A stretch of DNA of 64,000 bases from NCBI GenBank assembly GCA_963701075.1, contig OY969559.1, positions 1,824,001 through 1,888,000 on the forward strand, given 5' to 3'. The position numbers and the translations under genes are program-made. Below the pieces are notes generated by a model, which did no database searches, was not told the origin of the DNA, and saw nothing but the letters and a program-made list of their open reading frames with translations. The stretch comes from an uncultured Nitrososphaerota archaeon. GTDB lineage: Archaea > Thermoproteota > Nitrososphaeria > Nitrososphaerales > Nitrosopumilaceae. Shown in pieces: positions 1 through 64,000 of the stretch. Position 1 is the stretch's first letter; the number at the start of each line of letters is the position of its first letter.

Positions 1-497
1 TTACTTTGGCATTGCTTCCATTCTTTTTCTTTGCCTCATTAATTTTCTTGTGCAAGTATGCATTGTAATATTCATCATATGATGTCTGCTTGCGACCATA
101 AGTGAATGTCATTGTAACTGGGCCCATTCCTAGCGGGTCCATTTCATATGTACCGACAACTTCTGTCTCAGGACCGATGAATTTACCAATGTGATCTGGA
201 TGAGCCACCACAACATCTTCTCGTCTGTAACCATCTCTCAATAATGCGGCTTCTAAGCTTTCGTAGTCCATATGGCGCATAGTTGGCAACTCCATTAGTA
301 TGAGTTATAGGATTACAAATGAAATCAAAGAGTACCTTAGGAGTTACTTGATCTTTTAAAAGGAAATACCACATGCTGTTTTTTGGTCTGTGCGGATCAA
401 TTGCAGGAGCACACCCAAAGAATGTAGCTAATGATATCCCACGATAGGGGGACATGAGTGTACGATCAGCACTTAAGACAACTTTTGGGTGACCCAA
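1..497 (-). CDS. B12-binding radical SAM protein, N-terminal part (runs off the window; +1 frameshift near 256)
   Basis: VVLSADRTLMS...APYGLRKL continues in another frame as EAALLRDGY..DVVVAHPDH..IGPETEVVGTYEMDPLGMGP, typical of archaeal B12-binding radical SAM proteins. Confidence 0.7.
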
Positions 498-553
498 TTT
501 TCAATCTCAATGAATTCCTATAGCATTTTAAGGTTTCTTGTATTTCCAAGAGC

Positions 554-1372
554 CTAATAGTTCTCTAACATGCCTGACTTGCTTCTGTGAGTGTACCCAA
601 ATTCCTTGTTTGTAAGTAAATATTGACTGTTGAATACCGTACCATCTTTGCATGCCAGTACATCGCCAAAGCAACAACTTCCACAAAGTCCCATCCCACA
701 CTTCATCATTCTCTCAATACTGGCTTCAGCATAGATCTTGTTTTGAGAAGCTAGTTGCATCACCTTGTGCATCATTTTTTCAGGTCCGCAGGTATAAACT
801 GCATCAAACGCATTTTCTTTGAGCAGTCTTTGCATTGCATCAGTTACAAGTCCTGACTCTCCATATGTTCCATCTTCGGTTACTACAATGACTCTGCGAG
901 GATTTTGCTCTAGAAGTTTATTTGCAAGTCCTTCAAAGAAAACCTCTTGTTTTGTTTTAGCACCCATTATTACGGTCACATTATCAGTCTTTTTCAAAAA
1001 TGTCGCAAGTCTCATAAGAGGAACAAGTCCCGTACCTCCACCTACAAGCAACAATCTTCCCTGCAGTATAGTAAAGGAATTTCCATATGGACCTCTAACT
1101 CCAATTTGGTCACCTGATTTCACAGAGTAAAGCGCTGTGGAAGCCAAACCATGCTTTCTAACCGTAAAAGCAGCTTTTCCTTTTTCTTGCGATATCATTA
1201 CACTCATTGGCAGCTCGTTTACTCCTGGGATCCAAACCATTGCAAATTGCCCAGGCAATACTTTTGACAGAAGATCATCAGAAAAAACCAGAGTACGCAC
1301 AGTTGGAGTCTCGTCAATTATCTTTTCAATTGTAACTATTGTTGGGTAATCAGTATTTCTTTGCAATTCCAA
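554..1372 (-). CDS. pyrK: Dihydroorotate dehydrogenase electron transfer subunit
   Basis: PGQFAMVW, RGPYG, GGGTG, CGPEKMM and 2Fe-2S motif CGMGLCGSC..C; follows pyrD; start placed at TTG 1372. Confidence 0.93.
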   Translation of the reverse strand: MELQRNTDYPTIVTIEKIIDETPTVRTLVFSDDLLSKVLPGQFAMVWIPGVNELPMSVMISQEKGKAAFTVRKHGLASTALYSVKSGDQIGVRGPYGNSFTILQGRLLLVGGGTGLVPLMRLATFLKKTDNVTVIMGAKTKQEVFFEGLANKLLEQNPRRVIVVTEDGTYGESGLVTDAMQRLLKENAFDAVYTCGPEKMMHKVMQLASQNKIYAEASIERMMKCGMGLCGSCCFGDVLACKDGTVFNSQYLLTNKEFGYTHRSKSGMLENY

Positions 1373-2258
1373 CCATGTCACCAATTTTCTGAAAATTTTT
1401 CTTTTCCATGTATTTTGATATTCCACTATTTACTTCAGAGAATGTTCCACCCAATTTTTCCGCGACAGCGCTGCCAATCTGAACTGCGCTAGCACCTCCG
1501 AGTATAAATTCAACTGCATCTTCCCAACTTGACACCCCGCCGCAACCAATAACTGGAATGTCAAATTTTGACGATATTTCGTAAACACATCGTACTGCGA
1601 TTGGCTTTATTGGGGTACCCGATAGTCCACCTATCTTGTGACTTAGGACTGGTCGTGTAGTTTCAACATCAATTGCCATTGCCCTTACTGTATTTATTGC
1701 AGTTATGGCATCGATTCCTGCTTCGCAAGACGCTCTCACTGTTTCAAGATAGTCAGACGAGCCAAGACCGACTTTGGATATTACTGGAACCTTTGATGCT
1801 TTTTTTACCTCTTTGACTATTTTTTGTACAAGGTTAGGATCATCTCCAACTTCAAGCCCTACTTTTTCTACATGAGGACATGACAAGTTCAGCTCATATG
1901 CCAGAACTTTGACGTTCTCAAATTGTTTTATCATAAAAGTAAAGTCTTCTGGAACAGACCCGACCAAGCTAACAACAATTGGAACTGTTGTGTTAGATAA
2001 GATCATCTTGGCAAAGTAGGAAGCACCGGGATTTGAAAGTCCGACAGCGTTTAGGTATCCGCTTTTTACTCCAATTACAGTAGGATTTGGATATCCCTCC
2101 CAAGGCTCTTTGCTGAGTGATTTTGTTACAAGCGCACCTGCTCCTTCCTTATATAAGCGAGCAAAAACTTCAAGCGATATGCCAAGAATACCGGAGGCAA
2201 GCATTGTGGGTCGTTCAAGTGATATTGGCCCCACATTTGTAGAGATGTCGGGATTCAC
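1350..2258 (-). CDS. pyrD: Dihydroorotate dehydrogenase (family 1B) catalytic subunit
   Basis: NAVGLSNPG, ELNLSCPH, GGLSG, IGCGGV motifs. Confidence 0.95.
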   Translation of the reverse strand: MNPDISTNVGPISLERPTMLASGILGISLEVFARLYKEGAGALVTKSLSKEPWEGYPNPTVIGVKSGYLNAVGLSNPGASYFAKMILSNTTVPIVVSLVGSVPEDFTFMIKQFENVKVLAYELNLSCPHVEKVGLEVGDDPNLVQKIVKEVKKASKVPVISKVGLGSSDYLETVRASCEAGIDAITAINTVRAMAIDVETTRPVLSHKIGGLSGTPIKPIAVRCVYEISSKFDIPVIGCGGVSSWEDAVEFILGGASAVQIGSAVAEKLGGTFSEVNSGISKYMEKKNFQKIGDMVGIAKKY

Positions 2259-2331
2259 TTCTAATTATAAAAAATGTTTGTCTTATAACAGTTGATGCAG
2301 GGCAGCCCAATGTTACCTTTTTTAGTAAGAC

Positions 2332-3606
2332 ATGAAAATGCTCTGTATGCATTCTGTGATTCTAACAGAGCTCGGTGTTGCAATTTTTGATAACAACAAA
2401 TGTGTAAAATCATTCCCGTTTAGAAATCCTGCAAAGGAGTACATCGAACTAAAAAAGGAAATGTCCAACATTAATGAACTTGAACAATTCCTTTCCAAGA
2501 TAGGAACAAGCGTATCTGTCAATGATACAAGCCTTCTCAAAATTCTAAAGAAAAGATCAATAGATGCGGAACTTATGGAGGAAAATAAGATTGAAACAAT
2601 CCAGTCTTCCAAACTTAGAGTACTTGTAGACTCGGGTTTTGCAACAGATGAAGGTGACGCAAGAGGAAAACTAAGAGAGTTTGCAATGCAACTTTCTTCT
2701 TCAAAGGTTACAGAGATCTCCGAGAGTCCAGATCTTCACATTATTCAAGCTATTGGCGCATTAGATGAGACTGATAAAATAATCAACCTGTTAAGCTCAA
2801 GACTTAGAGAGTGGTATGGTCTTCACTTTCCAGAGCTAGATAATCTAATTGATACAATCATAGGTTATTCTAAAATAGTTCTGGCAGGCAGTAGGGACAA
2901 CCTCAATCAACAGGTGTATGTCGATGCAGGATTTCCTGACGAAAAGGTAGAGATGTTATCTCTCTTGCAAGCAAAAAGCAGGGGAGGACAAATTTCCAAT
3001 GAAAATCTCGCCATAGCACAAAGCATTGCAAAACAAATCTTGGAACTATCTGAGTTAAGAACCAATTTAGAAAAACACATAGAGAATCAGATGCAGGTAA
3101 TAGCCCCAAACCTTTCTGGAATTTTAGGAACTTCGGTTGGAGCCAGAATACTTGGAAGAGCAGGCAGCCTCAGAAGATTAGCTACCATGCCTGCAAGTAC
3201 AATTCAGGTCCTAGGTGCAGAAAAAGCACTTTTCCGAGCTCTGAAGACTGGCGCTCAACCTCCAAAACATGGCCTATTGTTTCAACACACTCTAGTTCAT
3301 GCTGCTCCAAAGTGGCAGCGGGGTAAGATTGCAAGGGCAATAGCAGCCAAGGCAGCACTTGCTGCAAGAGTAGATGTTTTCGGGGCAGGAAGAAACGATA
3401 CGCTCTTTGAAAAATTAAATGTAAGAATTAAGGAGATTGGAGAAAAATACAAGGATCCTCCACCTGAGAGACCAGCACCACCCATGCAACAACGTAGACC
3501 GTTTGAACAAAGAGGAGGAAGACGCGGTGACTTTGGCAGACAAAGAGACAAAAAGAACGACTGGCAAAAGTCAAAACGAAGGAAATTTGGAAAACGAAGA
3601 GGATAA
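2332..3606 (+). CDS. nop5: Box C/D RNP protein Nop5 (Nop56/58)
   Basis: LREWYGLHFPEL, PASTIQVLGAEKALF, PKHGLLFQH; upstream of fibrillarin. Confidence 0.95.
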   Translation: MKMLCMHSVILTELGVAIFDNNKCVKSFPFRNPAKEYIELKKEMSNINELEQFLSKIGTSVSVNDTSLLKILKKRSIDAELMEENKIETIQSSKLRVLVDSGFATDEGDARGKLREFAMQLSSSKVTEISESPDLHIIQAIGALDETDKIINLLSSRLREWYGLHFPELDNLIDTIIGYSKIVLAGSRDNLNQQVYVDAGFPDEKVEMLSLLQAKSRGGQISNENLAIAQSIAKQILELSELRTNLEKHIENQMQVIAPNLSGILGTSVGARILGRAGSLRRLATMPASTIQVLGAEKALFRALKTGAQPPKHGLLFQHTLVHAAPKWQRGKIARAIAAKAALAARVDVFGAGRNDTLFEKLNVRIKEIGEKYKDPPPERPAPPMQQRRPFEQRGGRRGDFGRQRDKKNDWQKSKRRKFGKRRG

Positions 3607-4261
3607 CATTTTCTGGGTTAAAATAGATGGAGAAAAAAGACTCGCAACTTTAAATCTCGTTCCAGGAAATCAAGTTTACAAAGAAAAACTAGTAAAAATT
3701 AAGGATGAGGAGTTCAGGGCATGGGATCCGTACAGAAGCAAGCTTGGCTCAGCCATAATGAACAACCTCAATATTCTTCCAATAGTTAGAAAGTCACGGG
3801 TTCTTTACCTTGGGGTTTCCACTGGAACAACTGCAAGCCATGTTTCAGACATTGTAGGTCCAAGTGGAATCGTATTTTGTGTAGAGCATACAAGCAGAGT
3901 TGCACGAGAATTTCTTGACAGAGTTGCATCTTACAGATCAAACATAGTACCTATTCTCCAAGATGCAAGAAATCCCAAAGAATATTTTTCAGTTTATGGA
4001 GTTGTTGATGTTGTCTATGTTGACATTGCCCAACCAGATCAAACCGAGATTGCCATTTTGAATTGTAAGACATACCTAAAAAAAGACGGCTACCTGATGC
4101 TTGTAGTAAAGTCACGAAGCATAGATGTTACAAAAGATCCCTCAGAAATAACTCGCAATGAGGTTAGGAAACTAAAAGACAATTTTGAGATAGTTCAGGA
4201 GATCAACTTGGCACCTTATGAGAAGGATCATAGCATGATCATTGCCAAATATCTAGGATAG
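3587..4261 (+). CDS. flpA: Fibrillarin rRNA/tRNA 2'-O-methyltransferase
   Basis: WDPYRSKL, VLYLG..TGTTASHVSD, DIAQPDQ; start placed at TTG 3587. Confidence 0.95.
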   Translation: MENEEDNIFWVKIDGEKRLATLNLVPGNQVYKEKLVKIKDEEFRAWDPYRSKLGSAIMNNLNILPIVRKSRVLYLGVSTGTTASHVSDIVGPSGIVFCVEHTSRVAREFLDRVASYRSNIVPILQDARNPKEYFSVYGVVDVVYVDIAQPDQTEIAILNCKTYLKKDGYLMLVVKSRSIDVTKDPSEITRNEVRKLKDNFEIVQEINLAPYEKDHSMIIAKYLG

Positions 4262-4265
4262 TTAT

Positions 4266-4886
4266 TCAGAGTACACCAAGCAAAATCTTGACTGGTTTCC
4301 AGCTCTTTCTTACAAATTTTGGCGGTGTTCCATTCAAGTTAATTGCACCTTTGATAAAATTCATTGTCTTAGAATCTGACGGATAGCCGCTTCCCACATT
4401 GAAATTCTTTTTTATCTTCTCAATGGCCCTGTCTCTGTTTACTTTGGCTATGATAGAAGCTGCAGAGACTACTGGGAATCTTGCGTCAGCGTGATGGCTA
4501 GAGTGCACTTTTTTAATTTGAGCAAGTTTTGAAATCAGCAACCCAAATCTTTTTGGATTTACGTCACATGAGTCAACATATGCTGAATCAGGCTGTAGTT
4601 TAGCAATTACTTTGGCCATGTATTTTCCCTCCAGTTGGTTCAGTTCATTCTTTTTCACACTTTGATCTATCACATGTGGTGGAATTCTTGCCACATAGTA
4701 GTCATCCACTATAGCAAGTATTTTTTTGTATAAATTTTCTCGTGCACGTGGACTGAGTTGCTTTGAGTCTTTGACCCCAATATCAGAGAGTCGTTTTATT
4801 TTGTTGCGCTCAATGCATATACCTGCAATAACAAGCGGGCCGATGACCGATCCCCTTCCAGCGTCATCAACCCCACATACTAACAT
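4266..4886 (-). CDS. rnhB: Ribonuclease HII
   Basis: GVDDAGRGSVIGPL, DSKQL, VSAASIIAKV, GSGYPSD. Confidence 0.95.
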   Translation of the reverse strand: MLVCGVDDAGRGSVIGPLVIAGICIERNKIKRLSDIGVKDSKQLSPRARENLYKKILAIVDDYYVARIPPHVIDQSVKKNELNQLEGKYMAKVIAKLQPDSAYVDSCDVNPKRFGLLISKLAQIKKVHSSHHADARFPVVSAASIIAKVNRDRAIEKIKKNFNVGSGYPSDSKTMNFIKGAINLNGTPPKFVRKSWKPVKILLGVL

Positions 4887-4939
4887 TTGAGTTGTTCTTG
4901 CGTTAGATGTATTAAATCATTTTAGGTTACATCATGTAG

Positions 4940-6070
4940 TTGGAATCAGATCTTGCTGAAATAGTTGAGGGCACCACCAGGCTTCTAGTGCCTAAAGGGT
5001 CATTAGTAGATAAGGTGCCCCCAATGGAACCAGCTTTCTTCAATCCAAGAGCAAGGATAAACAGAGATTTTTCCATAGTAGCATATGCCGCTTTTCTAAG
5101 AACTTTCAAGGGACCCAAAGTCTTTCTTGATTCACTTGCAGGCATAGGTGCAAGAAGTATAAGAGTTGCAAATGAATTAGATTCAATAGAGAAAGTCTTC
5201 GTCAATGATGTAAATCCAAAAGCCCTAGAGATTGCAGAAAACATTGCCAAATTAAACAATGTTACAAATTGCAGTTTCTCAGAAAATGAGGCTTGCAGAT
5301 TTCTTAGTTTACATTCTAAAAGAGAGCACAGAGGAGCAATTGTTGACATTGATCCATTTGGATCTCCATCAAAATATCTCGATTGTGGAATAAGGGCTAC
5401 ATTTCACGGCGGTCTTCTTTCTGTTACGGCTACAGATCTTACAGTATTACATGGCCTATTTCCTGCTGCTTGTAAGCGAAAGTACTATGGCGTACCAGTC
5501 AGGGTGGAGTACGGAGATGAAATCGCACTTAGGTTAATTCTTGGATGCATGAATATAGTTGGAGGAAGGCTAGATGTGAAAATAGTACCTCTGTTTGTAC
5601 AAAATAACATGCATTACTACAAGGCATACGTGAAAGTGCTTGTTAAAACAAGCGACAAGGATGAAATGGGTTACATATTGCATTGTAAAAATTGCGGCAA
5701 CAGACACATTACAAGCGAGGTCAGATACGAATGCGATGTTTGCAAGTTGAAAGCAGAACTTGCAGGTCCACTCTGGATTGGGAGTCTCTACAACAAGGAC
5801 TTTGTAAATGAGATGATTATTGAAGAAAAACAATTTCAGGTAGATAAATCATGCAAGAAGATACTGGAAAAATGTAAAGACGAAATAGATATGCCTCCCA
5901 CATACTTTACAATTGATGAGATAGCTCACATGAAACATTCTGCTCCAATTTCACTGGCAAAAACAATAGAAAAGATCCAGAATGCTGGTTTTAGGGCAAG
6001 TGCAACAAGCCTCAATCCTGCAGCTTTTAAGACAGATGCCCGCGTAGATGAAATCCTGTCTATAATCTAG
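4940..6070 (+). CDS. trm1: tRNA (guanine26-N2)-dimethyltransferase
   Basis: FFNP..RINRD, G+G.RSIR, DIDPFGSP, TATD, GPLW. Confidence 0.92.
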   Translation: MESDLAEIVEGTTRLLVPKGSLVDKVPPMEPAFFNPRARINRDFSIVAYAAFLRTFKGPKVFLDSLAGIGARSIRVANELDSIEKVFVNDVNPKALEIAENIAKLNNVTNCSFSENEACRFLSLHSKREHRGAIVDIDPFGSPSKYLDCGIRATFHGGLLSVTATDLTVLHGLFPAACKRKYYGVPVRVEYGDEIALRLILGCMNIVGGRLDVKIVPLFVQNNMHYYKAYVKVLVKTSDKDEMGYILHCKNCGNRHITSEVRYECDVCKLKAELAGPLWIGSLYNKDFVNEMIIEEKQFQVDKSCKKILEKCKDEIDMPPTYFTIDEIAHMKHSAPISLAKTIEKIQNAGFRASATSLNPAAFKTDARVDEILSII

Positions 6071-6663
6071 TTTCCAAGATATCCCAAGCAGATATGATAC
6101 AATTCACTGCTTGTTCTTCTGCTGGCTTTTGGTTTTTTTAGCTGTACTTTGACAAACTTTTTCTTCACATAGTCTCGAAACTCATTTGAATATTCACCGT
6201 CAAAGACCTTGAACAATGCATTACCTTTTCGTGCAAGAACGTGATCCATTATTTTACTTGCAGCGTAATTCAAAGAGATTTGGCGACCATGATCCATAGA
6301 CCATGTACCGGTAATTTGTGGAGAAATGTCACATATTACAGCATTTACCTTTGTACCAAAATAGTCAAAGATTGATTCCACAATTGATTCATCTTCAATA
6401 TCGCCGCGTATTATGTGAGCATTTGAAATTTCTTCAACAAATGCTTTGTCAATTCCCATAACTTTTCCCCTATTACCTGCTAATTCGAGGGCTACCTGAG
6501 TCCATCCTCCGGGAGAGCATCCCAAATCCAAAACGTAAAATCCCGGTCCAATAATTCTGTAAGAGAGGTTTAACTCTTTGAGCTTGTATGCGGCTCTGCT
6601 CCTATACCCCTCTTGATGAGCTAATCTTCTATACAAGTCACGCCGTGCGTCTATTAGTTTCAT
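6067..6663 (-). CDS. rlmE: 23S rRNA 2'-O-methyltransferase RlmE/FtsJ
   Basis: GYRSRAAYKL, DLGCSPGGW, KPKASR..SSELY. Confidence 0.93.
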   Translation of the reverse strand: MKLIDARRDLYRRLAHQEGYRSRAAYKLKELNLSYRIIGPGFYVLDLGCSPGGWTQVALELAGNRGKVMGIDKAFVEEISNAHIIRGDIEDESIVESIFDYFGTKVNAVICDISPQITGTWSMDHGRQISLNYAASKIMDHVLARKGNALFKVFDGEYSNEFRDYVKKKFVKVQLKKPKASRRTSSELYHICLGYLGN

Positions 6664-7247
6664 TTCTTTGTCTTTTTAGAATTTCCAAATTCAGTTAAGA
6701 CCCATTGTTCTATAAGAGGACAGGTTCGTGGGCTTACTTCACCTTCTAGCGTGCACTTTGGTTCAACAGGACAGATAAGACATGGTGCAGATTCTATCGA
6801 TAGAGTGCTGACAGGAACATGAGCAATCTTAAGTTTGTATGTCCATCTTCCATCTTCTAAAATCTTTTCTCTTTTGATCAGGTGTTGTCTTTCAAGTTTT
6901 AGAGCAAGTCTTGAGCCATCTCGGATTGAAAGTTTGAGTTTCTTCCATAATTCGCTTTGAAACATACCGTCATCGCCACGTTTTGCAACATGGGCAAGTA
7001 CTGTTGTTTTGAGTTTTTCCATGTCCAGTCCTTCAATCTCAAAGTTTTCAATCTCTTTTTCATCAATTTCCTCAAGTTCCTCTTCAGTAGGTTCCACTTG
7101 TTTCTTCTTTGACTCGGAAATCTTCTTTTTGTCTGCCTTTGAGGGCATTTTCTTTGCTTCTGCTTTCTTTTCTTCTGACTTTTTTACCTCTACTACTTTC
7201 TTTACTTCAGTTTTCTTTGATGATTTTTTCTCTTTCTTTTTAGCCAT
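6660..7247 (-). CDS. Winged-helix protein with C-terminal Cys cluster; RPC34-like / TFE-beta homologue
   Basis: wHTH (QSELWKKLKL..RDGSRLALKLE) then APCLICP...C....VSPRTC..IEQW Fe-S-type motif; Lys/Glu-rich N-terminal tail. Confidence 0.7.
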   Translation of the reverse strand: MAKKKEKKSSKKTEVKKVVEVKKSEEKKAEAKKMPSKADKKKISESKKKQVEPTEEELEEIDEKEIENFEIEGLDMEKLKTTVLAHVAKRGDDGMFQSELWKKLKLSIRDGSRLALKLERQHLIKREKILEDGRWTYKLKIAHVPVSTLSIESAPCLICPVEPKCTLEGEVSPRTCPLIEQWVLTEFGNSKKTKK

Positions 7248-7322
7248 AATTATATCTCAATAACAATAACGTTACTCCTCACTGATACTTGGTTGATTGC
7301 AATATAATAACATATGATTCAA

Positions 7323-7802
7323 TTATTGAACGTTAAATGTAGCAGTCACGTTTATGTCATTCTGATATGATTTATCCTTCATATCTGCCACAATCTGATA
7401 GGTTCCAGTACTATTGATAACTGGAGAAAACATCGCATGAAGTGGGAGTGTAGAATTTGTTTGTACAAAGCACTGTGAAAAGTAGGCGTTCTGGTCTATG
7501 GCTTGTTTTGGAGAGGTCTGCAAATTATAGACTGTCATGTACAAGTCACCACAGTCAAAAGAAGTGTTGTTTACTCTTACAGTGAAGTTTAACGGTACAG
7601 ATACTGGATATGAATTCGAAAAATTCACTATTTTGATATCTTTGCTGCCCTCCTGGGTAGGCTGGGCTACAAAGTTAAGCTGCCACATGTTTAGTTGTCT
7701 ATCAGGTTGTGCCAAAACGTTTGACAAAACAAATCCACCAAGAATTACTGAAATTACTACAGGGAGTACGAAAACAACATAAACTATTTTCCTTGCAGCC
7801 AT
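7323..7802 (-). CDS. Membrane-anchored hypothetical protein
   Basis: N-terminal hydrophobic helix followed by a beta-rich extracellular-like domain. Confidence 0.7.
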   Translation of the reverse strand: MAARKIVYVVFVLPVVISVILGGFVLSNVLAQPDRQLNMWQLNFVAQPTQEGSKDIKIVNFSNSYPVSVPLNFTVRVNNTSFDCGDLYMTVYNLQTSPKQAIDQNAYFSQCFVQTNSTLPLHAMFSPVINSTGTYQIVADMKDKSYQNDINVTATFNVQ

Positions 7803-7910
7803 TTTGTAATCTAACCGCTTGAATTCCCTTATATCTATTTGGTCAGAAAATGAATTCTCATGATAATTTTGACGAATAAGTTAAATCACAGACTGGGCAA
7901 TAGCCGCTAG

Positions 7911-9997
7911 ATGCGACTTAGGAAATTTAGAGTTAGATCTTATCGTTGCATTCATGATTCGGGGGAGATTAAAGTTGGAGACTTGGCTGCATTTGTAGGA
8001 AGAAATGAGAGTGGCAAGACAACAATACTTGAGGCTCTTACTCTACTAAATAAAGATCAAAAGGTTTCAGAGTTAGATCTCTGTGACGAAATGTCTGAGG
8101 AATTAAAATCCGAAGTTAAACTTGCTGAAGGAGACTTTGACCTAAATGAAAAAGAGATTGCGCTAATTAGAGAAAAATTCCCAAATCTCCAGGATATAAG
8201 AAAAGTTAAGATTTACAGGACAAACAAGAACCCCCGCGTTCAGTATGACTTTGGAGACGTTAAGATAAGTGGAGAGGCAAGCAAGCGGCTCAATTCATGG
8301 GAAAATTTTGCAGATAGAATACAGGATTTTGTCAATTCCATGCCAAACCCCATTAGAATACGCGTTGATACAAAATTTCTATTAGGATCTCCCCCAAGGA
8401 CAAGAGACGTTTTCATGAACATGATGTCAGAATTTAACAATAATATTTACTTGCTTGCCTCAGAGGATCCACGGATAATATCAGAGTGGAAAAAGATCTA
8501 CCAAGATTTGGACTACATATTTGATAATATGTTGGTAGGAACAACTGAAAAGTCTGCCTTGGAGAATTTTGTTGAAGATAAATTACATCCAAGATTTGTC
8601 TACTTTTCTGATTACAAAAAAATACTTGGAAACATTGACCTTGAAGAATTCGTGAGAGAAACAAAGGGGATTAGAGCCAAAGGATTGGAGTATGTTGAAG
8701 AGTTTGACAAAGTCGAAACTGTTATGAATTTGTTTTACTTGGCAGAACTTGATGCAAAAAAGCTCGAAGAGGCTCAAGGTAGCCCTTCAAAACTGATAAA
8801 GCTGCTTCACACTTCAAGCAGAAAGCTTAGTGATAGACTCAATCCTGCATGGAAGGGCGATCCCATTCATGTAGAACTAAGATGGAATCCGGGAAACATT
8901 TTGAGTGTTGTAATATCTGACGTTCACAAGGATGGAACTGTCACCAATACAGGTCTTTTGAATAGGAGAGCTGAAGGATTCAAGTGGACATTTTCTTTCA
9001 TAGTAAACTTTGCAGCAGAAACTCAAAAAGCTGACTAAAAGAAGCAATATTATTGCTTGACGAGCCAGCAAGAAACTTACATCCTGCACAACAAAGAGGC
9101 ATATCTGATCTTCTCAAAGGTCTTGCCGGGTCCAATCAAATACTATATGCCACTCATTCACCGTTTATGATATTTGATTACACTCCTGGAAATCTTTTGG
9201 TAGTCGAACTTGATAAGAGAAAACACCTAAGTCATATTTACTATGATTACTGGAATGCAGATGATCAGACATTAATTCCCATATTATATGGTCTTGCAAG
9301 GGGATTAACAGAATCTATCGTTGACAGACAAATTGGATTTAATTCAAGACCAGTCATTATTGTTGAAACAATGTCAGATTGTACGTATCTAAATGCATTT
9401 GATAAATTTCTCAAAGATCCAAATCTATCCATGAATCCATTGAATGTAGTTCCAGTCTACAGTAAAAACTCCGTCATGCCATTAGCCACATTTTACAGAA
9501 ATCACGGATATGACACGTTTGTGTTGCTTGACAATACAGATGAATCTAGTCAGATCTCCACACAGCTTGAATCAAATCAATTCAAAAAGGTGCAAATGAT
9601 ATTCTTTGAGCTTGGCGGACAAACAAAGCAGTTCTTGGAAGATTTGATAATGGATGAAGATTATTTGTATGCCGTGAATCAAACATATGAAATAAAACTA
9701 AGAAAAGAAGGATACAAAGCTCTAACTAAAGAAGTGGTTTCATCCAAGGGAAAAAGAAGCATGGTAGATAATCTAAATGAGATTTGGAAGGAAAACCAGC
9801 ATCTTGGATGGGAGAAATTTGATAGAGAGGAGATATGCAGATACATCTGTGAAAAAATTGCCATAGGTGAAACTGACTTTTTGACAGATAAAACAAAAGA
9901 CCAGTTTAGGACACTATATAGGCTAATAGCTGAGCGTATAAGACAGAATCAAAATCTAGGCTCACCGACAAGCCTCACCTACTCACGACGAGAGTAA
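7911..9997 (+). CDS. OLD-like ABC ATPase with TOPRIM-type C-terminal region (frameshift near 9035)
   Basis: Walker A GRNESGKTT; Walker B LLLDEP and ATHSPF lie in the second frame; VIIVE..SD and LLDN TOPRIM-like motifs; one added base restores A-E/D-LKEAILLLDEP. Confidence 0.75.
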
Positions 9998-10112
9998 CTT
10001 GACTGTTTTTTAGAATATCTACTTTACTCATAAATCACACTCAAGCAGAAACGACAATGAATGATTTATCATTAAGATTTAATTTAGAGACTGGTTGTTC
10101 TTTCGTTGAGAA

Positions 10113-12263
10113 ATGTTATTAAAATCTAATATACTTATTGCTTTGATCATTAGCAGTGCATTTATTGGCCTTATACTTGTAGCACATGCTTCATCTAACT
10201 TGGTGACAGTAACCTCAACAAATACACCAGGTGGCATAACTCAACTACAAGTTACCAACAGTCCTTCAAACACTGTTGGCATTTCATCTCTTACTTTACA
10301 GATTAAAAATGGAAATTTCAACTCTTTTACATTAGCAAATGGATGGATAGGAAAGAAGACATCATCTGCCACAATAGCGTTTTTTGCTTCAAATCCGCTC
10401 GAGCCTGGCAACTCAACAACTATTACAATCAACACCAACCAGCAGGCTCCAGATCTTGTATGGAGCGCATTTAATTTAAATAATAATCAGTTAGGGACTG
10501 GTGAAATTGGAGCTCCAATAATACCACCAACTCCACCACAAAATCAAAACCAACCAAAAAATCAAAACCAACCACCACCCCCACCTACCATAAATCCCGG
10601 AATATTAGGAATGTCTACTTTCAGAATTATACCTTCAACGCCAGCTCCGGGTTTTGATGTTCGTGTTGTCGGGCAGAGCTTTGCATCATCGACATCCCTT
10701 GATTTGTATTTGGGAAGTCAAAAGATAGATACCTTTTCGTCAGACAGTGATGGGAACTTTGTCATCACCACAACAATTCCTCAGAGTCAACAGCCAGGCA
10801 GCGCAGATTTTGTTCTAAAAGACCAAACAAATAATCAGAAAACATTCACTACAACCATAGAATCAGCACCGCCTTCTCGCACAACAACTCAACAAGTAAT
10901 TCCATTAACTGTAAATGTTGATCCTATTTTACATCCAGGTGACACTGGAATAATTAACGGAACAGCAAATCCTGGCAGCACCGTGACAATTTCTCTATTG
11001 AATTCAACCGGAACAAGCATAACAACATTTACAGTGACTACTGCCAAAGATGGGAATTATGCAATTTCACAAACAATCCCTAATGACAGGCCATTTGGTA
11101 AGTATACAGTTGCAGTTTCAGATGGACAGAGTCAAGTCAGTAAAGACTATACCGTAACATCTGTCCATCAAATCTTAATATCAACACCACAGCAGGAGTA
11201 CAACCCTGGACAGGTCATGACAATAAACGGCACGTCAACATCTAATCAGCCTGTATCTATAACAATAACAGATCCAACTGGAAATCAGATATATGCAAAA
11301 GATGTCAATGTTACGAGCGGGCATATATCACTAGCATATCAAATAGATTCCGCTGCCATTACAGGCACCTACGCTATCACTGCATCACAAGGAAGTGATT
11401 CAGTTCCTCTCTACGTTGGAGTTGGTGCAGAACCAGTAGCAGGTATAACGGCTACTTTGGATAAATTAAATTACCAAAATACTGATAATCCAGTTGTCAG
11501 CATTTCAGCACCGCCTACTTCGACATTAAATCTTGTGATAGTAGATCCTTCCGATCAAGAAAAGTTTTCTGACATAATTTCAGTGGGAGCAGACGGTTTT
11601 GCCACATATTCATTTAATTTGACATCTTATACTCCTGGTATCTACTCTTTAGTGCTGACCAGAGGAGATGACAAGGTAGAAGATAGCTTTGCAGTAGGGC
11701 TTCAAACGGGTTGTGGACAGATATCCATTAGGACTGTGGCATCCACATACTCGCCAGGAGATGGTATGCTCATTTTCGGAAATGCCAACCCAGACTGTAT
11801 CATACAGCTTGCTTTAACAGATCCAAATGGCCAGCTGATAAAAACTGAACAATTATTTGTAAACAAAGAAGGCATTTTTTCGGCATTTGACTTTAGGATA
11901 CCCGACGATGGAGTACCTGGCACTTGGAAGTTGGATGCTACAAGCGGCATAGATCATATAAGTTTGGACGTTAACGTACAATCTCAATCTCTAATGACTA
12001 TACAATTAGATAAAAGCCCCCCGATCTATGCTACAGGAGACCTTGTTAAGATTTCAGGAAGTGGAATAGGCCATGACTTGGGCGTCTTCATTAACATAAT
12101 TGGAGCAAACAACACAACCGTTGATACTTTATCCATCCATTCAACAAGCACCGGAGACTATAGTACAGAATGGGTGGTTCCAACGTCCTTAAGTGCCGGA
12201 GTCTATACGATACAAGTAGAATCCACCGTTGGCAAAGTGACCACACCCATAACAATTCAATAA
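10113..12263 (+). CDS. Secreted/surface protein with tandem Ig-like beta domains
   Basis: Signal peptide, P/Q/N linker (QNQNQPKNQNQPPPPP), repeated Y.PG..+.I.G....DP.G modules, Thr/Ser rich. Confidence 0.75.
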   Translation: MLLKSNILIALIISSAFIGLILVAHASSNLVTVTSTNTPGGITQLQVTNSPSNTVGISSLTLQIKNGNFNSFTLANGWIGKKTSSATIAFFASNPLEPGNSTTITINTNQQAPDLVWSAFNLNNNQLGTGEIGAPIIPPTPPQNQNQPKNQNQPPPPPTINPGILGMSTFRIIPSTPAPGFDVRVVGQSFASSTSLDLYLGSQKIDTFSSDSDGNFVITTTIPQSQQPGSADFVLKDQTNNQKTFTTTIESAPPSRTTTQQVIPLTVNVDPILHPGDTGIINGTANPGSTVTISLLNSTGTSITTFTVTTAKDGNYAISQTIPNDRPFGKYTVAVSDGQSQVSKDYTVTSVHQILISTPQQEYNPGQVMTINGTSTSNQPVSITITDPTGNQIYAKDVNVTSGHISLAYQIDSAAITGTYAITASQGSDSVPLYVGVGAEPVAGITATLDKLNYQNTDNPVVSISAPPTSTLNLVIVDPSDQEKFSDIISVGADGFATYSFNLTSYTPGIYSLVLTRGDDKVEDSFAVGLQTGCGQISIRTVASTYSPGDGMLIFGNANPDCIIQLALTDPNGQLIKTEQLFVNKEGIFSAFDFRIPDDGVPGTWKLDATSGIDHISLDVNVQSQSLMTIQLDKSPPIYATGDLVKISGSGIGHDLGVFINIIGANNTTVDTLSIHSTSTGDYSTEWVVPTSLSAGVYTIQVESTVGKVTTPITIQ

Positions 12264-12311
12264 AATCCAAATTAAGAAATATTTTTTACATCCACAGCTT
12301 GTGAAGCATTT

Positions 12312-12824
12312 GTGAATCTAAAAGAAAGAATTGCAGAGATACCTGATTTTCCAAAAAAGGGCATCTTATTTAGGGATATTAGTCCTCTTTTAAGAGATCC
12401 AGCAGCGCTTTCACTTGTAGTAGAAGAATTCTCAAAACGCATACATCCTAAAGAGGTAGACGTTTTTGTCGGCATAGAATCAAGAGGTTTCCCGCTAGCC
12501 TGTGCACTGGCTCTCAAATACAACAAGGGCATGATAATGGTAAGAAAGCAAGGAAAACTACCAGGCTCCACGCATAAACTGACATACAACATAGAGTACG
12601 GTACGGCTACAATGGAAATTCAAAGTACTGCAATTAAAAAAGGCGAGAAGGTTCTCATATGTGACGATCTGCTTGCAACTGGTGGCACAGCAAAGGCTGC
12701 AGCCAAGCTGGTTGAAAAGTTGGGCGGAATTGTTACAGGTTTTGCTTTCATCATAGAATTAACGGAGCTGAAAGGATCTAAAGCAATTAAGAATTACCGA
12801 CATGAATCACTGGTGAAATATTGA
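12312..12824 (+). CDS. apt: Adenine phosphoribosyltransferase
   Basis: PDFPKKGILFRDI, ESRGF, DDLLATGGT. Confidence 0.95.
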   Translation: MNLKERIAEIPDFPKKGILFRDISPLLRDPAALSLVVEEFSKRIHPKEVDVFVGIESRGFPLACALALKYNKGMIMVRKQGKLPGSTHKLTYNIEYGTATMEIQSTAIKKGEKVLICDDLLATGGTAKAAAKLVEKLGGIVTGFAFIIELTELKGSKAIKNYRHESLVKY

Positions 12825-13616
12825 CAGAACAAGCGGAAGTTGGGATATTTGGCGGTACTGGAATTTATGACCCAGGATTACTAAGTGAGAGCAAAGAGAT
12901 CACAATAGAAACACCATTTGGAAAGACTTCGGACTCGATAACTGTTGGAATTTACAAAGGCACAAGGGTTGCTTTCATGCCCAGACATGGGAGAAAGCAT
13001 ACAATTCCTCCACACCTGATAAACTTTAGAGCAAATATTTGGGCCTTCAAAGAGATGGGCATTAAGCGAATAATAGCACCGTCAGACTGTTGGCAGTCTG
13101 CAAGAAAAATTAAAACCCGGAGATGTTGTAATTCCTACCCAGTTTATTGATTTTACAAAATCAAGAAAGTATACTTTTTTTGAAGACGGTAAAGTAGTAC
13201 ACATATCAGTAGCTGACCCTTTTTGTCCTGAACTTCAGGCCTCGGTATATAATGCTGCAAAAAAGATGGATTTACACTTGCACAAGGATGCAACCTATGT
13301 CTGCATAGAGGGACCTAGATTCTCTACAAGAGCAGAGTCCAAATTCTACAAGAATGTCATAGGAGCTGACATAATAGGAATGACCCTAGTTCCAGAATGC
13401 CAACTTGCAAGAGAGGCCCAAATGTGTTATGTCTCAGTTTCTACCGTTACAGACTATGATGTATGGGCAGATAAACCAGTAACTGCCAAAGAGGTTTTAG
13501 AAACATTGTCAAAAAATGTCAAGACCACAAAGAATCTTCTCGGAATGCTTCTTGACTTGATCCCCAAGCAAAGAAGTTGCGCTTGTGCAAAAGCACTGGA
13601 AGAAGCAGGATTTTAA
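12821..13616 (+). CDS. mtnP: S-methyl-5'-thioadenosine phosphorylase (frameshift near 13086)
   Basis: GIFGGTG, PRHG..H.IPPH; removing one base gives SAVGSL; [21 protein letters not shown]. Confidence 0.9.
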
Positions 13617-13898
13617 CCGTCTGCAAAGGACTCTTTCTTGAGGCCTTCAGGTAGAGAAATGTCCCCATGAACTAGCTTTTGTTGTAGTTCGCCTATTATT
13701 TCATCCACGTCATAACCAAGTTTTACCAATTCCTTTTGGACAGACTTTTGAAATTTTAGCGCCAATATTATGGCCTCCTATCCTTCCAAACGCAATGGCA
13801 CTAAACTTGAAGGAATGACTGTCTATGATAAAAATGCCTGTTATCTTGGCTGCCATTTGACTACCACGCACGTTTTTTATATGAACCTCAAGATTCAT
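13613..13898 (-). CDS. Conserved hypothetical protein (frameshift near 13745)
   Basis: [20 protein letters not shown] continues in another frame as [24 protein letters not shown]...ADG*. Confidence 0.6.
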
Positions 13899-13907
13899 GC
13901 CATGTTC

Positions 13908-14306
13908 TTATATCTCTACGGCCTTATTTACAGAGTTTTCAATTAAAAAGTTCCAGTGCTTGTCATCTTCTATTTTAAAGTCCTTGACTTTGAGGGTGAT
14001 GACTTTCTCTTCCAAGCATTCATGTTGAATTTCATCATCTTTCTTAATCTTAACAAGTTTCCATTTCTCCTTGTGTTTTTTCAGATTACATAGAAGAACG
14101 GCCCATTTCTGATCCGGAGCTATTTTTGGCATTCCAACATAATCAACAATGCTTTCAATTCCAAGTTGTTTTTCTTCACAAAAGACTTTTTTGCACTTTA
14201 CACAACGCCAGATGTCTACAGAACCAATCGTTCGCTTTTCATAGTTTATGTTAGTGACACCAAAGTAAACTATCTCATGTTTACAAGAGTCTTGTTCTTC
14301 GGACAT
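13908..14306 (-). CDS. Hypothetical protein with CxxC
   Basis: 132-aa ORF in a co-oriented gene run. Confidence 0.65.
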   Translation of the reverse strand: MSEEQDSCKHEIVYFGVTNINYEKRTIGSVDIWRCVKCKKVFCEEKQLGIESIVDYVGMPKIAPDQKWAVLLCNLKKHKEKWKLVKIKKDDEIQHECLEEKVITLKVKDFKIEDDKHWNFLIENSVNKAVEI

Positions 14307-14327
14307 TATTCCTTTTCAATATGGGTT

Positions 14328-14711
14328 CTATTTAGTTCTTGCATCATCATATGGTTTTTCTAAAACAATCGATATGTTGTCAACCAGTAAATTCTTTTTA
14401 AAAGGAATATTTTCTCTCAAACACATTCTTCGATACATGTTAACTACAGCAAATCTTGGATGCATGGATTCAAACTCTGTCTTTGTGATATCAATAAAGC
14501 CTCCCAAGTCAACAAGACTTTTTGTTACTTCAGATGCCTGTGAGTCTGATATGCTAAGACTTTGTGCAACATCCTTTGCCGATTTTTTTCCTTCCTTTAC
14601 AACCAAGACAAAAACTTTTGCTTGCATTGGAGATAGCCTAAGTTCTGAAACAAGTTTTTCTTCAACGTTATCTATGTTTACACTCACAAGTGCTGAGACA
14701 AATTTTGCCAT
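14328..14711 (-). CDS. TrmB-like HTH protein
   Basis: LSPMQAKVFVLVVKEGKKSAKDVAQSLSIS wHTH pattern. Confidence 0.6.
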   Translation of the reverse strand: MAKFVSALVSVNIDNVEEKLVSELRLSPMQAKVFVLVVKEGKKSAKDVAQSLSISDSQASEVTKSLVDLGGFIDITKTEFESMHPRFAVVNMYRRMCLRENIPFKKNLLVDNISIVLEKPYDDARTK

Positions 14712-14750
14712 AATTAAAGATGCCCAAAGCTATGAAATTAAATAACGAAG

Positions 14751-15341
14751 ATGAGCAGTTCTGTCATGAGACTAGTAATAGGTATGACAGGTAGTTCCGG
14801 TATTGTTTATGGAGTAAGAATGCTCGAAGTCCTGAAACGTTGCAATATTGATGTTCATCTCGTAATGACTGAATGGGCTAAAAAGTGCTTGGCGTTGGAA
14901 ACAGATTTTGATTTAAACTATGTCAAATCATTAGCAGGTAGTTATTCTGAGGATTCCAACATGGCTGCAAGTGTTTCAAGTGGTACGTACAAAACAGATG
15001 GAATGATCATAATACCTTGTAGCATGAAGACACTTTCAAGCATAGCTAATGGCTATGAAGAAACTCTTGTTGCACGTGCTGCAGGTGTCACTATAAAAGA
15101 ATCCCGCAAGCTGGTAATTGTTCCAAGAGAGACGCCGCTAACAGGTATTCATCTTGAGAATATGCTAAAGCTTGCAAGAATAGGAATAATCATCTTACCT
15201 GCAATGCCCGGATTCTATAACAGGCCAAAAAATGTAGATGACCTGATAAATCATGTGGTTGGAAAGTGTCTTGACCAATTTAACATCGAGCACGATCTTT
15301 TCAAGAGATGGGGAACCTCAAAACCCTCAGTTGATAATTAA
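14751..15341 (+). CDS. ubiX: Flavin prenyltransferase
   Basis: GMTGSSG, SSG, PCSMKTL, RETPL, P.PGFY. Confidence 0.93.
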   Translation: MSSSVMRLVIGMTGSSGIVYGVRMLEVLKRCNIDVHLVMTEWAKKCLALETDFDLNYVKSLAGSYSEDSNMAASVSSGTYKTDGMIIIPCSMKTLSSIANGYEETLVARAAGVTIKESRKLVIVPRETPLTGIHLENMLKLARIGIIILPAMPGFYNRPKNVDDLINHVVGKCLDQFNIEHDLFKRWGTSKPSVDN

Positions 15342-15430
15342 GAGCACATCAGCACGAGCATAAACTAGAATTAGATTGCAAAATGGACGAGTGTTTATAT
15401 TTGGATAGATGGTTGTTGATACAGAACAGA

Positions 15431-15901
15431 TTGACTAGCTACAAGAGCCGATATTCTAATGACAAGTCGTTTGATTTCATAATACCGCTTATGGTTTTGC
15501 TATTTTTGGGAATTGTATACGTATTATCGTTAAGAGATGATGCAGGATATGTTAGCTTCATTTTAATTGGAATAACTGCCGCAATCATGATTTATTGGGT
15601 AAGAGTACTCAAGAAAATGACAAAAGACAGTCAGCCACAATATGTTCCCAAGGAATCAGAAACAAAGAATTGGGTATACGATCTGATTAAAGGTGATAAT
15701 GAAATTGTATTTGTAGCAGAGGTACCAGGCCCAGAAGAACAGGTAACTGTGAGATTAATTAACGGAGTCTTATATGTACGAGGTTCAGGTCACTTTTCAA
15801 AGGAAGTCCCAATCGAGACAACACCAGACATGGGCATATATGATTTCAAATACAGAAACGGTGTTCTTACGCTAAGAATAAAGAAACTAGAAGCTCTTTG
15901 A
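15431..15901 (+). CDS. Membrane-anchored Hsp20/alpha-crystallin-like protein
   Basis: Two TM helices, then FVAEVPG...YRNGVLTLRI; start uncertain. Confidence 0.7.
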   Translation: MTSYKSRYSNDKSFDFIIPLMVLLFLGIVYVLSLRDDAGYVSFILIGITAAIMIYWVRVLKKMTKDSQPQYVPKESETKNWVYDLIKGDNEIVFVAEVPGPEEQVTVRLINGVLYVRGSGHFSKEVPIETTPDMGIYDFKYRNGVLTLRIKKLEAL

Positions 15902-16990
15902 TTCTTCTAGTTTTGCTGGAAGATATTTATCGGTAATATTTGTCAGGCCATATTTTGAGAATGCCTCTAATTCTGCTTTTCTCTTAAGTTTTAGAAAGAC
16001 TTCTAATTGTTTCTTCCAGTTTCCTTCTTGATATCGTGGGTCCTTTTGTAGATCATAGATTCTTTTAATGTCAGACTCAGTCATTGGAATCGTAGGAAGT
16101 TTGTATTTTTCAATATCAGTAGCCCACACTCCAAGCCATTTTGCATCTGGAACAGTTAGTTCACGTAAATGAGCGGCATTAGCTGATCCAGATTTTATAA
16201 CCATGGCAATGTGTTCTCCATATACGTCTCCGTCAGCTAGAATTACTACTGGAAGCCCCATTTCTTGATTCAATCTTCTCAAAAGGTTTCTTGTAGAACG
16301 TGGTGCCTGACCTGCAGTATCCACTATAATTGACTTGAATTTTTTGTGTACTTTTTCTTCTACAAATCTTGTGAAAAGACCACCCTTCTCAATTGCTATG
16401 ACTAGTTCGGCACTAGTATCCACCAATTCTGCGCTACTAAGACTTGGACCTATCAGATATCCATCAGGATGATCAGAAAGATTCATTCTTTTGCCTTCAT
16501 ATCCCGGTACTGTATATTCAATAGTCAAATCTCCAAAGACACTGCTTCTCTCCTCAGGGAAGATGTGAAACTCCTCACGAGGACTCAGGGTGACAGCTTC
16601 CAAGTCTACTATGATATTATCTGATTCTGGTTGGTCTTCAAAATCAATACTAAATGCCTGGGAAGAATAGTAAATGTCTCTCAATGTAGACGATTTGCCC
16701 TCTCTTACCAATCTATTAACAAAAAATGCAAGCCATGCAAGTTGTGTGTAAGAGCGAAGCTGCGACATGTTTCTTGAGCTTCTAACTGCGTTTGCATTAC
16801 CTAGAATATACTGTCTTAGTTTCTTGTCGTAGACAATGTTATTTACAGATCTACTTGGAATGACAAACTGGGGAAATTTTCCTTGATCAAGATTATCATA
16901 TATGTTAAGACCGTGTTTTTGTAACAGAGAAAGAAGCTTTTCTTTTTTTGCTTCTGCTGTTCTCTGGTTAGACTTGTTCTTCAATTTCAC
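15887..16990 (-). CDS. top6A: DNA topoisomerase VI subunit A
   Basis: STLRDIYY catalytic Tyr, IEKGG, DGDVYG, KAELEA. Confidence 0.95.
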   Translation of the reverse strand: MKLKNKSNQRTAEAKKEKLLSLLQKHGLNIYDNLDQGKFPQFVIPSRSVNNIVYDKKLRQYILGNANAVRSSRNMSQLRSYTQLAWLAFFVNRLVREGKSSTLRDIYYSSQAFSIDFEDQPESDNIIVDLEAVTLSPREEFHIFPEERSSVFGDLTIEYTVPGYEGKRMNLSDHPDGYLIGPSLSSAELVDTSAELVIAIEKGGLFTRFVEEKVHKKFKSIIVDTAGQAPRSTRNLLRRLNQEMGLPVVILADGDVYGEHIAMVIKSGSANAAHLRELTVPDAKWLGVWATDIEKYKLPTIPMTESDIKRIYDLQKDPRYQEGNWKKQLEVFLKLKRKAELEAFSKYGLTNITDKYLPAKLEESKSF

Positions 16991-18803
16991 TTCCCATCTT
17001 TATTAGTTGTTTATAATTTGGCTCTTTTTTCTTTCCAGATAATTCTGTTGCAAATTGAGATATTAATGGAACATATTTTGCATAAAGATTTGCCCTTTTC
17101 TTCTCCATGTCTGCGGCTCCCTTCCTTGACATGTGAACGGCGAGCTTTCTTGCCAAATATTGTAATGCGTTTTTTAGTTCACGCTCAAGTTCTGGCCTAT
17201 CAGCAACGTTCTCTTTTCCCACAGTCTTATACGGGATTCTAGTGGAACAGATATGAGAGACTATTACAAGAGGTGGATCTCCTTTTACTTTGTACCTGCT
17301 CCAATCCATCTCATTGACAATCTTTAGTACAACATCACTTCCTTCATCATAGAGCAAAGGAATCCTGTTAGCAAACCTGTATACCTTAAGCCCAGCTGCT
17401 GGGATATCCCCACCATATGCAATACCCATCTCCACGACAAATGGAAATCCAGAATATGCAGATGCACTGCGCTGCATCACAGAGGCAAATTCAGGGTTGA
17501 AGAACTTCATAATTCCTTTAGAAAGAGGCTCTTCTCCTAATGGTGCCAGACAGCTTGGATCAGGTGCCAGAAAATCATCAAATTTTTGTAGTGCGTCAGC
17601 TAATCTGACCAATTCCTCATTTGTCATACTACCTATCCTTCTTTCGGGTTTTAATTTTGCAAATTCACAGAACTTTTCTGCAGTAGTTGGACCTACTCTT
17701 TGGAATCTTTTAGTCAAGAATGTAAGCAAAGTGTCTCCCTGAATTGTGTTTGCAAGTTGCTTGTAGTATGGACTTTCTGAATCAAGTTCTATTGCGTGAG
17801 ATTGCGACTCACCAAAGTCCCAGTAAGTAATTTTTTTGTTAGCAACATCAATGTCATCAATTCTTATTTTTTGCAACCCATCAAAATCTACGTTTAGAAA
17901 TGACATAACAGCGATTATTGTTCTTACGGGTCTTGATAGATCTGTCCAGCGTTTCTGAGCTCTTTCAAGCATGTCTTTAGTTGTAAGAGTCTTCTTTTGT
18001 AGACCCAATTCCTTCTTTACTTTGTCTATCATTTTATTGTCAACTGCCGGAATCTGATAATGAGTATCCACTATCATTCTCCTTATGGTTTCAACATCCA
18101 CACCGTGTGGATGCGGTTTTATTATTGTGGGTGGGGGTGGCATTTCCTTTACAATTCTTGGATAATGGAATTTTTCGCCAGATGGGTCTTCAAATGTCAT
18201 GGAAGCATAAGGCGTGATAAGCGATGTTTGAGAAACATAATCACGTATTTTGGATCCTGCTTTTGAATAATCCCCTTCAAGCACTATACTAACAGAGAGT
18301 CCTGTCTTTGATGCTTCCTTTACGTTATGTTTTAAAATTACAGGCTTGTTTTTCTGAATATCAAGCAACATCACAAATTCGTCAATTGTTTTTTCATCAG
18401 CACAACTTTTCACGGTAACTGGTTTGTTTGTAGTTATTTGACCATACAGTATGGCCATAGTAGCACCAAGTCCAAACATTCCCCTTGCCTGCTTGAGTCC
18501 AAATTTTGAACCATAAAGAACAGTACCAAACGCATGAGGCACGTGCTTTGGTTCAATGCCAGGACCATTGTCTTTGACTGTTAAGACATAGTGTTTTGGA
18601 TCGGATTGTTCAGGATCTACTGCTTTTATTGACATATGAATATCAGGTAGGATCTTCTTTTGATCACATGCATCAAGTGCATTCTCTACAAATTCCCTTA
18701 CTGATGTGTACAATGATCTTGTAGGATTACTAAAACCTGCAAGATCCCTATTCCTGTAGAAAAATTCGCTGGGAGATATTTGGCTGAAGGTTTCCTTACT
18801 CAA
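16968..18803 (-). CDS. top6B: DNA topoisomerase VI subunit B
   Basis: EFVENALDA, DNGPG, RGMFGLG GHKL motifs; RFANRIPLLYD. Confidence 0.95.
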   Translation of the reverse strand: MSKETFSQISPSEFFYRNRDLAGFSNPTRSLYTSVREFVENALDACDQKKILPDIHMSIKAVDPEQSDPKHYVLTVKDNGPGIEPKHVPHAFGTVLYGSKFGLKQARGMFGLGATMAILYGQITTNKPVTVKSCADEKTIDEFVMLLDIQKNKPVILKHNVKEASKTGLSVSIVLEGDYSKAGSKIRDYVSQTSLITPYASMTFEDPSGEKFHYPRIVKEMPPPPTIIKPHPHGVDVETIRRMIVDTHYQIPAVDNKMIDKVKKELGLQKKTLTTKDMLERAQKRWTDLSRPVRTIIAVMSFLNVDFDGLQKIRIDDIDVANKKITYWDFGESQSHAIELDSESPYYKQLANTIQGDTLLTFLTKRFQRVGPTTAEKFCEFAKLKPERRIGSMTNEELVRLADALQKFDDFLAPDPSCLAPLGEEPLSKGIMKFFNPEFASVMQRSASAYSGFPFVVEMGIAYGGDIPAAGLKVYRFANRIPLLYDEGSDVVLKIVNEMDWSRYKVKGDPPLVIVSHICSTRIPYKTVGKENVADRPELERELKNALQYLARKLAVHMSRKGAADMEKKRANLYAKYVPLISQFATELSGKKKEPNYKQLIKMGSEIEEQV

Positions 18804-19368
18804 AGATATTTTCACCCTCCCAGAGTTGTAATTTTTCCATCTTTTGTCTTCTCCTTGAATCTTGAAGATCATTGTAAACCTTCCCATGAGTGCTACCATT
18901 TGAAAGAGCTGTAATAGCTTGGACTGCAGACCTTAACTGGTTACCCTCCCCTATTATTGCAACCGTGCGGCCATAGACGGAGACGGTAGCTCCGCTTAGA
19001 TCTTCAACATTTTTTCTAACTCTTCCGCCTTCACCTATTATTCTGCCCTTTACTCGCTCGATCTGTGCTGTTGATTTACCCACAAATTCTCGTAAATCAA
19101 TTATATGTAATGAATTTTCGCCTTCAAGAAGTCTCATAGCTTTGTCAGGAGAAAATCCCCGACCTATTGCCAATACAATCTCTTCTGCTTTAAAGGGCAT
19201 TACATTTTCGACATCGCCGGATCCTCTAATAATTATCTCTCCTGTTTGACCATCAACTGATAAAGAAACAGAACATATTTTTTCTATCTTGGCCTTTACC
19301 TTCCCAGATTTACCTATTAAAGCGCCCACCCTTTCAAGGGGGACTAGAATGGTTTTTTCAAAGATCAT
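18796..19368 (-). CDS. KH-domain pre-rRNA processing protein (Dim2/Pno1)
   Basis: GALIGKSG and GRIIGEGG KH loops, AIGRGF, G.HGKVY; in the RIO1-top6 operon. Confidence 0.9.
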   Translation of the reverse strand: MIFEKTILVPLERVGALIGKSGKVKAKIEKICSVSLSVDGQTGEIIIRGSGDVENVMPFKAEEIVLAIGRGFSPDKAMRLLEGENSLHIIDLREFVGKSTAQIERVKGRIIGEGGRVRKNVEDLSGATVSVYGRTVAIIGEGNQLRSAVQAITALSNGSTHGKVYNDLQDSRRRQKMEKLQLWEGENIFE

Positions 19369-20150
19369 TTCATTATCCTCTTTAGTATATCAGATGGATT
19401 TGCAACTGTCAATCCCCTTTTAACAAAGAATTTAGTTATATTTTTAATGTCTCTTTCAAGAAACTTGATCGCATTTGGATGCTTGATGTCCACTGCAGAG
19501 CCAAGATCAAAAATCAACAGTCCTTTTTCTGTCTTAAAGATATTATATTCTGACAGGTCAGCATGCACTATCTTTGCTTTATTATACAAGTCATCAATGA
19601 TTGACATGGCACTTTCATAATCATTGTAATCAACTTCTGTCTCAACCAAGGTTGGTTCTGGCACACCATTCTTGCCTGCAAATTCCATTACAAGCACATT
19701 TTTTATCACAGTTATAGGCTTCACGCATGGCAATCCCTTCTTGAAGCATTGATTTAGGTTCCCAAACTCTTTTTGTGCCCAAAGCTCCACCAAATGCCTT
19801 GTACCTTTTCTTATTTTTGTAAATCTAGGATCTCCCAACAAGTACGGATATCTCTTTTTAAAGTTCGAAGTTGCTACAAGATATATCTTCAATGCCAGAT
19901 CCTTCCCAGACGGTCCAACAGCCCAATATGTTTTAGATTCTTTGCCTGAGCCTACAGCGCCATTCACGTAAGAAATTATTCCAGAGTTTTTCAACCCTGA
20001 AAGAGTCATCATTGTTGATTTATCAAAAACCTCGTCTAGAACTTTGTTTTTGTCAAATCCGTCTTTCTCTGATCTTCGCCCTCTTTCTTTTTCTAAAAGT
20101 CTACCATCAATTCTTTTTGCTAATTTTTTTTCAAGTTCTTCGGTCAACAT
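19365..20150 (-). CDS. rio1: RIO1 serine kinase
   Basis: GSGKES, WAQKEF.NL, VHADLSEYN. Confidence 0.92.
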   Translation of the reverse strand: MLTEELEKKLAKRIDGRLLEKERGRRSEKDGFDKNKVLDEVFDKSTMMTLSGLKNSGIISYVNGAVGSGKESKTYWAVGPSGKDLALKIYLVATSNFKKRYPYLLGDPRFTKIRKGTRHLVELWAQKEFGNLNQCFKKGLPCVKPITVIKNVLVMEFAGKNGVPEPTLVETEVDYNDYESAMSIIDDLYNKAKIVHADLSEYNIFKTEKGLLIFDLGSAVDIKHPNAIKFLERDIKNITKFFVKRGLTVANPSDILKRIMK

Positions 20151-20187
20151 TTTGAAATAAACAGACTTGGTAAAATTGATTGCGTTG

Positions 20188-20499
20188 TCAGAAATCTTTT
20201 GCCAAGTGACCGTGTTCCTTTAACCAATCTACCTGCGATAATGTGTATCTCCATGTGATATCTCCTCTATCATCTGCCTTGAAATCCCAAGGTGCTATAA
20301 CAACAATATCGTTATCACGAATCCATATTTTTCGTTTCAATTTGCCACGAATCCTTCCCATTCTTGTTTTATCATCAGTACATCTTACCAACACATGATC
20401 ACTGCCTAATAGTTTGATAACTCTGCCAAGCATTTCTCCTTCTTCGGGGATTTTCATCTCCTTCAATTCACTTTCGTTTAACACCTTGCGCTTTCCCAA
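20188..20499 (-). CDS. eif1a: Translation initiation factor aIF-1A
   Basis: RIRGKLKRKIWI..DIVVIAPWDF. Confidence 0.95.
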   Translation of the reverse strand: MGKRKVLNESELKEMKIPEEGEMLGRVIKLLGSDHVLVRCTDDKTRMGRIRGKLKRKIWIRDNDIVVIAPWDFKADDRGDITWRYTLSQVDWLKEHGHLAKDF

Positions 20500-20546
20500 A
20501 ATTATCAGTCTTCGATCTGCTCAGTACGTATATAACTGTTGTATTC

Positions 20547-20843
20547 TCAAAATTTAAAAACTAAAAGTAATGGTACACCATCAATCTTTTTGACTCCTTT
20601 CAATGTTCCTACTCCAATTTTTACAGATAACGTAATTGTTTTTTCTCCAGCCATGTTAATGATAGAAGAATTTCGCAATAGTTGTTCTGCTTCTTTTTCC
20701 TCCACAATTCTTTCAGCGAAGTAGCTTTGACTTAGATTCATTGTAATGTCTGACCCAACTAGCGTTCTTCCAACCAAATCGACATCGCATATGTTTAACA
20801 TTCTGTTACGTTGATAATTGACAACTTTTACCGCAAATGCCAT
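20547..20843 (-). CDS. DUF424 family protein
   Basis: LNICD..LVG, SIINMAGE..I, IDGVP; usual position between aIF2b and aIF1A. Confidence 0.75.
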   Translation of the reverse strand: MAFAVKVVNYQRNRMLNICDVDLVGRTLVGSDITMNLSQSYFAERIVEEKEAEQLLRNSSIINMAGEKTITLSVKIGVGTLKGVKKIDGVPLLLVFKF

Positions 20844-21271
20844 TATGCATATTGGCCCTTTAGAGACGATTTAGCACCGCAGGCCTCACATACAAGAAAG
20901 TGGACTCTGTTAGATTTCTCTACTCGGGTATCAGGACTCTTACATGTTGGGCACTCCACATATTCCTTGACGTATATGGTCAGAAGAGACGCAAATTCCT
21001 GGGGTTCCTTTTTACCTACAAACACAGCTTTGTCTCCTGCAAATTGAGCGGGAGTAGCAAATTCTTTAGACAGATACTGGAGTATTTTTTCAGGCTCCCT
21101 ACGCAAGACTTTTGGAAATTCTGAAAAGTTACGAAAGAATGTCCTATTTCCTTGCCACATGATATCTACTTTTGGAAGTTCAAATCTAGATGTAGAATCC
21201 TTCCTACTCTCAGATACCTTATCCTGCACTTTCTTGAGCAGTTTTTCATACTCGCTTTTTGGCAACTGCAT
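20843..21271 (-). CDS. eif2b: Translation initiation factor aIF-2 beta
   Basis: RFELP, YV.CPTCKSPDT, CEACGA zinc ribbon. Confidence 0.93.
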   Translation of the reverse strand: MQLPKSEYEKLLKKVQDKVSESRKDSTSRFELPKVDIMWQGNRTFFRNFSEFPKVLRREPEKILQYLSKEFATPAQFAGDKAVFVGKKEPQEFASLLTIYVKEYVECPTCKSPDTRVEKSNRVHFLVCEACGAKSSLKGQYA

Positions 21272-21327
21272 TATGCAAGATGGTGCTACCTATATGGATT
21301 TACTTCAAAAAAGAAAAAAGTGGTCCC

Positions 21328-21471
21328 CTAAGGCTTTCCTATTCGAAAGACGTTAGTGCCACATTTTGGGCAGGTTCCCTTTACCGCAGGTCGTCCATTC
21401 TTTCACTTAACTTCTTTTGGATTTGCGATCTCGACTTTCTTCCTGCATTTTACGCAATACGCTTGAGTCAT
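21328..21471 (-). CDS. Small Zn-binding basic protein (DUF5679-like) with an in-frame TGA
   Basis: Manual translation MTQAYCVKCRKKVEIANPKEVK*KNGRPAVKGTCPKCGTNVFRIGKP; absent from the ORF track. Confidence 0.7.
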
Positions 21472-21724
21472 TTCACGTTCTTACGAAAGAAGTTGTATAT
21501 AGCAAGGCGCTGTAAAAATTATTTAACTATACGCTAGAGGCTGTTAAATTTTTACAATGTCTTTCTCAGGCCATACATAAAGAATTTATACAAATAGTTG
21601 CACTTTTTTGATATTTCTTAGATTGAAATGATCCAACTTGAAGAAATTAACAGATTGGCCAATTGAATCATCAAATTGTTTTACCCGAGTTATACTTTTA
21701 AACGTCATAAAGAGAGTCAGTGAA

Positions 21725-22222
21725 ATGGTAACCAGAAAAGGCATTATCATTACGATCATAGTATTTGGTGCCATAACAGCAGCAAGTTCGGTCATATGGA
21801 TATTGCCGCAAAATAGAGGGCCAACTTTTGTTATATCAGATTATGGAAATGAGATTGAAAGTGTAAAAGAACGACATTTGTTGATAATGAGTGAGATGGA
21901 TTCAGACCTAACTGGCTTGTTAAACAACACTATTACACCAGACGACTTTATAGCCAGAGCACAGGCATCATCGTCTCAAACTACTTCTCTCATAACGGAG
22001 GTTATAGAAAGTAACCCTCCTTCAGAATGGGAAGAGAGCTATCTCAACTATGATGAGGCATTAAAAAAGTACAATGACTACCTCACAGAAACCATTGCTC
22101 TGGCCAATAAGATAAAGGACAACGCTTCATCTAATGATTTGTCTGACGAGATGTCAAAGATAGATTCATTGAGAAATGATACCAACTCATTTATTGTAAA
22201 GTCTAATGAGACGGCTCCATGA
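21725..22222 (+). CDS. Membrane-anchored helical hypothetical protein
   Basis: Basic residues plus a TM helix at the N-terminus, acidic helical domain. Confidence 0.7.
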   Translation: MVTRKGIIITIIVFGAITAASSVIWILPQNRGPTFVISDYGNEIESVKERHLLIMSEMDSDLTGLLNNTITPDDFIARAQASSSQTTSLITEVIESNPPSEWEESYLNYDEALKKYNDYLTETIALANKIKDNASSNDLSDEMSKIDSLRNDTNSFIVKSNETAP

Positions 22223-22326
22223 TATTATCAAAATCCCCCTTGAGAGGGTCAAAACTTTCTTCAATTTTTGTAATATTTGGTAGAAATTAGATTAATTAAT
22301 AGGAAATACAATTTTTATCCTGTATC

Positions 22327-23475
22327 ATGGCAACCAAAGAGACCAGTTTACGAAAGGGCAGTACAGAGACAAAAACTAGCAGGCTATTGGTAATCTGCGT
22401 TGACAGAGACGATGACATAGGAAGCAAAGCAGGAGTCAATACCCCAACAGTAGGACGAAATGCTTGTCTTGAAGCAGCACAACGACTTGCGCTTGAAGAT
22501 CCTGAAGATGCCGATTCTAATTCCATCTTTGCCGCTGTTAAAACTTTTGAAGATTTGGTAAGCAAGGGATACCAAGCAGAAGTAGCAATCGTTTCTGGAA
22601 CGGAAGATAAAGGAGTACAAGGTGACGAAAAAATTGTTTCACAGGTAAGAGCCATAGTAGAAGTGTTTTCAGCTAATGGTGCAGTGATTGTATCAGATGG
22701 AGAAGACGATGAAAGTGTGATTCCAATAATTCAAAATGTTTTGCCTGTAGTATCAGTCAAACGAGTTGTTATGAGAGCCAGTAGAAGTGTAGAGTATTCT
22801 TATGCAGTATTTGGAAGATATTTGAAAGCTATTGCTTTTGATTCAAAGTATTCAAAATTCTTTCTAGGAGTTCCTGGAATTTTACTAGTGATCGGCGGAA
22901 TCGCAACAGTACTTGGACTTACAAAAGAAATTTTTGCAGTAATGGTAAGCATTCTTGGAGGAGCATTTCTTATCAGAGCGTTTGATGTTGACAGGGCATG
23001 GTCACATTGGACAAAACCAACTCCTGCTGGATTCATAAGGGTGTTTACACTTGTGGCGGGAATTCTTTTTGTTCTAGCATCCATAGCAGCTGGAGTCACT
23101 GCTATTAGCCCGCAGATATCAACTGCAAAACCAGACGAGATACTCAAGATAGTAATGGACAAACAAAATATCGGACTGTTTGTTTCCGGAATGCTGCCAT
23201 TTCTCTGGATGGGAATTGGTTGTATACTTGGTGGATCGTTGCTGAGCAGTTGGTTTAGAGGAAGTATTAGATCAATTACAGACATACTAAGAATAATTGT
23301 GCTTCTAACACTCTATCCAATAATTGCGCAGTTCAATGTAGTCATAACAAGAGATGAGAGCCCTTTCACATTGATTCCTCCGTTGCTTCTGGGTTTGGCA
23401 GTAATACTGATATCAGCGTCACTGCTCTTCCATAAATATAGAAGGAAGAAGGGTGGCGAGGTTCTATCGGAATAA
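22327..23475 (+). CDS. DUF373 family membrane protein
   Basis: LVICVDRDDDIG.KAG, DPEDADSN, VSDGEDDE, multiple TM helices. Confidence 0.85.
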   Translation: MATKETSLRKGSTETKTSRLLVICVDRDDDIGSKAGVNTPTVGRNACLEAAQRLALEDPEDADSNSIFAAVKTFEDLVSKGYQAEVAIVSGTEDKGVQGDEKIVSQVRAIVEVFSANGAVIVSDGEDDESVIPIIQNVLPVVSVKRVVMRASRSVEYSYAVFGRYLKAIAFDSKYSKFFLGVPGILLVIGGIATVLGLTKEIFAVMVSILGGAFLIRAFDVDRAWSHWTKPTPAGFIRVFTLVAGILFVLASIAAGVTAISPQISTAKPDEILKIVMDKQNIGLFVSGMLPFLWMGIGCILGGSLLSSWFRGSIRSITDILRIIVLLTLYPIIAQFNVVITRDESPFTLIPPLLLGLAVILISASLLFHKYRRKKGGEVLSE

Positions 23476-24254
23476 AAGACATAACTTTTCAATTAGGGGG
23501 TTTTTACACCCTTTACTCTAAAAAACTTGAAAAGGAAATACGTACAGGAGAGATTCCAAAACACATAGCAATAATACTTGATGGTAATAGAAGATGGGCT
23601 AAAAGAAACCTAATCATGAAGGCAGATGGCCATTTTAGAGGAGCAGATGCTGTTGAAAAATTGTTAGACTGGTGTGAGGAACTAAACATCAAGATAATTA
23701 CCCTTTATGTCCTGTCGGCAGAAAATCTAACCCGAAACGATGAGGAATTAGAGCATCTTTATGATTTGATTAACCGGAGATTAGAGAAACTGTACAACGA
23801 CCCACGAATTCATAAAAACCGTATGCGGGTAAAGGCAATTGGTCGTATTGAACTACTGCCAGATTTCCTAAGAGAGATCCTAAACAAGCTTGAAACAGTG
23901 ACAAAGGATTACGATAACCATTATCTCAATATAGCGGTGGCCTACGGAGGGCAGAACGAAATGGTTGATGCCATAAAGAAGATTGCTTCTAGGATCAAGG
24001 ATGGTTCTCTTGATGTAAACCAGATAGACAAGGATGTGATAGAATCGTGTCTTTACACATCACATCTGCCACAATCATCTCCTGACATGATATTGAGGAC
24101 GTCGGGGGAGAAACGACTGAGTGGATTTCTAATGTGGCAAAGTGCCTACAGCGAGTCTGTTTTCATGGATGTTTATTGGCCAGAATTTAGAAAAATTGAT
24201 CTTATGCGAGCCATTAGAACATTTCAGAAGAGGGGTCGCAGACTTGGCAAATAG
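23453..24254 (+). CDS. uppS: cis-polyprenyl diphosphate synthase
   Basis: HIAIILDGNRRWA lies in frame upstream of the called ATG; RTSGEKRLSGF; true start unclear, possible indel near 23475. Confidence 0.88.
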
Positions 24255-24290
24255 AAAAGAGAAATACTAGTTTTATAAAGTTACAACATA

Positions 24291-24707
24291 ATGCTTGAGG
24301 AGAGATCAGCTGGGGCAATCTTATACCGTGAATCACCTTCAGGTAAACTCTACTTGCTTTTGAACTATCCCTCCGGACATTGGGATTTTGTCAAGGGAAA
24401 TATTGAGAAAGGAGAGACTTTCAAACAGACAACCTTACGAGAGATCAGAGAGGAAACAGGCATAACGGATGTGAGTTTTGTAGAAGGTTTCCAGAACAAG
24501 GTGGAATATCATTATCAGCGCGATGGCGAGCTTGTGCACAAGGAAGTTGTTTTCTTTCTAGCAAAGACAGCAACGGAACATGTAGAAATATCATACGAGC
24601 ACTTGGGATTCATCTGGCTCAAATTCAATGACGCATTGAAGAAATTAACATACAAAACAGCTCAGAGCATGCTGAAAAAAGTAAATGAACTAGGGTTCGA
24701 GACTTAG
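24291..24707 (+). CDS. NUDIX hydrolase (Ap4A hydrolase-like)
   Basis: GHWDFVKG and Nudix box G....GE....T.REIREETG. Confidence 0.88.
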   Translation: MLEERSAGAILYRESPSGKLYLLLNYPSGHWDFVKGNIEKGETFKQTTLREIREETGITDVSFVEGFQNKVEYHYQRDGELVHKEVVFFLAKTATEHVEISYEHLGFIWLKFNDALKKLTYKTAQSMLKKVNELGFET

Positions 24708-25442
24708 TTGCTGAAGCTTTTTTGCTTCTGAAATTTGGTTTTGAGAATTGAGAATTGTTCTTCCAACTATTAGGTAACTAGAGCCTGCTTGCAGAGTTTT
24801 TCTTGCATCTCCACCTTGTGTTCCTACCCCTGGTGAATAAATTTCGCAGCGACCTCTGATAGATTTAGCTGTGGAAGATATGATGTCAGGCACTGTAGCA
24901 CCTACCACTATCCCATCAACATTTGAAGAATATGACCATTTTAAGAACAAGTCATGAAGTTTTTGCATTTTACCTGTTCTGGGATCCTTTACACCAAGTC
25001 CATATCCCAACTTTGCTCCTGGGTGACTCATGTGTACAAGCGTTATCACTCCATGTCCATCACTGTGAGCTGTCTTGACTAGTTCTTTTAGATTTTCAAG
25101 TCCCATTATTGGGTTTGCAATGACTGCATCAAATCCACATCTCCAAAGTCTCTGTATAGCAATCATGTTTGTATTTCCTATATCGTTTAGTTTGATGTCA
25201 GCAATTGTTTGCAGTCCTTTGCTGTGAGCAAGTCGATTTATTTTTGTTAGACTTTTGTCGCTCAAAGGCAGTATCACGTGAAAATTGAATTTGATCGCAC
25301 AGAGATATTTGCTCAGTCTATTTATGTTAGCAATTGTTTTTTTTTCTAATTTGTCAGCACTTGTGTCATCTAAATCATTGGCAAGTATTATTCTGCTCTT
25401 TCCTGATGAGGCTTTTTCTATTCTTCTTCTAAAACCTATCAT
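24690..25442 (-). CDS. pyrF: Orotidine 5'-phosphate decarboxylase
   Basis: DIKLNDIGNT, VVGAT, SPGVGTQGG, IVGR. Confidence 0.92.
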   Translation of the reverse strand: MIGFRRRIEKASSGKSRIILANDLDDTSADKLEKKTIANINRLSKYLCAIKFNFHVILPLSDKSLTKINRLAHSKGLQTIADIKLNDIGNTNMIAIQRLWRCGFDAVIANPIMGLENLKELVKTAHSDGHGVITLVHMSHPGAKLGYGLGVKDPRTGKMQKLHDLFLKWSYSSNVDGIVVGATVPDIISSTAKSIRGRCEIYSPGVGTQGGDARKTLQAGSSYLIVGRTILNSQNQISEAKKLQQLSLEP

Positions 25443-26092
25443 AGCTTGACTAGAGGGTGTTTACCTTTTAGCTTTATTACTTTAAGGTATGAGTAACCAT
25501 GTTCGTTTAGACCGCTAACAAAGGAGGGTTCAATGCCATCCTTGCTTGAATATTTTAGGAATGGTTTTGTGGGCTCATAGTCAATTTTAACATGGCAAAA
25601 ATAGGATGCTTCGTCAGATTCATTAAAGTTCATGAACACGCCTACAAGCCATTTTGAACCCTCAGGAAATGCAAATAGTGGGAATGGAGACTCTTCAAAT
25701 CCATAGCTTAGTTTTATCAGGCTTGTAGAATCCTCAAGCTCAAGTGACTCGTACATTACTTCAGATTCAGCAGTTTCGGGTTTGAGAGATTCTGGCAGTG
25801 TCTTTATTCTTATAATTGGAGAGTAAAGATAAGTTGGATTTGTTATTGTGTTGACAATATTGCAATCTTCTTTGTTTGTTTTGAAACCATATGAAAGATA
25901 GTGACCAGTGTTTGCATTTTGGACATAATAACTCACAGGCCTTTCTTTTAGGAGATCCATTTGGACTGAAATTACGTCCTTTCCATCCAACGCAAAAGAG
26001 AAGCACGTACGAGGAATTCTTTCCAGAGCGCAAACAAGTCGTGAAAATTCATTCATATCAGAAACTTCGACATAGTACGGATGTTTAACCAT
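25439..26092 (-). CDS. Conserved hypothetical protein
   Basis: 217-aa ORF overlapping the pyrF start by 4 nt. Confidence 0.7.
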   Translation of the reverse strand: MVKHPYYVEVSDMNEFSRLVCALERIPRTCFSFALDGKDVISVQMDLLKERPVSYYVQNANTGHYLSYGFKTNKEDCNIVNTITNPTYLYSPIIRIKTLPESLKPETAESEVMYESLELEDSTSLIKLSYGFEESPFPLFAFPEGSKWLVGVFMNFNESDEASYFCHVKIDYEPTKPFLKYSSKDGIEPSFVSGLNEHGYSYLKVIKLKGKHPLVKL

Positions 26093-26138
26093 AGGATCAC
26101 TCCTAAAATCACCACATTAAAAGTAGTCGTTTGTTATT

Positions 26139-27143
26139 TTACTGGTTTCTTCTATCAATGGTGTCATTGACTTCAGGTCCAGTGCCAATCAAGGTTACAG
26201 GCACCTTCAGTTTATCTTCAATAGTTTTTATGAAATACTGAGCAGGCGAACTGAGGTCAGAAAATGATTGCATGTGAGCACATTCAGGATATAGCACGTC
26301 AAGCTTTGTGATTGCAATCTGTGTAGCACTGTTTAACATTATAGATCGTTTTGCAAGTTCAAAATCAAATTCTGCTGCTCTTCTTTGTCTACCTGTGACA
26401 GTACCAACCTCTTGCCATCCTTTTGCGATGGCCTTTTCTGGACTTATTTCATTTTTTAGCGGACCTTCTCCCACCCTAGTAACAAATGATTTGAAGACAA
26501 TTACTACCTCGTCGACGCTTTTTGGACCTATCCCTACGTCCGCACATATTCCAGATGCCGTAACATCCTTTGAGGTAACATATGGATATGTCCCATGCCA
26601 CAGTGAGAGAAAAGTTCCCTGGGTTCCTTCTACCAGAACTGGTTCTTTCCTTTCGAGCGCAAAATTAACTGCATTAGGAATATCATCAAGGTACAGTGCA
26701 AGTGAGTCAATCTCTTTTGCAAGCTTGAGTGTTCTCATGGCCCTGTCTGCATTGGCAGGTCCAGTTCCTGTTCCCGTGCTGCCAATAGATTCTTTCAGCC
26801 TTCCTTGAGAATCAGCTGCTCTGTGAGAATCCTCAATGATTCCACATTGATAGTCAACAAAGGATCTATCCTGAGTGCCAAATTCAGATATTTCTTTTAG
26901 TAATACGTCCAAGCTTAGTACAACACCTGGCCCCACCAGCAATCTCGTATTAGGATTTAGAAATGCACTTGGGAGCATTCTTACTTTGTACTTTTTGCCA
27001 TTATGCTCTATAGTGTGACCTGCATTAGGCCCTACACCACCTCTAACGGCTATTACAGGATTATCTTTCATAGCAAGGTATGAAACAATCTTGCCCTTAC
27101 CTTCATCTCCAAAGAAACCACCAACAATAACTGTAGAAGGCAT
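26139..27143 (-). CDS. purA: Adenylosuccinate synthetase
   Basis: GDEGKGK, NAGHT, TYPYVTS, GTVTGRQRR, TKLD. Confidence 0.96.
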   Translation of the reverse strand: MPSTVIVGGFFGDEGKGKIVSYLAMKDNPVIAVRGGVGPNAGHTIEHNGKKYKVRMLPSAFLNPNTRLLVGPGVVLSLDVLLKEISEFGTQDRSFVDYQCGIIEDSHRAADSQGRLKESIGSTGTGTGPANADRAMRTLKLAKEIDSLALYLDDIPNAVNFALERKEPVLVEGTQGTFLSLWHGTYPYVTSKDVTASGICADVGIGPKSVDEVVIVFKSFVTRVGEGPLKNEISPEKAIAKGWQEVGTVTGRQRRAAEFDFELAKRSIMLNSATQIAITKLDVLYPECAHMQSFSDLSSPAQYFIKTIEDKLKVPVTLIGTGPEVNDTIDRRNQ

Positions 27144-27223
27144 AAAGGAGGAGCGTATGTGGATATATTTAAGCCAAATCTTAGCAATACAATTTTAGCA
27201 AAGAAGATGAACTGCAACTTTGC

Positions 27224-27685
27224 ATGTCAGAACCAAATTATGCTGGAAACATTATCGTCTCCTTGGCAAATCTTCCAGAATTTCTCCGCAAGCCCATACT
27301 ACAAAAAAGGTTGTCAGAGTTTTTTTCAATGTCAAAGGAAGACAAGATGGAGATCATAAACAATGCACTACAAGCAGGACCCACTATCAGGTTTGACAAG
27401 TTTTCAACCTTGTTTAAGACATGGCTTGAAGTGTTATGCAATCTATCAGAAGAACAGAGACGTGTAATGTTTAGTACATACATTATTGAGATTACAAGTC
27501 ATCCCGAAAAGATAATCGCATTTAACCTAGACGGAATTTTTGAAGTGTATCTTTCATTAACAGATGAGCAGAAGAACAAGATATCAAACACCATAGGAGA
27601 GATTGTGAATTCTCTTGATATTGATTCAAGAAAAAGGCTTTACCTTATAATTCCTGAAAGAGCCAAAAAAGAAATAAGAATTTAA
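27224..27685 (+). CDS. Conserved hypothetical helical protein
   Basis: 153-aa ORF divergent from purA. Confidence 0.7.
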   Translation: MSEPNYAGNIIVSLANLPEFLRKPILQKRLSEFFSMSKEDKMEIINNALQAGPTIRFDKFSTLFKTWLEVLCNLSEEQRRVMFSTYIIEITSHPEKIIAFNLDGIFEVYLSLTDEQKNKISNTIGEIVNSLDIDSRKRLYLIIPERAKKEIRI

Positions 27686-27957
27686 AGCGGCTTGTCAGGT
27701 TTTCGCTGGTTCTCATCAGCAAAATTTACGATCTCGCCTTCAGGCGTCATTACTCCAACAAAGACCTTTTCGTACTTTTTTACCACTTTTCTGTGGTCTG
27801 GCATTGACATATCTAGCCGCATTTCATTCATAACCATGACCCTGTATTGCTTCCATTCCTCCCAACATTCGTTACAACAAGGGTAGGTAGATGCTATAGG
27901 ATCTAACTCTACGTTATCAGGAATTTCCTTTTTACATTTAGTGCAGTTTCTTGCCAT
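27682..27957 (-). CDS. Fe(II)-trafficking YggX-like protein
   Basis: CWEEWKQYRVMVMNEMRLDMS resembles the YggX W..W...Q..LINE.RL motif. Confidence 0.65.
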   Translation of the reverse strand: MARNCTKCKKEIPDNVELDPIASTYPCCNECWEEWKQYRVMVMNEMRLDMSMPDHRKVVKKYEKVFVGVMTPEGEIVNFADENQRKPDKPL

Positions 27958-28029
27958 AGTAAACCCACCAAAATTTAGCAATTTATTTCTTTAAGAAGAG
28001 ATATTAGGGAAAATCTACTATAATATGAC

Positions 28030-28236
28030 ATGAAGGTCAAGTGCCCCAAATGTGACGACATTGCTGAATTAGGGGATGACTTTTCCTATGTAAAATGTTC
28101 AAAATGTTCCTTGGACATGACGTATGGAGAATATGTCAAATTCATAGCATACAAGGATGCCATATATTCTGACATATTGGGAGATTACGCCAAAGACACA
28201 AACGGTTCGGCAGCAGGAACTCTTGATGAGTGGTAG
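28030..28236 (+). CDS. Small zinc-ribbon protein
   Basis: CPKC and CSKC motifs. Confidence 0.7.
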   Translation: MKVKCPKCDDIAELGDDFSYVKCSKCSLDMTYGEYVKFIAYKDAIYSDILGDYAKDTNGSAAGTLDEW

Positions 28237-28295
28237 AAAAAAAGCTACTACAAGGCTTTAATTAATTTCGAAATGCTAGTGCGCTTAGTTGGCAT

Positions 28296-28928
28296 TTGTA
28301 TTTGAGACAGACTCTTAACTTGCTGGGGTTTGTTGTCGGTCTTGCATTAGGAATTTTTTCTTACATTGGATTCAAGAATACTGGAAGCCCGACATTATTC
28401 AGGCTAAACATTGCCTTTTTTTCAATCGGCATAGGTTTTGGAGTGGTCGGATTTGGGTACATGATAGAGTCGTTCATACTAAACTATGCACAGACTGACA
28501 GTTGGATTCAGACACTTGGAATAGGAATTCAGACCATAGGATACTTTTTCATTGCGTTTTCACATGGTATCAAATCATTTTTCCCAAAATCTCGGTACTT
28601 CAAATCCATCATATTCCCACTTTTCATCATACCCGGAAATTCAATTGAGCACATTATAAGGTCAATTTCTTTTATCCTATTGGTATATGGGACGATTGAG
28701 ACCATTATGTCGTATATGGAAAATAGGAAACGAAGCACTATCTTTGTTGCTGCCGGACTTGGATTGCTTGCTTTGGGTGAATTCCTAGGTTGGTATTCAA
28801 TAATATTTCCAAAATCGATACTCTACTTTGTCTCGCTTTCTACAAAGATAATAGGTCTTGGCGCTCTGTTCATCCCAATCTCTCAAGTTCCTTTAAGAGG
28901 AGGTCTAAAGCTTGGCGGCAATATATAG
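28296..28928 (+). CDS. Multi-pass (about 6-7 TM) membrane protein
   Basis: Alternating hydrophobic segments; overlaps the downstream wHTH gene. Confidence 0.75.
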   Translation: MYLRQTLNLLGFVVGLALGIFSYIGFKNTGSPTLFRLNIAFFSIGIGFGVVGFGYMIESFILNYAQTDSWIQTLGIGIQTIGYFFIAFSHGIKSFFPKSRYFKSIIFPLFIIPGNSIEHIIRSISFILLVYGTIETIMSYMENRKRSTIFVAAGLGLLALGEFLGWYSIIFPKSILYFVSLSTKIIGLGALFIPISQVPLRGGLKLGGNI

Positions 28929-29202
28929 AACTCACATGAGCATCATAGGAGACATTCTTTCTACTACCAGAGATGAGGCTCCAGATGAATCTGGTGCAAG
29001 CGTAACCTACCTAATAAGAAAAGCCAATGTCTCATACGGAAGACTGGCAAAAATCTTGGAGACTCTGGTTCAGCAAGGCCTTCTTGAACAGACCACATCA
29101 GACAGAGCTTGCAAATACAGAATTAGCTCAAGGGGTAGAGAGTTCCTACAAGCATATCGTGGTTTTAGAGAATTTGCCGATTCCTTTGGGTTAAGAATTT
29201 AA
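28912..29202 (+). CDS. Winged-helix transcriptional regulator
   Basis: YRTHMSIIGDIL...TYLIRKANVSY..L..L...GLL...Y.IS.RG.EFL. Confidence 0.85.
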   Translation: MAAIYRTHMSIIGDILSTTRDEAPDESGASVTYLIRKANVSYGRLAKILETLVQQGLLEQTTSDRACKYRISSRGREFLQAYRGFREFADSFGLRI

Positions 29203-29288
29203 TCAGATTCATTTTCAACGTCTTCATATTCATCTTCTATATCGTCATCGAATTCATCTTCAAATTCATTCTCGAACTCGTCAGACAT
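29199..29288 (-). CDS. Candidate acidic micropeptide (29 aa)
   Basis: MSDEFENEFEDEFDDDIEDEYEDVENESD*; TTTTATAG box about 25 nt upstream. Confidence 0.45.
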   Translation of the reverse strand: MSDEFENEFEDEFDDDIEDEYEDVENESD

Positions 29289-29357
29289 CAAGGATTAGAG
29301 AAAATATTTTACTATAAAAGACTTACACAGATGCGTCTGCGTTATTTGCAAATGTTA

Positions 29358-29471
29358 TCACACGATAGGTTCTACCCAACCACCGCATGAGACACAGATA
29401 TTCATGCCGTCGTCATTTACGTATGTTTCTCCGCCGGGTGGGCAATGACATTGCGATACTTCTTCATCCAT
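29358..29471 (-). CDS. Candidate Cys-rich micro-protein (37 aa)
   Basis: MDEEVSQCHCPPGGETYVNDDGMNICVSCGGWVEPIV*; TATA-like ATATAA upstream. Confidence 0.5.
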   Translation of the reverse strand: MDEEVSQCHCPPGGETYVNDDGMNICVSCGGWVEPIV

Positions 29472-29545
29472 GTAAGATATATGCGATGCAACCTTATATC
29501 GTTTTTAGAACAAGAGATAATTTACTACTATTTATCAGATAAGTT

Positions 29546-30145
29546 ATGATCGTACCATGTGACCATAATGGAATCATCATGGCGTCGGATATAGTTAGGA
29601 AAGGAGGTACCGTGGTATTTCCAACAGATACCGTATACGGAATAGGATGCGATCCATTCAACAGCAAGGCAGTTAGGACAATTTACAGAATAAAGGGACG
29701 CGAAGAATCAAAACAGTTACCTGTTCTTGGCTTCTCCATTTCTGAAATATCAAAGATTGCCATTTTTGATGAATTGTCAAAGAGATTTGCTGCCAAGTTC
29801 TGGCCAGGGCCATTAACACTAATTCTTGGCATAAAAGAAGAAAAGATTGCAAAATCTCTTGGTCTTGATGAAAAGATAGCTGTACGTGTACCAAGTCATC
29901 CATGTGCGCTAAAACTTCTCAAAGAATGCAAGCTGCTTGTGGGAACAAGTGCAAATATAACTGGCCAGCCATCCTCTGCAGACTCGCATGAGATAATAAA
30001 AGAATTAGAAGGATACGACATATTGCTAGACGGCGGAAAAATACTAAATTCTGTCGAGTCAACCATCATAGAAGTTGTTGGAAGCAAATTTCGCATGATA
30101 CGTGAAGGGAAAGTTAGTGAAAAGGAGTTGCTTGCGCTAGTTTGA
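29546..30145 (+). CDS. sua5: Threonylcarbamoyl-AMP synthase (short YrdC/TsaC type)
   Basis: PTDTVYGIGC, IKGR, FWPGPLT, TSAN, STII. Confidence 0.92.
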   Translation: MIVPCDHNGIIMASDIVRKGGTVVFPTDTVYGIGCDPFNSKAVRTIYRIKGREESKQLPVLGFSISEISKIAIFDELSKRFAAKFWPGPLTLILGIKEEKIAKSLGLDEKIAVRVPSHPCALKLLKECKLLVGTSANITGQPSSADSHEIIKELEGYDILLDGGKILNSVESTIIEVVGSKFRMIREGKVSEKELLALV

Positions 30146-30663
30146 ATCTAATTGTAACATGTAGCCGTAATTTTGAGGAAGAAGCGTCTGATGAGATTTC
30201 AAATATACTTCAGACACTAGGAGATGACAAAGCAGTGACAAAGAACAGTGAATTTTCTGGAATAGTGGTAGTAGATACATCGCTAGACCCCTTTGAAGCT
30301 GTAGGTAAAATCAGAGCAAAAATTCTCGATGAGCCATGGAGTATCAGATATTGTCATCGATTCATACCAATTCAAGAGTCTACCAAGACTGTACTTGATG
30401 CAATAGTAAAAGCTGTACAAGAACATGTCAGTAACATACAACCAGATGATTCTTACCGAATCACAATTGAGAAACGCGGTTCAGAGTTATCCTCTAAAGA
30501 GATAATCGATTCTGTCGCAGAAATTATTAGAAATAAAGTATCACTTGAAGAATATGATTGGAATATCATAATTGAAATTCTTGGAAATATAACTGGCGTT
30601 GCAGTGCTAAAGGACCAAGACATAGTAAGCACCCTAAAACTAAAGCGAGATTCAATGGAGTAA
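30142..30663 (+). CDS. THUMP-domain RNA-binding protein
   Basis: NLIVTC.R..E, RFIPI, YRITIEKR, NKVSLE.YD. Confidence 0.85.
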   Translation: MNLIVTCSRNFEEEASDEISNILQTLGDDKAVTKNSEFSGIVVVDTSLDPFEAVGKIRAKILDEPWSIRYCHRFIPIQESTKTVLDAIVKAVQEHVSNIQPDDSYRITIEKRGSELSSKEIIDSVAEIIRNKVSLEEYDWNIIIEILGNITGVAVLKDQDIVSTLKLKRDSME

Positions 30664-31431
30664 AACTGCAGATCTCTCAACTATGAGATCCTCAAGCGGT
30701 GTATTTGACATTACACAGTCAAGTCCTTTCTTTGTTATGTTAAATTCCTTTTTTATAAAATTAGTATTGTCTGGAAATGGCAAAATTGATTCTGTCATGG
30801 GACTAATTTCAGCAAGAAGTTTTTTTATCAGAGATTTTTTGCCAATCATGATCAGAATAGAACCATTATTCTCCCGTAATCCTATTTTATTGATTGCCTC
30901 GCCAATCTGCCTTGTACATGCAAATCTCATAAGTATGTCAGTTTCAATTTTGTTAGAAAGCAGTGTGTTTGACTTGCTTGCTGCTAACGAGATTTCAATG
31001 ACTCTCTTTGCATGACTTGTATTTAGTACATATTGTAGCCTAATACCTTGAATGATTACACCGGGAAACCTGATTCGTAGATTTTCAAGGAGTTTTATAG
31101 GATCAGTACTAGTTTTCTTCAACCTAGCTAATTCCACATTATAATTTGAAATGCTAAAGTTGACGCTTATTTTACCACCACCATGCACCACAGGAATTAT
31201 GCTAACAATATCCCCATCCTTAAGAGACGTTTCTGCGCCCTGCAAAGCGGAGGAATCTACTCCATTTATAGCGACAAGAACATTTTTGTCATCAAACGCA
31301 GGCATGTTTTTTGAAACCAAATCCTGAAGAAAAACAAGTAGATCAGATACAGTCATGGAATTTTTTTCAATCGATATCTTATCAGAAGAAAAAGAACGCT
31401 TTGCGCCACCAAGAAGTTTGACTGTTATCAT
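30652..31431 (-). CDS. Ubiquitin-like (MoaD/ThiS/SAMP) domain fused to KEOPS subunit Cgi121
   Basis: N-terminal beta-grasp ending LKDGDIVSIIPVVHGG, then Cgi121 motif ETDILMRFACTRQIGEAI..IG. Confidence 0.82.
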   Translation of the reverse strand: MITVKLLGGAKRSFSSDKISIEKNSMTVSDLLVFLQDLVSKNMPAFDDKNVLVAINGVDSSALQGAETSLKDGDIVSIIPVVHGGGKISVNFSISNYNVELARLKKTSTDPIKLLENLRIRFPGVIIQGIRLQYVLNTSHAKRVIEISLAASKSNTLLSNKIETDILMRFACTRQIGEAINKIGLRENNGSILIMIGKKSLIKKLLAEISPMTESILPFPDNTNFIKKEFNITKKGLDCVMSNTPLEDLIVERSAVLLH

Positions 31432-31489
31432 GATTTAGAAAAGTAGTTGGCTCAATATGGAATTTTTGGTTATGAAATATTTGACAGGT

Positions 31490-31747
31490 TTAGCTAATCA
31501 GTTGTTCTTCCATCTCGTCTGAGTGGTGGACGGTTTCTGGCTGATCTGCTAGTGATTCTTTTTCCTTTTGCTCTTCAAGTTCCCTTTTCAAATGAGTCGT
31601 TATATAACCTGCAATCTCATTTTTTAGTCCTTTGGATCTTACTATTGCAACTTCGTTGAGTAGTATCTTATTTTTTTTAAAATCAGTGCCGAATTCTCCT
31701 TTATAAGTAGCCATTAGTTCCGTGGAAATTCGTCTGACTCTATTCAC
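31490..31747 (-). CDS. rps17e: 30S ribosomal protein S17e
   Basis: FGTDF..NK..L, SKGLKNEIAGYIT; GTG start at 31747. Confidence 0.92.
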   Translation of the reverse strand: MNRVRRISTELMATYKGEFGTDFKKNKILLNEVAIVRSKGLKNEIAGYITTHLKRELEEQKEKESLADQPETVHHSDEMEEQLIS

Positions 31748-31778
31748 GGTATCGATTGGCAGAAGGGGTATTTTATAC

Positions 31779-32534
31779 CTATATACCAAGATATGAGTTT
31801 GTATTTTTTTCTATGATTTCAAGCGTCTCATCGTATCTCTTACCTAGAATTTGCGATGCACAAAAAAGAACGCTGGGCATGAAAGTTATTTGTGCAGTCT
31901 TGTATCCAAAACATTTTGAGAACTTTACTGGTCCGTCTGTTTCCAGCAAGATCTTGCTAGGTTCCGTTTGAGAAAGAAGAATCTGTTTGTCTTGCGAGTA
32001 TACCATTGCAGGGCCATATGAAACATCACTGCCTATATCCATGGCTTTTTGTAGTTGCTTTTTGTTTCCTGCAAACCAATGTAACAGAACACCCTTGAGA
32101 TGATACGATGGTAAAATCGAGAATATCTCCTCTAATGTTCTTCTTGAATGAATCGATATGGGCTTTTCAAGTTTTTCTGCAAGGGACAGCATCTTCTCAA
32201 AAACACTAACCTGTCGGTTAAAACCAGCGTCATCAGAGACATATGTTTTGTCAAGACCGATCTCTCCTATGCCGGATATTTTATTTGAGTTCTCCATGAT
32301 CAATCTCACTACTGATTCCAGATCACCATTGGCCTTCTCTGGATGTATGCCAAGAAAAGGCAGAACTAGAGGGCTTTGTTCGCTCAGGTTCAGCGTTGCA
32401 ATTGAACTAGAGTAATCCATGGACACACAGCATGCCCTTAGTCCCATCTTATCCATGGCCGTAAGCATGAACTGCAATTCAGGTTTGAATTCGTCATCTG
32501 ACAGATGGATATGAGCATCAGTCAACCAGTTCAT
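31779..32534 (-). CDS. tatD: TatD family DNase
   Basis: DAHIHL, GIHP, IGEIGLD, IHSR, LLETDGP. Confidence 0.9.
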   Translation of the reverse strand: MNWLTDAHIHLSDDEFKPELQFMLTAMDKMGLRACCVSMDYSSSIATLNLSEQSPLVLPFLGIHPEKANGDLESVVRLIMENSNKISGIGEIGLDKTYVSDDAGFNRQVSVFEKMLSLAEKLEKPISIHSRRTLEEIFSILPSYHLKGVLLHWFAGNKKQLQKAMDIGSDVSYGPAMVYSQDKQILLSQTEPSKILLETDGPVKFSKCFGYKTAQITFMPSVLFCASQILGKRYDETLEIIEKNTNSYLGI

Positions 32535-32630
32535 AGTGTACTATAACCACAAAATAGTGTGTATAAATCGATTCCCAGATACTCTTTTTTCTACTCGAAG
32601 TCTTTTATCACAGGCATATGGAGTTAAAAT

Positions 32631-32852
32631 ATGACAACATCTGAATTTGGCCTTTCTGCGATATACAGGATCCTAAAAAAGGCAGGAGCCGACAGAGTAA
32701 GCGACGAGTCGGCAAATGAACTGAGAAGAATATTGGAAGAGGTTGGAACATCCATTGCCAAGAGTGCAGTTGAGATGTCTACACATGCAGGTAGAAAAAC
32801 AATCAAGGCAGAGGATGTTAGGCTAGCTGCAAAACAGTTTTCAAAATTCTGA
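32631..32852 (+). CDS. Archaeal histone
   Basis: RILKKAGADRVS, HAGRKTIKAEDV histone-fold motifs. Confidence 0.93.
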   Translation: MTTSEFGLSAIYRILKKAGADRVSDESANELRRILEEVGTSIAKSAVEMSTHAGRKTIKAEDVRLAAKQFSKF

Positions 32853-32893
32853 TCTAAAAGATTTAATTGTTCATAGGAAACCTTTTTGATTGC

Positions 32894-32965
32894 GGTGAGG
32901 TGGCAGAGCGGCTATGCGTTCGCCTGCAAAGCGAATCTATAGGGGTTCGAATCCCTTCCTCACCT
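32894..32965 (+). tRNA. tRNA-Cys(GCA)
   Basis: Acceptor GGTGAGG/CCTCACC, anticodon arm TTCGC-CTGCAAA-GCGAA, GGTTCGAATCC T-arm. Confidence 0.95.
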
Positions 32966-32969
32966 TTTA
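32924..32969 (+). repeat. att site (within tRNA-Cys)
   Basis: CTGCAAAGCGAATCTATAGGGGTTCGAATCCCTTCCTCACCTTTTA. Confidence 0.93.
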
Positions 32970-33174
32970 ATTTTTGATATAAAATAGCCTCAGCGTTACT
33001 GTTTTTCGTAACAACATTACGGAATTCTGTAATGCCACTTTTCTCTATCAATGGCAGTTCAAGCATGTAAAAATCCTTTAACTTGTTCCTGATCCGGTGC
33101 TCTAGAACTCGTCTGTAGGTTTTTGATGTTTCTAGCCTACCTGTTAGATAATCACGTTCAGTTTTACTTAGCAT
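32924..33174 (-). CDS. Integrase N-terminal fragment int(N)
   Basis: MLSKTERDYL... reads into the att-encoded KGEEGIRTPIDSLC, in the same frame as int(C). Confidence 0.8.
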
Positions 33175-33178
33175 GCAC

Positions 33179-33550
33179 TCACTCTAATGTCCTCACAAGA
33201 TTCTCAAGGAATTTTTCAATAGTGATTTCTTTACCATTCTTTCTATGTGGATAAATATCCCAAATATCACCCTCAACTAACAGTGCCGGTTGTTCTTTAC
33301 CAAAGAATATCCCACTTTGTCTATTAGTTCCAAAAGATCTCCTTACTTCATATTTATTGAAGACGGAAGGACCGATAACTTTCCCATAGGCGTCTAAACG
33401 TTCTGAATCATTCATTTTTGAAGTATCAAGTATTTTGTAATCTAGTTTCTTTGATTTTTTTAGTTTATCTAGCAATTGTATTATTTTATTCACGTCAGAA
33501 CGGACGTTTGTTTCTTTAGTGCTTATGTATAATGAAGCATTTATTGGCAT
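33179..33550 (-). CDS. Hypothetical protein, probably co-transcribed with int(N)
   Basis: 123-aa ORF ending 4 nt before the int(N) start; TATA-like CTTTATAT upstream. Confidence 0.7.
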   Translation of the reverse strand: MPINASLYISTKETNVRSDVNKIIQLLDKLKKSKKLDYKILDTSKMNDSERLDAYGKVIGPSVFNKYEVRRSFGTNRQSGIFFGKEQPALLVEGDIWDIYPHRKNGKEITIEKFLENLVRTLE

Positions 33551-33590
33551 TGCACTACCACACCCCTACCACACCAGCACATATAAAGAT

Positions 33591-34748
33591 TCATGCCAAT
33601 AACTCCCTTATTCCTATAAATGCCTCCTTTATCTTTGATGCAGAATTCGGTGTCATCGATTTATCCAAAATGAATTTGTTAGATAAAAACAAAATATCTC
33701 TATCAATGAATCCGTTTGCTTTATGCAAGTAAAAATGATCTTTCTTCATTTCAAACTTTTCTTCGTCACCAGAAACATAGATTTCAGTTATCACACAAAA
33801 TGCAATGTGTTGATATTTGTAAAGATATTCTTCCAATCTATTAATTGTGTTATCTATATTATCTCGTAGAAATGAAAAAGTATAATCTCTTATTATGATG
33901 ATATTTAGATGATCTTTTGGTAGTTGTTTTTGTTCTGTTCCCATTTTTGTAGCCATTCTATAAATTTCATCTACCTGATATGTTGGTCCAGAAAAACCCC
34001 CTGTCATATTCCTTCTAGATGCCCAATCTATCAAGAGATCTCTCTTAGAATCCGTTGCGATGACTAATTCTATCACATTTTCTTCTATTATTTCCTCAAA
34101 ACCGGATGACTTGCATCTTTCTAATGCATTGTCTATCTTTGAGAGTATATCCTTTAGATGAGGGTTGGACAGATATTTGTGTATTCGTCCCGTAAAAAGT
34201 AACGTAGGTTTACTATTTGAAGTCGTAAGAAACAATTTTTTAGATATTACATCAAAGGTTTCAGTAACCTCTCTTGCTTGTACACTTTGTCCTAACTCAG
34301 TGATTTCTACAAAAAATTCTTCTTTGGTTTCAGGATTTAAAACTTTAAGATCTGGCACTTTTCCAGTATCAATTTTCGGATAGAATTCAACATTTAATCC
34401 GGCTTTGAGAAACCTATTTGCTATGTCTAATTCAAAAAGTATCTCAAGAAATTTTTCTCTATTTTTCAATTTATCGACTAATTTTCTTGAATTATTACAA
34501 CGTGACACGTTTTCTATAGCATCATAGAATTCTACAAACCATCGTCGTGACGACGGATTATGGAACTGGTATATGTAGTTCCAAACTATCGGATGGCCCT
34601 CTTGTGCTAGGACTGGGAGTGAAATTCCAAAGAAACGTTTGAGATGACGTAGAGATGATTTTGCTTTTTCTTTTTCTGTTTGAGTCAATCCCTCCTCTGT
34701 ATCAATATGCGTTATCCAATAATCCCAATCTTGAATCTCAAATGACAT
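33591..34748 (-). CDS. PD-(D/E)xK nuclease-like protein
   Basis: LFELDIA..F...G..VEF....GKVPDLKV......FFVEITEL resembles a restriction-endonuclease-fold catalytic core. Confidence 0.6.
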   Translation of the reverse strand: MSFEIQDWDYWITHIDTEEGLTQTEKEKAKSSLRHLKRFFGISLPVLAQEGHPIVWNYIYQFHNPSSRRWFVEFYDAIENVSRCNNSRKLVDKLKNREKFLEILFELDIANRFLKAGLNVEFYPKIDTGKVPDLKVLNPETKEEFFVEITELGQSVQAREVTETFDVISKKLFLTTSNSKPTLLFTGRIHKYLSNPHLKDILSKIDNALERCKSSGFEEIIEENVIELVIATDSKRDLLIDWASRRNMTGGFSGPTYQVDEIYRMATKMGTEQKQLPKDHLNIIIIRDYTFSFLRDNIDNTINRLEEYLYKYQHIAFCVITEIYVSGDEEKFEMKKDHFYLHKANGFIDRDILFLSNKFILDKSMTPNSASKIKEAFIGIRELLA

Positions 34749-34766
34749 ACGATCACCTAAGCAAAC

Positions 34767-35598
34767 TCAGATTTTAGTTGCCTTTAAGAATTCAATTAAC
34801 TTGTATGAAGTTTCACAGTACACACGAAATAGCATTAAATTTGAAAACATCTCCATTCTTTCAATTTTTATGCCAGTTGGATGTCCTGTATCATTTCTCA
34901 ATCTTCGTATGAGATTAAGTATTGGACTCGTTTTTGAGTCAAAATCATCTACCATATCACGTGGGAGGTTAGACTTGATTGTAATTTTGATTGTATCAGT
35001 CACTAATTGAATTCGTCTATTAATTGTCTTATCTCTAGTCTTTGCAAATTCATCTTTTATTTTTTGAGACGTAATAGAATCCATCATTGAGTCGTACAAT
35101 ATATCAAAGATGGCCTCAGCAGATACTCCCAACATAACTGCTGATGCAAGAAAATTTCCTCGAAGGAATGTTTCTAAACTTTCGATAAGATAGATTTCTG
35201 CAGTTGTATCGAATTGAGGAGATTTTGACTTTATAAATTTAATATATCCGTCAGGATCATTAGGAATTCCTTCTGTATTTGTCAATACTTTTTTCCCGTA
35301 TGATGTTATTGACATAAATGGCGGATTTAGATTCAGCTCTATCCAGACCCCATCTTAGGACACCTTGTTGTAAAAGTGCATTTACCATATCTAATACATG
35401 CTCTACATTTTCTTCTGGAAGTGGTGAATGACCACCAAGATATGTTACTCCTGCGTCTTTCAGAATTCCTTTGGATAATGCAAGATTGTATACATCATGC
35501 ATGAGAGAACCCATTTGTACACTTCTAGTAGAATTAAGGTAATTCGTTTTTAATACTTCAAAAAGTAGTTGTTTTGTTGTTTCAAAATCCACAATCAT
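34767..35598 (-). CDS. HEPN-domain (DUF4145/AbiJ-like) protein (frameshift near 35335)
   Basis: Two ORFs join on removing one base (WGLDRA-NLNPPFMSITSYG); ESLETF..G.F.ASAVMLG...E helix and R-N-D-T-G-H (Rx4H). Confidence 0.65.
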
Positions 35599-35619
35599 TC
35601 CTACAATTTAATGTTAATA

Positions 35620-35693
35620 AATTGCATAATACTGATATTTCCGGCTATGAACTAGGTTAGCTAGAACTCGTTCGTGTTGCTACGTGGAGGATT
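35620..35693. repeat. 74-bp internal direct repeat, copy 1
   Basis: 65/74 identical to 37094-37167 by manual alignment; core TTCCGGCTATGAACTAGGTTAGCT is identical. Confidence 0.9.
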
Positions 35694-35715
35694 TCCTTAT
35701 AGTCATATATTTTAT

Positions 35716-37026
35716 CTAACTTAACTTACAAATCCCATTTGCAGACAATAATGTTTTTCTAATTGTCTTAGAATCAATTTTTCCTTCTCTCATCTTAATT
35801 ATTGCAGAAAACAACTCAGTAGTAGTAAGTAAACATATTGAGAGTGGTTCTGCTGCGTTTATGGTTTTTTCTGTAAACGGTGCACCTCTTTTGCTAGGAT
35901 ACATATCAAAAAAATGATTAGCAACTAGTATAGCCTTTCTTTCCTTCTTATCAGTGGTTTCGTCCACCAGATAGTGTAATAATTGACGGAATTTCTGTAT
36001 GTCTATACTTTCTTTTTGTCCTGTAACTTCTATAACTGCTTCTTCCTTTCCATAAATTGCAATCCAATCTTTATCTCCCTTTCTTTTCATAGTGAAACCA
36101 ATTTCTTCGAATGCGGATCTTACAGATTCCTCTAGCGGAGTACCATGTTCATAAAGTAATTCTTTGATGAACGATATTTTTTCCAATTTCTCTTTTAGAA
36201 TATCTTTTTCTGAAGTTAGTTTTTTTATCTTTTTTTCATTCTCGGCAATAGAAGAACTAATCTTTGCTTCATCAGGAACAGTAAAATCTTTGATCCATTT
36301 AGGTGATGGATTTTTTTCTCCCTTTTTTAATGACCTGATTGCATTATTTAGCAAGATCTCTGAAAATCTTTCATCATTAAGAGGAGGCAAGAATATCACA
36401 GTGCCTTTTCCTATGGATAGTTGAATTGAAATTGGTTTTTTTGCTTTGTTTACAGCCAGAATTTTGAGGTTTTCCTTCGGTATATTCTGTAGATCTTTGT
36501 ACAAATCAAAATATTCTTTGTCTAATCTAATATCATCAATTTTTTCAAAATATGCTTCCCAGTAGATTTCATTCATCTTAAGATACGGAGAAAATTCTGT
36601 TTGAGTAGTAACAATTGCTTTATTTCCACTTCCCTGTACCAGCATATTTTTAAAACTGAAAATATTATTTTGTTTAAAAGGTAACCAATCATAATTAGAC
36701 AGATAGGCAGTTGTATGTCCTTTTCTTGAATTGAAGTAGTCACAACTCATACCACAAACAGGACGAATAATACAAACTACTGTACCTCCGTTTTCTAACA
36801 AAATGGCTATCTCTCGTTTAAATCTCTCTACATCTTTTTCATAACTGAATAATTCATCCTCAGGAAATTTTTCATAATTCCAAGGCATATCACAACGAAC
36901 ATGCATTGTGCGATAAGTATCAACGATGACCAGATCATAATTGAATGCAGAATTATTTGATATCCCATTTTCTACATCTACATTTTCATTTTCAGTTTCT
37001 ATACCTAAGGATAGAATTTTGATCAA
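35716..37026 (-). CDS. Protein with coiled coil and C-terminal Mrr-like PD-(D/E)xK domain
   Basis: LEESVRSAFEEIGF.....GDKDWIA......VIEVTG....I....RQL..Y; unknown N-terminal domain. Confidence 0.6.
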   Translation of the reverse strand: MIKILSLGIETENENVDVENGISNNSAFNYDLVIVDTYRTMHVRCDMPWNYEKFPEDELFSYEKDVERFKREIAILLENGGTVVCIIRPVCGMSCDYFNSRKGHTTAYLSNYDWLPFKQNNIFSFKNMLVQGSGNKAIVTTQTEFSPYLKMNEIYWEAYFEKIDDIRLDKEYFDLYKDLQNIPKENLKILAVNKAKKPISIQLSIGKGTVIFLPPLNDERFSEILLNNAIRSLKKGEKNPSPKWIKDFTVPDEAKISSSIAENEKKIKKLTSEKDILKEKLEKISFIKELLYEHGTPLEESVRSAFEEIGFTMKRKGDKDWIAIYGKEEAVIEVTGQKESIDIQKFRQLLHYLVDETTDKKERKAILVANHFFDMYPSKRGAPFTEKTINAAEPLSICLLTTTELFSAIIKMREGKIDSKTIRKTLLSANGICKLS

Positions 37027-37093
37027 CAGATCATTTCAAAACAACTATCTAATGAGGATTCTGTAATTTGTTAAAAATTGAACGATGGATTCG

Positions 37094-37167
37094 AATTGCA
37101 TAATGCCAATAATTCCGGCTATGAACTAGGTTAGCTGAAACTCGTTTCTGTTGCTATGTGGAGGATT
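37094..37167. repeat. 74-bp internal direct repeat, copy 2 (overlaps the 3' end of the 120-aa ORF)
   Basis: 65/74 identical to 35620-35693. Confidence 0.9.
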
Positions 37168-37488
37168 CTCCGGAGCTTGTTTGCTAAAAAGTTCCCTTAC
37201 TGCATCTGCAAACCAAACATTGTCTTTACGTGCTTTACGTCTATCAGCCCTTTCAATGACACCTGAGTACAGTAGGATTTTGCTAGCTTCAATTCCTGCT
37301 CTAGCCCATCTGACTTTGCCATAATTATCTAATTTTTTTGAACGAATCTTTCTTTTTGATAGTCTTAGCATCTGTCTAAGGTATGAAACAGCTTCATCTT
37401 CTGGATTTGAGTAATGATCAAGCTTGAATAAGTCATCATCTTGATGTTTTACTAAAAACTTTGAATTATCTGCTGAGTTTTCATCCAT
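37126..37488 (-). CDS. Hypothetical protein
   Basis: 120-aa ORF within the element. Confidence 0.55.
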   Translation of the reverse strand: MDENSADNSKFLVKHQDDDLFKLDHYSNPEDEAVSYLRQMLRLSKRKIRSKKLDNYGKVRWARAGIEASKILLYSGVIERADRRKARKDNVWFADAVRELFSKQAPENPPHSNRNEFQLT

Positions 37489-37494
37489 TTTTTA

Positions 37495-37782
37495 TCACCC
37501 ACTACGGAAAATGGCTTCTTTCATTTCCTTCGTTCTTTTATTCAGTATTGCACCAAATTCAGCTAATTCATCATCAAAGTTTTTTCCTCTCATATTAACA
37601 AGATAGTTCCTAAAGTCAGTGTAGATATGACCCCATGCAAATCCTAAAGCATAGTCTCCTTCTTCCTTGATTTGTAATTCTTTTTTGATTTCTCGGATTT
37701 CTTTTATCCATGATGGAATGGACTCGACCGTACGGTCAATGAGTTTTTCAAGAGTTCCACGTTCAACAGAGTCTAGAGCCAT
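37495..37782 (-). CDS. Hypothetical helical protein
   Basis: MALDSVERGTLEKLID...EAIFRSG; start uncertain. Confidence 0.6.
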   Translation of the reverse strand: MALDSVERGTLEKLIDRTVESIPSWIKEIREIKKELQIKEEGDYALGFAWGHIYTDFRNYLVNMRGKNFDDELAEFGAILNKRTKEMKEAIFRSG

Positions 37783-38184
37783 ACTTGTTTCTCGATAATG
37801 ATCACAGTTCCCCATTCTCAATGTTTCGATTTGCATATTATTTCAAATCCATCTAACAGCCTACTCACATACGTATTTCTGCAATACAAAAAATTAATTT
37901 TCACAGGGTTTTGTTTCCTAATTTCTTATAATTTGGTTCCCTCGTAGACACTCATAACATGAATTATTTTCTTTAAATATTCATATCAGTTAAACGGCGT
38001 TTAACCAATATGAGCACAGAATGTTAAAATTACCAACGTTTTGTATTAATCTCATTCTTTTTCTGTTTTTACCCTTTTTCTCTTTTTGTTACATGTTATT
38101 TTATTATCTTGATGATAATACTGGATACATCTTGATCTAATGGGTTGCCTAACTCTTTCTATAAAATCGAGGGGTGTTATCATA

Positions 38185-38765
38185 TCATGATTGAGAAAAG
38201 TTGTCATAATCTGTAATTTTCTTATTGTTTTTAGAAGTTTTGTCTTCAGGTTCTACCTGCATTTCTGTTAAATCTATTGGATGTAACCTGTGTTCACCTC
38301 TTATTTGTGGACGGTTTTTCTTTATTTTCGGTATTTGTTCTGGCTTTAGAATTCGTTTTTCTCCATCAGGCATAACTACTCGTATTTTCATGCTTTCATG
38401 GTCAGCACAATCCAATATCTTTTGATTCAATGTGATTCTTGTCAGTTTACGTTTACTCGTTTTTGAATGAGAGGGATACGGCCCTTTTATGGAATGAAAA
38501 ATGAGAGTTTTATCGTTCAAGTCAACATCAAGTTTCTCTCCATCTAACATTATTGTGTTATCGTCGTTTATCACGTATTCATTAGGATGTTGTTGTTCGT
38601 ATTCGTTTATGACTATAGCTGTAATTCTAAAATTCTGTGGCTTTGATGAATATTCAATAAACCATTTTTTTGCTTCTTTTACAGTTACAAAACACATAGA
38701 CCATATCCTTCGAATTGATATTTGATAAACATTATTTTCATAAATGCTGTACAATCTACGGGACA
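38185..38765 (-). CDS. Hypothetical protein
   Basis: Open frame; start placed at MSRRLYSIY, downstream of the preceding gene's stop. Confidence 0.55.
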
Positions 38766-38803
38766 TAACTTGAGTTTTTGGCCTTGTCAAAGTTGGGACA
38801 TGA

Positions 38804-39412
38804 TTAGTATGGTCTGTAAATCTGTTGGATTTGGAATAACAATGATTTCCAAAACATAGCGTTTGGATCTCCACCTGAAATGACTACTATGGTAGAGTTA
38901 GATATCCAATTCTGACGATCTAATACTTTAGAAATATCATCATTAGAAATCCCCCTCAACTGATCAGCCAAACAATGCAATGCTGCTAATGCAGCAAAAG
39001 TATCCATAACTGTAGTATATGTTATTTTAAACTGTTTTTCCTTTAACTCATGTTTCAATTCATTATAGGCTTCCCACCATTCCAAGTCTCTTGTAAACGG
39101 TGTAAATTGTAATTTATGGAGAATTGAAACTATCTTAAAATTTGACAGCACTGTTTTCTCATTTATTTTTCTAATTAATGCCGGAATCCCACCATCGATA
39201 ATGATATTGCATCTACTAGAGATTAGTCTTGTTACTGCCTCTATCTGTGCCCCACAAACCAACATCATGTTTAGTAATCTTGGTGAGTAAATTTCTCCTG
39301 TTCTTTGACGTTCATAAGGCACAACCTCATCAAAGTTTAACATTTGTTTTTCAAGATCATTGTGTAATTTTCCTAAATTCTCTAAATCTGCTTGGAACCA
39401 TTCATCAACCAA
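38804..39412 (-). CDS. Divergent HEPN-like protein
   Basis: IYSPRL..MM...GAQIE helix and WWEAYNELKH motif. Confidence 0.5.
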   Translation of the reverse strand: MVDEWFQADLENLGKLHNDLEKQMLNFDEVVPYERQRTGEIYSPRLLNMMLVCGAQIEAVTRLISSRCNIIIDGGIPALIRKINEKTVLSNFKIVSILHKLQFTPFTRDLEWWEAYNELKHELKEKQFKITYTTVMDTFAALAALHCLADQLRGISNDDISKVLDRQNWISNSTIVVISGGDPNAMFWKSLLFQIQQIYRPY

Positions 39413-39466
39413 TTTGGTTATTTCTTGCTGAATTTTGTATTAAGGGTATCCAATTGTTATCAACTT

Positions 39467-40341
39467 TCAAGAAGAATTCCTGAGGCTCCGAGTTTCAGCA
39501 ACTATAGGATTCCACGTATCTATCCATTTACTCTTATGTTCATACATAGAAGGTAAAAAGTAATGTTTCTGAGATACATTACCTCTCCTACCTTGCATGA
39601 ATTCAGCCAACAAAGGATCAACCTTACTGGCATTTATTGTAAAATTCAACTTTCGTAGATATCGTATTTCAAAGCCAAGTTTCTGCTTGTTGATTTTAGT
39701 ATAGACAAGTCTGCTCATTTTGAAGTTTATTTTATCATGTAATTTAGGATGACAGAAAACTGCATTTGCCTTCTTTGTTCCTCTATCCCAGAATAACTCC
39801 ATTATTCCGTCATTGCAGATGTTTGAATGATTGTTAAAGGCATTTACTGCCTCTGTTGTTCTAAGACCACTTACTAATGTGAATAATCCAAATATCCTGT
39901 ATCGTTCAGGTAGTTTGCCAATAGAGTCTAAAACTTGTTCTAACTTCATGTTATTTGCCATAAGATAGTTATTTACAGACGGCTTCCTAGACCATTTGAG
40001 TTCCTTTTTCTTTAGCCAATGTGTGAATTGTTCATGAAAATTACTATCGTTTTTTATGTCTAAGAACCGTGTAAGATTTGCTACTGACTTTAACACGTCT
40101 AGTTTCTTTCTAGTGTCATTCAATGATACAAGTTCATTAGAGAATCCCAAATGATGATATTTCTTGGAATAACTAAAAATGATACTTGCATATTTTTTGT
40201 TTTTGTTTGAGACAAGCCAGTTGTAGTAATCTTCCCAGTTTAGATCTCTTATACAAGTCCTAAATTGTTCTATTGTAGTATTAGATTTTGCCACACTGCA
40301 AAGCGAATCTATAGGGGTTCGAATCCCTTCCTCACCTTTTA
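39467..40341 (-). CDS. Tyrosine integrase C-terminal fragment int(C)
   Basis: SGLR..EA, RGTKKA, RYLRK, FMQGR and HY catalytic residues; begins in the att-encoded peptide. Confidence 0.9.
40296..40341 (+). repeat. att site (duplicated tRNA-Cys 3' half)
   Basis: Identical to 32924-32969. Confidence 0.93.
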
Positions 40342-40395
40342 TGATATCATAATAACCTACTTTACTAAATACACCAAGTTCTACCAAATTCAGAT

Positions 40396-42150
40396 TTGGC
40401 CGATAGAAGTAATGGATTGCTAGAATACATACCAGGGGCAAGACCGCTTTTACAGCAGTCATCTAATGGACAACCGTTAGAGGGGTTTGCCCAGAACATA
40501 CGGGATAGTGTAAGAGAGTACGCTGAAGATGCACAAAATGAAGTTGAAAAAGGCCATAATTTTCTTCAATGGGTGCTTACAAGAGTATTTGAGGCAACAG
40601 AAGATGATGCAACCGATGCAATTATCGATGGACCAAACGATCTGGGCATAGACGCATACCTGCCAGTTGACTTTTCTGAAGATAAGATCTATCTCTTTCA
40701 ATCAAAATATGGAACTTCGCATTCCATGGAAGCCATTGCCAAGTTTAGACAAGACGTGCAAAGTTTACGCACTAGGGACATTACAAAGATGCGGCCCGAG
40801 ATTGCACGTCTAGTAACACAGATCCAAGAAAAAAATCTGAAAATTGAGTGTGTTTATGTTACTGATCAAAAAGTTGATGAGGAAAATTACGAGTCTGTTG
40901 AGATACACGATATAGATACAATAATCCAAAAACTTTGGGATAGGATAAAAAAACCTGCAGTAGGAAAGAAGGCGGCAATAAGGCTAGAGAGCAAACTGAG
41001 GTATCAGAACACCCTCCTTGGAATCTTGAAGTTAAGAGAACTAACTAACTTTGTAACAAAAAATAAGGATTACGTCTTTGAATCAAACATAAGACAGTGG
41101 ATGCAGTTTAAAACGACTGTAAATAAGGGCCTTCGCGAGACTTTACAAGAATCGCCTAACAAATTCTTTTACTACAATAATGGCATAACCATAGTTGTAA
41201 ACGATTTTGAAGAACTTGAGGATAATTCAATACTTTTACACGCACCACAGATAGTCAATGGGGCACAAACATCTAATTCAGTATTAGATCATGCAAAACG
41301 AACTCACAATTTGGATGGAAGCATCACTGTCACCATAATCAAAGCAGCAGACGAATTGGACCAGAACAACATTACAAAGTACAGAAATTCACAGAACGCA
41401 GTAAGAGGAAAAGATCTGGTTTCTTTGATGGACTTTCATAAATCTATAAAATCTCAGATGGAGAATTTCAGATATTTTTATGAAATACAAGCAGGTTCAT
41501 TTGATAGTAAAGCAAAATCACAACAATCAGAATTCATTGGTGATCCCATATACAACAAGTATCTTCCAGATAATCACAAAAAAGTCATTGTTGCCAAAGA
41601 TGCCATACAGGCATTTGTAGCAGGAATTGAGCAGAGACCTACTGAATCATACAGCTCACCTGCACAGTTCTTACCAAGAGGAAGCAAGTATGACGAAGTA
41701 TTCAATGAAAAACTAAAAGATGACTGTAGGCTATTGTTGTATCCTTATCTCGTAAAAGAATATGCAAAAAAGACGTTAAATTATGGAAAGAAGGGAGGCC
41801 ACAAAACAAAAAGATATGCGACCCTCTTTTTTGTTGCAGTTTACTTTAAAATTCTTCATGAGAAAATAATACTTACCAAAGGCGACTTTAAAGAAGATAT
41901 TGCAAAACTAGAGCCAATTTTCAAGAGTGTCAAGCTAAACCAGAGAATTTTAAAACTTACAGACACCGTCGCGACAAAATTTCTAGAAGATACTGTTGTT
42001 GACGATGAGATGACGGCTGCAAATACATACCATAACTTCTTCTCACATCATGTATGGCTGGATTCCATGATACGTGTTATTGAGAAGAAGATAAAGCAAG
42101 AAGAAGACGAGATTGCCAGTATACGAAAAATAGTGCAAGATCTTTTCTAA
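40396..42150 (+). CDS. AIPR family protein
   Basis: DGPNDLGIDA..FQSKY, NIRQ, FFYYNNGITI, QIVNGAQT, NSQNAV. Confidence 0.88.
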   Translation: MADRSNGLLEYIPGARPLLQQSSNGQPLEGFAQNIRDSVREYAEDAQNEVEKGHNFLQWVLTRVFEATEDDATDAIIDGPNDLGIDAYLPVDFSEDKIYLFQSKYGTSHSMEAIAKFRQDVQSLRTRDITKMRPEIARLVTQIQEKNLKIECVYVTDQKVDEENYESVEIHDIDTIIQKLWDRIKKPAVGKKAAIRLESKLRYQNTLLGILKLRELTNFVTKNKDYVFESNIRQWMQFKTTVNKGLRETLQESPNKFFYYNNGITIVVNDFEELEDNSILLHAPQIVNGAQTSNSVLDHAKRTHNLDGSITVTIIKAADELDQNNITKYRNSQNAVRGKDLVSLMDFHKSIKSQMENFRYFYEIQAGSFDSKAKSQQSEFIGDPIYNKYLPDNHKKVIVAKDAIQAFVAGIEQRPTESYSSPAQFLPRGSKYDEVFNEKLKDDCRLLLYPYLVKEYAKKTLNYGKKGGHKTKRYATLFFVAVYFKILHEKIILTKGDFKEDIAKLEPIFKSVKLNQRILKLTDTVATKFLEDTVVDDEMTAANTYHNFFSHHVWLDSMIRVIEKKIKQEEDEIASIRKIVQDLF

Positions 42151-42161
42151 AATTTTTATGA

Positions 42162-42235
42162 AAAGTAGCGGCAGATGGGTGACCGATAGGTCTCTTGCAG
42201 GAGGTCCACATTAGCCATCCGTCTACCGCTGTTTT
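42162..42235. ncRNA. GC-rich intergenic hairpin, candidate small RNA
   Basis: AGCGGCAGATGGGTG pairs imperfectly with CATCCGTCTACCGCT in an AT-rich context. Confidence 0.4.
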
Positions 42236-42282
42236 ACCGTATGAAATTGGTAGTATTTAACATCATTTTTATAACGAAAAAA

Positions 42283-42462
42283 ATGAATTTTAATAACTTG
42301 GAAGAAACAAAAAAATGCGCTTTATGCAATAGTTCTTTGGATCATGAATATCATCCCATGGATACATGGGACGTCAAGGGGTTTTTGTGTAGCAAGTGCT
42401 ATTCTAAAAAACTCGGTGAGCATTATCCAGGCACTCATGAAAGAGTTAACAAGTCAAACTAA
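42283..42462 (+). CDS. Small CxxC zinc-finger protein
   Basis: CALC...WDVKGFLCSKCY..KL.EHYPG.H. Confidence 0.65.
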   Translation: MNFNNLEETKKCALCNSSLDHEYHPMDTWDVKGFLCSKCYSKKLGEHYPGTHERVNKSN

Positions 42463-43011
42463 AAACCAACCAGTCTTTATCTGAGATTTATCTGACGCAT
42501 TCCCTATTCCAGTTGCATATCTCCATACGTATCTAGCCCTAGTTTCCATCTTGTTCTTTATTTGGGCAAGCGATTCAAGTTCAGACTGAATATTTCCAGT
42601 TGTACTGGAACAGCTTTCACAAAATTTGCATTTTGGATCTAGGGTTGGAGGCTGGGATTCCATCAATGGGTATGCCCTACAGGCAAGCGGCCTATCTTGG
42701 TATATTTTGCATTTGTATCCACCATGGGGCGATCTGTCGTTGCTTTCAGTGTCAAGAAAAGGGCATGTGTTTCCATCAAGTTCCTTTCCCATTAGTTGAT
42801 ATGCAAGAACTTCATCTGGCTTGTCATTTTTTTCTGAAACACCTATTCTGGGAAGAATTTCTGCTGTAATAGAGTGCTTTTTTGCCAAAAATTCTATTTT
42901 TTGTTTCTCATCAGGTAAGATGAGCACTCCTATTTTGCCAAATTGCACAGATGGATAGTATTCTCTTTCTATACAACATTTAGAACATCCTTCTACACAT
43001 GAAAAGTCCAA
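42454..43011 (-). CDS. YkgJ/CxxCxxCC Fe-S cluster protein
   Basis: CVEGCSKCC, CPFL, CKIY.DRP.ACRAYP. Confidence 0.85.
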   Translation of the reverse strand: MDFSCVEGCSKCCIEREYYPSVQFGKIGVLILPDEKQKIEFLAKKHSITAEILPRIGVSEKNDKPDEVLAYQLMGKELDGNTCPFLDTESNDRSPHGGYKCKIYQDRPLACRAYPLMESQPPTLDPKCKFCESCSSTTGNIQSELESLAQIKNKMETRARYVWRYATGIGNASDKSQIKTGWFLV

Positions 43012-43130
43012 TACAGTCTAGATGTTGAAAAGGGATAAAACCTATTTCATGACAGAATTATTTTGGACCAACAGGTATTTCGAAAGGAAGCGTAATACCC
43101 TTATATCACCTCACCTTATAAGTACCGAAC

Positions 43131-43412
43131 ATGGTAGCGTATAGATCTAGTATGCAGATAGTGCGAGATCTGCTTTCTGTCACAGAAGAAAGTGGCGTAG
43201 GCGGCATCAATGTAACAGCACTTCTAACAAAGGCTAACTTATCACATTCAAGACTCTCCAAGTTTATCGATAACCTAACTGGAGCAGGTCTAATAAACAA
43301 GATAGAGTTTGATGGCAAGAACACGTTTGTCATAACCTCAAAGGGCAAGCAATACCTAGAAACCTACGTACAGTTCCAAAGCTTGGCTGATTCTTTCGGC
43401 CTAGAACTCTAA
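43131..43412 (+). CDS. Winged-helix transcriptional regulator
   Basis: YRSSMQIVRDLL...LLTKANLSH..L...GLI...ITSKG; paralogue of 28912-29202. Confidence 0.85.
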   Translation: MVAYRSSMQIVRDLLSVTEESGVGGINVTALLTKANLSHSRLSKFIDNLTGAGLINKIEFDGKNTFVITSKGKQYLETYVQFQSLADSFGLEL

Positions 43413-43835
43413 GTAGCCTTACTAAATTTTTAATTTTAAAAATCCCCAGTTTTGAAATTATTTGTAATTTTTAAGATAGTCATTTCAGGTCTTTGGCATA
43501 ATTTCGAAAGTATCACGTTATAGAACATATCACTTACAAAAAGAAAAAGATGCAATGGATCTTTTTTCTAAAGTTTTTGACAAATTTTTTAGATCAGAAT
43601 TAGATCTGTAGGTCAGGTATAAGACAATCGACAGATCTATAAAGGCGTAGACTGGCTTATGTTTGGGGAGTATAGACGTGACAGAAGTAATAATATGGTG
43701 GAAAGGACTTGCAAAGGAACTAGAGTTAGACATAGAAACTCTCAGTGACGGACAAGAAAGAAAGAAACAATTTTGAATTTTTTGCCAGTTCTGTACTGTA
43801 ATAGGTATTTAGTTTTTTGAAAATTTAATTTTATG

Positions 43836-43909
43836 AGCCTCGAGTGGGATTCGATCCCACGGCCTAACGCTTACGAGGCGTTCGCTCTACCAGGCTGAGC
43901 TATCGAGGC
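43836..43909 (-). tRNA. tRNA-Thr(CGT)
   Basis: GCCTCGA/TCGAGGC acceptor; AACGC-CTCGTAA-GCGTT anticodon arm. Confidence 0.93.
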
Positions 43910-43962
43910 ATTGGTTCGCAATGCCATCAGAGTTTATAAAAAGCCTTTGTGCTTTGGATTCA

Positions 43963-45276
43963 TTGAAGGTAACAATTTCCGGAGTACGCGGAATTTTTGC
44001 TGATGATCTTAATATCAAAGACATAATACATTTTTGTCGGAATTTTTCACATCTCATAAAATCAAAAAGATGCGTTCTGGCACGTGATACCAGACCGTCA
44101 AGTGAAATTCTTTCTCATGTTGCGTCTGCTTCGCTCATGGAAAGAGGCATTTCAGTATACAATTTAGGGGTGGCACCCACCCCAGTTGCGTTCAGAGAGT
44201 CAAGAAAGTATGGAAGTGGACTGATAGTAACATCTTCCCACAACCCCCTAGAATGGAATGGGCTAAAATTCATCATAGACGGCAGAGGGATTAATGAATC
44301 AGAATTAGAACGCATGCTAAAAGAAAAATCACAATCAAAAGAAAAAATAGGTTCGGAATCAGAAATCGATTCTAGCTATGTCAAAGAAGCTGCAAAATTA
44401 ATTGGCAAAGTGAGCGGTAAACCAAATGTTGTAGTTGACGTAGGAGGCGGAGCAGCCTTTGAAGTAGCTCCATTACTTTTAGGCAAACTTGGATGTAAAG
44501 TAAAAAAAATAAATCACATTCCAGGCAAGTCCTCGCGTGGGCCTGACCCAACTTCTGACAGATTATCAGACCTGATAAAATTATCTAAAAAGGCAGATAT
44601 CGGATTTGCGTTTGATTTGGATGGAGACAGACTTGTAGTAGTAAAAGATGGCAAGAAACAAACACCGGATGTAACTCTAGGACTAGGAGTTGCCAAAGCG
44701 CTTGAAATTGGATACAAAAAGTTTGTTTTAAGCATAGACACAAGTGTTGCAATTGAGAAATTTATCAATAATGAAGGAGGTCAAGTTAAGAGATCCAAAG
44801 TTGGAGAAGCTAATGTCGTAGATTTAATGTTAAAGACAAACTCTCAAGCAGGCGGAGAAGGCAGTAGTGCTGGTTTTATCTTGCCTGAGTTTAACATGTG
44901 TAGAGACGGATTGCTCACAAGTGGCCTGATTGCGTCAATGGTTGGGACTGATGAATTTTCAGACATTTCCAAATTCATGGAAGGATATTTTCAAAGAAGA
45001 ATCAAGGTAAATGTAGACTCGAAATTTCACAAAAAAACAATGGAGATACTAACCAAAAAGATGAAAGGAAAATTCAGCCACATAATAACAATGGATGGAG
45101 TCAAGGCAATCATAGATGAAGACAATTGGGTTCTGGTACGACAATCAAATACAGAACACAGCATAAGAATTTCTACTGAATCAAACAATTTGAAAAAGGC
45201 AAAATCTATAGAAAAAGAGGTTACTAATCTAGTCAGTAAAAGCTATGAAGAATCCAGACGAAATAGAAATCATTAG
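43963..45276 (+). CDS. Phosphohexomutase (PMM/PGM/GlmM family)
   Basis: SGVRG, TSSHNP, FDLDGDR, GGEGS, RQSNTE. Confidence 0.9.
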   Translation: MKVTISGVRGIFADDLNIKDIIHFCRNFSHLIKSKRCVLARDTRPSSEILSHVASASLMERGISVYNLGVAPTPVAFRESRKYGSGLIVTSSHNPLEWNGLKFIIDGRGINESELERMLKEKSQSKEKIGSESEIDSSYVKEAAKLIGKVSGKPNVVVDVGGGAAFEVAPLLLGKLGCKVKKINHIPGKSSRGPDPTSDRLSDLIKLSKKADIGFAFDLDGDRLVVVKDGKKQTPDVTLGLGVAKALEIGYKKFVLSIDTSVAIEKFINNEGGQVKRSKVGEANVVDLMLKTNSQAGGEGSSAGFILPEFNMCRDGLLTSGLIASMVGTDEFSDISKFMEGYFQRRIKVNVDSKFHKKTMEILTKKMKGKFSHIITMDGVKAIIDEDNWVLVRQSNTEHSIRISTESNNLKKAKSIEKEVTNLVSKSYEESRRNRNH

Positions 45277-46204
45277 AATATTTCAGCACAGATTTGGGCA
45301 AAAATCAAGTTTTGTCCCAGAAGACTTGGAGCTCCTAGCAATGGCCAATAGAAATTTTGTCGTAAAGTCAGACATGCTAGTTCAAAGTACAGATGTCCCA
45401 ACTGGCATGAAATTGTACCAAGTGGCAAGAAAGAGCATTGTTTCATGTGTGAGTGATTTTGCCTGTAAGGGAGTCAAGCCAAGATATGCCACTATTTCAC
45501 TTGCTATTCCTCAAGGATTTACTAGAAAAATGATAAATGAACTGGCAGATGGTTTTGCCATGGCCTCAAAAGAATTTGATGTAAAGATAATTGGCGGAGA
45601 CATAAATCAAGGAAAAGAAATTGTCATCGATGTATCCATGTTTGGGGTTAGTACAAGTAAAATAATACCAAGAGGAGGGGCAAAAAATGGTGATGCGATA
45701 ATTACGTCTGGGCCATTTGGATACTCTTCATCAGGATGGAAGATCATATTTGGAAACCTCAAAGCAGAACCAAAATTTGTTAAAAAATGCAAAAAAAGTG
45801 TCTTTTTGCCCACACCTAGACTAGAGTTTGGATTAAGGGCAGCAAGATATTTTTCTTCTTCCATGGATTCAAGCGATGGCCTATCTATCACTCTAAATGA
45901 CATGAGCAGGTTGAGCAAAAAGAGATTTGTCATAACTACAATTCCAACTGGAAAGGATGTAGAAGCGTTTGCAGAAAAGAAGAGAGTGAGTCTGACAAAT
46001 CTTGTCTTTTGCGGAGGCGAAGAGTATGAAATAGTTGCTACAGTTCCTGCAAAGAAGATACATGCAGTAAAGAGGCTTGCAAAGATGCTTGGCGTACCTC
46101 TTTTTGAAATAGGTCATGTCGCCAACGGCAAAAATGTATCTCTCAGAGATGGAAAACGGGAAACACCTCTCAAACGATGTGGATGGGTTCACCTCAGATC
46201 CTAA
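45245..46204 (+). CDS. thiL: Thiamine-monophosphate kinase
   Basis: SDFACKG, IGGD, MDSSDGL, GGEEYE. Confidence 0.9.
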   Translation: MKNPDEIEIIRIFQHRFGQKSSFVPEDLELLAMANRNFVVKSDMLVQSTDVPTGMKLYQVARKSIVSCVSDFACKGVKPRYATISLAIPQGFTRKMINELADGFAMASKEFDVKIIGGDINQGKEIVIDVSMFGVSTSKIIPRGGAKNGDAIITSGPFGYSSSGWKIIFGNLKAEPKFVKKCKKSVFLPTPRLEFGLRAARYFSSSMDSSDGLSITLNDMSRLSKKRFVITTIPTGKDVEAFAEKKRVSLTNLVFCGGEEYEIVATVPAKKIHAVKRLAKMLGVPLFEIGHVANGKNVSLRDGKRETPLKRCGWVHLRS

Positions 46205-46242
46205 TGTTTTAGCCAACTGCAAAACAGGGGTCTAAATCCAAC
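46201..46242. repeat. ~42-bp imperfect direct repeat, copy 1 (starts at the thiL stop)
   Basis: CTAATGTTTTAGCCAACTGCAAAACAGGGGTCTAAATCCAAC matches 47139-47182. Confidence 0.75.
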
Positions 46243-46354
46243 ACTACTTAACATTTGCTCATATCACAAAATTAGGTCTTTTGTCAATTAGTAGAGTCGT
46301 GCGATGTAAGGATTGGTTGTTATTCTTTAAGTAAGAGCTTGGCCAATCTTCATC

Positions 46355-46951
46355 ATGAAAAAATTTGGGAACATGTTTGGTTCAAAGAAAGATACGCTTG
46401 AAGAGAGCGAGAAGGTAATAGGTAAAAAAGATAGAATAGAAAGAAAAGATCTTGCAGGGAATAAGAAAACCGCTGTGGGAGTTTTGGAAGAGTTGGCTAG
46501 TGATAAGGATTGGGAGGTAAGAAGAGAAGTCGCTCGCAATGAGGCCACACCGTCAGAAGTTTTGGAAAAGCTGGCCAGTGATAAGAAAGAGGAGGTAAGA
46601 AGAGAAGTCGCACATAACAAGAAAACTTCTGCTGAAACTTTGAAAGAGTTGGCTAGTGATGATGATTGGGAGGTAAGATATGGCGTGGCAAGGAATCACA
46701 ATACCCACGTAGCGGTTGTGGAGAAGATGCGCACAGATAAGGAATGGAGGGTAAGAGAATGCGTGGCTTGGAATGAGAAAACCTCTGTGGGAGTTTTGGA
46801 AGAGTTGGCTTTGGATCGTCGGGAGGTAAGATATGCGGTTTTAATGAACAAGAAGACGCCTATTGATCTTGTGAAGCGTATAAAACTTGAGAATGAACGG
46901 GAAGACGCAGAGAGAAAGAAAACTGAGACTCAAAAGAGCAGATATAGTTGA
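46355..46951 (+). CDS. LRV/HEAT-like repeat protein
   Basis: About five to six ~24-aa repeats (LEELASDKDWEVRREVARN..T...V). Confidence 0.8.
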   Translation: MKKFGNMFGSKKDTLEESEKVIGKKDRIERKDLAGNKKTAVGVLEELASDKDWEVRREVARNEATPSEVLEKLASDKKEEVRREVAHNKKTSAETLKELASDDDWEVRYGVARNHNTHVAVVEKMRTDKEWRVRECVAWNEKTSVGVLEELALDRREVRYAVLMNKKTPIDLVKRIKLENEREDAERKKTETQKSRYS

Positions 46952-47138
46952 GATGAAGACATCCTTGCTGATGCAGGATTACTCTGCTAATGTAACTGCT
47001 AATGTAATGGCTGAGTTGTAGTTGACATAATACGGAAGAATTTCCAAAAACCGACCCTATCTTTTCCATCTCTTATTCCCATCCGATGGTTTTTTGTCAA
47101 TTAGCGTAAACGAAATCAAAACCGCATATCTCAAAATA

Positions 47139-47182
47139 CTAATGTTTTTTAGTCAACTGCAATACGGTGGTCTAAATCCAAC
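47139..47182. repeat. ~44-bp imperfect direct repeat, copy 2
   Basis: CTAATGTTTTTTAGTCAACTGCAATACGGTGGTCTAAATCCAAC. Confidence 0.75.
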
Positions 47183-47372
47183 CCTTCAACCTTTAATTTT
47201 CTACCTTATCACAAATCAACCACTCTAACATTATCTTAGACCTCGAAACCCCTGGTGTCTGCGAAGCAGATGGGGATGAATTGAGACTGAGCGTCTTCAA
47301 TAGTCAAACATAGTTACAATAGTTACACATAGTTTTAATTATTCTACTATGCTATAACATAGTGAAGATAAC

Positions 47373-47522
47373 ATGCAACGAGCCACAAAGAAACCCAAAC
47401 AAGAAGTAGACGATCTCACGCCAGAAGAGATAGCAGACATCAAAGAATATGAATCCGATAAAGCCAAAGGCAAGATAAAACGAAGCACTTTAGAAGAACT
47501 GCTCAAAGAACTACACGAATAA
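47373..47522 (+). CDS. Putative antitoxin (49 aa)
   Basis: MQRATKKPKQEVDDLTPEEIADIKEYESDKAKGKIKRSTLEELLKELHE; directly upstream of a RelE-like gene; absent from the ORF track. Confidence 0.7.
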   Translation: MQRATKKPKQEVDDLTPEEIADIKEYESDKAKGKIKRSTLEELLKELHE

Positions 47523-47587
47523 GTTGTGAGCATTGCCTGTATCATCACAGCGTCTCATAAATAAGACCAGAATAAAGAATTACATAA

Positions 47588-47851
47588 ATGTGGATACTTG
47601 CACCAAACAAGAAGTTTATCAAACAATACAAGTCATTGAGTTCTGATTTACAAAAAAGGGTAGACTCGGCACTTGCCGAATTAGTCAAGTCTGAAAACCC
47701 TATAAAATTAGGCGACTACAAACCAAGTCTAAAAGTATGTGCCTACAACCTTGATAAGAGTAATAGAATTATCTACTCGGTTGATTTTGTAAACAATACA
47801 ATAGAGCTCCGCAGAGTCGGCACTCATAAACAAGCATATGGTAAGGATTAG
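47588..47851 (+). CDS. RelE/ParE/YafQ-fold toxin
   Basis: KKFIKQYKSL...Q.RV..AL..L...NP, RIIYSVD, LRRVGTH..AY. Confidence 0.8.
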   Translation: MWILAPNKKFIKQYKSLSSDLQKRVDSALAELVKSENPIKLGDYKPSLKVCAYNLDKSNRIIYSVDFVNNTIELRRVGTHKQAYGKD

Positions 47852-47948
47852 AAATAAGTACGTTTTCACAATAACAATCTTCCAAAAATCCACGACTGGG
47901 TCTATTTCTTCGAACAAATGTTTTTTAAACCCGTTATAGAGCTCTGAA

Positions 47949-48353
47949 ATGTTGTCAGAGCAAGAAACTAAGGAGAAATGGGGAGTTGCCCACATATACA
48001 GTAGTTATAACAATACTATTGTCCACATCACAGATGTTTCTGGTGCCGAGACGGTAGCCATCAGTTCTGGTGGAAGACATGTAAATGCAGACAGGTATGA
48101 GTCATCTCCTTATGCTGCAATGAAATCCACTGCAGCTGTTGTAGGGTCTGCTCATGACAAAGGTTTCACAGGACTTCACATCAGGGTAAGAGCTGTGGGC
48201 GGAGTTGGATTGAGAGTTCCAGGACCTGGAGCGCAGGCAGCAATCAGAGCGCTGGCAAGAGGCGGATTTAAGATCGGCAGAATTGATGACGTAACACCTA
48301 TTCCTCATGATACGACCCGCAAGAAGGGCGGCAAAAGAGGAAGAAGAGTCTAG
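47949..48353 (+). CDS. rps11: 30S ribosomal protein S11
   Basis: [33 protein letters not shown]. Confidence 0.97.
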
Positions 48354-48676
48354 GTTTCTGTTAGTTTTACCTTTACTTTTGCATTTTTGTTTTCAAAGAA
48401 GTTTGTCATAAAACTGGCAAATTTTTCTTCATATGTTTTTCCTTTAGACGCTTGAATTTTGTCATCAAGTTTTAGTTGCATTGCAGACAAGAGTTCGTCT
48501 TTTATCAATATCTTGAAAAACGCCCAGCCAAATCTATTCATGGGCTCGCTAATAAGAAACCCATCATGTACTTCACAAAGCATTTGCAAGTTATCCATTG
48601 CAGAAGAAATTAGTTCAATGTCTGTTTCGTATTTTGTACTTGCAATTTCTAAGAGGGTTGGTCTGTTATTCATCAA
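48350..48676 (-). CDS. Hypothetical protein
   Basis: 108-aa ORF downstream of the rtcB gene run. Confidence 0.6.
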
Positions 48677-48725
48677 GTTCCCCAGCCAAGGTCTGCAGAA
48701 AGAGCCATCTTACATTTCCAGAATA

Positions 48726-49409
48726 CTATTGTAACATATTTAGTAATTGATTTACATCCGCTAGACGTAATTTTAGATTATCACGAGTGGTTGCGCTGAT
48801 AAAAATACTATCTACAAATGTTTGGAGGGATACTTTTGTTTCAGCAGGAAGACCGCTGACCATTAGCTTGTTAGGCAGCACTGTGGATAATTCTAAGAGT
48901 TTTCCCATGTTGATTGCCCTATCGCTTTCAACGGCAATCTGTACTTCTAGTTCAATCTTTATGTCATTCAGAAGTTCGATTACACCACTATAATCTGGAC
49001 GCTCGTGGTCATCAGTCTCTCCTTTCAATTTGTCTGACCATGATACCAATTTACCGTCCTGTTCAACTTTTATTGTGGTTTGTACCTTAACTCGAATTCC
49101 AATCGACCTAAAAAGCGTAAGAAGTTTTCCCCCATCAATAATTTCTGTAACCTCGCCAGACTGTAGCAACTCTGCAAGTTTTGCTACCACCATCCTGGTC
49201 TCTTCTGGAAATTGCGCCTCTGCATTTTCAAGAACTTCCAGGCCCCGATAACCAAGTTTTTTGACAACAATCTCTCGTGGCGATATAGCAGAAGCGGTCG
49301 GCTGATTTGTCTTTGATTCCTCAGTTTTCTGTTTTTTGGAGATGTTTTTTTGCATCTCAAGTAGTCGTTTTGCCTTCAAAAGTTCTAGTTCTTTGTCTTC
49401 CTCTGTCAT
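48726..49409 (-). CDS. PDCD5-like dsDNA-binding protein with C-terminal extension
   Basis: DKELELLKAKRLLEMQ, AEAQFP, LLTLFRSIGIRV...T.I. Confidence 0.65.
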   Translation of the reverse strand: MTEEDKELELLKAKRLLEMQKNISKKQKTEESKTNQPTASAISPREIVVKKLGYRGLEVLENAEAQFPEETRMVVAKLAELLQSGEVTEIIDGGKLLTLFRSIGIRVKVQTTIKVEQDGKLVSWSDKLKGETDDHERPDYSGVIELLNDIKIELEVQIAVESDRAINMGKLLELSTVLPNKLMVSGLPAETKVSLQTFVDSIFISATTRDNLKLRLADVNQLLNMLQ

Positions 49410-50857
49410 CCCTTGATTACCCCGATAGGAACGAGTTTAGCTACTTTTGTTGCTATTCCTAACTCATGAGATACATTTGCCACAGCGTCCACATCTTTGT
49501 ATGCCTCAGGTGTCTCCTCAACAACACCTTCCCTTGTAAGAGCTTTTATGAAAATTCCCTTGTCGCCAAGAGATTTTTGAACTTGACTCTCGGTGAAGCT
49601 GCGCCTTGCAGCTGATCTTGACATCATCCTTCCTGCACCGTGGGCAGTAGAACCAAAGCTCAAGTCCATTGAACCTGGTTTTCCCAAAAGAATCCAACTG
49701 CCTGTACCCATGGAGCCTGGAATAAAGACGGGTTGTCCCAAGTCTCGATATTTCAGCGGTATTTCATCTCGGCCTTTTGGAAATGCCCTTGTTGCGCCTT
49801 TTCTGTGAACTACCACTGATTGTAGCTCACCGTCAATTTTGTGTTTTTCAACCTTTGCTATATTATGAGCCACATCATAGATGAGTTTCATATCCAAATC
49901 TTCCTCTGTTTGCCCAAAGACTCGCTCAAATGCCTTTCTTGTCCAGTGTGTAATCATCTGTCTATTGCTCCAAGCAAAGTTCAATGCTGCAAACATTGCT
50001 TTTCTGTAAGATTCACCTTCCTCAGAAGAGTTTGGTACGCAAGCAAGTTCTCTATCGACTAGATTTATCTTGTATTTTTGAAGTGCTTGTTCAGATGTTC
50101 TGAGATAGTCACTGCAAACCTGATGCCCAAATCCTCGTGAACCACAATGAATTAGCACTGTAATTTGTCCTTCATTGTAAATTCCCATTCTGTTTGCGGC
50201 TTCTTTATCGTGAATTTGATCAACACGTTGAACCTCAAGAAAGTGATTTCCCGAACCAAGACTGCCAAGTTGTGGAGAACCCCGTTTGCGTGCAGTTTGT
50301 GACACTCTACTTGGGTCCGCATTTTTTATTTGACCGTTTTCTTCACATACATCTGCATCATCTTTTGAGCCATATCCATGATCTACTGCCCATTGCACCC
50401 CACGTACAAGAACCTCATCAAGATCTGAAGGGCTCAGTTTTACAGCTCCCTTTGAGCCAACCCCTGAAGGTATAGATTTGAAAAGCTCAAGTACGAGTTC
50501 CTTTAGTTTTGGTCTTACATCTTTTTCATGAAGATTTGTCCTTACCAGCCTTACACCACAATTAATGTCATAGCCAACTCCTCCAGGGCTTATCATCCCT
50601 TTTTCTGCATCCATGGCAGCCACTCCGCCAACTGGAAAGCCATATCCCTCATGACCATCAGGGAGTACCACTACGTGTTTTACAACTCCCGGTATCGTAG
50701 AAACATTTACAGCTTGAGTTATAGTCCTATCAGTTAGCATTTTTTGCAATAATCCTTCATCTGCATAGATCGTGACTGGAACCTTCATGCCTCTTGAAGC
50801 ATCTGCCTCAATGCGATATTCCATATTTCCTATTTTTTTGGGAATTAACGAAGTCAT
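49406..50857 (-). CDS. rtcB: RNA-splicing ligase RtcB
   Basis: PDGHEGYGFPVG, DINCG, GSGNHF, HRKGAT, HGAGR, EE.PEAYK. Confidence 0.96.
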   Translation of the reverse strand: MTSLIPKKIGNMEYRIEADASRGMKVPVTIYADEGLLQKMLTDRTITQAVNVSTIPGVVKHVVVLPDGHEGYGFPVGGVAAMDAEKGMISPGGVGYDINCGVRLVRTNLHEKDVRPKLKELVLELFKSIPSGVGSKGAVKLSPSDLDEVLVRGVQWAVDHGYGSKDDADVCEENGQIKNADPSRVSQTARKRGSPQLGSLGSGNHFLEVQRVDQIHDKEAANRMGIYNEGQITVLIHCGSRGFGHQVCSDYLRTSEQALQKYKINLVDRELACVPNSSEEGESYRKAMFAALNFAWSNRQMITHWTRKAFERVFGQTEEDLDMKLIYDVAHNIAKVEKHKIDGELQSVVVHRKGATRAFPKGRDEIPLKYRDLGQPVFIPGSMGTGSWILLGKPGSMDLSFGSTAHGAGRMMSRSAARRSFTESQVQKSLGDKGIFIKALTREGVVEETPEAYKDVDAVANVSHELGIATKVAKLVPIGVIKG

Positions 50858-51172
50858 TTCTTTCTGCGAAAAAGGATATTTGGACACAATTTAAATCATG
50901 AGTAACACTGGTTTCTGATTTCTATTTTATCAGCTTGGTGGTATGTCTATAAAGATCATGTAATCTTTTGCCATCAAGGGAAGATTCCTCATTATGATTA
51001 TCAATAGTATTGGCGCTATCCATGTCTTTTTTCTCTTCTTTTTTGATGGTATCCATACCCTCACGTTTGGATATTGATATAAAAGATTAGTGATAAATGG
51101 ATGAGACCAATGAGAGTTTAATTCACATCTTCTTCAAGTAGATTTATTTTGCTAGTATAGCTTACTTCAGAT

Positions 51173-52535
51173 ATGCCAATTCTGCCGATTGATGCTGGTC
51201 GTTATGGAACAGATGCCATGAAGGAAGTTTTCGATGATCAAAAAAAGATCCTGTACCAGCTGAGAGATCGAGGCAGCTGTAGCTCAATCACAATCAGAGA
51301 TAGGAATGATACCAAAAAGCGCAGCGCAAAATATTGCACAGATGGCAAGATCTGGAAAAATCACCACAAAAAGAGTGAAACAGCTAGAGGCAAAAAGTGA
51401 TCACGACACTGCAGCTCTAGTAGAGGCTCTCAGTGAGATATGCAAGTCTTCTTCAAGGCCTTGGATTCATTATGGTTTGACAAGCAATGATCTTGTTGAT
51501 ACCAGTAATTCTTTGCAGATGAGGGACACGATTCGCATAATAGAACCCAAGATAGCAAAACTTGCAATCATTTTAGCAGAATTAGCAGTAAAATACAAGG
51601 AAATGCCAGCAGTGGGAAGAACTCATGGTCAACACGCAAGCATAATTTCATTTGGTTTAAAATTTGCAAATCCTGCACTTGAGATGGCAAAACACATTGA
51701 AAGAATTGAAGAGGTAAAGAAGAGAATCTTAATTTGTAAGACTTTGGGTGTGGTTGGGACAGGTTCACTCATGGGAGCAAAGTCACTTGAAGTTCAAAAA
51801 AGAGTTGCAAGAAAACTTGCCTTGTTTCCTGCGGATGTTACAACTCAAGTGGTACCACGTGAAAGATATGCAGAATATGTTTTCGCTCTGGCATTAATTG
51901 GCTCTACGCTTGAAAAATTGGCAGTAGAGATACGAAATCTTCAAAGAACAGAGATAGGCGAAGTGGCAGAACCATTCAAGAAAGGACAGATGGGAAGTAG
52001 TGCGGTTCCAGTCAAGAGAAATCCAGTAAAAAGCGAGCGAGTCACATCACTTTCAAAGCTATTGCGAAGCCAGATTTCGGTAACATTTGAAAATATTCCT
52101 CTTTGGCACGAACGCGACCTTTCAAATTCTGCAAATGAGCGATTCATTCTTCCCACAAGTGCCATTCTCCTCGATGAGATGCTAGAAGCAATGACAAAAA
52201 TTCTAAGAGAATTGTACGTCAATGAAGAGCAAATCAAGAAAAATTTAGAATTCACAAAGGGTCAAATCTTTGCAGAATTTGTGCTTGAGGCACTCATAAA
52301 GAAAGGAGTTCCCAGATTTGAAGCATATAGAGACATACAACGTGTTGCGTTTGCGGCATTAGAAAATGGGATGGATTTCAGAGATGCAGTAAAAGATGAC
52401 GGCGCCATATCATCACACCTCACAGAAGAAGAGGTAGACAGCATTTTTGTTCCAGAAAATCACCTTGGTGCATCTGGCCAAATAATCAAAAACGTCTACA
52501 GTTTAGTCAAAAAGTCCTGTGTCAAGTTTTCTTGA
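51173..52535 (+). CDS. purB: Adenylosuccinate lyase (frameshift near 51263)
   Basis: GRYG, HYGLTSND, GRTHGQHA, GSSAVPVKRNP, HERDLSNS. Confidence 0.92.
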
Positions 52536-53283
52536 ATTTCATCAAATTTTTGTGAATAAGCGAGCCATACTGTAGCGCTTTTTTTCTTTTCAGTGCAGAA
52601 TCGCTTGGAACTCCAACTGACAGGGCCAGTTTTCGTATTATGTGTTTTCGAACCAAGTCATCCTTGTTTTTTATCTTTTCCTCAATTGGAATGGTTTTTG
52701 CAAAGGCAATAAATTCCTCAGAAAGTAGTGGTTGCAGTATTTTTACACCAAACCCCGAAGATACCACATCTACTGCCTTCATCATTTTAATTTCATTCTC
52801 AAGTTTTGACTCCATTAGAACCATAACAGCTTTTTCGCCATTTTCTATAACTTCCCTGTAAGCATTATACCCGCAAAAGAGTTCATCAATGCCATTTGCT
52901 GTAAGAATTTTTTTAATGCCATGCGTTTTTGCAAGTTTTGATACATAGTAGAAAGCTATACAATTCTCATTCCAAGAAAGATTGTCTGTCATTATTTTTA
53001 GTTTAATTTCTTTTGCAACACTAGAGAAAGATTCTTTTGATATAATGAAAGTGAAATGTTTGAATCCAAGCAAAGTTGCAATTTTCTTTGAAAATTCAAT
53101 ATCATGCGAGCCTTCAAATCCTATCGTAAGTAGCGTTACATCAAATCCAATGTCAGAGCAAATTTTTGCCAGTAGCGAACTATCAACACCTCCAGAAAAG
53201 GCTATTGCAATTTTTTTTGTTGTCAGTGTATTTTGTATTGCACGAATTATTTGCTCATGTATTTGCGTGACAGGATTTGCCAT
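52522..53283 (-). CDS. Asparagine-synthase C-terminal-like PP-loop protein
   Basis: AFSGGVDSS, GIDELFCGY, RKKALQYGS; no glutaminase domain. Confidence 0.8.
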   Translation of the reverse strand: MANPVTQIHEQIIRAIQNTLTTKKIAIAFSGGVDSSLLAKICSDIGFDVTLLTIGFEGSHDIEFSKKIATLLGFKHFTFIISKESFSSVAKEIKLKIMTDNLSWNENCIAFYYVSKLAKTHGIKKILTANGIDELFCGYNAYREVIENGEKAVMVLMESKLENEIKMMKAVDVVSSGFGVKILQPLLSEEFIAFAKTIPIEEKIKNKDDLVRKHIIRKLALSVGVPSDSALKRKKALQYGSLIHKNLMKFKKT

Positions 53284-53343
53284 TTGCTTACGATCTAGTA
53301 CTTTTTCTATGAGAGTTAAATATAGGATTCGCTAGGAAAAATC

Positions 53344-53631
53344 ATGACACTTGCCAAACTGACCGAGGAGCAAATCCAAAAAGAACTGGCAAATTTGCAA
53401 GGATGGAGTGTTGTAAATGGTAAACTGCACAAAGATTTTGTTTTTGCCGACTTTATAGAGGCCTTTGGCTTTATGACTAGAGCCGCCATCCACATAGAAA
53501 AGATGAACCATCATCCAGAGTGGTTTAATGTGTACAACAAGATCAAGGTGGAACTGGTAACTCATGATGCAGGCGGAATAACACAAAATGACATCAGCCT
53601 TGCAAAAACGCTCAACTCTTTGGCAAAATAG
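53344..53631 (+). CDS. Pterin-4a-carbinolamine dehydratase
   Basis: [20 protein letters not shown]. Confidence 0.93.
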
Positions 53632-53692
53632 CACTCGTACTAACACAACGGCCTGTACAGAATTTATATACGGACAGTCTAAAATTTTTCAA

Positions 53693-54514
53693 ATGCCAAG
53701 CGGTTCGGCAATTCTTGACTCGGATTTTCGCTATATCGACAAAAAAGGAAATCTCCTAAGGAGCAGGACAGAGCTTTCCATAGCTGAGATGCTAGCATTT
53801 CTTGGAGTGGAATATGAATACAATTACAGTCTTACGTTGAAAAATGGAAATAAAGTTAACGTCGACTTTAAGACTGAAAAAGGACTCATAGAGGTAATAG
53901 ATGATGAAAAAGACATAACAAAATACAAGGAATTAAAACAAGAAAATATAGATGCAAAAATAATTGCCATTGGCCATCCAAAACTTGCTGCCAAGCTAAA
54001 AGAGCTTGAAGACATAGTACTTTACAAAACAAAAGATGTTCAGACTGGTTCGATCTTCATCGAGGATCCCTCGTTTGCATTTGATTATGCACATATCTTG
54101 CCGCTGGTAGAAAAATGCTCTATCCTTCATGGCCATACGTCATCAGTTATGGTAGAACTTGTAGGAGAGATGAAAAATAACCTACTTGTTGATTTTGGAG
54201 AAGCAAAAAAGATTATCAAGGAAGTCATTTCAATTCTAGACCACAAGTTCTTCATCAACAGAAGATATCTTGCAAAAGAAGATGATCTTCATTACAATAT
54301 CGCATTTGATGGTCCCAAAGGAAAATTCGATCTCCGGGTTCCAAAAAATACAACATATCTACTAGAGGGAGAAGCCACAGTTGAAAACCTGTCAACTGAA
54401 ATAATAAAACTTCTAGTTCCCAAGATGCCAAAGAACATAGAAGCGGTTGGGGTATACGTCTACGAGGGCTATAACAAAGGGGCCCACATTATTTCACAGA
54501 TCTCAAGATCATAG
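53693..54514 (+). CDS. QueD/PTPS protein with an extra N-terminal nuclease-fold-like domain
   Basis: FDYAH, C..LHGH, VDFG, LDHK, ATVENL, VYEG. Confidence 0.8.
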   Translation: MPSGSAILDSDFRYIDKKGNLLRSRTELSIAEMLAFLGVEYEYNYSLTLKNGNKVNVDFKTEKGLIEVIDDEKDITKYKELKQENIDAKIIAIGHPKLAAKLKELEDIVLYKTKDVQTGSIFIEDPSFAFDYAHILPLVEKCSILHGHTSSVMVELVGEMKNNLLVDFGEAKKIIKEVISILDHKFFINRRYLAKEDDLHYNIAFDGPKGKFDLRVPKNTTYLLEGEATVENLSTEIIKLLVPKMPKNIEAVGVYVYEGYNKGAHIISQISRS

Positions 54515-54518
54515 TGAC

Positions 54519-56841
54519 ATGGAACCAAAGATAAAGGAAACAGCATGGAATCCTGAGATTGAAAAGCAGATTTTAAAACAATGGGAAGACTCTAGAGCCT
54601 ACGAGTTCAAGCCCCAAGGAGAGATTTTCGTAATTGATACTCCTCCGCCATATCCATCTGGAAGACCTTGGCACATAGGAGCAGCTGCTCATTATGCACA
54701 GATAGACATGATAGCAAGAACTGCAAGGATGACAGGAAAGAGCGTACTCTTTCCAATAGGAATTGACAGAAATGGCCTACCTGTAGAGATGTACACAGAG
54801 AAAAAGCACAACATAAGGATGCATGAGACAGACAGAGCAGAGTTTCTGAAATTGTGCGCCACTGCACTTGATGACCTTGAGGCCGAGATGATTCAGATAA
54901 TGAAAAACCTTGGACTTAGCGGAAACTTTTCAGAATATTATAGAACTGATTCCGAACAATATCGAGCCCTTACGCAGGCCACGTTTATAGAATTGTGGAA
55001 AAAGGGTCTGATATACATTGCAAATAGACCAAATAACTACGACTGGATTACTGGAACCACTATTGCAGATGCAGAAATAACCTATGAAGAAATTCCAACT
55101 AAACTAGTTTACATGAGATTTAAGATAAAAAATTCTGACAAAGTTCTCACCATAGCTAGTACCAGGCCTGAGCTTTTGTGTGCATGTCAGGCAATAATTG
55201 TAAACCCAGAGGATGAGAGACATATTGATTCCATAGGCAATAGTGCAATAATTCCCGTTATCAACAGAGAGGTTCAGATTAGAACTCACCCTTCAGCAGA
55301 AATGGAATTTGGTTCAGGAGCCGTGATGGTTTGCAGTTATGGTGATCAAAACGATGTTGCGTTATTCAGAGAACTCAAACTACAAGAGATTGTAGCTATT
55401 GGCAAAAATGGCAGAATGACCGAAGTTGCAGGGCAATATGCAGGACTCAAAGTAAAACAGGCAAGAGAAAAGATAATCGAGGACCTTCAAAACCAAGGCT
55501 TGGTCGAGAAGGTAGAAAACATCAATCACAGAACCCCCATTTCCGAGAGGAGTAAGGCACCAATTGAGATAATCCCCATGGAAGAATATTATCTAAAGCA
55601 AAAAGAGTCCGTAGGAAAAATCAAGGAATTAGGCTCCAAGATTGTCTTTCATCCTTCCATGCACAAACAAATCCTCATGAATTGGCTAGAATCAATAACC
55701 ATTGACTGGCCTATTTCAAGAAGGAGATTTTACGGAACAGAGATTCCAATATGGTACTGCAAAAAATGTTCAGAGCCGCACATACCTGAACCTGGCAAAT
55801 ATTACAAACCATGGAAAGATCCAAGCCCCATCTCAAAATGTACAAAATGTGGTGCAACTGAGTTTGTCGGAGAGGAAAGAACGTTTGATACTTGGATGGA
55901 TTCAAGCGTCTCACCGCTATATGTCTCAAAATATGGTCATGACGAAGAATTTTTCAAAAAGACTTATCCTGCAACAATCAGACCACAGTCCAAAGATATC
56001 GTGAGAACGTGGCTCTATTACACAATCTTGAGGTGCGAACAGACTTACTGGACAGACACCATGGAGTGAGGCATGGATTATGGGCTATGGTGTTGATGAA
56101 CATGGAGCAAAAATGAGCAAAAGTAAGGGAAATGTTATCGATCCCCTCCCGGTAATTCAAAAATTTGGCGCAGATACATTTCGATTCTGGAGTGCAAGCG
56201 AGATAAATCTTGGTTATGACTTTAGATGCTCTGAGCAAAAAATTGAAACCACAAAGAAATTTCTAAGCAAACTCTGGAACATATCTAGATTCCTATCAGG
56301 CTTTCCAATTGTCAGGTCAGTCAAAACATATCCTGCAGATAAATGGATACTATCAGAATTGGATAAAGTTGTATCAGAATGCAAGAAGGGATTTGATGAT
56401 TACAACTTTTTTGTCCCTTCAACTAGCATTCGCGAGTTTACATGGAATTTATTTGCAGCACATTATATTGAAATGGTGAAAGGCCGTGCATACAGCAGCA
56501 GTTTTAGTGAAGAAGAAAGAGATGCGGCAATTTTCACACTGCACAAAGTTCTTTCCACACTGCTTCTTCTTCTTGCACCGATAACACCATTTATCACAGA
56601 TTATCTTTGGCAGGCTCTATACTCTGATAAAACAATTCACACGGAAAAGTTTCCACAGCAAGAAAATCACGAAGACTGGACAAGATTCACAAAACCAATT
56701 ACAGAGTTTAACTCTAACGTATGGAATAAGAAAAAGGAACAAAACCTATCTTTGAAGGATTCAATTGAGATGGGCATTCCTGATGAGTTGCAACAGTTTG
56801 CAAAGGACTTGCAAGCCATGCATAACCTAAAGTCCCAATAG
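54519..56841 (+). CDS. valS: Valyl-tRNA synthetase (frameshift near 56043)
   Basis: DTPPPY, HIGA, DWPISRR, DTWMDSS; KMSKS in the second frame. Confidence 0.93.
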
Positions 56842-56913
56842 ATTCCTTTTTTCAAAGCCGAGTTTCAAAAATTATATTTCCTTTAAATAGTGATTTTTGA
56901 CTATGCTATGTAA

Positions 56914-57912
56914 TTGAAGGCAGTAGTAATTAGAAAACACGGCGGCCCAGATGTTTTGTCATATGAAGAAATCGATGGGCCGCAGACAACCAAGGGTCAT
57001 GCAATAGTTAAAGTGGATTATTGTGCGGTAAACCACCTTGACATATGGGTTAGAAACGGTTTGCCTGGTAAGCAAGTTTTATTTCCTCATATTCTAGGCT
57101 GCGATATTTCTGGCACCCTTGTAGAGGGCTTTGGAAAATTCAAGAAAGGTGACAAGGTCATAGTGCACCCAGCCATACAAAGCGATGTACCAAGAACATC
57201 ATTTTCCATCATAGGAGGTTTTGGCAAGTATCATGGAGGCTATGCAGAGTTGGTTCGAGTTCCACAAAAAAACATTGTAAAAAAACCAAGTTGGTTTACC
57301 GACATGGAAGCATGTGCATTGAACGTATCATATCTTACTGCATGGAACATGCTTGAAAGATCCAGATGCAAAGAAGGCGATACCGTATTCATTTGGGGTG
57401 CAAACAGCGGTGTTGGCTCTGCTGCAATACTGCTTGCCAAGGCAAGAGGTTTTAGAATCATAACGGTTGTATCAAATGAAGATAAGACAGGCCTTGCAAG
57501 AAAACTTGGCGCGCATCTAGTCATAGATAGAAACAAGTCAGACGTAATGGCTGAGACGCTAAAGTATACCAACAACCAAGGCGTTGATGCAGTAATTGAT
57601 CATGTCGGAGCAAAGACATGGCCAACAAGTATCGAGATACTCAAGGTAGGCGGAAAAATGATTGCCTGCGGTACCACCACCGGAGGAGAAGCTAATGTAA
57701 ACATTAGAGCTTTGTACAGCAAGGAGGCAAGCATAATTGGCGCATATCTTGGTACAAAATTACAGTTAATTGCACTGCATAAATTCATGAAATCAAATAA
57801 AATAAGGCCAATAATTGACAGCGTATTTTCCCTCAAAGATGCCCAGCTAGCGCATCAAAAGATGGAAGAGGGCTCTCAGTTTGGAAAGATAATCCTAAAG
57901 GTTTCTCACTGA
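56914..57912 (+). CDS. MDR-family alcohol dehydrogenase/quinone oxidoreductase
   Basis: NHLD.W, ILGCD, GANSGVG, GKIIL. Confidence 0.88.
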   Translation: MKAVVIRKHGGPDVLSYEEIDGPQTTKGHAIVKVDYCAVNHLDIWVRNGLPGKQVLFPHILGCDISGTLVEGFGKFKKGDKVIVHPAIQSDVPRTSFSIIGGFGKYHGGYAELVRVPQKNIVKKPSWFTDMEACALNVSYLTAWNMLERSRCKEGDTVFIWGANSGVGSAAILLAKARGFRIITVVSNEDKTGLARKLGAHLVIDRNKSDVMAETLKYTNNQGVDAVIDHVGAKTWPTSIEILKVGGKMIACGTTTGGEANVNIRALYSKEASIIGAYLGTKLQLIALHKFMKSNKIRPIIDSVFSLKDAQLAHQKMEEGSQFGKIILKVSH

Positions 57913-58138
57913 CAAATTGCCTGCAATCACAATCTAGTACTAGGCATGTCTCTTTTGTTCTGATATGATCATCTATTGAATGGCCGCATTTTACATTTTT
58001 ACATATGCGCCTTGTTTCTTCTCTTTGGACAACTTTTTGGGCTATCTGATTTGCCTGTTCTTTAGAATATCCTTTTTTGTCAATGTAATAGTGTACCACC
58101 CTGTTGTACAATTCACTTGGATCAAACCTACGGCTCAT
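57833..58138 (-). CDS. Small Cys/His-rich hypothetical protein
   Basis: C...CGH...DH.....C...CDC..F; 3' end overlaps the convergent MDR gene. Confidence 0.6.
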   Translation of the reverse strand: MSRRFDPSELYNRVVHYYIDKKGYSKEQANQIAQKVVQREETRRICKNVKCGHSIDDHIRTKETCLVLDCDCRQFVSEKPLGLSFQTESPLPSFDALAGHL

Positions 58139-58182
58139 CGTACAGATAATATCACATCAAAACATTTTAAGTTGCTGAGTAA

Positions 58183-60474
58183 CTAGTGCAGGAGATTTTC
58201 TCTTTCACGCAATATGTTAAGGGCAGATCCTGCCTGAAACCACTTTATCTGGAAATTGTTGTAAGAGTGGTTTAGCAATATACTCTCCTTTGTGCCATCT
58301 TCATGATTTATGTATGCTTGCAGCTGTTTGCCTGGCTGCATCTCTGAGAGTCCAACTATGCTTACCCTGTCAGTTTCTCTAATCTTGTCATAGTCAGCTG
58401 GATTGGCAAATGTTAGTGCAAGTACGCCTTGTTTTTTCAAATTAGTTTCGTGAATTCTTGCAAAACTTCTCACTATCACAGAGGCGCATCCAAGATATCT
58501 TGGAGACATGGCAGCATGTTCTCTGCTACTGCCCTCGCCATAGTTGTAATCACCTATTACAACCCACCTTAGTCCCTTGCCTTTGTACTGTCTTGCTATA
58601 CTTGGAAAAGTATCCATGGCACCAGTGAGGAGATTTTTTCCTTTTCCCACTTCGTTGTTGTAAGCATTGACTGCACCCAAGAAAACATTGTCACTGATTT
58701 TATCAAGATGGCCTCTAAATTGCAGCCAAGAACCTGCAGGCGATATATGATCTGTTGTACATTTTCCTTTTGCCTTCAATAGAATGGGCAAGTTTACAAA
58801 ATCTTTTCCATCCCATTTTGCAAATGGTTCAAGTTTTTGAAGCCTGTTGCTATTTCCAGGAATTGTCACTGCTACAAGATCTGGAATTTCAGAAGGTGGG
58901 ACGTAGACGTCTTTTACACTTTTGAATCCTAGCGGTGGAATCTCTAGTGCCTTTTTTGGAGGCTCTAGTGTGAATTTTTTGCCATCAGACGCGGTAATTT
59001 GGTCTTTCAGGGGGTTAAATGACAACCTTCCTCCAAGAGCAAGTGCAACAATTAGTTCTGGGCTTCCTATGAAGTTCATTGTTTCTCTTCTGCCATCGTT
59101 TCTTCCCGGAAAATTCCTGTTGTATGAGGTGATGATAGTGTTAGGTTCACCAGGCTTTAGTTCCGGTCTTTGCCATTGTCCAATACACGGCCCACATGCA
59201 TTTGCCAATACAGTTGCTCCAACTTGTTGCAGGGTCTCCATCTGTCCATCCCTTTCTATTGTAGCACGTATCTGCTCAGAGCCTGGAGTTACTAAGAGTG
59301 GTATCTTTACCTTCAACCCTTTGGCTTTTGCTTGCTCTGCTACATTTGCTGCTCTTGTCATGTCCTCGTAAGAAGAATTTGTGCAACTACCAATTAACGC
59401 AACAGATATGGTATCAAGATAATTGTTTTTCTTGACATCCTCTGCAAGCTGCGAGATTGGCCTTGCAAGGTCTGGCGTATGTGGACCTACTACATACGGT
59501 TCAAGTTTTGAAAGATCAACTTCAATTATTTTATCAAAATATTTTTCTGGATGTTGTTCAACATCTGGGTCTGCAGCAAGTGAGTCTTTGTGGGTATTTG
59601 CGATATCGGCAATTTTTTCACGGCCTGTCGCTCTAAGATAGGTTTCCATTTTTTCATCGTATGGAAATAATGAGCATGTAACTCCGATCTCTGCGCCCAT
59701 GTTAGTTATTGTTGCCTTTCCTGTACAGCTTATTGTTCTAGCACCAGGCCCAAAGTATTCCAAAATGGCGTTTGTTCCGCCTGAAACCGTAAGCTTTGAT
59801 GCAACGTATAATATGATGTCTTTAGGTGCAGTCCAGCCACTTAGTTCGCCTTTTAGATTAATGCCAATTCTTTTTGGATACAAAAGCTCCCAAGGAAAGC
59901 CAGCCATAACTTCAGCTGCGTCCAGTCCTCCAACTCCCACTGCCACCATCCCAAGCCCTCCTGCGTTTGGAGTATGAGAGTCAGTTCCTATCATCAGCCC
60001 TCCAGGGAATGCATAATTTTCTAAAACTACTTGATGTATTATTCCGGCACCTGGTCTCCAAAATCCTAAACCGAATTTTCGTGAGGCAGATTCAAGAAAC
60101 TTGTAGACTTCGCTATTTTCATCAAGAGCTAGCCTAGTGTCTTCTTCGCTTCCCACTCTTGCTTGTATGAGATGATCACAATGCACTGTGCTTGGGAGTG
60201 CAACCCGTTTTAATCCAGATTGCATGAATTGCAATATTACCATCTGACCCGTAACGTCCTGCAATGCTACTCTATCGGGTTTGAGAAAGACATAGGACTT
60301 GCCAGGCTCAAAGTCCTTGGCAGTATCAATATCTTCCAAGTGGCCAGCAAGAATCTTTTCTGCCAGGGTTAATGGTCGGTTTATTACTTTACGATATTTT
60401 GAAATATTTTCTTCTAGTTTTTTGTAGACTCCGGAAACAAGCTCAGGAGTTGTCCCTATATCCATGATAAACAT
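58183..60474 (-). CDS. acnA: Aconitate hydratase
   Basis: HCDH, DSHT, GSCTN, ACGPCIG, NRNF, TTDHISPAG, GSSREHA. Confidence 0.95.
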   Translation of the reverse strand: MFIMDIGTTPELVSGVYKKLEENISKYRKVINRPLTLAEKILAGHLEDIDTAKDFEPGKSYVFLKPDRVALQDVTGQMVILQFMQSGLKRVALPSTVHCDHLIQARVGSEEDTRLALDENSEVYKFLESASRKFGLGFWRPGAGIIHQVVLENYAFPGGLMIGTDSHTPNAGGLGMVAVGVGGLDAAEVMAGFPWELLYPKRIGINLKGELSGWTAPKDIILYVASKLTVSGGTNAILEYFGPGARTISCTGKATITNMGAEIGVTCSLFPYDEKMETYLRATGREKIADIANTHKDSLAADPDVEQHPEKYFDKIIEVDLSKLEPYVVGPHTPDLARPISQLAEDVKKNNYLDTISVALIGSCTNSSYEDMTRAANVAEQAKAKGLKVKIPLLVTPGSEQIRATIERDGQMETLQQVGATVLANACGPCIGQWQRPELKPGEPNTIITSYNRNFPGRNDGRRETMNFIGSPELIVALALGGRLSFNPLKDQITASDGKKFTLEPPKKALEIPPLGFKSVKDVYVPPSEIPDLVAVTIPGNSNRLQKLEPFAKWDGKDFVNLPILLKAKGKCTTDHISPAGSWLQFRGHLDKISDNVFLGAVNAYNNEVGKGKNLLTGAMDTFPSIARQYKGKGLRWVVIGDYNYGEGSSREHAAMSPRYLGCASVIVRSFARIHETNLKKQGVLALTFANPADYDKIRETDRVSIVGLSEMQPGKQLQAYINHEDGTKESILLNHSYNNFQIKWFQAGSALNILRERENLLH

Positions 60475-60534
60475 ATTGATAATAATCTGAATTTAATATA
60501 AATGGTCCCTAGGGCAGGTTAGAAAATACTAGAT

Positions 60535-61152
60535 CTAGTTTTTCTTTTGTACTAGATTAACAAAGTACTTGTGTATTGATATGTCTGCTGTAAGTTCGGG
60601 ATGAAATGAGGTACCAATAATGTTTCCTTGTTTTACTGCAACTATTTTTTCATTGAATTTTGACAGTATCTCTACATCCTTACCTGCATCTACGACTGAC
60701 GGTGCCCTTATGAAGACACCGTGAAATTTTGGTATGCCAATCTTTTCAAGCGTAACATCTGCCTCAAACGAGTCCTTCTGCCTTCCAAAAGCATTTCGCT
60801 CTATCTTGATATCAAGATAGTCTAGCAAGGGCTGCTCCATCTCTCCTACAACCCTATCCTTTGCTTTCTTTGACAAGAGGATCATTCCTGCACATGTACC
60901 TAAAACAGGTATGCCAGAAGCAATCTTTTCTTTTATCTTTTTCAAAGAGCCATTAACTAGTGAAAGTGTTCCAATTACAGTGCTTTCTCCGCCAGGAATG
61001 ATGAGTCCGTCAAGATCAGAGATTTGTTCTGGACTTTTTACTTCGGTTACAACTCCTTCAACTCCAAGTTCATCCATTGCCATTCTTGTAGCAGACAAGT
61101 TCTCTGCAACATCTCCCTGAACAGCAAGTACGCCTATGTTTACACCGGTCAT
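60535..61152 (-). CDS. pdxT: PLP synthase glutaminase subunit
   Basis: PGGEST, GTCAG, RNAFGRQ, FIRAP, FHPE. Confidence 0.95.
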
Positions 61153-62118
61153 GCCGTACTACCTCTTTCCTGCATTCTAAGTTCTAAATTCTTGGTATCA
61201 AGCCCCAACATGGATTGTCGCTCGTCTACCATCTTTTGGGCTTCCTTTACTTTGTCAGAGTCTTCCCAGAATGTCGTAGCAAGAACAACAGCTTGTGCAC
61301 GCTCTTTTGCATCTTCAGACTTGAAGATTCCAGAGCCGACAAAGACTCCGTCACATCCCAGAGTCATCAAGTATGCAGCATCTGCAGGAGTAGATATGCC
61401 CCCCGCTGCAAAATTTACTACCGGAAGTCTGCCAAGGCTTGCAGTCTCTTCTACAAGCGAGTATGACACTTTGAGCTCCCTTGCAATGCTGATTAGATCT
61501 TGTTCATCTCCAGCATCATAGATTGATTTTATGCGTCTTAATTCGGTATTTACATTTTTTATGTGAATCACAGCTTCTGCAACATTTCCAGTTCCAGGTT
61601 CGCCCTTTGTTCTTATCATTGCCGCGCCTTCCTCAATTCTTCGTAGTGCTTCACCCAGGTTTCTTGCACCGTTAACAAAAGGTGTTGTAAAATCCCATTT
61701 CCAGATGTGATGAAATTCATCTGCTGGCGTGAGTACTTCGGATTCGTCAATCATATCGACGTCTGTCTCTCCCAAAACCTTGGCCTCATAGACATGTCCT
61801 ATCCTGCATTTTGCCATCACTGGAATTGTTACAGAGTCCATTATCTCTTCAATAACTCTAATACTAGCTGTTCTCAGCTACACCTCCAGCTTTTCTTACA
61901 TCAGCTGGAAGTTTATCCAATACCATTACTGCCACAGCTCCTGCATCCTCTGCTATCTGGGCCTGTTCTGCGGTTGTAACATCCATAACAACGCCATTTT
62001 TTAGCATGTGAGCAAAACCGCGCTTCAGAGTTGAGGTACCCCTGCGCGTTTCAAATGATCCTATCTTCTCTCGAACTATTCCTTTTGCATTACCAAAATC
62101 GCCTGAAAGCGGAATCAT
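61149..62118 (-). CDS. pdxS: PLP synthase subunit (frameshift near 61875)
   Basis: [46 protein letters not shown]. Confidence 0.92.
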
Positions 62119-62164
62119 ACAGTTTGATCGCCTCGAGATCTATTTATTTTATGGTTCTAGCAAG

Positions 62165-62229
62165 CGGATGGCTCATGCCTTCAGATCCAACTTTGATGCA
62201 TCAGCTCGAAGGATTACGGCCCATCTTTT
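62165..62229 (+). ncRNA. Intergenic hairpin, candidate small RNA
   Basis: GGATGG/CCATCT basal stem, CCTTC/GAAGG upper stem, AT-rich box upstream, T-run downstream. Confidence 0.35.
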
Positions 62230-62235
62230 GAGTAC

Positions 62236-62769
62236 CTATTGTGTTATTTCACCGATGATACCATCAAGACTGGTTTGTACCTGAGTTATAATCGGTGGAA
62301 CAAACTCTTGGCTGGCGTTTTGGTCTGCCCACTGAAGATTGACAGTCTTGCCATCAAGAGTGACTTGAATGCCATATTTTTCATAATTTGAGATGTCTGG
62401 CTTGGCTTGGTAGACATTACTTGGAATATCCACAAATCCAGTCTCCTTAATGAGTGCCTTCAATTTTGTCAATTCATCTTCAGACAGTTGATATTTTACG
62501 TCAGGCTCTGAATAGCCATTTTTTGTAAGGCTGTACACAGCAGAGCCGTCATTTTGTATTGTCAAGACTTCGGCAGTATCTGCCCCAATGCTTTGTGTTA
62601 GCCCAAATGACACTTTTTCCAGATGTTCTTTGGTATACTGGAGAGTCATTACATCTTCAGAGTTTACTGCAGAGCTTTGAATCTCCGGCCTTGTCAATTG
62701 AGGAACAACTATGAAGATAGCTGCAAGTATAGGAATAACTCCTAGTATGAGCACTATTGGTTTGACCAT
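62236..62769 (-). CDS. Membrane-anchored hypothetical protein
   Basis: N-terminal TM helix, acidic soluble domain. Confidence 0.7.
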   Translation of the reverse strand: MVKPIVLILGVIPILAAIFIVVPQLTRPEIQSSAVNSEDVMTLQYTKEHLEKVSFGLTQSIGADTAEVLTIQNDGSAVYSLTKNGYSEPDVKYQLSEDELTKLKALIKETGFVDIPSNVYQAKPDISNYEKYGIQVTLDGKTVNLQWADQNASQEFVPPIITQVQTSLDGIIGEITQ

Positions 62770-62929
62770 GACTTTTCAACTAATTTTTTTGGAGTTATGC
62801 AAATGAAAGAAAACTGCATCAATTTGGTAGAGTACACACTTTATCCCCAGTTGATTAGGTTTTCATGTCTGCAATAAATCTTCAGAAACTAAGTAAATTA
62901 AAATTCAAGTGCATTTATTGACCAAACGT

Positions 62930-63085
62930 GGGGTCGTAGCCTAGCCAGGCATGGCGACAGGAAGATCACATGATCACCGCTAAGGGCTCCAGTGGTTCAA
63001 CTAGCTTCACTGACGAAAGGATGATGTACAGTTTGGAGCTGTAGTGACCCGTGTGTCGCCGGTTCAACTCCGGTCGGCCCCACCA
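62930..63085 (+). tRNA. tRNA-Trp(CCA) with two introns (~62959-62983 and ~62993-63046), CCA encoded
   Basis: GGGGTCG/CGGCCCC acceptor; removing both inserts gives ACGGG-CTCCAGA-CCCGT; GCCGG-TTCAACT-CCGGT T-arm. Confidence 0.85.
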
Positions 63086-63198
63086 TTTTTTTAGATCTGT
63101 CATTTTGGAGAACAGTTATAAGGAAAAACCAGCTATCTAAAACTGATCAAGTTGGGGATGATTTGTGGCACTAATTATAACAATGGAGGATGTAAAAA

Positions 63199-63831
63199 TT
63201 GAGTCGCGGTAATTTTCCTACATTTGGGACTTCTAAAACTGGAACATATGTTTCCACCCTGAAAAATTACAACCTGCCTCCGTTCATTCTTGAAAAGGTC
63301 GCAATAGATTGTAAATCTGACCTGGTCAGAAAAGGAAGGATCGAGGAACGCCTGCAAAGCATGAACGATGCAGCTCTTGAGATTCTTCATAGAGTTTTTG
63401 TTGATTGTGAGGAAAACTCTGACGGCACTTATGCCAACTATCGCTTTTTTGCATATATTTCCAGCATGTTTCACAAGTGTGAAATTCTTCTAAATGAAAA
63501 GATTCCTGGCCAGTCTGGCAAGATTCACAAGATTCCAATTGCAGTAAAAAACAATGGCATGTACATTGCGGTTGGTTTTAACAAGTCAAGCGGCGGTCCA
63601 ATATCAAAGAGAGAAGCAATCAAGTTCTATGAGCTTGTCGATGACATTAAGAAAGGAGAACACGGAAACCAACTCTCAGAAGGAGTGTATGGTTCTTCAG
63701 TTGGCTTTGATGGCGAAGCACTTGTTACCTTGGAAAATTTGAGCAAGGCTCGCAAGAAAGACCCACAAAATAAAATAGATTTTAAAACAGCAAGCTTTGG
63801 AAATAGAATCTATTCTGTCACAAAGTGCTAG
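63199..63831 (+). CDS. Conserved hypothetical protein, possible degenerate Mrr-like fold
   Basis: EKIPGQSGKIHKIPIAV ... GVYGSSVGF resembles an Mrr-cat scaffold without the catalytic residues. Confidence 0.6.
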   Translation: MSRGNFPTFGTSKTGTYVSTLKNYNLPPFILEKVAIDCKSDLVRKGRIEERLQSMNDAALEILHRVFVDCEENSDGTYANYRFFAYISSMFHKCEILLNEKIPGQSGKIHKIPIAVKNNGMYIAVGFNKSSGGPISKREAIKFYELVDDIKKGEHGNQLSEGVYGSSVGFDGEALVTLENLSKARKKDPQNKIDFKTASFGNRIYSVTKC

Positions 63832-63944
63832 TGCTTCTTTTTAGCAGAACAGAATTTTGTATGAACTTGTTTTTCTACAGTTAGCGTTGTTTCATTTTCA
63901 TGAAACATTTTCTGCCCGCAATCAGGACAAATGAATTCTGGCAT
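63828..63944 (-). CDS. Candidate 38-aa zinc-finger micro-protein
   Basis: MPEFICPDCGQKMFHENETTLTVEKQVHTKFCSAKKKH*. Confidence 0.55.
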   Translation of the reverse strand: MPEFICPDCGQKMFHENETTLTVEKQVHTKFCSAKKKH

Positions 63945-64000
63945 GAAAAAACTCTGAAACACTTACTTATAGTCTTTTAGAAGATTTGGAAATCCAAAGT

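Follow-up and report, generated by a model that had tools for sequence, protein, structure and literature searches.

A 7.4-kb segment of the 64,000-nucleotide stretch of DNA analysed here (the window) is very probably a recent cryptic element that inserted itself at the tRNA-Cys gene by means of an SSV-type integrase, split its own integrase gene in doing so, is most likely trapped in the chromosome, and carries an accessory cargo, at least part of which most likely serves in defence or addiction. Self-splitting integrases are known from viruses of hot-spring archaea and, to our knowledge, have barely been documented in ammonia-oxidising archaea. The latter organisms drive nitrification in soils and oceans, and we are aware of little work on how they acquire genes.

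A recent insertion at the single tRNA-Cys gene

The segment is flanked by perfect 46-bp direct repeats (attL and attR in Table 1), as the earlier note on this DNA had reported, and measures 7,372 bp from att to att. On the tRNA-Cys gene, which is the only one for cysteine among the 35 tRNAs detected in the genome with ARAGORN, the repeat sets in 2 nt ahead of the anticodon and runs 4 nt beyond the tRNA. For a 41-nt core of it, exactly two matches were found in the window when up to three mismatches were allowed, and none in any of 100 shuffles. Because the GC content is 0.33 inside the element and 0.36-0.42 in its flanks, the repeats are identical at all 46 positions, and both integrase halves are stop-free, the segment appears foreign and its insertion is evolutionarily recent. 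The neighbouring AIPR/AbiU gene (40396-42150; PADLOC AbiU/AIPR match, 1.2e-42) is chromosomal and lies outside the repeats.

Table 1. Features of the element and of its target gene (positions in the window)
Feature	Position	Strand	Remarks
tRNA-Cys(GCA), intact	32894..32965	+	ARAGORN and Rfam (tRNA, 59.6 bits)
attL, left copy of 46-bp repeat	32924..32969		also supplies 3' part of tRNA-Cys
int(N), first 83 integrase codons	32926..33174	-	ORF 32863-33174, 103 aa, continues through tRNA antisense
123-aa cargo ORF	33179..33550	-	no family match; ends 4 nt before int(N) start codon
385-aa cargo ORF	33591..34748	-	no known family; model pLDDT 81
two overlapping cargo ORFs, 112 aa and 182 aa	34767..35598	-	one base missing at 35334 in contigs of three of four runs
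74-nt direct repeat, copy 1	35620..35693		88% identical to copy 2; decayed duplicate of 3' end of 120-aa ORF
436-aa cargo ORF	35716..37026	-	predicted GATase1/ThuA-like N-terminal domain (1-237), long helix, C-terminal FokI-like PD-(D/E)xK domain (284-435)
74-nt direct repeat, copy 2	37094..37167		last 13 codons and stop of 120-aa ORF
120-aa cargo ORF	37126..37488	-	
113-aa cargo ORF	37495..37836	-	sole match faint RHH_7 (E 0.075)
229-aa cargo ORF	38185..38874	-	
202-aa cargo ORF	38804..39412	-	only cargo gene with kin elsewhere
int(C), att peptide to stop, 290 codons, catalytic domain	39467..40339	-	ORF 39467-40462, 331 aa
attR, right copy of 46-bp repeat	40296..40341		46/46 identical to attL

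The 7.4-kb segment was absent from all 24 congeners sampled, and in 18 of them, the closest one included, the site was found without the element. Both flanks overlapped on a single att copy in 13 of the 24, among them G006, whose flanks are 93-98% identical to those of the studied genome; a spacer of ~390 nt was present in five others and one of ~700 nt in another, one congener carried a different element, and four were uninformative at the locus. The exact empty site was confirmed in 9 of the 11 loci fetched, and such sites differ from the studied genome by precisely the inter-repeat segment and one repeat copy. The empty histone-tRNA-Cys-AIPR locus that the earlier note had proposed to look for thus exists in relatives, and the 7.4 kb, which is not invariably present, is an insertion.

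An SSV-type integrase divided by its own att site

An integrase ORF contains the att site within it; the two parts of this ORF, int(N) and int(C), are found at opposite ends of the element in the same orientation and frame. int(N) is made up of a conserved N-terminal domain of ~60 residues, which had no family match in Pfam, and of the peptide encoded by att. As had been noticed before from the sequence, the antisense of both repeat copies codes for the same 14-residue peptide, KGEEGIRTPIDSLC, which on the minus strand closes int(N), where the frame then reads on into the tRNA, and which from the right repeat opens int(C). When int(N) and int(C) were joined by script, a frame of 359 codons with a single terminal stop was obtained, and the count given previously, 83 residues plus the 276 that lie beyond att, proved exact. 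On the host side of the right repeat, 41 further codons without a stop extend the int(C) frame upstream of att as far as an ATG at 40462.

int(C) matched PF16795 (Phage_integr_3) over residues 172-302 of its 331-aa ORF, with an E value of 9.7e-10 and 39 bits (curated cut-off 27), and this domain is present in most of the int(C) relatives listed; a six-frame search of the genome itself with PF16795 gave no match at the per-genome threshold, the protein-level scan being the one that passes the curated cut-off. A profile built from 32 int(C) relatives had as its only PDB matches 3VCF and 4DKS, which are structures of the SSV1 integrase catalytic domain (E 3.8e-4), and the boxes of the profile could be aligned with those of the SSV1 structures (GLRtEE with GVRLSE, WdRxTKK with WTRGYKG, YLRK with YFRK, and rHY with QHY). 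Residues R160, K189, R229, H259 and Y260 of int(C), which correspond to R229, K258, R298 and H328-Y329 of the rejoined protein, are invariant in all 32 sequences. The R, RK and Y motifs of a tyrosine recombinase that the earlier note had read from the letters are therefore borne out by the alignment of the R, K, R and Y boxes and by their invariant residues, and the family match, the SSV1 profile match and the clean 359-codon frame uphold its proposal of an SSV1-type integrase partitioned by its own att in tRNA-Cys. The enzyme of the element is an SSV-type (type I, 'suicidal') archaeal tyrosine integrase that is predicted, as the whole enzyme, to catalyse integration and excision at these sites.

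A recurrent integrase family with changing cargo

The integrase family was found in 12 of the 201 genomes of the order, where it uses at least four tRNA targets, the half of the tRNA taken being the 3' one in some cases and the 5' one in others. The congener G014 carries, at the same target tRNA-Cys, an 11.6-kb element with 42-bp att sites and a related split integrase that is different from the 7.4-kb element, and further elements with 43-bp att sites occupy tRNA-Thr in G100 (13.2 kb) and tRNA-Gly in G143 (13.3 kb). In these three genomes int(N) adjoins the tRNA and int(C) is found at the far end. The int(C) protein of the G014 element is placed by NCBI in Ca. Nitrosotalea okcheonensis, an organism for which the table of Krupovic et al. 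2019 gives four elements, none of them in tRNA-Cys (PMC6563490).

The integrase is the only part common to all four elements compared; apart from it, one small gene is shared. The defence cargo of the three sister elements comprises type I restriction-modification (HsdS/M/R), AbiTii and HEPN_AbiV genes and also Fic/DOC, and one sister carries a D5-like primase-helicase. At the other end of the size range, mini-elements of 2.3 and ~3.5 kb contain from one to three small genes each.

Members of the family are almost always seen split. The 120 int(C) relatives listed do not exceed 313 aa, all 80 int(N) relatives have lengths of 39-162 aa, and in each of the 25 metagenome loci having upstream sequence a stop occurs at the int(C) match or within 69 codons upstream of it. 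Two of the 80 int(N) relatives (P0148 and P0157, of a marine tRNA-Gly subfamily) continue beyond the att peptide into sequence of the int(C) head. The integrase profile found no relative in a viral contig collection.

Cargo genes and the defence question

Nine cargo ORFs are called in the assembly, every one of them on the same strand, and eight have no known family and no confident fold assignment. The 436-aa protein gave no sequence-level family match in Pfam or PADLOC; in its structural model (pLDDT 86), the superposition of residues 284-435 on the cleavage domain of FokI has a Z score of 14.1 and an rmsd of 2.5 A over 138 residues (Foldseek E 4.1e-5), and this part is confidently predicted to form a FokI-like nuclease domain. 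The fold is shared with the FokI cleavage domain (1FOK/2FOK), R.BspD6I, AF1548 and NucS/EndoMS (Z 14.1, 11.8, 12.1 and 9.4-9.6, respectively). Unlike FokI and its kin, the 436-aa protein has no recognisable DNA-recognition or methylase partner, and its N-terminal domain is modelled as GATase1/ThuA-like. E333 is invariant and D320 and K345 are nearly so, whereas the textbook E-x-K lysine at +2 is missing (E333-V-T); the conserved K345 may stand in for it, which would make D320, E333 and K345 the putative catalytic residues. Look-alikes of the protein occur in many bacterial phyla, and its gene is bracketed in the element by two copies of a 74-nt repeat.

Because one base is lacking at 35334 in the contigs of three of the four runs, which brings the 112-aa and 182-aa ORFs into frame, these are probably a single gene of ~276 aa, whose C-terminal part shows a weak, sub-threshold HEPN match and an RNDTGH motif. 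For the 385-aa protein, the best structural match of the model (Z 8.4) had an unrelated fold and nucleases scored Z 4.3-7.7, so that a PD-(D/E)xK-like core in the model is to be taken as a lead only. The 202-aa ORF has a lone chromosomal paralogue with 83% nucleotide identity and a homologue of 219 aa (53% identical) in the G143 element, where it adjoins the HEPN_AbiV gene.

Searches of the cargo against Pfam, PHROGs, PADLOC and NCBIfam returned no replication, primase, capsid or conjugation gene, in line with what had been noted by eye, and no cargo ORF matched fusellovirus capsid proteins or a DnaA-like ATPase in PHROGs or Pfam, searches that divergent forms may have escaped. The element had also been called defence-carrying. 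No cargo protein inside the repeats had a meaningful match to a known defence family in PADLOC or to any family in PHROGs or NCBIfam, and the description is nonetheless plausible because of the FokI-like nuclease domain and because the sister elements carry type I restriction-modification, AbiTii and AbiV genes.

Integration, exit and alternative explanations

The arrangement suggests that an attP located inside the element's own integrase gene recombined site-specifically with the one tRNA-Cys gene in its 3' part, an event that would restore the tRNA and cut the integrase, leaving int(N) at the left end and int(C) at the right. For its exit the element would then depend on a related element as the source of a whole integrase in trans, possibly with some help from residual Int(C) activity. 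The earlier note had likewise proposed a helper integrase in trans, which agrees with the absence of another copy from this genome and with the excision in trans published for SSV2 and pTN3/TKV4, in the case of TKV4 by a related whole integrase (PMC8371274). The cargo would be accessory, and part of it, the FokI-like nuclease and the possible HEPN protein, most likely acts in nucleic-acid-targeting defence or addiction. The element is most likely trapped because its integrase is cut, because the 1.92-Mb genome has just one copy each of int(C) and int(N), with no second copy of the family, and because the element has no replication gene. Four classical recombinases (PF00589), of which three exceed the cut-off, are also encoded in the genome and might act on the 46-bp att.

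Trapping is not proven, because the in-frame ATG at 40462 could let Int(C) be made, and on this basis the element might still be self-mobile, Int(C) from this host-side ATG or from another start excising it, alone or with Int(N), without any helper. The open 41-codon extension and the retention of all the invariant catalytic residues in int(C) agree with such a possibility, as do the weak in vitro recombination by truncated Int(C) of SSV1/SSV2 and the apparent expression of the TKV4 Int(C) described in PMC8371274. The same source describes the SSV enzyme's N-terminal part as required for multimerisation and the halves as not associating in solution (PMC8371274), and no joint was seen in the contigs, which are interrupted at the repeat in each of the four runs and, being assembled, cannot reveal rare forms; we consider self-mobility unlikely. 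There is also a slim chance that the element is a provirus or satellite of a new type of virus of ammonia-oxidising archaea, with capsid genes too divergent to be recognised or borrowed from a helper virus. Such an origin would suit the many cargo ORFs without a family or fold, the primase-helicase of one sister and the original discovery of SSV-type integrases in spindle-shaped viruses. It is opposed by the lack of any PHROGs match of note in the cargo, by the failure of the profile to find kin among viral contigs, by the little that the four elements have in common and by mini-elements that hold no more than a few small genes; to call the element a satellite is speculation.

It is scarcely conceivable that nothing mobile is involved and that the repeats and ORF pieces go back to a faulty assembly or to the tRNA end having been duplicated locally. 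Repeats can confuse assemblies, and the contigs do break at this one, but contigs of five runs from two studies cover the stretch as far as either repeat edge with an identity of at least 99%, the same design recurs in three other genomes at three tRNAs, and the empty sites differ from the occupied one by exactly one repeat copy and the inter-repeat segment. The cryptic, self-split and probably trapped element remains the preferred reading.

Comparison with known elements and implications

The term cryptic integrated element, as used by Krupovic et al. 2019, applies to the present element, which is bounded by att sites, equipped with an integrase, variably present among relatives and free of viral, casposon or conjugative hallmark genes. 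It shares with SSV1 and SSV2 the integrase family PF16795 (PDB 3VCF and 4DKS) and its aligned R, K, R and Y boxes, an attP inside the integrase ORF, an att of 40-50 bp that is part of a tRNA gene, and the separation of int(N) from int(C), one at either end, after integration. In contrast to those viruses, its host is a mesophilic ammonia oxidiser of soil and no hyperthermophile, PHROGs revealed no fusellovirus gene in it, and the likeness to the SSV1 enzyme is at profile level only, the N-terminal domain being without a family match. Closer in phylogeny is NitEve-E3 of Nitrososphaera evergladensis, an 11.2-kb cryptic integrated element with a 46-bp att in tRNA-Glu(TTC), the only one in their survey to which Krupovic et al. 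2019 ascribe an SSV1-like integrase split on integration (PMC6563490). Likened here by its description only, NitEve-E3 belongs to the same phylum and resembles the present element in att length, tRNA location, size and lack of viral hallmark genes, and differs in its target tRNA and in coming from another order of ammonia oxidisers (PMC6563490). The pTN3/TKV4 and pT26-2 families of Thermococcales likewise combine a suicidal integrase with many unrelated cargoes and with tRNA targets that vary within a family, but these are families of plasmids or viruses whose free forms and replication genes are known (PMC7253208, PMC8371274), whereas sampling has hardly touched the free form of the family studied here, and the 7.4-kb element has no replication gene.

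A split SSV-like integrase family thus recurs in the order while its cargo changes and includes restriction-modification and abortive-infection genes, and islands of this kind can be searched for by their signature, a repeated tRNA half together with int(N) and int(C) at the two different ends. How self-destroying integrases persist is put as an open question in a review (PMC8371274), and it now extends to organisms living at ordinary temperatures. We offer more tentatively, as a possibility we somewhat doubt, the view that split SSV-type integrases are widespread and overlooked in mesophilic soil and marine ammonia-oxidising archaea, where they would act as one-way ferries of swappable, often defensive cargo with a transient free form, and that the 436-aa protein represents a new family of defence nucleases. 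If this were true, split 'suicidal' integrases would be no speciality of hyperthermophiles, and their free form would be so transient that public data hold almost none of it.

Anatomy of the tRNA-Cys element

The earlier note had described a 7.4-kb stretch bounded by identical 46-bp repeats. Two perfect direct repeats of that length are indeed present, with a start-to-start distance of 7,372 bp, and their sequence begins 2 nt ahead of the tRNA-Cys anticodon and continues until 4 nt past the end of that gene. With up to 3 mismatches allowed, a 41-nt core of the repeat matches the window at exactly two places and none of 100 shuffled sequences. The genome is a single contig of 1.92 Mb (the window being G000:C1:1824001-1888000), and ARAGORN found in it 35 tRNA genes, the target being the sole tRNA-Cys; nothing besides the tRNA was matched by Rfam. 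The GC content is 0.33 within the element and 0.36-0.42 outside.

Features of the tRNA-Cys element and its borders
Feature	Position in window	Strand	Remark
Left repeat	32924-32969		46 bp
Right repeat	40296-40341		46 bp
tRNA-Cys(GCA)	32894-32965	+	ARAGORN and Rfam
103-aa ORF, int(N) side	32863-33174	-	ends ...KGEEGIRTPIDSLC, then reads through into the tRNA
182-aa ORF	34767-35315	-	overlaps the 112-aa ORF out of frame
112-aa ORF	35260-35598	-	overlaps the 182-aa ORF out of frame
74-nt direct repeat	35620-35693 and 37094-37167		88% identical; brackets the 436-aa gene
202-aa gene	38804-39412	-	
Segment matched in a congener	39407-39466		between 202-aa ORF start and integrase stop codon
331-aa ORF, int(C) side	39467-40462	-	same 14 residues, KGEEGIRTPIDSLC, encoded by the right repeat
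AIPR gene	40396-42150		Pfam 3.6e-55; PADLOC AbiU 1.2e-42

The antisense of the tRNA 3' half encodes, as the earlier note had read it, one and the same peptide, 14 residues long, in both integrase ORFs. When the two halves were joined by script, a frame of 359 codons with a single terminal stop resulted, so that the count of 83 + 276 residues proved exact.

In the contigs of one sequencing run, X1, the 46-nt repeat (32924-32969) forms a contig of its own whose depth of 8.6 is close to that of the single-copy flanks (9.0-9.1), although the genome has two copies of the repeat; the value probably reflects the way in which contig depths are recorded. Separately, the short segment between the start of the 202-aa ORF and the integrase stop codon is 81% identical over 56 nt to part of contig C40 of the congener G007. 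A regulatory function, or a tendency to recombine, may be what the two have in common.

Identity of the integrase

The int(C) product matches the Pfam family PF16795, 'Archaeal phage integrase' (E 9.7e-10, 39 bits, cut-off 27), whereas a six-frame scan of the same genome with PF16795 remained below the per-genome threshold and points the other way. A single-sequence search of the PDB with int(C) returned only weak matches to the receptor-binding part of clostridial neurotoxins (E about 0.002, 55 residues in a stretch rich in N, K and Y), which were discarded as chance matches, and a profile search took the place of that search. The profile, made from 32 int(C) relatives, matched only 3VCF and 4DKS, the catalytic domain of the SSV1 integrase; in this match (E 3.8e-4) the R, K, R and Y boxes line up. 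Residues R160, K189, R229 and H259-Y260 (numbering of the 290-aa piece), which correspond to R229, K258, R298 and H328-Y329 in the rejoined protein (+69), are invariant in all 32 sequences. The PF16795 score above cut-off and the exclusive match to SSV1 integrase structures bear out the proposal that the rejoined protein is a tyrosine recombinase.

A search of 5.8 billion proteins yielded 162 int(C) relatives among 596 candidates. The 120 of the 162 that were listed are 196-313 aa long and contain PF16795 in most cases, and the named organisms among the matches listed are Nitrosotalea, Nitrosotenuis, Nitrosopumilus and Nitrosarchaeum. Since the N-termini of the relatives carry differing tRNA-antisense peptides (...GEEGIRTPIDSLC, ...WWDLNPRPFAYK, ...NPRPNAYE and ...SNPRPNAPQ), these proteins are fragments of the int(C) kind and come from several tRNA targets. 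For int(N) (83 aa), 80 representative relatives were retrieved at E <=0.001, 24 of them at <=1e-10, among 1.84 billion proteins, and all 80 are 39-162 aa long.

Empty sites in the genus and age of the insertion

Comparison of the 14 kb around the insertion covered 40 relatives, including 24 congeners. The flanks overlap on one att copy, leaving the tRNA-Cys-AIPR locus empty as the earlier note had envisaged, in 13 of the 24 congeners (G001, G003, G006, G008, G009, G011, G012, G013, G018, G020, G021, G022 and G024). In another five (G002, G004, G010, G015 and G016) a spacer of ~390 nt, and in one (G019) a spacer of ~700 nt, separates the tRNA from the AIPR gene; one (G014) carries a different element at the site, and in four (G005, G007, G017 and G023) the site is uninformative. 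Three of these genomes (G011, G012 and G019) are unpublished, and leaving them out reduces the direct empty sites to 11. In a finer comparison of 11 loci the exact empty site was found in nine, the exceptions being G019 and G014. No cargo was found in the 40 relatives searched, the sole cargo matches, besides the integrase pieces, being to the 202-aa gene; the 7.4 kb is therefore not invariably present in relatives, whereas invariable, syntenic presence was what the earlier note would have counted against its reading. In the closest relative, G006, the flanks are 93-98% identical and the site is empty. This empty site, the identity of the repeats and the intactness of both integrase halves all speak for an insertion of recent date.

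The AIPR gene beyond the right end belongs to the chromosome: the repeats do not enclose it, and it is found next to the empty sites as well. An AIPR/AbiU-like abortive-infection gene adjoins tRNA-Cys in the congeners with a readable site, so that the integration hot spot borders a chromosomal defence gene. A 123-aa ORF lies in the ~390-nt spacer between tRNA-Cys and the AIPR gene in G014.

Cargo genes

All cargo ORFs lie tightly packed on the minus strand, and the stop codon of the 123-aa ORF is only 4 nt before the ATG of int(N). None of the cargo ORFs gave a meaningful match in Pfam, PADLOC, PHROGs or NCBIfam, and no replication gene was found among the genes of the element. A promoter and terminator scan returned 25 promoter-like sites versus 35.6 expected, with a bacterial consensus that is not relevant to archaea.

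The 436-aa protein has 11 relatives besides itself, and its model has a mean pLDDT of 86. In this model, residues 284-435 match the FokI cleavage domain (Z 14.1, rmsd 2.5 A, 138 residues) as well as AF1548, R.BspD6I, NucS/EndoMS, HindIII and Can2, and residues 1-237 adopt a GATase1/ThuA-like fold (Z 10-11). Residues D320, E333 and K345 are conserved and may form the putative active site. The gene is bracketed by the 74-nt direct repeat, one copy of which is the 3' end of a 120-aa ORF and the other a decayed duplicate thereof; this arrangement suggests that the nuclease gene arrived later, as a cassette of 1.4 kb.

The 385-aa protein has five relatives and a model with a pLDDT of 81, for which Foldseek gave no match at E <=0.001. 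In a wide structure search the best match (Z 8.4) was an unrelated fold, followed by many nucleases at Z 4.3-7.7, so that the nuclease likeness of the model is a lead only. For both the 436-aa and the 385-aa proteins, the ESM Atlas contained only unnamed look-alike clusters, which occur in many bacterial phyla.

One base, at position 35334, is missing in the contigs of three of four runs (X1, X3 and X4, of which X1 may be the source of the genome). With one base fewer, the 112-aa and 182-aa ORFs come into a single frame of ~276 aa, and the genome record may have an indel error at this point, or the frameshift may be a genuine variant. The C-terminal part of the ~276-aa frame contains an RNDTGH motif and weakly resembles HEPN_RiboL-PSP, below the cut-off (E 0.019, 15.3 bits against 28.4).

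A paralogue of the 202-aa gene, 205 aa long and with ~83% nucleotide identity, stands alone elsewhere in the chromosome (G000:C1:1430361-1430978, or 9361-9978 of locus L014); its neighbours are aspartyl-tRNA synthetase, ABC transporter and SMC genes. A second element at this paralogue was considered and rejected, since there is neither a tRNA nor a long repeat and the genes around it are housekeeping genes.

Sister elements and spread of the family

Matches to int(C) at E <=1e-10 were found in 12 of 201 genomes sampled from the order, all 12 among the 144 high-quality ones, and in 8 of 67 genera; several of the matches contain internal stops. Three sister elements were delimited, in tRNA-Cys of G014 (42-bp repeat, 11.6 kb, locus L015 3483-15101), in tRNA-Thr(CGT) of G100 (43 bp, 13.2 kb) and in tRNA-Gly(TCC) of G143 (43 bp, 13.3 kb), each of them with int(N) next to the tRNA and int(C) at the opposite end. 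The G014 element occupies the same tRNA-Cys as the element of the window, yet it is a different element. Its int(C) product (P0005) has the NCBI source name Ca. Nitrosotalea okcheonensis, for which the table of a 2019 survey gives four elements, in tRNA-Pro, tRNA-Arg, tRNA-Val and tRNA-Gly, and none in tRNA-Cys (PMC6563490).

The integrase is all that the four elements have in common, and the sole further match between them is that of the 202-aa ORF to a 219-aa ORF of G143 (53% identity). Genes recognisable as defence or addiction functions occur in all three sister elements. The G100 cargo comprises a full type I R-M system (HsdS, HsdM and HsdR), that of G014 AbiTii, Fic/DOC, a trypsin-like peptidase, HAD, TPR, DUF4352 and HxlR, and that of G143 a HEPN_AbiV protein, adjoining the 202-aa homologue, and a D5-like primase-helicase.

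Metagenome contigs contained 152 stretches encoding int(C) relatives, of which 80 loci were kept. For 57 of the 80, no more than 300 nt of contig remain ahead of the int(C) match, which fits assembly behaviour at a duplicated tRNA half. In 25 of the 80 loci, chosen for their longer upstream sequence, a stop codon always bounds the frame (279-339 aa), either at the int(C) match or within the 69 codons ahead of it, and no int(N) domain was found in any of the 25. In a marine subfamily (metagenome contigs L082-L104) the target is the 5' half of tRNA-Gly(CCC), and the intact tRNA overlaps the int(C) head in all 12 loci checked. One of its members (L104 1134-3559) is a mini-element with 2.26 kb between 41-bp repeats and a single cargo protein, secreted-looking and 241 aa long; a mini-element of the Cys type measures ~3.5 kb.

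Integration and excision

The anatomy of the element, its family membership and the polymorphism of the insertion are shown directly, and the course of integration is inferred. From the known chemistry of SSV-type integrases, the element would have had a circular form with a whole 359-codon integrase gene and attP inside it. Recombination of attP with the 3' part of tRNA-Cys would insert the circle, restoring the tRNA and cutting the integrase gene. A profile scan of a viral contig collection gave nine pattern matches, none of them confirmed as an int(C) relative. Among the 80 int(N) relatives there are two, P0148 (134 aa) and P0157 (114 aa), that read on from the int(N) domain across the att peptide and include sequence of the int(C) head, whereas true split int(N) frames diverge directly after att; by their sequences, both probably derive from integrase genes that are not split. 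No other trace of the free form was found, and their read-through past att suggests that this form exists but is hardly sampled.

As to the way back, int(C) and int(N) are each single-copy in the genome and its four other recombinases are of the classical PF00589 kind, so that excision would depend on a whole integrase of a related kind, brought in by another element. Excision by a related integrase in trans has been demonstrated for SSV2 as well as for TKV4, in the latter case with pTN3 (PMC8371274). Alternatively, residual activity of Int(C) could excise the element. The runs containing the stretch (five in two studies, two of them maybe its source) consist of assembled contigs only, with no RNA run among those listed; the contigs stop at the 46-bp repeat and show neither a joint nor a noteworthy loose end, an outcome that is neutral as to both routes.

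Split integrases are described mainly in Sulfolobales, Thermococcales, Archaeoglobales and some Methanosarcinales (PMC8371274; PMC7253208), and the closing section of one review ties them to hyperthermophiles (PMC8371274). For Thaumarchaeota, the sections of the 2019 survey considered here name one split case, NitEve-E3, whose att is 46 bp long like that of the present element but lies in tRNA-Glu instead of tRNA-Cys (PMC6563490). Within the portions of the literature covered, among them passages of a 2025 virome preprint, we found no other account of split SSV-type integrases in ammonia oxidisers. The element itself belongs to an already known kind; it is the wider pattern that is worth pursuing, that of an integrase family which recurs among mesophilic ammonia oxidisers, is nearly always seen in split form and carries cargo that is swappable and often defensive.
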